Source: Intestinibacter sp.
GTDB taxonomy: Bacteria > Bacillota > Clostridia > Peptostreptococcales > Peptostreptococcaceae
Reading direction: 5' to 3'
Assembly: GCF_034113885.1 (NCBI RefSeq)
Contig: NZ_JAXEWM010000138.1
Span: 1,652-25,651 of the forward strand
Length of the DNA: 24,000 nt
A program made the position numbers and the translations under genes. Position 1 is the stretch's first letter, and each line of letters starts with the position of its first letter. Below, in pieces: positions 1-24,000 of the stretch. Below the pieces are notes generated by a model. That model made no database searches, was not told the DNA's origin, and saw nothing but the letters and a program-made list of their open reading frames with translations.

Positions 1-1284
1 AAACATGTAAAGGCTGGCGACTTCGTATATATAGACGGTGGAGCTACCCATGAGACACATAATATAGGTGAGGTTCCTCTTAGAGAATTACTAGTCTCAA
101 ATCCAGTCATAGTAAATAACTACGACTATGAAGGACAAAAACTAGATGGATTAAAAAGCATAATAGAGACGATACAAACTCAATTTATAGAGCCACTAAA
201 TATACCTATAACCATTTACGATTCTTCATGGAATCTACTTTTGCAGACGAAATGCTTTAACAATTACTGTATAAGAACATGTGGATTATTAAATGGTAGG
301 TTTAAATATTGTGAATGTTTAACTCCTAAAAATAATTCAGAGGACGAGCAGTATTCGTTTAAATGCAGCCATGGACTGACTATTTACCACATACCTATAA
401 TTTACGAGGGCGATATAATAGGCTATATAAGAGGAGGCCACATACTGCTTGCATCAGACGGAAAGAAAAACGACCACAAGGATATTTACGATACTCCGAC
501 TGGAACAGCCATAAGTATAAATAGATTGCTTATTCAAATCGCAAAGAGCATAGTAAATTACTATGGATTTACAAATTTAAGAAATGAAGTCCAAGAGAAA
601 AATATGGCTATAGAAAAAACTTCAAAATTAGGAGAAGAATTAAAAAACAACCTAATAAAGGAAAAAGAAAAGGTCACAAATTTGAAGATAAATCATCATT
701 TTCTATTCAATACTTTAAATTCTATGGCTAGTATGGCGCTTGAAAATGATTGTTTTGACCTATATAGTGCTATAATTGATTTAAGTAAGCTTTTTAGATA
801 TACGATGAAGGTAGAATCTGAGTTTACTGAGCTTGAGAAGGAAATAGATTATGTAAAAAAATATTTAAATCTTCAAAAAATAAGATATGGAGATGAGCTT
901 GAAATAGAGTACGATTTAGATGAGACATATAATAATATAAGAGTACCATTTAATTTTTTACAGCCGATAGTAGAGAATGCATTTGTCCATGGATTTAAAG
1001 ACAGCGTAGATAAGAAGAAAATGAAAATTTCTACCGGATTATATAAAGGTAGACTTAGAATAGTTGTAAAAAATAACGGCTCGTACTTATCTGATCACGA
1101 TGTTTGCGTAGTTATACAAAAAATACACAGCAACAGCGGTCACGGATTATCTTTAATACACAATAAGCTACAGTTTGCATTTGGGAACAACTTCAAGATG
1201 GATGTCATCTCAAATGAAAAGGATCAGACTAATTTTATTTTAGATATTCCAATAATCAATATAACAAAAAATTATAACTTATAG
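1..1284 (+). CDS. Sensor histidine kinase, 5'-truncated by the window edge (cupin-like fragment + PocR sensory domain + LytS/YesM-type His_kinase + HATPase_c)
   Basis: Frame 1 has no stop codon between nt 1 and the TTG at 241 used by the ORF track, so the ORF runs off the left edge. The extra translation is KHVKAGDFVYIDGGATHETHNIGEVPL..., which looks cupin-like. A Cys-rich PocR-like segment follows (CFNNYC..CECL..FKCSHGL..GGHILL). Kinase motifs: H-box HHFLFNTLNSMASMA, N-box QPIVENAFVHG, G-box GHGLSLIH. Confidence 0.85.
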   Translation, partial: KHVKAGDFVYIDGGATHETHNIGEVPLRELLVSNPVIVNNYDYEGQKLDGLKSIIETIQTQFIEPLNIPITIYDSSWNLLLQTKCFNNYCIRTCGLLNGRFKYCECLTPKNNSEDEQYSFKCSHGLTIYHIPIIYEGDIIGYIRGGHILLASDGKKNDHKDIYDTPTGTAISINRLLIQIAKSIVNYYGFTNLRNEVQEKNMAIEKTSKLGEELKNNLIKEKEKVTNLKINHHFLFNTLNSMASMALENDCFDLYSAIIDLSKLFRYTMKVESEFTELEKEIDYVKKYLNLQKIRYGDELEIEYDLDETYNNIRVPFNFLQPIVENAFVHGFKDSVDKKKMKISTGLYKGRLRIVVKNNGSYLSDHDVCVVIQKIHSNSGHGLSLIHNKLQFAFGNNFKMDVISNEKDQTNFILDIPIINITKNYNL

Positions 1285-1294
1285 GAGGAAGATA

Positions 1295-2146
1295 ATGTTT
1301 GATAAAACTTATGTTACAAAGGATGTAGAAGTATTTGAAGGAGATAGCAAATTTTTACCAGATTTATTATATGCCGGTGTAGTAAGTCATGGAAGTAATT
1401 TAAATGGATTTATGTTAAAGGCTCAAGGAGAAGGACCTCATCCAACGGCATTATTATTACATGGATTTCCAGGCTACGACGATCCAATAGATCTAGCGCA
1501 TGCACTTAGAAGATGTGGTATGAATGTATTGAGATTTCACTACAGAGGTTGCTGGGGAGTAAAGGGAACTTATTCATTTACACATTGTATGGAGGACGTA
1601 AAGGCTGGAATAGATTATTTAGTCGATGAAAATACAGTAAAACAATTCAATATAGATACAAATAATATATTTTTAATAGGACACAGCATGGGTGGATTTA
1701 TGACATTAACTCATGCCTGCGATGAAAGAATAAAGGCATCTGTAGCTATAAGCCCATACGATTTCGGACTTATAGGAAAAATAGGTCATTACGATGAAAA
1801 AGAAAAAAACGAAGCATTTGAAATGTACAAAACTGCTCAAGCTCCTCTAAACGGAACAAGTGCAGAAGCCTTAATGCAAGAATGTCTAGATAACGGAGAT
1901 AAGTGGAATCTTCCAGATAAGGCAGAAGCTCTAGCAAACGAAAAGCTTCTTATAACTGTTGGAACTAGAGATACAGTCAGTAAAAAATGCTTACACCACG
2001 ATAAATTAGCTAGCGAAATTAAAAAATACAACAAAAACAATTTAACAGAAGCATTTGCAGATACAGATCACTCTTACGCCAACAAGAGAGTTTGGCTAGC
2101 TCAAACAGTAGCTGAATTTTTAGAAAAAATAATAAATGAAAAATAG
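1295..2146 (+). CDS. Alpha/beta-fold hydrolase (dienelactone hydrolase / S9-like esterase family)
   Basis: AGGAGG (1283-1288) lies 6 nt before the ATG. Nucleophile elbow GHSMGG, LLHGFPG oxyanion-type motif and a C-terminal DTDHS (Asp/His) are present. The gene sits between the kinase and response-regulator genes. Confidence 0.8.
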   Translation: MFDKTYVTKDVEVFEGDSKFLPDLLYAGVVSHGSNLNGFMLKAQGEGPHPTALLLHGFPGYDDPIDLAHALRRCGMNVLRFHYRGCWGVKGTYSFTHCMEDVKAGIDYLVDENTVKQFNIDTNNIFLIGHSMGGFMTLTHACDERIKASVAISPYDFGLIGKIGHYDEKEKNEAFEMYKTAQAPLNGTSAEALMQECLDNGDKWNLPDKAEALANEKLLITVGTRDTVSKKCLHHDKLASEIKKYNKNNLTEAFADTDHSYANKRVWLAQTVAEFLEKIINEK

Positions 2147-2204
2147 AGATATCTGATTTGATAGATATGTAATAATTATAAATAAAAACTGAGGAGAGAC
2201 GAAA

Positions 2205-2891
2205 TTGATAAAAACAGTAATTATAGATGATGAACCAGCAGTAGTTTCTATTATTAAGTATTTTGTAAAAAAAGAGAATTTACCTCTTGATATAGTCGGG
2301 ACTGCGAGCAGAGGAGATGAAGGAATAGAGCTTATAAACAAATTAAACCCTCAGCTAGTATTTTTAGATATAAAGATGCCTGTAGTAGATGGATTCGAAG
2401 TTATGAAGTCTGTCTCAGATACAAAATTTATAGTTATAACTGCATTTGAATCGTTTGAATACGCTCAACAATCCTTGCGCCTTGGAGCAAAGGATATAAT
2501 ACTAAAGCCTATTGAATTCGAGCAGCTTACAGCATCTATTAATAGAGTTATGGGATGGAAGTTTACATCTAATAATACTGTAAACGATGTAATACAATAT
2601 ATTCATTCAAATTACGATAAAAAAATAGAACTTAAAGCTATAGCAGCTAACTTGTATTTATCTCCTGACTATATATCGAAGCTATTTAAAACTCATATGG
2701 GAACTACTATAAATAAATACATAAATAAGGTACGTATAGATAAGGCGATAGAATTATTCGATAACGGTGAATTAAGCGTAAAGGAGGTCGCCCTTATGAC
2801 TGGATACGACAGCTTGAATAATTTCTATAAAAATTTTAAAAATGCGACAGGAAAGACGCCTGCTATGTACCTTTCTGAAAAAAATAAATAA
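2205..2891 (+). CDS. Response regulator, REC domain + AraC-type HTH (YesN-like)
   Basis: TTG start preceded by GAGGAGAG. REC motifs: IIDDE acidic pocket, FLDIKMP phospho-acceptor Asp, ILKP. The C-terminal AraC HTH reads VKEVALMTGYDSLNNFYKNFKNATGKTPAMY. Confidence 0.85.
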   Translation: MIKTVIIDDEPAVVSIIKYFVKKENLPLDIVGTASRGDEGIELINKLNPQLVFLDIKMPVVDGFEVMKSVSDTKFIVITAFESFEYAQQSLRLGAKDIILKPIEFEQLTASINRVMGWKFTSNNTVNDVIQYIHSNYDKKIELKAIAANLYLSPDYISKLFKTHMGTTINKYINKVRIDKAIELFDNGELSVKEVALMTGYDSLNNFYKNFKNATGKTPAMYLSEKNK

Positions 2892-2914
2892 AGATAGTTT
2901 TAGGAAGTGAAGAT

Positions 2915-4225
2915 ATGAAAGTTGCTTTGATTGCGCCAGTGTATACGGCAAATGTTATAAAAGATATTGTTGAACAAAATATAGATGATATAGATGTTGA
3001 TTTTGTTATTTACGACGATTATACAAAAGCAATCGAAATTGTAGGAAGTATACAGAAAAAGTACGATGCAATAATGTTTGTCGGTGTAGTAGTTTATAAA
3101 TTTGTGAAATCCTATTTGAAAGAGGAGTGTATATGGGGGTATTTTCCTCTACATGAAAGCTCTCTATCTATTGCTTTTTTAAAAGCATTGTATTTAAAAA
3201 AGAACATAAAAAATATAAGCATAGATACATATTCAAAAAATACTATTGAAGAGGTGTACAAAGCCATCGGTATAGATGTAGATGATGTAAATATTATGCT
3301 TTATGAAGTAGATGAATATAGAAACGATATAACAGAAGAGGCTATCGATTTTCACAAAGGTAACTTAGAAAAATACGACGATGTTTGTATAATTACGGCC
3401 TTGAGTGATGTAAAAAAGCTTCTTGATGATGAAAATATCGATAGTTATATGGTAACACCTACTAAAAGTATTATAGTAGATAGCTTTCAAAATTTATATT
3501 TAAAATACACAGCCAAGATAAATGCAAACAGTATGGTTGTAGCTATTTTTGTAGAAATAGATTTTCCAGACTCTTATTCTATAATAAGTAGAAATGAGTA
3601 TTATTATGTGAAGGAGAAAAATAAAGTTACAGAGAGTATTTATGAATTTGCAAATAAAATAGAGGCTGCTGTAATTGAGTTTAGCTATAATACATATATA
3701 ATGATTTCTACAAAAAAAATACTGGAAACAGAGACAGAAAATTATACAAAAATAGATTTGTTAAAGAATATTGGAGAGAATTCCTTAAATAAAATTTCAA
3801 TGGGAATTGGATATGGTAAGACTGCAAGTGAAGCTAAGTACAAGGCTAACGATGCTGTGAGAAAGGCTAAAGGGTATCCAAATGAAAATGTCGCCTATAT
3901 TATCTATGAGGATGGAAGAATTATCGGACCTGTAAAGGCGAATATAGAGAATAAAAAGGAAATAGCAGTTAACGACAGATTAATTAAAATAGCAGAGATA
4001 ACAAATGTGAGCATAAAAAAGATATTGGCTTTTTATAATGCTATAGATATATGTAAAAAAGATAGATTCACGGCAGACGAACTGTCAAAGCAATGTGATA
4101 TGTCATATAGAACTGTAAACAGAGCTATTAACAAGCTAGAGAGCTATGGATATGTAGAGGTTGTGGGCAAGCATTTTGAAGATGGTTCAGGTAGACCGAG
4201 AAGAATAATAAAATTTAATTTTTAG
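2915..4225 (+). CDS. Putative transcriptional regulator: uncharacterised N-terminal domain, GGDEF-like remnant, C-terminal winged-helix HTH
   Basis: RBS AGGAAGTGA lies upstream of the ATG. ISMGIGYGKTASEAKYKANDAVRKAKG resembles the C-terminal end of a GGDEF fold (as in PucR/CdaR-type GGDEF-like modules), but I see no GG[DE]EF signature. FTADELSKQCDMSYRTVNRAINKLESYGYVEV is HTH-like. Confidence 0.45.
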   Translation: MKVALIAPVYTANVIKDIVEQNIDDIDVDFVIYDDYTKAIEIVGSIQKKYDAIMFVGVVVYKFVKSYLKEECIWGYFPLHESSLSIAFLKALYLKKNIKNISIDTYSKNTIEEVYKAIGIDVDDVNIMLYEVDEYRNDITEEAIDFHKGNLEKYDDVCIITALSDVKKLLDDENIDSYMVTPTKSIIVDSFQNLYLKYTAKINANSMVVAIFVEIDFPDSYSIISRNEYYYVKEKNKVTESIYEFANKIEAAVIEFSYNTYIMISTKKILETETENYTKIDLLKNIGENSLNKISMGIGYGKTASEAKYKANDAVRKAKGYPNENVAYIIYEDGRIIGPVKANIENKKEIAVNDRLIKIAEITNVSIKKILAFYNAIDICKKDRFTADELSKQCDMSYRTVNRAINKLESYGYVEVVGKHFEDGSGRPRRIIKFNF

Positions 4226-4236
4226 CAATATTAAAA

Positions 4237-4284
4237 AGATATATTAAAAATGTGATAATCCAAAAATTTTAATATGTCTTTTTT
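4237..4284 (+). terminator. AT-rich intrinsic terminator after the regulator gene
   Basis: AGATATATTAAAA (4237-4249) pairs with TTTTAATATGTCT (4267-4279), 13 bp including one G-U wobble, and is followed by a T-run. Confidence 0.5.
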
Positions 4285-4653
4285 ATTGTAAATGACTAAA
4301 TATACAAAAAATATAGAAAATTTCAAAAAAACAATTCGCATATATTTTAGGAAAATATTTATCGATAAGTTAATAATATAGAAAATTTATAATACAAATA
4401 AATACAAAAAAAATAAGATGAAATTTTTGTAAAAAAAAAATTATTTTGTAAAAACTTAGTATTTCCAACGGTTAAAAAAAAATTTAACTTGTAATAATAT
4501 TTTTAATTATGTAAAAAAATGTATTTATTTTTAGAATTATTGACATTTTTGTGTCATTTTAAAGTCAAATGTGTTATCCTATAATTTAGATATATACATA
4601 AATTGTATAATTTAGAAATTAATTGAAGTGAAAGTTTAATGGGGAGGCAAGTT

Positions 4654-5832
4654 ATGAACCAAAAATTAGAAGATTTATGGGAAAAGCATTATGAAAGGGT
4701 ATATGAAATAAGACATCAAATTCATATGCATCCAGAAGTAGGATTTGAAGAATATGAAACTTCTAAATTAATAGCATCTGAATTAGAAAAATTAGGAATT
4801 GAAGTTACTAAAAATGTAGCAAAAACTGGTGTTGTAGGTTTAATAAAAGGAGGACATCCTGGAAAAACTGTAGCACTTAGAGCTGATATGGATGCGCTTA
4901 GAGTAAATGAAGAATCAAACTGTGAATTTAAATCTAAGGTTCCTGGAGTAATGCATGCTTGTGGACATGATGGACATACAGCAAGTCTTTTAGGCGTTGC
5001 GATGATGCTAAACGAAATAAAAGATGAATTACACGGTAATGTAAAATTAGTATTCCAACCAGCAGAAGAAGTTGAAGGTGGAGCATTGCCAATGATTAAT
5101 GATGGAGTTTTAGAAAATCCAAAGGTAGACGCAATATTCGGTGGACATCTATGGGGAAGTGTTGAAGCAGGAAAGGTTACAGTAAAACATGGAGCTATGA
5201 TGGCATCACCTGATATATTTACAGTAAAAATAATAGGAAAAGGTGGACACGGTGGAGTACCTCATGCAACTGTAGATCCAGTTCCAATGATGGCACAGGT
5301 TATAAATGCTTTCCAAACTATAGTTAGTAGAAAGAATGATCCAACAAATCCACTTGTAATATCTTGTTGTAACGTGCATTCTGGTGAATGTCACAATGCT
5401 ATACCAACAGAAGCTATAATCCAAGGAACAGTCAGAACTTTAAATGAAGAAACTAGAACTTGGGCAGAAAAAACAATGGAACAATTCGTAAAAGGTATAG
5501 TTGAACCTCAAGGTGCTAGCTATGAATTTGAATTTATTAGACAATTCCCACCTCTAATAAATGACAAAGAAGCTACAGATGTATTAGAAGCAGCTGCTAA
5601 GAAAATAGTAGGAGATGAAAATGTATACGAGCTTCCTACACCATCTATGGGTGGCGAAGATTTCGCATTTTTCGCTGAAAGAGTACCTGCATCATTTGCA
5701 TTTGTAGGAATGGCTGAAGATATAAATAATCCTATATTGCATCACAATGCTAAATTTGCTTGGGAAGATAAGCATATGAAAAACTTATCACTAAGCTTAG
5801 CACAGGCTGCTATAGATTATTTAAATAAATAA
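4654..5832 (+). CDS. M20D-family amidohydrolase (N-acyl-amino-acid / hippurate hydrolase-like)
   Basis: The ORF track starts at ATG 4639, but GGGGAGG (4641-4647) sits 6 nt before the in-frame ATG 4654 (MNQKLEDL...), so 4654 is preferred. Motifs: HPEVGFEEYETS, ALRADMDAL, MHACGHDGH, FQPAEE, GGEDFA. Confidence 0.85.
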   Translation: MNQKLEDLWEKHYERVYEIRHQIHMHPEVGFEEYETSKLIASELEKLGIEVTKNVAKTGVVGLIKGGHPGKTVALRADMDALRVNEESNCEFKSKVPGVMHACGHDGHTASLLGVAMMLNEIKDELHGNVKLVFQPAEEVEGGALPMINDGVLENPKVDAIFGGHLWGSVEAGKVTVKHGAMMASPDIFTVKIIGKGGHGGVPHATVDPVPMMAQVINAFQTIVSRKNDPTNPLVISCCNVHSGECHNAIPTEAIIQGTVRTLNEETRTWAEKTMEQFVKGIVEPQGASYEFEFIRQFPPLINDKEATDVLEAAAKKIVGDENVYELPTPSMGGEDFAFFAERVPASFAFVGMAEDINNPILHHNAKFAWEDKHMKNLSLSLAQAAIDYLNK

Positions 5833-5853
5833 ATATAAAGGGAGGTTTTCGTT

Positions 5854-7395
5854 TTGGAAAAGAAACAAGCTACCGCAGAAAAACAAAGTCTGTTTATGAG
5901 ATTCTTAAATGGAGTAGAAAGAGTTGGTAATAAACTACCAGACCCAGTAACAATATTCTTCATTTTATGGTTTGTTGTCATTGCTATATCAGCTATAGTA
6001 GCAAAATCTGGTGTTACAGCAGTACATCCAGGTACAGGAGAAACTGTTGTAGGGGTAAACTTATTATCAAAAGAACAAATGCAATTATTCTTAACAAGTA
6101 TACTTACTAACTTTACAGGATTTGCACCTTTAGGACTAGTTTTAGTTACAATGCTTGGTGCAGGTCTAGCAGAAAAAGTAGGAATGATGGAAGTAATGTT
6201 AAAATCAGTTACAGACAAAATTCCTAAAAAATTAGTTACAGCTGCAGTTATATTCATAGGTATAATGGCTAATGCTGTTGCTGATGCTGGTTTCGTTGTA
6301 TTCCCACCATTAGCTGCATTAATTTACATAGGAATCGGTAGACATCCATTAACTGGTATGTTCGCTGCATATGCAGGTGTTGCTGCAGGTTTCTCAGCTA
6401 ACTTAATCATCTCAATGCTAGATGCTTTAGTTGCAGGATTTACTATACCAGCTGCACAAATAATCGATCCTAGCTATACAAGTACTCCAGCAATGAACTA
6501 CTATTTCTTAATAGTATCATGCTTCATATTAACAGCTATAGGTACATTTGTAACTGAAAGATACATAGCACCACGTTTTGATGGAACTCCATATGAAGAT
6601 ACTGGATACGATGCTAGTGCAGAAGTTACACCAGCAGAAAAGAAAGGTTTAAAATGTGCTGGTATAGCAGTTTTAATTTACATAGTAATAGTAGTTGCAT
6701 TATGTATAGGACCTAACGCATTCATGAAAGATCCAGAAACAGGTTCATTATTAGCATCAGCTGCTCCATTAATGGCAGGTATGGTTCCACTTATCACTTT
6801 ATTATTCTTCATACCTGGTGTTATATATGGTGTAGTTGCTGGTAAAATCAAAAATGATAAAGATGTAGCAGCTTTATTATATGAATCAATGGCTGGTATG
6901 GGATCTTACATAGTTTTAGCATTTGCTGCAGGTCAATTCTTAGCATTATTCAACTCATCAAATATGAGTGCATTACTTGCTATAAAAGGTGCTGAATGGT
7001 TAAAGAATATAGGATTAACTGGTCCAGTTCTAATAATAGCATTCGTTATATTCGCTTGCTTCATAAACATGTTCGTAGGAAGCTGTTCTGCTAAATGGGC
7101 TATAATGGCTCCAATATTCGTTCCAATGTTTATGTTATTAGGATATTCTCCAGCTTTAACTCAAATGGCTTACAGAATAGGTGATTCAATAACTAACCCA
7201 ATATCACCAATATTCACATACTTCCCAGTTATACTTGCTTATGCTAAGAAGTACGATAAGAATACTGGTATGGGTACAATAATGGCAGCTATGCTACCAT
7301 ATTCTATGATATTCCTTGTTGCTTGGATAGTATTACTATTAATATTCATGATAGCAAATATACCTCTAGGACCAAATGGAAATATTTACTTATAG
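5854..7395 (+). CDS. abgT: AbgT-family transporter (p-aminobenzoyl-glutamate transporter / MtrF family)
   Basis: TTG start 8 nt after GGGAGG. The N-terminal FLNGVERVGNKLPDPVTIFF matches the AbgT family signature as I remember it. The 513-aa protein is very hydrophobic and polytopic. Confidence 0.8.
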   Translation: MEKKQATAEKQSLFMRFLNGVERVGNKLPDPVTIFFILWFVVIAISAIVAKSGVTAVHPGTGETVVGVNLLSKEQMQLFLTSILTNFTGFAPLGLVLVTMLGAGLAEKVGMMEVMLKSVTDKIPKKLVTAAVIFIGIMANAVADAGFVVFPPLAALIYIGIGRHPLTGMFAAYAGVAAGFSANLIISMLDALVAGFTIPAAQIIDPSYTSTPAMNYYFLIVSCFILTAIGTFVTERYIAPRFDGTPYEDTGYDASAEVTPAEKKGLKCAGIAVLIYIVIVVALCIGPNAFMKDPETGSLLASAAPLMAGMVPLITLLFFIPGVIYGVVAGKIKNDKDVAALLYESMAGMGSYIVLAFAAGQFLALFNSSNMSALLAIKGAEWLKNIGLTGPVLIIAFVIFACFINMFVGSCSAKWAIMAPIFVPMFMLLGYSPALTQMAYRIGDSITNPISPIFTYFPVILAYAKKYDKNTGMGTIMAAMLPYSMIFLVAWIVLLLIFMIANIPLGPNGNIYL

Positions 7396-7462
7396 GGTAT
7401 AAAATACAGGATATAAATCTCGCAAATAAATTTTGATGTAGATTTAGATATAATTGACTAAT

Positions 7463-7500
7463 ATTAAAGAGCTATATCAATTTTGAGATAGCTCTTTAAT
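7463..7500 (+). terminator. Perfect 13-bp hairpin between the transporter and the second amidohydrolase (weak terminator, attenuator or processing site)
   Basis: ATTAAAGAGCTAT (7463-7475) pairs with ATAGCTCTTTAAT (7488-7500) around a 12-nt loop. The tail is TTAATTAA rather than a clean U-run. Confidence 0.4.
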
Positions 7501-7550
7501 TAATTAAAATAAAATTAATTAAGATTGATTAAAGAAAAGAGGAAATTAAA

Positions 7551-8723
7551 ATGGAAATAAAAGAATTAGCAAAGAAAAACAAAGATTATGTTATCTCATT
7601 GAGAAGACATTTCCATCAATATCCAGAAGCTAGTATGCAAGAATTTGAAACTAGTAAAAAAATAAAAGAGGAACTAGACAAAATGGGAATAGAATATGTA
7701 AGTGCTGGTGGAACTGGTGTTGTAGCTACTATAAAAGGTGCAAATCCAGGAAAAACAGTTGCTCTTAGAGCAGATATAGATGCTTTAAGCGTAGAAGAGC
7801 TTACAGATTTTGAATTCAAATCTAAAAATGAAGGTATGATGCATGCTTGTGGTCATGACTGTCATATATCTATGCTTTTAGGTGCTGCAAAGATACTTAA
7901 TGAAGTAAAGGATCAAATAAATGGTACTGTAAAATTATTATTCCAACCAGGTGAAGAAAATGCTAAGGGTGCATTTGCAATGATAGACGATGGAGCTCTT
8001 GATGGTGTAGACGGAATATTTGGTATGCATATATGGGCAGATGTTCCAGTAGGAAAAGTATCTATAGAACCTGGTCCAAGAATGGCATCTGCAGACTGGT
8101 TCTACATAAATGTAAAAGGTAAGGGTGGACATGGTTCTCAACCAGAAAATTGTATAGATGCTGTTGTTGCAAGTTCTGCTATAGTTATGAATTTACAATC
8201 AATAGTAAGTAGAGAAACAAAACCATCTAGTCCATTAGTTCTTACTGTAGGTATGTTAAATTCAGGAACTAGATTTAACGTTATAGCTGAAGATGGATAT
8301 ATGGAAGGTACTACTAGATGCTTCGATCCAGAGCTTAGAAAACAATTACCTGTAATGATGGAAAGAGTAATCAAAAATACTGCTGAAGCATACAGAGCAG
8401 AAGCTACATTAGATTTTGACTTTGCTGTTGCCCCAACAATAAATGATCCTCAATGTGCTGAAATAGGACAAGGTTCAGTTGAAAAAATATTAGGAAAAGA
8501 AGGAAACTACCACTTTGAAAAATTAACTGGTGGAGAAGATTTCGCTCACTACCTAGAACATGTTCCAGGTGCAATAGCATTTTTAGGTTGCAGAAACGAA
8601 GAAAAAGGATGCTGCTATGCTCATCACAACGGTAAATTTGCTATAGATGAAGATGCACTAGAAACAGGAGCTGCTTTATATGCTCAATATGCTGTAGATT
8701 TCTTAAATAAATACGAAAAATAA
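7551..8723 (+). CDS. M20D-family amidohydrolase, paralogue of 4654..5832
   Basis: RBS AAGAGGAAA. It carries the same motif set as the first copy: HQYPEASMQEFETS, ALRADIDAL, MHACGHDCH, FQPGEE, GGEDFA. Confidence 0.85.
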   Translation: MEIKELAKKNKDYVISLRRHFHQYPEASMQEFETSKKIKEELDKMGIEYVSAGGTGVVATIKGANPGKTVALRADIDALSVEELTDFEFKSKNEGMMHACGHDCHISMLLGAAKILNEVKDQINGTVKLLFQPGEENAKGAFAMIDDGALDGVDGIFGMHIWADVPVGKVSIEPGPRMASADWFYINVKGKGGHGSQPENCIDAVVASSAIVMNLQSIVSRETKPSSPLVLTVGMLNSGTRFNVIAEDGYMEGTTRCFDPELRKQLPVMMERVIKNTAEAYRAEATLDFDFAVAPTINDPQCAEIGQGSVEKILGKEGNYHFEKLTGGEDFAHYLEHVPGAIAFLGCRNEEKGCCYAHHNGKFAIDEDALETGAALYAQYAVDFLNKYEK

Positions 8724-8771
8724 TAGCTTAAATAAATATTATAGTAGATAAGTATTATAGTAAACTAAAAG

Positions 8772-8811
8772 CTGGCGAGGTAGATTTAAAATCTACTTTG
8801 TCAGTTTTTTT
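8772..8811 (+). terminator. Intrinsic terminator of the amidohydrolase/transporter cassette
   Basis: CTGGCGAGGTAGATT (8772-8786) pairs with AATCTACTTTGTCAG (8790-8804), about 15 bp with three G-U wobbles, followed by TTTTTTT (8805-8811). Confidence 0.75.
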
Positions 8812-8954
8812 GCTTGTCGAAAATTATAAAATATTTAATGAAAAATATCGATAATTATATATTTTTTAAAATATAATTCTATTATTAATATAAAAAAATA
8901 AATATTTTAGACAAAAATATCTGAAAAGATAAAAAAAAGTCCGGTTATGATACT

Positions 8955-8983
8955 TTGCATAGATGTATACATTGTGGTATTAT
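8955..8983 (+). promoter_or_regulatory. Sigma-A-type promoter: TTGCAT - 17 nt - TATTAT with TGn extended -10
   Basis: -35 TTGCAT at 8955-8960, an exactly 17-nt spacer, TG at 8975-8976, -10 TATTAT at 8978-8983. Confidence 0.6.
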
Positions 8984-8989
8984 ATATCT

Positions 8990-9111
8990 AACAAACATCA
9001 AGAAACAAAATTCACCTATTTAGTAGGTGGCGTTTATAGACTTTTGAGTCTCATAACTTATTTACCCACAATATGAGTTATGTTTTGAGGAGATTAGGTT
9101 CTCCTTTTTTT
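8990..9111 (+). ncRNA. Candidate ~120-nt structured RNA (stand-alone sRNA or terminated leader) between promoter 8955-8983 and a terminator
   Basis: Four hairpins. (1) CACCTA/TAGGTG, 9013-9029. (2) TATAGACT/AGTCT-c-ATA, 9035-9054. (3) CATAACTTA/TGAGTTATG, 9052-9082, mutually exclusive with hairpin 2. (4) Terminator AGGAGA/TCTCCT, 9088-9105, followed by a T-run to 9111. No RBS-preceded ORF lies inside. Confidence 0.4.
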
Positions 9112-9163
9112 GTTTTTTGTATTTATAGATTTTTTATAAATATATATAAATTTTACTGTACGA

Positions 9164-9191
9164 TTGATAATTTTGAAATATTTGGTATACT
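9164..9191 (+). promoter_or_regulatory. Sigma-A-type promoter of glyA: TTGATA - 16 nt - TATACT with TGn extended -10
   Basis: -35 TTGATA at 9164-9169, TG at 9183-9184, -10 TATACT at 9186-9191, about 90 nt upstream of the glyA ATG. Confidence 0.55.
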
Positions 9192-9281
9192 GTATATTAT
9201 AAATAATTTTAAGAAAATTGTTGAAATTAGAATATTTCAAAAGTAAATATAAGAAAATTTTATTATGCTTGGAGGTAAAAT

Positions 9282-10523
9282 ATGTTTGAAAATTTAAAAA
9301 TAGCAGATCCAGATTTATATGCTAGCATGAAGAGAGAATTAGTTAGACAACAAAGAAATATAGAGTTAATTGCATCTGAAAACATAGTTTCAGTGCCAGT
9401 TATGGAGGCTATGGGAAGTCATTTAACTAATAAATATGCAGAAGGCTATTCAGGCAAGAGATATTACGGCGGTTGCGCTCATATAGATGAGGTCGAAACT
9501 TTAGCTATAGAAAGAATCAAGAAAGTATTTGGCGCAGAGCATGCAAATGTACAACCACATTCAGGCGCAAATGCAAATTTAGCAGTTTATTTTGCAATGC
9601 TTAAACCAGGAGATAAGGTAATGGGTATGAATTTATCTGAAGGTGGTCACTTAACTCATGGTTCACCAGCGAATATATCAGGAAAATATTTTGATTTTAC
9701 TGAATATGGTATAAATGAAGAAGGCTTAATCGATTACGATGAAGTTAGAAAAATGGCTCTAGAAGTTAAACCTAAGATGATAGTTGCAGGTGCAAGTGCT
9801 TACCCTAGAGAAATAGATTTTAAAAAATTTAAAGAAATTGCAGATGAAGTAGGGGCTTATTTAATGGTAGATATGGCTCATATAGCAGGACTTGTAGCAG
9901 CTGGACTTCACCAAAATCCAGTAGAGGTTGCAGACTTTGTAACAACTACAACTCATAAGACTTTAAGAGGTCCTCGTGGCGGAGTTATACTTTGCAAGGA
10001 AAAATACGCAAAAGCAATAGACAAAGCTATATTCCCAGGAATACAAGGTGGTCCGCTTGAACATATTATAGCTTCAAAGGCAGTTTGCTTTAAGGAAGCA
10101 TTGAGCGATGAATTCAAAGCTTATCAAACTCAAGTCGTTAAAAATGCTAAAAAACTTGCTGAAGAATTATTAAAGAGAGGCTATAAGCTAGTAAGTGGAG
10201 GAACTGACAATCACTTGATTTTATTAGATTTTACAAACAAAGGAATAACAGGTAAGGAAGCTGAAAAATTGTTAGACGAAGCTTACATAACTGTAAATAA
10301 AAACACTGTACCAAATGATCCAAATGGTGCGCTTGTAACTAGCGGTGTTAGAATAGGTACTCCTGCTGTAACTACTAGAGGTATGGTGGAAGAGGATATG
10401 GCTGTAATTGCAGAAGCTATAGATTTATGCTTGAATGATAGAGATTTAGATATGGCTAGAGAATTAGTAATAGGTCTTACTAAGAAATATCCTCTATATG
10501 AAGAATACGATTTAATGGATTAA
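9282..10523 (+). CDS. glyA: Serine hydroxymethyltransferase (canonical)
   Basis: RBS GGAGG. Hallmark motifs: [47 protein letters not shown] (PLP lysine), [30 protein letters not shown]. Confidence 0.95.
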
Positions 10524-10555
10524 GATTTCTAATTAAAAATAAATAAATACTCTTC

Positions 10556-10606
10556 AAAATCCTATGCGATATATTTAAATATATATTGTATAGGATTTTT
10601 CATTTT
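10556..10606 (+). terminator. Intrinsic terminator after glyA
   Basis: AAAATCCTAT (10556-10565) pairs with ATAGGATTTT (10590-10599). An inner AT palindrome lies between the arms, and the tail reads TTTTTCATTTTT. Confidence 0.7.
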
Positions 10607-10650
10607 TAAAAAGAATTAAAATTTATTTCGTATATATGATAGAAAAATAC

Positions 10651-10708
10651 TAATTTGATAATATATTTTAACGTATAAAATATGTTAATATTTAATCATA
10701 AAAGCTAA
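10651..10708 (+). promoter_or_regulatory. Shared upstream block, copy A: palindromic operator ATATTTTA-N5-TAAAATAT overlapping an extended -10 (TGtTAATAT)
   Basis: 49/58 nt are identical to 12731-12788. The palindrome spans 10663-10683 and the extended -10 spans 10683-10691. TTGATA at 10655-10660 is a possible -35. Confidence 0.6.
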
Positions 10709-10725
10709 AATGGGGGATGAAATAT

Positions 10726-11955
10726 ATGGATAAAAGCACAATAAAAAATTTAATGAATGAGTACAAAAGACCTTTTTATATTTACGATGAAGAGGTAATA
10801 GATGAGCAAATACAAAAGCTAAAAGATAATTTTCCTGAATTTGAGTTTTTATATTCTATAAAGACAAATCCAAATGAAAATATAGTAAAATTCATAGCGA
10901 AAAATGGCATAGGCTCAGATGCTGCATCAAAAAATGAGGTCTTAAAATCAGTAAAGGCGAATATCCCAAAGGAAAAAATAATATACTCATCAGCAGGAAA
11001 AACTAAAAGCGATATAGAGGATACTTACGATAAATGTATAATCACAGCAGATAGCTACCATGAGTTAGAGATAATAAATCAAGTTGCTAAAGAGCATGGA
11101 GAAATTTTTAGAGTAGGGCTTAGAATTAATCCAAATTATTCTATGGACTCAGACAGCGCCGTTTCAAGCAAATTTGGTGTAGATGAAGAGAGCTTATTAG
11201 AACACATAGATTTTATAAATTCTCTAAAAAACATAAAAATATGTGGAATACATGTGCATCTAAGATCACAGGTGTTAGATTACGAGGTTTTATATAATTA
11301 TTATAAGGATATATTCGACTTAGCTGTTTTTTGTATAGACGAGATGGGATTTGATATGGACTATATAAATTTCGGCGGTGGACTTGGAATTGCATATTCT
11401 GATAGAAATGAAGAATTGAAAATAGATTTTTTAGGTCAAAAATGCAGAGAATTAGTAAAACAATTTAAGAAAAAATTGAATTGCAGACTTATCATAGAAT
11501 CAGGTAGATTTATAATATGTAGAGCCGGTACATATGTGACTTATGTAATTGATAAAAAATCTTCAAGGAGTATAAATTATCTAATTGTCGCAAATGGATA
11601 TAACGGATTTCATAAACCGAGTCTTGCTGAATTAGTCGTGAGCTATTCACAATTACCTAGAGAAAATTTAAAAGCGACAGAGCCTATATTTACAGCGTAT
11701 GATGCAAACCAAGTAGATATTTTAACTGAAGCTAACGAAAAAGAATTAGTCACAGTATGTGGAAATTTATGTACAGCAGCTGATTTGCTAGGCAAAAATC
11801 TAGAGCTGCCAAAGGCTGAAATAGGCGATATAGTCACAGTTTCAAATGCTGGAAGCTACGGATTTACGCTAAGTCCGATTTTATTTTCTAGCCATGAGAT
11901 ACCTTATGAAATTTACTTAGATTCAGAAAAAAACGTGATAATAAATAAATATTAA
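10726..11955 (+). CDS. PLP-dependent decarboxylase, Orn/DAP/Arg decarboxylase family (fold type III), substrate unknown
   Basis: The ORF track starts at 10717, but GGGGGA (10712-10717) favours the in-frame ATG 10726 (MDKSTIKNL...). Motifs: YSIKTNPN (PLP Lys), HVHLRSQ, FGGGLGIAY, ESGRFI, CGNLCTAAD, GSYGF. Confidence 0.8.
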   Translation: MDKSTIKNLMNEYKRPFYIYDEEVIDEQIQKLKDNFPEFEFLYSIKTNPNENIVKFIAKNGIGSDAASKNEVLKSVKANIPKEKIIYSSAGKTKSDIEDTYDKCIITADSYHELEIINQVAKEHGEIFRVGLRINPNYSMDSDSAVSSKFGVDEESLLEHIDFINSLKNIKICGIHVHLRSQVLDYEVLYNYYKDIFDLAVFCIDEMGFDMDYINFGGGLGIAYSDRNEELKIDFLGQKCRELVKQFKKKLNCRLIIESGRFIICRAGTYVTYVIDKKSSRSINYLIVANGYNGFHKPSLAELVVSYSQLPRENLKATEPIFTAYDANQVDILTEANEKELVTVCGNLCTAADLLGKNLELPKAEIGDIVTVSNAGSYGFTLSPILFSSHEIPYEIYLDSEKNVIINKY

Positions 11956-12033
11956 GCGATATATAGAAGAATTTTCCATAAAAATGGGATATAATATAAA
12001 TATATTTATTTTTGCATAAAAGGAGGAATACTC

Positions 12034-12642
12034 ATGGACAATAAAGCTATGTTTAAAATAGGTTATGGACTTTATGTCGTAACTGCAGAGGAAAACGGCA
12101 AACACAATGGATGTATAGTAAATACAACAATACAAGTTACAAGTACACCTAATTTTATATCAATAACTGTTAACAAAAAAAATAAAACTCACGATATGAT
12201 TAAAAACACAAGAAAAGTGAATGTATCTATACTTACAGAAAAAGCAAGCTTTGATATATTTAAACGCTTTGGATTCCAAAGTGGAGCAGATGTTGATAAA
12301 TTTGCTGGATACACAAATATGAAAAAATCACCTAATGGATTATACTACATAACTGAAGCTACAAATGCATATATATCAGCATATGTTCAACAAGCTATAG
12401 ATCTTGGAACTCATACTATGTTTATAGCACAAGTGGTAGCTGCAGAGGTTTTAAGCGAAGATAAAACTCTTACTTATGACTATTATCAAGAAAACGTAAA
12501 ACCAAAACCAGAACCTGTTAAAGCTAAAAAAGGCTATAGATGTGTAATCTGCAACTATGTTTACGAAGGTGATGAATTGCCACCAGACTTTATATGTCCA
12601 ATTTGTAAGCATGGTGCTAGCGATTTTGAAAAAATACAATAA
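12034..12642 (+). CDS. Flavin-reductase-like domain fused to a C-terminal rubredoxin (high-molecular-weight rubredoxin type)
   Basis: RBS AAGGAGGA. The N-terminal GLYVVTAEENGKHNGCIVNT is typical of the flavin-reductase split barrel. The C-terminus carries CVIC..(x)..CPIC rubredoxin knuckles. No terminator separates it from the decarboxylase gene. Confidence 0.8.
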   Translation: MDNKAMFKIGYGLYVVTAEENGKHNGCIVNTTIQVTSTPNFISITVNKKNKTHDMIKNTRKVNVSILTEKASFDIFKRFGFQSGADVDKFAGYTNMKKSPNGLYYITEATNAYISAYVQQAIDLGTHTMFIAQVVAAEVLSEDKTLTYDYYQENVKPKPEPVKAKKGYRCVICNYVYEGDELPPDFICPICKHGASDFEKIQ

Positions 12643-12650
12643 TCGAGGAC

Positions 12651-12689
12651 AGAGGTTGAAAGCGAAATTTTTCGGCCTCTTATTTTTTT
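12651..12689 (+). terminator. Intrinsic terminator after the flavin-reductase-rubredoxin gene
   Basis: AGAGGTTGAAA (12651-12661) pairs with TTTCGGCCTCT (12670-12680), 11 bp with two G-U wobbles, followed by TATTTTTTT. Confidence 0.75.
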
Positions 12690-12730
12690 ACGAAATACTT
12701 CTAAAATGTCGGAAAAGTTAAAAAATAGTT

Positions 12731-12788
12731 CTGTTTTAATAATATATTTTAGCGCATAAAATATGATAATATTTAAACATAGAAGTTA
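12731..12788 (+). promoter_or_regulatory. Shared upstream block, copy B: same palindrome ATATTTTA-N5-TAAAATAT plus extended -10 (TGaTAATAT)
   Basis: 49/58 nt are identical to 10651-10708. The palindrome spans 12743-12763 and the extended -10 spans 12763-12771. Confidence 0.6.
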
Positions 12789-12851
12789 AGAAAACGAAAA
12801 TAATAAAACATTAAAAATAAAATTTTGGGGTAACCTTAGGAGGAGTAAAAT

Positions 12852-14105
12852 ATGTTAAAAACAACTAAAATCACAGATCCAGAAGTATACGCTATAGTAG
12901 CAGATGAATTAGAAAGACAAAAATATAATATAGAAATGATAGCATCAGAAAGTTCAGCACCAACTGAAATATTAGAATTAATGGGATGCGTATTCGTAAA
13001 TAAAACTGAAGAAGGTCTTCCAGGAAAAAGATATCAAGCAGGTTCTCAACATGCTGATAGAATAGAAAACTTATGTATAGAAAGAGCTAAAGAAGCTTTC
13101 GGTTGTGAATATGTAAACGTACAAGCTTATTCAGGAGCAACTGCAAACTATACAGCATTCAACGCTGTATTAGATCCAGGGGATAAAATATTAGCAATGA
13201 GACTTGACCACGGCGGACATTTAAGTCATGGTTCAGCAGCAAACTTTATGAGTAAAATATTTAACTACAAACATTATGGTGTAAATGATGACGGTGTAAT
13301 CGACTATGATCAAGTTGAACAAATGGCATTAGAATTCCAACCTAAAATGATAATAGCAGGGGCTAGTGCTTATCCAAGACTAATAGATTATAAGAGATTT
13401 AGAGAAATAGCTGATAAAGTAGGAGCTTATTTATTAGTAGATATGGCTCATATTTCAGGACTTATAGGAGCTGGTGTAATTCCTTCTCCAATCCCATATG
13501 CTGATTTTGCAACATCTTCTTGTTCAAAAACAATATGCGGTCCTAGAGGTGGATTCGTAATGTGTAAAGAAAAATATGCAAAACAATTAAATAGAGCTAC
13601 ATTCCCAGGAACTCTAGGTTCTATCCAAATAAATGGTATAGCTGCAAAAGCTAACATGTTCAAGAGAGTTAGAGAACCAGAATTTATAGCTACAATGCAA
13701 AGAGTTCTAGACAACGCAAAAACTTTAGCAGCAGAATTAGAAAAAAGAGGATTCAACATAGTAAGTGGTGGAACTGACAATCACATAGTATTAGTTGACT
13801 TAAGAGCAAAAGGAATAACTGGTAAACAATTTGACCAAACTCTAGAAAAAATAGGTATAACAGTTAATAAAAATGCTATACCAAATGATCCAGAAAGTCC
13901 ATTCGTAACAAGTGGTGTTCGTATAGGTCTTACTGCAACATCTGAAAGAGGATTCGGCGCAGCTGAAATGGCAGAAATCGCTGATATAATGAATACAGTA
14001 GCTGAAAACATCGATAACCAAGAAGTTTTAGACGAATGTAAAGCAAAAGCTAGAGCATTAGCTGCTAGATTCCCATTATACCCAGATGGATATTTTGAAG
14101 ACTAA
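12852..14105 (+). CDS. Divergent serine hydroxymethyltransferase-family PLP enzyme (second glyA-like paralogue)
   Basis: RBS AGGAGGAG. It keeps the SHMT fold motifs GGHLSHGS, VDMAHISGL, GPRGG, SGGTDNH, VNKNAIPNDP, TSGVRIG. Three conserved motifs are changed: NKTEEGLPGKRYQAGS, ATSSCSKTICGPRGG and LGSIQ replace the canonical versions. Confidence 0.85.
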   Translation: MLKTTKITDPEVYAIVADELERQKYNIEMIASESSAPTEILELMGCVFVNKTEEGLPGKRYQAGSQHADRIENLCIERAKEAFGCEYVNVQAYSGATANYTAFNAVLDPGDKILAMRLDHGGHLSHGSAANFMSKIFNYKHYGVNDDGVIDYDQVEQMALEFQPKMIIAGASAYPRLIDYKRFREIADKVGAYLLVDMAHISGLIGAGVIPSPIPYADFATSSCSKTICGPRGGFVMCKEKYAKQLNRATFPGTLGSIQINGIAAKANMFKRVREPEFIATMQRVLDNAKTLAAELEKRGFNIVSGGTDNHIVLVDLRAKGITGKQFDQTLEKIGITVNKNAIPNDPESPFVTSGVRIGLTATSERGFGAAEMAEIADIMNTVAENIDNQEVLDECKAKARALAARFPLYPDGYFED

Positions 14106-14155
14106 TTTGTGATAATAGTTAAATACGATAATTAAATAAAAATTATTATATATAT

Positions 14156-14190
14156 GGCGGACTTGTTAAAAAGTCCGTCTATTTTGTTTT
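14156..14190 (+). terminator. Intrinsic terminator after the second SHMT gene
   Basis: GGCGGACTT (14156-14164) pairs with AAGTCCGTC (14171-14179), followed by TATTTTGTTTT. Confidence 0.75.
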
Positions 14191-14378
14191 GAAAAAAGGA
14201 TTACTAAAGCACTATAACAATAACTCCGCTCCGTATGAATATGTTAAAGGATTTTGTGAGATTATGTATGAAATAAATTTTGTTGGGACATAATATAACC
14301 AAGAATTTGTATAAAAGTAAAAATATTCAAGATTGGGGATTTCTATAATAAATTGCTAAAATAATGAGGAGGTTTATT

Positions 14379-15509
14379 ATGTTTCGACAAGAACATTCAA
14401 ATATGTTTAGTTCTAAAAAAGTTAAATCAATGGTAGATAATTTAAATATAGAGGAAATGAATTCTTTAATAGCGCTAGCTCAAGCAAAATTAAAAAATTT
14501 GTATAATTTAGGCTTTTATGATGAAAAAGAGGGAAAAGACAAAATTTTGGAAGGTAGATTTAAAAAAGGTCTTAAATGCCCTAAATGTGGGAATTCAGAG
14601 CTAAATAAAAATGGAAAAACATATGGTCGTCAAAGATATATTTGCAAAAAATGTAGAAGAACTTTTGACGAAAGAAGTCTTTCTCCTCTTTCAAATACAA
14701 AATTGAGCTTGGAAAAATGGCTAAAATATTGTCAATTCATGATACAAGGTGGAACCATTAGAATGTGCGCTGAAGAAGTAGGAGTTAGTGTACCGACTGC
14801 ATTTTTTATGCGTCATAGAATTTTGGATGTGATTAATGTATCTTTAAAAGATGAAATTTTAGAGGGGATAGTTGAGACAGAGGCTTGTTATATCAACGAA
14901 TCATTCAAAGGATCACCTGTTTATAGCCATTCTGATGAAAAATATTTTAAAACATTTGATAAAAGTAGGGTGCCTTATCTGGGCATTCATTTTAATACAA
15001 TTGTAGGTATGATGGCAAGCAGAAAGAATATCAAGCAGGGTCAAATTTGTATTAATACGGCAATTGATAAAAAAGGACATATACTTACAAGAATAGTAGA
15101 TAATGATTTTGGAAAAAGTAATAATAAAATCAAATCTAGAAATATGGTGTCATTTTTTGAAGGGAAAGTAGAAAAAGATGCAACTTTATGTGTGTATTCA
15201 TGGAAGTATAGTAAAGTAGCTAGAGAGCTAGATTTAAAACTAGTAAAAGTGTTTAACCAAAGTAATCCTATTTATAACGTAAAACGTGTTTTTAAATATA
15301 ATAGAGAATTAAGAGAATGGATGAGAAATTTTAATGGTGTTGCTACTAAATATTTAAATAATTATTTAATATGGTTTAAATTTTTATTTATAAGTAGAAA
15401 ATATAAAGAATTTAATCGAATAAAGGAATTATTTATGGAATTAGCGACAAGGAATCTTTATATTACTCAGTATATGATAAAGAATAGATTTGTAGAATTA
15501 TTGCAGTGA
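14379..15509 (+). CDS. IS1595-family (ISXO2-like) transposase-like protein with N-terminal zinc ribbon; catalytic triad possibly degenerate
   Basis: The ORF track starts at 14364, but that codon overlaps AGGAGG (14367-14372), so the in-frame ATG 14379 (MFRQEH...) is preferred. Zinc ribbon: CPKCGNSELNKNGKTYGRQRYICKKCRRTF. HTH-like: KWLKYCQFMIQGGTIRMCAEEVGVSVPTAFFMRHRI. The C-terminal NGVATKYLNNYLIWFKFLF resembles the tail of the IS1595 DDE domain. Confidence 0.65.
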   Translation: MFRQEHSNMFSSKKVKSMVDNLNIEEMNSLIALAQAKLKNLYNLGFYDEKEGKDKILEGRFKKGLKCPKCGNSELNKNGKTYGRQRYICKKCRRTFDERSLSPLSNTKLSLEKWLKYCQFMIQGGTIRMCAEEVGVSVPTAFFMRHRILDVINVSLKDEILEGIVETEACYINESFKGSPVYSHSDEKYFKTFDKSRVPYLGIHFNTIVGMMASRKNIKQGQICINTAIDKKGHILTRIVDNDFGKSNNKIKSRNMVSFFEGKVEKDATLCVYSWKYSKVARELDLKLVKVFNQSNPIYNVKRVFKYNRELREWMRNFNGVATKYLNNYLIWFKFLFISRKYKEFNRIKELFMELATRNLYITQYMIKNRFVELLQ

Positions 15510-15683
15510 TTGTTTTATAATTTTGTAGCATGTAAAAAATGAAATATGCCTACGGCAAAGATAGCAATATTAATCACAAAGTTATTTAATATATTCATAA
15601 TGGTTACAATGGATAAGATGAGCAGATTGAAGAATGATTGTGATTTAGGGGCTAAAAAATTTGGAGAAATTTTGAAAATTTTC

Positions 15684-15711
15684 TTGCTAAAATAAAAATA
15701 TGTGTTATAAT
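15684..15711 (+). promoter_or_regulatory. Strong sigma-A-type promoter: TTGCTA - 16 nt - TGtTATAAT
   Basis: -35 TTGCTA at 15684-15689, TG at 15703-15704, consensus -10 TATAAT at 15706-15711. No ORF with an RBS follows for more than 500 nt. Confidence 0.65.
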
Positions 15712-15717
15712 TCATAA

Positions 15718-15830
15718 TATAAAAATTAAAACAAAGGTCTATAGTGGAATCTATGATTTCATCGATAAACCTGATAAGTTTAATTTGATATTACATTTTC
15801 ATAGATAGTATTCGTAGATCTGTCTTAACC
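15718..15830 (+). ncRNA. Candidate structured RNA unit 1 (Y-RNA-like rod); boundaries approximate
   Basis: Nested helices. P1: GGTCTA 15736-15741 with TAGATC 15815-15820. P2: ATCTATGA 15749-15756 with TCATAGAT 15799-15806. P3: ATCGA 15761-15765 with TTGAT 15785-15789. P4: TAAAC 15766-15770 with GTTTA 15778-15782. The apical loop is CTGATAA. G-U wobbles exist only on the + strand. Confidence 0.35.
15739..15766 (+). repeat. 28-nt conserved module, copy 1 (CTATAGtGGaAtCTATGATTTCATCGAT)
   Basis: 25/28 nt are identical to 15845-15872, in direct orientation with a 106-nt offset. Confidence 0.85.
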
Positions 15831-15838
15831 AAATAAAT

Positions 15839-15950
15839 ATATGCCTATAGCGGGAACTATGATTTCATCGATCTTGAGGAAAAGAATACATATTTAAACA
15901 ATAGTTAAAAAGCTAATTTGTTATATAGATATGAACTACTATATGCGTTA
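15839..15950 (+). ncRNA. Candidate structured RNA unit 2 (paralogue of unit 1); boundaries approximate
   Basis: It carries the same 28-nt module. P2': AACTAT 15855-15860 with ATAGTT 15901-15906, showing a compensatory T-A to A-T change relative to unit 1. Apical hairpin: TCTT 15872-15875 with AAGA 15882-15885. Outer helix: ATGC-C-TATAG 15841-15850 with CTATA-T-GCGT 15939-15948. Confidence 0.3.
15845..15872 (+). repeat. 28-nt conserved module, copy 2 (CTATAGcGGgAaCTATGATTTCATCGAT)
   Basis: 25/28 nt are identical to 15739-15766. The three differences fall in or next to the hairpin-loop positions. Confidence 0.85.
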
Positions 15951-15985
15951 AGTAGAGATGAGCATGTCTATATAAATTAAATTTA

Positions 15986-16008
15986 ATTAAATAAAATTAA
16001 ATAAAATT
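15986..16008. repeat. Tandem 10-nt A/T repeat (ATTAAATAAA x 2.3)
   Basis: ATTAAATAAA occurs at 15986-15995 and again at 15996-16005, followed by ATT. The A-tracts are phased at about 10 bp, which suggests intrinsic DNA curvature. Confidence 0.7.
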
Positions 16009-16143
16009 TTAATAATCATAGTCAATATTCATAGGCATTTACAAATACTCATAAAGATATGGAGGGTCTTTTCTAAAGTACATACCGTAGTAATTCATTT
16101 AAAAAGAAAATTTAATAATTTTTGGAGAGATATTAGTTGGTTT

Positions 16144-16163
16144 TATTTTTGTGCAAATAAACA
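16144..16163 (+). repeat. Direct repeat 1 upstream of the TROVE gene (TATTTTTGTGCAAATAAACA)
   Basis: 18/20 nt are identical to 16188-16207, and the first 15 nt are perfect. TAGTATAG follows at 16175-16182. Confidence 0.8.
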
Positions 16164-16187
16164 GAGATTTTGCATAGTATAGATGTG

Positions 16188-16207
16188 TATTTTTGTGCAA
16201 ATTTACA
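16188..16207 (+). repeat. Direct repeat 2 upstream of the TROVE gene (TATTTTTGTGCAAATTTACA)
   Basis: 18/20 nt are identical to 16144-16163. TAGTATAG follows at 16210-16217, and TATAGT (16213-16218) is a possible -10. Confidence 0.8.
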
Positions 16208-16241
16208 ACTAGTATAGTTTTTATTCAAGGAGGCCAGGAAT

Positions 16242-17903
16242 ATGAGTAAAATGAGCAAAGAAGTAAAAAAAATAACAAAAGAAAATTCTAATAAGGAAAA
16301 AGGTAGAGTAGAAAACTTTATGGGTGGATATTCTTATGAAATAAATCCTTTAGATACTATGAAGATGGTGACTGCATCATCTATATTTGGTGAGCCACAG
16401 TATTATATAGATGGGAAATTCTGTGAGTCAGGTTTAAAAAGAGAAATTAGAAATTCGATACACCGTTTGTTTGCACCTTATTCAGTGTTTGATATTTCAT
16501 TAGTAAGTGATAAAACTACTAAGGAAATAATGGAAGAGGTTATCGATGATGCTTTGGAGTATGATTTTGAAGCGACTTTGAGATGGGCTAAGACCTTGAG
16601 AGAGGATTATTTTATGAGATTAAATCCTCAGGTAATAATGGTAAGAGCAGCTATGTCAAAGTATAGAGCTGAGTTTACTGAAAAACATCCAGGGCTGTTT
16701 GATGAGATAAATCAAAGTGTTATGAGAAGATGTGATGATCCACTAAGTCAGTTGACTTACTACTTATATATAAACAAATCTAAAAATAATTTACCAGGAA
16801 TTTTAAAAAAATCAATAAAAAAGAGACTAGAAAAGGCTCGTGCCTATGAATTGAAAAAATATAAAAATAAGGAAATAGGTGTGATAGATGCAGTTAGAAT
16901 AACTCATGCAAATAGTAAGATTATAGATGAGCTTATGCAAACTGGCAATATAGAGGTCGAAGAAAACGATTTAACTTGGGAAAATCTAAGAGCAGGTGGC
17001 AAGTCGTGGACTGAAATTTTAGATACTATAAAAATGAATCATATGGCGCTTCTTAGAAATTTAAGAGGAATTTTTAAAGAAATAGATGATTTAGAAAAAA
17101 CTAAAGAAATTATGGAAAACTTGAAAAAAGGTGTTAAAGGTGGTAAACAATTTCCATTTAGATATATGAGTGCTTACAATGCTGTAGAAATAGATCGCAA
17201 TGTAAACAATAAGGGAGTAATTTTAGATGGATTAAATGAATGCTTGGATATTGCGTGTGATAACTTACCTAAGTTAAAGGGTAAATCAGCGTTTCTATCA
17301 GATAATTCAGGCTCCGCCTGGGGAACTTGCACATCAGAATTTGGGAAAGTTACAGTTGGGGAAATCGACAACCTAAGCTCAATGATAGGAGCTGTAAACT
17401 CTGATGATGGACATGTATTCGCCTTCGGCGACGAATTGATAGAGTATCCAGTTTCAAAAAGAACTGGCATCTTAACTCAATCTAAACATATGTCTAAATC
17501 AGCACGAAAAGATGTAGGATTTGCTACAGAAAATGGTATATGGATATTTTTCAGAGATGCGATAAATAAAAAGCAGCATTGGGATAATATATTCATATAT
17601 TCAGATATGCAAGCAGGTCATGGCAGTCTTTATGGTACATCAAAAGGTATTGAAGAATACAGAAATCAAGGATATTGTATAGACCGATATATAGGATATG
17701 TGGATGTGGCGAAATTAATCGAGGATTATAGAAAATATGTAAACCCTAAGGTAAATGTATTCTCAATTCAGACAGCAGGCTACAAAAATGTAGCAGTTCC
17801 AGAATATGGATATAGAACTAATATACTTTATGGATGGACTGGAAAAGAGCTAGTATTTGCCGATACCATGATAAAAATGTGGGATGAAATTGATAGTCGC
17901 TAA
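16242..17903 (+). CDS. TROVE-domain + vWA protein, Ro60 (Rsr)-like RNA-binding protein
   Basis: AAGGAGG lies 8 nt before the ATG. Three matches to human Ro60, quoted from my memory of that sequence: SSIFGEPQYYI (cf. FGSEGGTYYI), HMALLRNLRG (cf. LTALLRNLGK), FPFRYMSAY (cf. HPFHILIAL). The C-terminal vWA domain has the MIDAS motif DNSGS and a later IYSDMQ. Confidence 0.8.
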   Translation: MSKMSKEVKKITKENSNKEKGRVENFMGGYSYEINPLDTMKMVTASSIFGEPQYYIDGKFCESGLKREIRNSIHRLFAPYSVFDISLVSDKTTKEIMEEVIDDALEYDFEATLRWAKTLREDYFMRLNPQVIMVRAAMSKYRAEFTEKHPGLFDEINQSVMRRCDDPLSQLTYYLYINKSKNNLPGILKKSIKKRLEKARAYELKKYKNKEIGVIDAVRITHANSKIIDELMQTGNIEVEENDLTWENLRAGGKSWTEILDTIKMNHMALLRNLRGIFKEIDDLEKTKEIMENLKKGVKGGKQFPFRYMSAYNAVEIDRNVNNKGVILDGLNECLDIACDNLPKLKGKSAFLSDNSGSAWGTCTSEFGKVTVGEIDNLSSMIGAVNSDDGHVFAFGDELIEYPVSKRTGILTQSKHMSKSARKDVGFATENGIWIFFRDAINKKQHWDNIFIYSDMQAGHGSLYGTSKGIEEYRNQGYCIDRYIGYVDVAKLIEDYRKYVNPKVNVFSIQTAGYKNVAVPEYGYRTNILYGWTGKELVFADTMIKMWDEIDSR

Positions 17904-17924
17904 TATAAAAAAGGATGTGATTAG

Positions 17925-18767
17925 ATGTATAAAATGTATGGAACAATAATCGGGGATATAGCTGGTTCTACATATGAATTTAAAAATATAAAATACAGCC
18001 TAGATCGTAAAGATTTGATAAATAAAAGAAGTGAGTTTACTGATGATACTGTTATGGCTTTGGCAGTTGCAAAGGGAATTTACAATGTGATTAAAGATGA
18101 TGATAATAAAAAATCACTTGATATAATAGGCAACAAGGATAGACAAGATGATTTGTATTTATCTATACAAAAGGAGATGCAGGATTTTGGTAGAATATAC
18201 CCAAATGCAGGATATGGAGGAAGCTTTATTCAGTGGATACATTCTGAAAATCCTAAGCCATACAACAGTTGGGGAAATGGCTCAGCTATGAGAGTTGCGT
18301 ATTGTGGTTGGATAGCAAATTCCTTAGAGGAGGCAGAGCTTTTAGCTGAGATATCAGCAAAAATAACGCACGATCATTTTGAAGGGATAAAGGGAGCTAA
18401 AGTAGTAGCTGGATGTATATTCTTGCTTAGAAACGGAGCTACTAAGCAAGAAATTAAAGATTATGCATCTAAGTACTACTATTTAGATTTTACACTAGAT
18501 GAAATCAGACCAATTTATAAATTTGATGTAAGCTGTCAAGGCTCTGTACCACAAGCCATAACCGCATTTCTAGAAGGAGAGGATTTCTGCAGCGTAATAT
18601 CAAAGGCGATATCAATAGGCGGTGACAGTGATACGATAGCTGCTATAGCTGGTAGTATAGCTGAGGCTTTTTACGAAATACCAGATTTTCTGTACAATAG
18701 ATCTATAGATAAGCTAGATGATTTTTTATTAGATGTTTTATATGATATCAACCAGATTTTAGATTAA
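17925..18767 (+). CDS. ADP-ribosylglycohydrolase (ARH/DraG family)
   Basis: Family motifs: GDIAGSTYEF, FTDDTVMALAVA, GNGSAMRVA, GGDSDTIAAIAGSIAEAFY. The metal-binding acidic residues are present. The start lies 21 nt after the TROVE stop, with no terminator between the two genes. Confidence 0.85.
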   Translation: MYKMYGTIIGDIAGSTYEFKNIKYSLDRKDLINKRSEFTDDTVMALAVAKGIYNVIKDDDNKKSLDIIGNKDRQDDLYLSIQKEMQDFGRIYPNAGYGGSFIQWIHSENPKPYNSWGNGSAMRVAYCGWIANSLEEAELLAEISAKITHDHFEGIKGAKVVAGCIFLLRNGATKQEIKDYASKYYYLDFTLDEIRPIYKFDVSCQGSVPQAITAFLEGEDFCSVISKAISIGGDSDTIAAIAGSIAEAFYEIPDFLYNRSIDKLDDFLLDVLYDINQILD

Positions 18768-18780
18768 TAAAAATAAAGAG

Positions 18781-18813
18781 CTGAGTCCAAATTCAATAGG
18801 ATTCAGTTTTTTT
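18781..18813 (+). terminator. Intrinsic terminator closing the TROVE-ARH operon
   Basis: CTGAGTCC (18781-18788) pairs with GGATTCAG (18799-18806), 8 bp with one G-U wobble, followed by TTTTTTT. Confidence 0.75.
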
Positions 18814-18858
18814 GTATAAATTTCTTACATTGTAAACTATAATAATATATAAATATAA

Positions 18859-20388
<1,530 letters not shown>

Positions 20389-20454
20389 AGTAACAATTCG
20401 AGCATAATAAAAATAAAATAGTATACGCGAAATGTAAAGAGGAGGAATGACATC

Positions 20455-21384
20455 ATGATATTACCAAAAAGACTAAAAAAAGGCGACACTATAGGAATTG
20501 TGGCTCCTTCAGGTCATTTACGTGAAGCTAAGATAGAGGACGTTGAAAAATCTTTGATAGATAGAGGATACAAAGTGAAAATTTACGAAAGCTGTTATAG
20601 CGTAGACAGAGGCTACTTATCAGGAAACGATGAATTGAGAGCTAAATGTCTGCAAGAGGCGTTTGCGGATGAAAATATAGACGCGGTTTTCTGCATAAGA
20701 GGTGGATATGGAGCTGCTAGGATATTGGATTTAATCGATTTTGATATTATCAGAAATAATCCGAAGATATTTCTAGGATTGTCCGATATAACAGCGCTTC
20801 ACATTGCGTTTAACCAAAAATGCGATTTGGTTACTTACCATGGACCTGTGGCGAGAAGATTTGTCGATATGGACGATTACACAGAAAGGTCTCTATTAAA
20901 AAACATAGCTACAGATGAAAGAATAAATTTCGAAAACCCTGAAGGCGAAGAAATATTTACATTATATGAAGGAAAATGTCAAGGTCAAATCGTGGGTGGA
21001 AATTTGAGTTTGATAAATACATCTTTGGGAACAGAATACGAAATAGATACTAAGGACAAAATCCTATTTATAGAAGAGACTAGTGAATATGTATATAATG
21101 TAGACAAAATGATAAATCACCTCCACATGGCTGGCAAATTTAGAGATTGCAAGGGGATAATATTCGGTGATTTCAAGGATTGCAGAAAGGTCAGAGACGA
21201 GGATTGGGCAGTCGAGGATATAGTAAACGAAATCGCCCAGAGATACAAAAAGCCTACAATCTACAACCTGCAAACAGGTCACTGCATCCCAGTCGGTACA
21301 ATACCTCTAGGTGCAATGTGTTATCTAGATGCTACTAATAAAAAGGTAGAATTTGACTATTCAAATTGCTCATGTGTAAAATAA
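20455..21384 (+). CDS. LD-carboxypeptidase (peptidase S66, LdcA/MccF-like)
   Basis: RBS GAGGAGG. Motifs: GDTIGIVAPSG, IRGGYGAARIL, GLSDITALH (nucleophile Ser), FIEETSE, and TGH near the C-terminus. Confidence 0.85.
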   Translation: MILPKRLKKGDTIGIVAPSGHLREAKIEDVEKSLIDRGYKVKIYESCYSVDRGYLSGNDELRAKCLQEAFADENIDAVFCIRGGYGAARILDLIDFDIIRNNPKIFLGLSDITALHIAFNQKCDLVTYHGPVARRFVDMDDYTERSLLKNIATDERINFENPEGEEIFTLYEGKCQGQIVGGNLSLINTSLGTEYEIDTKDKILFIEETSEYVYNVDKMINHLHMAGKFRDCKGIIFGDFKDCRKVRDEDWAVEDIVNEIAQRYKKPTIYNLQTGHCIPVGTIPLGAMCYLDATNKKVEFDYSNCSCVK

Positions 21385-21461
21385 GTTTGATTAATTATAC
21401 GTTTTGTAATAAAATGGAAATATTAACTTAAAGAAGTGTATCAAAGCAATTAGGGGGAAAA

Positions 21462-22175
21462 ATGGAAAAAATTACAACAATATTATTTGATTTAGATGGA
21501 ACACTAATTCCTTTTGATCAGGAGGAATTTATAAAAGCTTATTTTTATAATTTAGCAAAAAAATTTGTACCTATGGGATACGATAATGATTTACTTATAA
21601 AATCTATATGGGCAGGAACAGGAAGCATGGTTAAAAACGATGGAAAGGTCACTAACCAAGAGGCATTTAAAGTTACATTCTCAAAATTAATGCAAAGAGA
21701 ATACGATGAAATGGAACAAAGCTTCCTTGATTTTTACGCAAATGAATTCGATAATGCAAAATCTACACTACAAGAAGACGTAGATAGATCAGAATTTATA
21801 AAAGCTCTAAAAGACAAAGGAGTAAAGGTAGTTTTAGCTACAAACCCAATATTCCCAAAGGTAGCTGTTCAAACTAGACTTAACTGGATTGGCTTGAAAT
21901 TAGAGGATTTCGACTATGTGACTACCTTCGAAAACAGCCACTACTGTAAGCCAAACTTAGATTATTATAGAGAAATTTTCGAAAAAATCGGTTCTAATCC
22001 AAATGAATCTATAATGGTCGGAAATAATGCACTAGAAGATATGATATCTGGTGAGCTAGGTGTTAAGACTTATTTGGTTACAGATAATCTTGAAAATCCT
22101 AATAAGGTCGATATAGATCAGTTTGAAAATGGAAGCTTTGATTTTATAGCTGATAAAATTTTAGAAGTAATTTAA
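21462..22175 (+). CDS. HAD-superfamily hydrolase
   Basis: RBS GGGGGA. Motif I is LFDLDGTL. LATNP (motif II-like) and GNNALEDM (motif IV-like) are also present. Confidence 0.8.
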   Translation: MEKITTILFDLDGTLIPFDQEEFIKAYFYNLAKKFVPMGYDNDLLIKSIWAGTGSMVKNDGKVTNQEAFKVTFSKLMQREYDEMEQSFLDFYANEFDNAKSTLQEDVDRSEFIKALKDKGVKVVLATNPIFPKVAVQTRLNWIGLKLEDFDYVTTFENSHYCKPNLDYYREIFEKIGSNPNESIMVGNNALEDMISGELGVKTYLVTDNLENPNKVDIDQFENGSFDFIADKILEVI

Positions 22176-22194
22176 AAAAGTTAAAAATTATATT

Positions 22195-22248
22195 GAAAAA
22201 AAGTATGTTACAAAATAATTTAAAATTTATTTTGTAACATACTTTTTT
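22195..22248. terminator. Bidirectional intrinsic terminator (perfect 17-bp stem flanked by an A-run and a T-run)
   Basis: AGTATGTTACAAAATAA (22201-22217) pairs with TTATTTTGTAACATACT (22226-22242). AAAAAA lies upstream and TTTTTT downstream. Confidence 0.8.
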
Positions 22249-22392
22249 TAATGAAATAAGTATTTTGATTATTAAATTTATTGTCGTTAAATTAATTTTT
22301 TTGTTAAAATTAAAGGAAAAATTAATAATTAAAACGAAATATAAAATATATTAGCGAGTATATTAGTATATACAAAAGAGGTGAATTTTTTA

Positions 22393-23874
22393 GTGAGGGA
22401 TAAAATAATTTCAATTTTAAAAACAAAAGTATATATATATGATAAAAAACTTTCTTATTTTTTGGATGATATAGAAAAAATTTATGATATAGTTCAAAGT
22501 AAAATATTAGATATTGATTGTAAAAATAATATATTAGTTTCATCAGAAAGAATAGGTATAGATGTATGTTTATTAGTTATTGTAGCTATTAATACATATC
22601 TTGAAGATTTAAAAAATTATAATAATAATATAGTATCTAACTTAAAAACAGATCAAGTTGTTATGTATAAAGGAAGAAAATATAAATACAAAGGTTGTGA
22701 AGTTGATAAAAGTGGTTATTTTAAAGATACTGAATATATAGTATTAGAAGCTAGGAATGGTATTCAAAAAATATTCAAAAGTGATGCATACAAATTAACA
22801 CGATATTTTGGTAAATCAGAAAAGTTAGATAAAATGGGAAAAAATAATGAGAGTAAAGAAGGAAGAAAATTAATTAGTAAATTACTTGATTTAGATATTA
22901 ATCAATTAGTTGGTGTTTTAAATCAACAAATATTAGTAGTATTTAAGAGTAAAAAATATATGCAACATATTTTAGAAAATTTAAAAATTGAAATAAATCA
23001 ACAAAAGTATGAATTTGGAACAGTATTTCCTGCAAGATATTATAGTGATATAGATAATTTTATTGATATTAAAGGAAATAAACTTCATTTACAAAATATA
23101 TTTTTGTTTACATCAAGATTTGATGTGGCAGATTTATTAATAGGTGAATACAGTAATTGTAATAAATTAATTTTATTGGAGGAAGAATCTTATTATAAAT
23201 CAATTTCTATAATAGAAGATTATATTTTAGATGAAGAACAACTTGAAAAAGTTATATTTTATAATACATACAATCATATAGATAGGATTGTAAATTTAAT
23301 TGAAAATGATGCAAGTGTATATGCAATAGGTGAAAAAGAAAATTTAAAGGTTAAGAATATTTTGGTAGAATCAAGTAAAATAAACGGTTTGTTATATATT
23401 ACAAAAACGCAACTAAAAAATTTATTAAAGCCAGAATTTGATTTTGTAAAAAAAGATGAGTTTATAAAAAATACTTTTAAGCTACTTAAAATTTTTCAAT
23501 TAATATGTATTCCAATAAATAAATTTAATGAAAAGTATATTATAGACAGAGGAATTAAAATTATAAATAAAATAACTGAAAATACTTATCAATATACTAC
23601 AATTTATGAGAAATTAAAATGTATATGTGAAAATCTACGTGATTTATATGATTTATTATATACTTCTAATCCTAAATTAAATATTCTAGAATATATTTCA
23701 GACAAGAATTCCACTATTATATTAAATAATAATTCTGAAATTGAATTTATAAGTAAAAATAAAAAAATAAAATTTAAAAAATTAGAGAGTATAAATAATT
23801 TAAACAATTTAAAATTACAGAATCAAAAATTGATATTTATGTCATTTTATAATAATAAATACACCACTTTATAA
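22393..23874 (+). CDS. Hypothetical protein, very AT-rich and Lys/Asn/Ile-rich, no motif recognised
   Basis: It is a long uninterrupted ORF. The track start GTG 22381 overlaps the RBS AAAGAGGTGA (22375-22384), so the in-frame GTG 22393, 9 nt downstream, is preferred. I found no P-loop, nuclease or HTH signature by eye. Confidence 0.55.
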   Translation: MRDKIISILKTKVYIYDKKLSYFLDDIEKIYDIVQSKILDIDCKNNILVSSERIGIDVCLLVIVAINTYLEDLKNYNNNIVSNLKTDQVVMYKGRKYKYKGCEVDKSGYFKDTEYIVLEARNGIQKIFKSDAYKLTRYFGKSEKLDKMGKNNESKEGRKLISKLLDLDINQLVGVLNQQILVVFKSKKYMQHILENLKIEINQQKYEFGTVFPARYYSDIDNFIDIKGNKLHLQNIFLFTSRFDVADLLIGEYSNCNKLILLEEESYYKSISIIEDYILDEEQLEKVIFYNTYNHIDRIVNLIENDASVYAIGEKENLKVKNILVESSKINGLLYITKTQLKNLLKPEFDFVKKDEFIKNTFKLLKIFQLICIPINKFNEKYIIDRGIKIINKITENTYQYTTIYEKLKCICENLRDLYDLLYTSNPKLNILEYISDKNSTIILNNNSEIEFISKNKKIKFKKLESINNLNNLKLQNQKLIFMSFYNNKYTTL

Positions 23875-23880
23875 GAAAAT

Positions 23881-24000
23881 CTAACTTGCTAAGTCATCTA
23901 AACCTTTAAATGGGCGCAAATAGCTTATGTGAGATAGATTTTCTTTAATTTCCTCTATTTTCAACAACTTGCTAAAAATTAATTCCTTCTTTATGTTTTC
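23881..24000 (-). CDS. 3' end of a minus-strand gene continuing past the right edge (unknown function)
   Basis: The reverse complement reads ENIKKELIFSKLLKIEEIKENLSHISYLRPFKGLDDLAS followed by a stop (TAG = complement of 23881-23883). This is the only minus frame open to the edge. It is convergent with the previous ORF, whose stop lies 6 nt away. Confidence 0.35.
   Translation of the reverse strand, partial: ENIKKELIFSKLLKIEEIKENLSHISYLRPFKGLDDLAS

Follow-up and report, generated by a model that had tools for sequence, protein, structure and literature searches.

We analyzed a 24,000-nucleotide stretch of an Intestinibacter sp. contig (the window), in which a gene for a Ro60-related protein (rsr) is preceded by two Y-like RNAs and followed by a gene for an ADP-ribosylglycohydrolase of the ARH/DraG family (Table 1). 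The cassette lies among housekeeping genes encoding SHMT, glycerol kinase and an LD-carboxypeptidase, and no prophage genes were found in Pfam scans of the window. On the upstream side, a strain-specific IS1595-family insertion (NCBIfam match of the transposase with E 1.2e-30), absent from the syntenic loci L010, L014, and L019, ends about 18 nt before the putative Y RNA promoter; this insertion is context and lies outside the Ro60/Y RNA module. A DrmE-family gene is located 4.5 kb downstream.

Table 1. Features of the rsr locus, in coordinates of the window.
Feature	Position	Strand	Description
IS1595-family insertion	14308..15665	+	transposase ORF 14364-15509
Promoter-like site	15684..15711	+	sigma-70 type; TTGCTA, 16 nt, TATAAT, with TG
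Y-like RNA 1	15736..15820	+	R1 covariance match, MFE fold
Y-like RNA 2	15841..16038	+	MFE fold, R1 match of the 5' half, compensatory changes
Conserved block between RNA 2 and rsr	16045..16086	+	ATACTCATAAAGATATGGAGGGTCTTTTCTAAAGTACATACC
rsr	16242..17903	+	553 aa, Ro60-related protein with TROVE ring and vWA/MIDAS
Junction	17904..17924	+	21 nt, scar of a deletion of about 86 nt
ARH/DraG-family ADP-ribosylglycohydrolase	17925..18767	+	280 aa, Pfam PF03747
Intrinsic terminator after ARH	18775..18812	+	hairpin and T-run

The rsr gene encodes a full-length protein of the Ro60/Rsr type, consisting of a TROVE ring and a vWA domain. A preliminary description of this DNA, made from the sequence alone, had quoted Ro60 motifs and a MIDAS motif for this ORF, and all of them were located: FGEPQYY at aa 49-55, ALLRNLRG at aa 269-276, FPFRY at aa 304-308 and, in the vWA domain, DNSGS at aa 354-358. 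The placement in the TROVE family was borne out by a structure match and by Pfam PF05731, which scored above its cut-off (32.1 bits, E 9e-8; gathering score 23) with a match restricted to aa 254-316, the segment that contains ALLRNLRG and FPFRY. A single-sequence search of Rsr against PDB gave no match; a family profile matched the Ro60 protein of Thermus phage phiLo (9l5y/9kop) with E 3.5e-12 over aa 111-358. Foldseek searches of PDB with an AF2 model of Rsr (pLDDT 76, pTM 0.78) returned 13 matches at E<=0.001, all 13 of which are Ro60/Rsr structures with 513-602 aligned columns, including 9kop (E 6e-13), 2nvo of D. radiodurans (E 1e-9), 1yvp of Xenopus and human 9nen. In this prediction, HEAT repeats form a full-length ring on which the vWA domain sits as a cap. 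Pfam VWA was not detected in Rsr, so that fold and motifs are the basis for assigning the vWA domain. The residues S353-D-N-S-G-S358, T429, and D455 show no variation in 22 homologs, which is consistent with a MIDAS site in which T429 and D455 would act as distal ligands. The closest named relative is gp540 of Bacillus phage G, with 54.5% identity over all 553 aa. Candidate assignments of Rsr to Drt5 or NheC (PADLOC, NCBIfam) were judged spurious (16-19 bits against cut-offs of 420-550); the PADLOC Drt5 match reached 17 bits (E 5e-4) and covered only aa 190-294. Among the anti-phage defense systems known to PADLOC, neither Rsr nor ARH had a significant match. Rsr belongs to a divergent Ro60 subfamily which is barely visible to Pfam.

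The downstream ORF is, as described previously, an intact hydrolase of the ARH/DraG family, with a Pfam ADP_ribosyl_GH match of E 1.2e-31 (110.8 bits against 26.2). The motifs TDDT (aa 39-42), GNGSAMRV (aa 117-124) and GGDSDTIAAIAG (aa 232-243) were located, and the stretches with the acidic residues, T39-D40-D41 and G232-G-D-S-D-T237, are without variation in 18 homologs. The nearest solved structures are ARH3, Lmo0067, MJ1187, and DraG. An assignment as DraG or Tri1 equivalog was rejected, with scores far below both NCBIfam cut-offs (44.6 against 337 bits and 37.6 against 490 bits, respectively). Homologs of ARH occupy varied contexts without TROVE. The terminator said to close the region after ARH was also found, as a hairpin and T-run with -16.1 kcal/mol (z -5.9).

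Y-like RNAs had been suggested to lie adjacent to the TROVE gene, and two were identified upstream of it. Rfam searches of the whole window at the gathering threshold gave no Y RNA family, and the question was settled with a covariance model (R1), whose seed was taken from six distant loci only, with segments of uniform length. R1 gave 55 matches in at least 34 of 83 genome loci. Across these matches 98.9% of the cells are paired, against 33-49% in slid controls, and double changes occur in 13 of the 13 pairs. A further 130 matches came from 67 of 80 viral loci (the best 80 of 149); all of them have the orientation of the TROVE gene and, with few exceptions, lie immediately next to it. RNAs of this kind thus accompany the TROVE homologs in the majority of bacterial and phage loci examined, and their covariation is strong. 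The best match in the whole window is Y-like RNA 1 (27.3 bits, E 6e-4, 13/13 pairs canonical), and its MFE fold has the same architecture as the model. Its terminal stem is formed by GGUCUA and UAGAUC at the 5' and 3' ends, and is followed by an internal loop (UAGUGG // AGUAUUCG) and a second stem (AUCUAUGA/UCAUAGAU), after which come UUUCAUC and a short hairpin module; a tRNA-like domain is absent. Compensatory changes were found in L021. Y-like RNA 2 has a terminal stem and loops of the same type, in the order GCCUA UAGCGG GAACUAUGA UUUCAUC ... UCAUAGUC AAUAUUCA UAGGC, and encloses an AT-rich module of about 150 nt. Its 5' half is the third-best R1 match in the window, its 5' and 3' ends are paired in the MFE fold (-39.4 kcal/mol, z -3.1), and both stems show compensatory changes in L010, L021, and L186; the RNA is also present in L269.

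The RNAs are not members of the YrlA family, as they lack its tRNA-like module (T-arm and D-arm mimic). RF02553 (YrlA) gave no match on window positions 15400-16350 even at E<=10, GGTTCGA or GTAGCTCA motifs were not found in the window, and ARAGORN detected neither tRNA nor tmRNA there. An RNA of the relative L072 matches the whole Rfam YrlA model (39.8 bits, E 1.8e-7, gathering score 69). Upstream of both RNAs, a promoter consensus scan identified a site with 10 of 12 matches plus TG, which is kept in L010-L013 and L021 and, judged by its sequence, probably serves as their promoter. Downstream of RNA 2, only 3 of 42 positions in the conserved block vary across the window, L010, L021, and L186, while its flanks diverge; the block was found in L269 too.

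The gap between rsr and ARH is exactly 21 nt (TATAAAAAAGGATGTGATTAG) and, in agreement with the preliminary description, contains no terminator, the only structure being a hairpin of -5 kcal/mol (z -0.9). When the junction was aligned with L019 and L186, a deletion of about 86 nt became apparent in the window, which took the rsr terminator with it. The terminator is present between rsr and ARH in L019 (-24.1 kcal/mol, z -8.0) and L186 (-19.5 kcal/mol, z -6.3) and is kept in L269; with a strong terminator in each of these three relatives, rsr and ARH do not form a single transcription unit there. L010, in which ARH is deleted, and L021, which has no ARH, carry this terminator after the TROVE gene as well. 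Because ARH-bearing relatives have a terminator between the genes, the apparent operon in the window is an artefact of a recent deletion. With the rsr terminator gone, transcription of rsr probably continues into ARH, so that both genes are probably co-transcribed in the window strain.

The distribution of the gene pair was surveyed from both sides. On the TROVE side, tblastn and an ARH-family HMM were applied to 178 TROVE loci; of the genome and viral matches, the analysis covered the best 80 of 187 and the best 80 of 149, respectively. ARH was present in three of the 178 (L014, L019, and L020), which are 96-97% identical to the window, and no ARH-family ORF was found within 4-5 kb of TROVE in about 75 loci of other species or in 80 viral loci. 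On the ARH side, one of 89 loci with ARH relatives had a TROVE neighbor (L186), and one more case of rsr-ARH adjacency (L269) turned up in a separate search. ARH adjoins TROVE only in the window and these five loci, all from one clade with 81-97% TROVE identity. TROVE homologs number more than 3300, and the overwhelming majority have no ARH. In the sister lineage L010-L013 (93% identical), ARH and glpK were deleted and rsr and its terminator kept. In L021/L015, an 83%-identical cassette of Y RNAs, rsr and terminator lies without ARH in a different genome context, and has in common with the window only positions 15660-17894 plus the terminator. Around the 178 TROVE loci no recurring protein partner was found, the largest neighbor family being present in 13. 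Pfam scans of the large ORFs of the window revealed no ADP-ribosyltransferase, RtcB or RtcA, and no RtcR regulator beside rsr; an Rsr-RtcBA RNA repair operon of the enterobacterial type was rejected on this basis. No paper containing both 'TROVE domain' and 'ADP-ribosylglycohydrolase' was found in the literature searched, which did not include Burroughs and Aravind 2016 or the review by Sim et al. 2020.

The locus is best explained, with a probability of roughly 0.8 (0.82), as a bacterial Ro60 (Rsr)/Y RNA cassette beside an unrelated ARH-family gene. The conserved unit consists of the promoter, the two Y-like RNAs, rsr and a terminator (in relatives, its own), and ARH is a neighbor and not a conserved partner of rsr. 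We infer the functions of all RNAs and proteins at the locus, largely by analogy: the TROVE/vWA ring would bind the Y RNAs at their conserved terminal stem and internal loop, and the Y RNAs would gate the ring and tether Rsr to an exoribonuclease such as PNPase, with the resulting Rsr/Y RNA complex degrading or remodeling structured or damaged RNA under stress. The cassette is one of a subfamily with many members in gut Firmicutes and large phages, and behaves as a discrete, horizontally movable unit. In this reading ARH is a separate transcription unit that came by chance to lie downstream in one Intestinibacter-like clade and, since the loss of about 86 nt with the rsr terminator in the window sublineage, is probably read through. 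We found no indication that ARH acts on Rsr, the Y RNAs or substrates of Rsr.

The dedicated Ro60-ARH partnership proposed in the preliminary description is not supported, as adjacency is essentially confined to the one Intestinibacter-like clade, and the comparative evidence also speaks against an RNA de-ADP-ribosylation module, the two genes being split by a terminator in the relatives. A dedicated RNA surveillance and repair operon, in which Y RNA-guided Rsr would capture ADP-ribosylated or damaged RNA and co-transcribed ARH would remove the ADP-ribose, fits the junction, where missing termination makes co-transcription likely, as well as the intact, invariant catalytic motifs of ARH and the adjacency kept in six contigs of one clade. 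However, this adjacency is missing from every other lineage tested from either the TROVE or the ARH side, the genes are separated by a terminator in L019, L186, and L269, L010-L013 lost ARH and kept rsr, ARH does not accompany the cassette when it moves (L021/L015), the vicinity encodes no ADP-ribosyltransferase and no TROVE-ARH link was found in the literature searched, which makes such an operon quite improbable. Regulation of the TROVE protein by ARH, through reversal of its ADP-ribosylation, has physical adjacency in its favor, but the same comparative evidence, the absence of an ADP-ribosyltransferase from the window and the thousands of TROVE homologs without ARH leave it with next to no probability. 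The adjacency within the clade spans a divergence to 81% for TROVE and to 84% for ARH (L186, L269), and this persistence is longer than a chance, passing arrangement would show; ordinary synteny nevertheless accounts for it. A reading in which the terminator deletion created a new rsr-ARH operon in the Intestinibacter sublineage, and the older clade-wide adjacency reflects a lineage-specific link with ARH removing ADP-ribose from RNAs that the Ro60 ring handles (or from Rsr or Y RNA), is likewise quite improbable.

A different question is whether the Y RNA-rsr cassette serves housekeeping RNA quality control or is phage-derived cargo for phage-host conflict, for example by co-opting host PNPase or answering tRNA damage. 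The latter is a tentative but real possibility. It is suggested by 149 relatives on viral contigs of IMG/VR, many of these 80-500 kb long, by homologs that lie within tRNA/tmRNA clusters of phages (Bacillus phage G, L041, L032, and L001 among them), by integrase, GmrSD, TIR, and NB-ARC genes as neighbors in other loci, by the occurrence of the same cassette in two unrelated genomic contexts, by the complex of phiLo Ro60 with host PNPase (PMC12135203) and by the DrmE-family gene downstream. Against it, the window cassette sits among housekeeping genes, with prophage genes absent.

A Ro60-ARH repair module, if true, would newly link RNA surveillance to the reversal of nucleic-acid ADP-ribosylation, and a lineage-specific rsr-ARH link would be an emerging RNA de-ADP-ribosylation branch of Ro60 surveillance. 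As the comparative evidence is against the module, follow-up effort on it can be saved. Read as a Ro60/Y RNA cassette beside an unrelated gene, the locus offers a clear-cut case from a divergent Ro60 subfamily with a wide distribution among gut Firmicutes and large phages. It also illustrates how a small deletion turns two neighboring genes into an apparent operon. Its Y RNAs are missed by the Rfam YrlA model, and in this lineage they lack the tRNA-like module formerly assumed for at least one Y RNA of each species.

The pairing of Ro60 with Y RNAs in bacteria is already known, and the locus adds a further member. ARH shares the fold family and the metal-binding acidic motifs of ARH3, DraG, and Tri1 (PF03747); unlike DraG and Tri1, it falls far below the equivalog cut-offs and no cognate ADP-ribosyltransferase was found nearby. 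As in Salmonella and Mycobacterium, where Rsr occurs with YrlA/YrlB (PMC4201824; RF02553), a Ro60 ortholog has Y RNAs encoded alongside, and the window RNAs resemble YrlA/YrlB in having a terminal stem with a CGAA-type motif and an internal loop. They differ in carrying UAUAG(C/U)GG in place of CGAAGCGG and, compared with YrlA, in the absence of the T-arm and D-arm mimic; RF02553 does not detect them. At least one Y RNA per species has a tRNA-like domain according to Chen et al. 2014 (PMC4201824), a pattern from which the window departs, as both of its Y RNAs are without one; this is a point against reading the locus as a Ro60/Y RNA cassette. Relatives of the window TROVE subfamily carry the YrlA-like tRNA-mimic module, as in Salmonella and Mycobacterium. 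The Salmonella and Mycobacterium Rsr loci also differ from the window in that the latter has no RtcB, RtcA or RtcR, and the similarity of Rsr to canonical Rsr proteins is visible at the fold level only. Among solved structures, phiLo Ro60 (9KOP/9L5Y) is the best profile and structural match to Rsr, although it has about 500 aa and only about 17-19% identity. Its gene is preceded by two Y-like RNAs, Yrl1 and Yrl2, and the protein forms a complex with host PNPase (PMC12135203); a RYPER-like complex with PNPase has been demonstrated for phiLo alone. Phage G is named, with Chen et al. 2014 as the source, in a passage of PMC12135203 among phages credited with a Ro60 homolog and Y-like RNAs. Its gp540, annotated as 'putative TROVE domain ribonucleoprotein', lies within a tRNA/tmRNA cluster of a 498-kb phage with no ARH nearby, whereas the window holds a chromosomal copy with two Y RNAs and housekeeping genes around it. 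The phage G locus (L183) nevertheless resembles the window in having several co-oriented Y-like RNAs upstream of the TROVE gene, detected as R1 matches at 3257-3759 in an unannotated gap.

Both genes of the pair, rsr (the TROVE gene) and ARH, were recovered in the AT-rich window (31% GC) together with all motifs quoted in the preliminary description, the gap of exactly 21 nt between them, in which folding found no terminator, and the terminator behind ARH. The TROVE protein is a genuine Ro60/Rsr-type TROVE and vWA protein of a divergent subfamily, because a profile of its family (alignment of 22 sequences) matches Ro60 of Thermus phage phiLo (E 3.5e-12), the AlphaFold model computed from this alignment (pLDDT 76, pTM 0.78) matches at E ≤ 0.001 exclusively Ro60/Rsr structures (phiLo, Xenopus, human, D. 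radiodurans), each over its full length, no family member deviates in the DxSxS motif (D354, S356, S358) or at T429 or D455, and the closest named relative, gp540 of Bacillus phage G (annotated 'putative TROVE domain ribonucleoprotein'), is 54.5% identical across all 553 residues. The profile search thus places the ORF in the TROVE family, and its earlier designation as Ro60-like TROVE/vWA was correct. The Pfam TROVE model scored above its cut-off solely across residues 254-316, and neither a search for Pfam VWA nor a PDB search with the single sequence gave a match. The database search yielded more than 3300 homologs for the subfamily. Matches of residues 190-299 to the antiviral reverse transcriptase Drt5 in NCBIfam and PADLOC were weak (E about 5e-4, 17-19 bits) and probably represent helical-repeat noise. 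The proposed ARH/DraG-family enzyme is indeed an intact PF03747 ADP-ribosylglycohydrolase (Pfam, E 1.2e-31), whose metal-binding motifs TDDT and GGDSDT are invariant among homologs. It scored far under the cut-offs of both the DraG and the Tri1 equivalogs, and among solved structures it comes closest to ARH3, Lmo0067, MJ1187 and DraG (E 1e-9 to 3e-5).

Homologs of the TROVE gene were compared at 178 loci, namely 98 from assemblies and species-representative genomes (including the best 80 of 187 matches) and 80 viral contigs (the best 80 of 149). K-mer enrichment beside TROVE homologs uncovered a shared Y-like RNA composed of the stem 1 5' strand, (A/U)(A/U)GCGG, the stem 2 5' strand, UUACUUC, a module, the stem 2 3' strand, nnAUUCn and the stem 1 3' strand, the module mimicking the T-arm and D-arm of tRNA in some copies and forming a simple hairpin in others. 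A copy of the tRNA-like type (L072, 4768-4901) matched the whole Rfam YrlA model at 39.8 bits (E 1.8e-7), under the gathering score. A covariance model was built on six distant loci, none near the window. With filters off, its best match in the whole 24-kb window was Y-like RNA 1 (27.3 bits, E 6e-4; 13 of 13 pairs canonical), and its third-ranked match, at 15842, covered the 5' half of another copy. The stem of this Y-like RNA 2 is closed at 16016-16038 around an unusual insert, AT-rich and about 150 nt long, with which folding agrees. Compensatory substitutions among the window and three related loci (L010, L021, L186) back both RNAs, so that the earlier claim of adjacent Y-like RNAs holds upstream of rsr. 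The tRNA-like module is missing from both, and the Rfam YrlA model detects neither; Chen et al. (2014; PMC4201824) described one or more tRNA-like Y RNAs for each species. The covariance model gave 55 matches in 34 genome loci, with 98.9% of cells paired compared to 33-49% in slid controls and double changes at 13 of 13 pairs. Among the best 80 of 149 viral loci, 67 contained a total of 130 matches, invariably on the same strand as TROVE and almost always immediately up- or downstream of the gene. No recurrent neighbouring protein family was present in more than 13 of the 178 loci. Judged from these sequence comparisons, the Y-like RNAs appear to be the conserved partner of rsr.

Coordinates of features in the window and in related loci
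Feature	Locus	Position	Strand	Remarks
IS1595-family element	window	14308-15665		transposase ORF 14364-15509
Promoter-like site	window	15684-15711		TTGCTA, 16 nt, TATAAT, with TG; conserved; upstream of Y-like RNAs
Y-like RNA 1	window	15736-15820	+	
Y-like RNA 2	window	15841-16038	+	
42-nt block ATACTCATAAAGATATGGAGGGTCTTTTCTAAAGTACATACC	window	16045-16086	+	3/42 positions vary
Direct repeat of TTTTTGTGCAAAT	window	16146-16158, 16190-16202	+	just 5' of rsr ribosome-binding site
TROVE ORF (rsr)	window	16242-17903	+	553 aa
ARH ORF	window	17925-18767	+	280 aa
Hairpin and T-run after ARH	window	18775-18812		-16.1 kcal/mol, z -5.9
Glycerol kinase gene	window	18859-20388	+	
Serine hydroxymethyltransferase genes	window	9282-10523, 12852-14105	+	2.3 kb apart
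DrmE-family ORF	window	22381-23874	+	at window edge
Y-like RNA array	L109/L110/L184	5790-6530		five RNAs
Y-like RNA array	L183 (Bacillus phage G)	3257-3759		five RNAs
Y-like RNA array	L153/L154	2512-3081		four (L153), five (L154)
Y-like RNA array	L106	5673-6174		five RNAs
tRNA array near TROVE	L041	3788-4681		
tRNA array near TROVE	L032	5207-6026		
tRNA array near TROVE	L001	5796-9306		
tRNA array near TROVE	L268 (Bacillus phage G)	528-9218		

Several further elements were observed around the RNAs. The 42-nt block is more conserved than its flanks across lineages with TROVE proteins 81-93% identical to that of the window; it holds a five-codon mini-ORF (MEGLF) and could extend RNA 2 in the 3' direction, serve as a leader or be a regulatory element. 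The TTTTTGTGCAAAT repeat, partly conserved in L010, L021 and L186, is a candidate for an operator or for a duplicated promoter element of rsr. About 18 nt separate the -35 element of the Y RNA promoter from the IS1595 element inserted upstream of it. This insertion, which three syntenic loci (L010, L014, L019) do not have, could change expression of the cassette. The tandem arrays on viral contigs consist of four or five Y-like RNAs, all in one orientation next to the TROVE gene, and combine tRNA-like with simple-hairpin modules.

The preliminary description had speculated that Ro60 and ARH form an RNA surveillance and repair module. Using tblastn and an HMM from 120 ARH homologs, an ARH ORF was detected near TROVE in only three of the 178 loci (L014, L019 and L020, the last two on Intestinibacter sp. 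MAG contigs), all with TROVE proteins 96-97% identical to that of the window. Among 89 loci with ARH relatives, mostly 45-60% identical, a TROVE gene was found near one (L186; ARH 86%, TROVE 81%), and L269 also carries the pair (ARH 84%, TROVE 81%). As the pair was found only in these five loci beside the window, the adjacency is limited to one narrow Intestinibacter-like clade. Four loci (L010-L013, TROVE 93%) keep the synteny of SHMT, rsr, LD-carboxypeptidase and HAD and have lost ARH and glpK, with a 93-nt internal ARH remnant as the sole trace; rsr is maintained there without ARH. The region is structurally fluid, the gene order in L186 being TROVE, ARH, peptidase, with glpK missing. The glycerol kinase gene is present in the window, L014, L019 and L020, where ARH precedes and the LD-carboxypeptidase gene follows it, and is missing from L186 and L010; its GC content is 40% vs 31% for the window. 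Elsewhere in the window, two serine hydroxymethyltransferase paralogs (about 67% nucleotide identity) enclose an Orn/DAP decarboxylase gene and a flavin reductase-rubredoxin gene.

In the junction alignment, L019, L186 and L269 have about 86-110 nt from the stop codon of TROVE to the start codon of ARH. The spacer holds a strong intrinsic terminator in L019 (-24.1 kcal/mol, z -8.0) and L186 (-19.5 kcal/mol, z -6.3) and the same hairpin in L269, where -24.1 kcal/mol is the fold of the whole 125-nt spacer and not of its hairpin by itself. This terminator also stands behind rsr in L010, from which ARH is deleted, and in L021, which is without functional ARH. The L021 rsr gene (83% identical) lies in an unrelated context adjoining an NB-ARC kinase gene, and the blastn match of L021 and L015 to the window is confined to 15660-17894, which comprises promoter, RNA region and rsr. 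The retained terminators and the limits of this match point to promoter, Y RNAs, rsr and terminator as an ancestral, mobile unit, and to a deletion common to the window, L014 and L020 that took out the terminator and left ARH 0-21 nt behind rsr. The 'operon' in the window is the product of this recent deletion. A functional Ro60-ARH module is therefore unsupported, because the adjacency is lineage-restricted, dispensable and interrupted by a terminator in every relative without the deletion. It is very improbable that co-transcription of rsr and ARH in the window's sublineage has functional consequences.

A role of the subfamily in phage-host conflict would be plausible, given its abundance on large phage contigs and the frequent location of its members within tRNA or tmRNA clusters, although the cassette in the window is flanked by housekeeping genes. 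TROVE homologs often adjoin 6-12 arrayed tRNA genes, joined by a tmRNA in phage G, which suggests spread of the subfamily together with phage modules for translation and RNA maintenance. The DrmE-family ORF (NCBIfam NF038316, E 1.5e-43, profile positions 3-288 of 838; no Pfam or PADLOC match) may mark where a DISARM-type defence locus begins or be a fragment of one.

By analogy to Rsr of D. radiodurans and Salmonella, as summarised in PMC4201824, and to phiLo Ro60 (PMC12135203), the Y RNAs would attach to the outside of the ring formed by Ro60 via their conserved stem and loop, control access to its cavity and tether PNPase or another exoribonuclease, and the complex would then work on structured or damaged RNAs. 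The locus is a bacterial Ro60 with Y RNAs, of a kind already known, beside an unrelated ARH gene.
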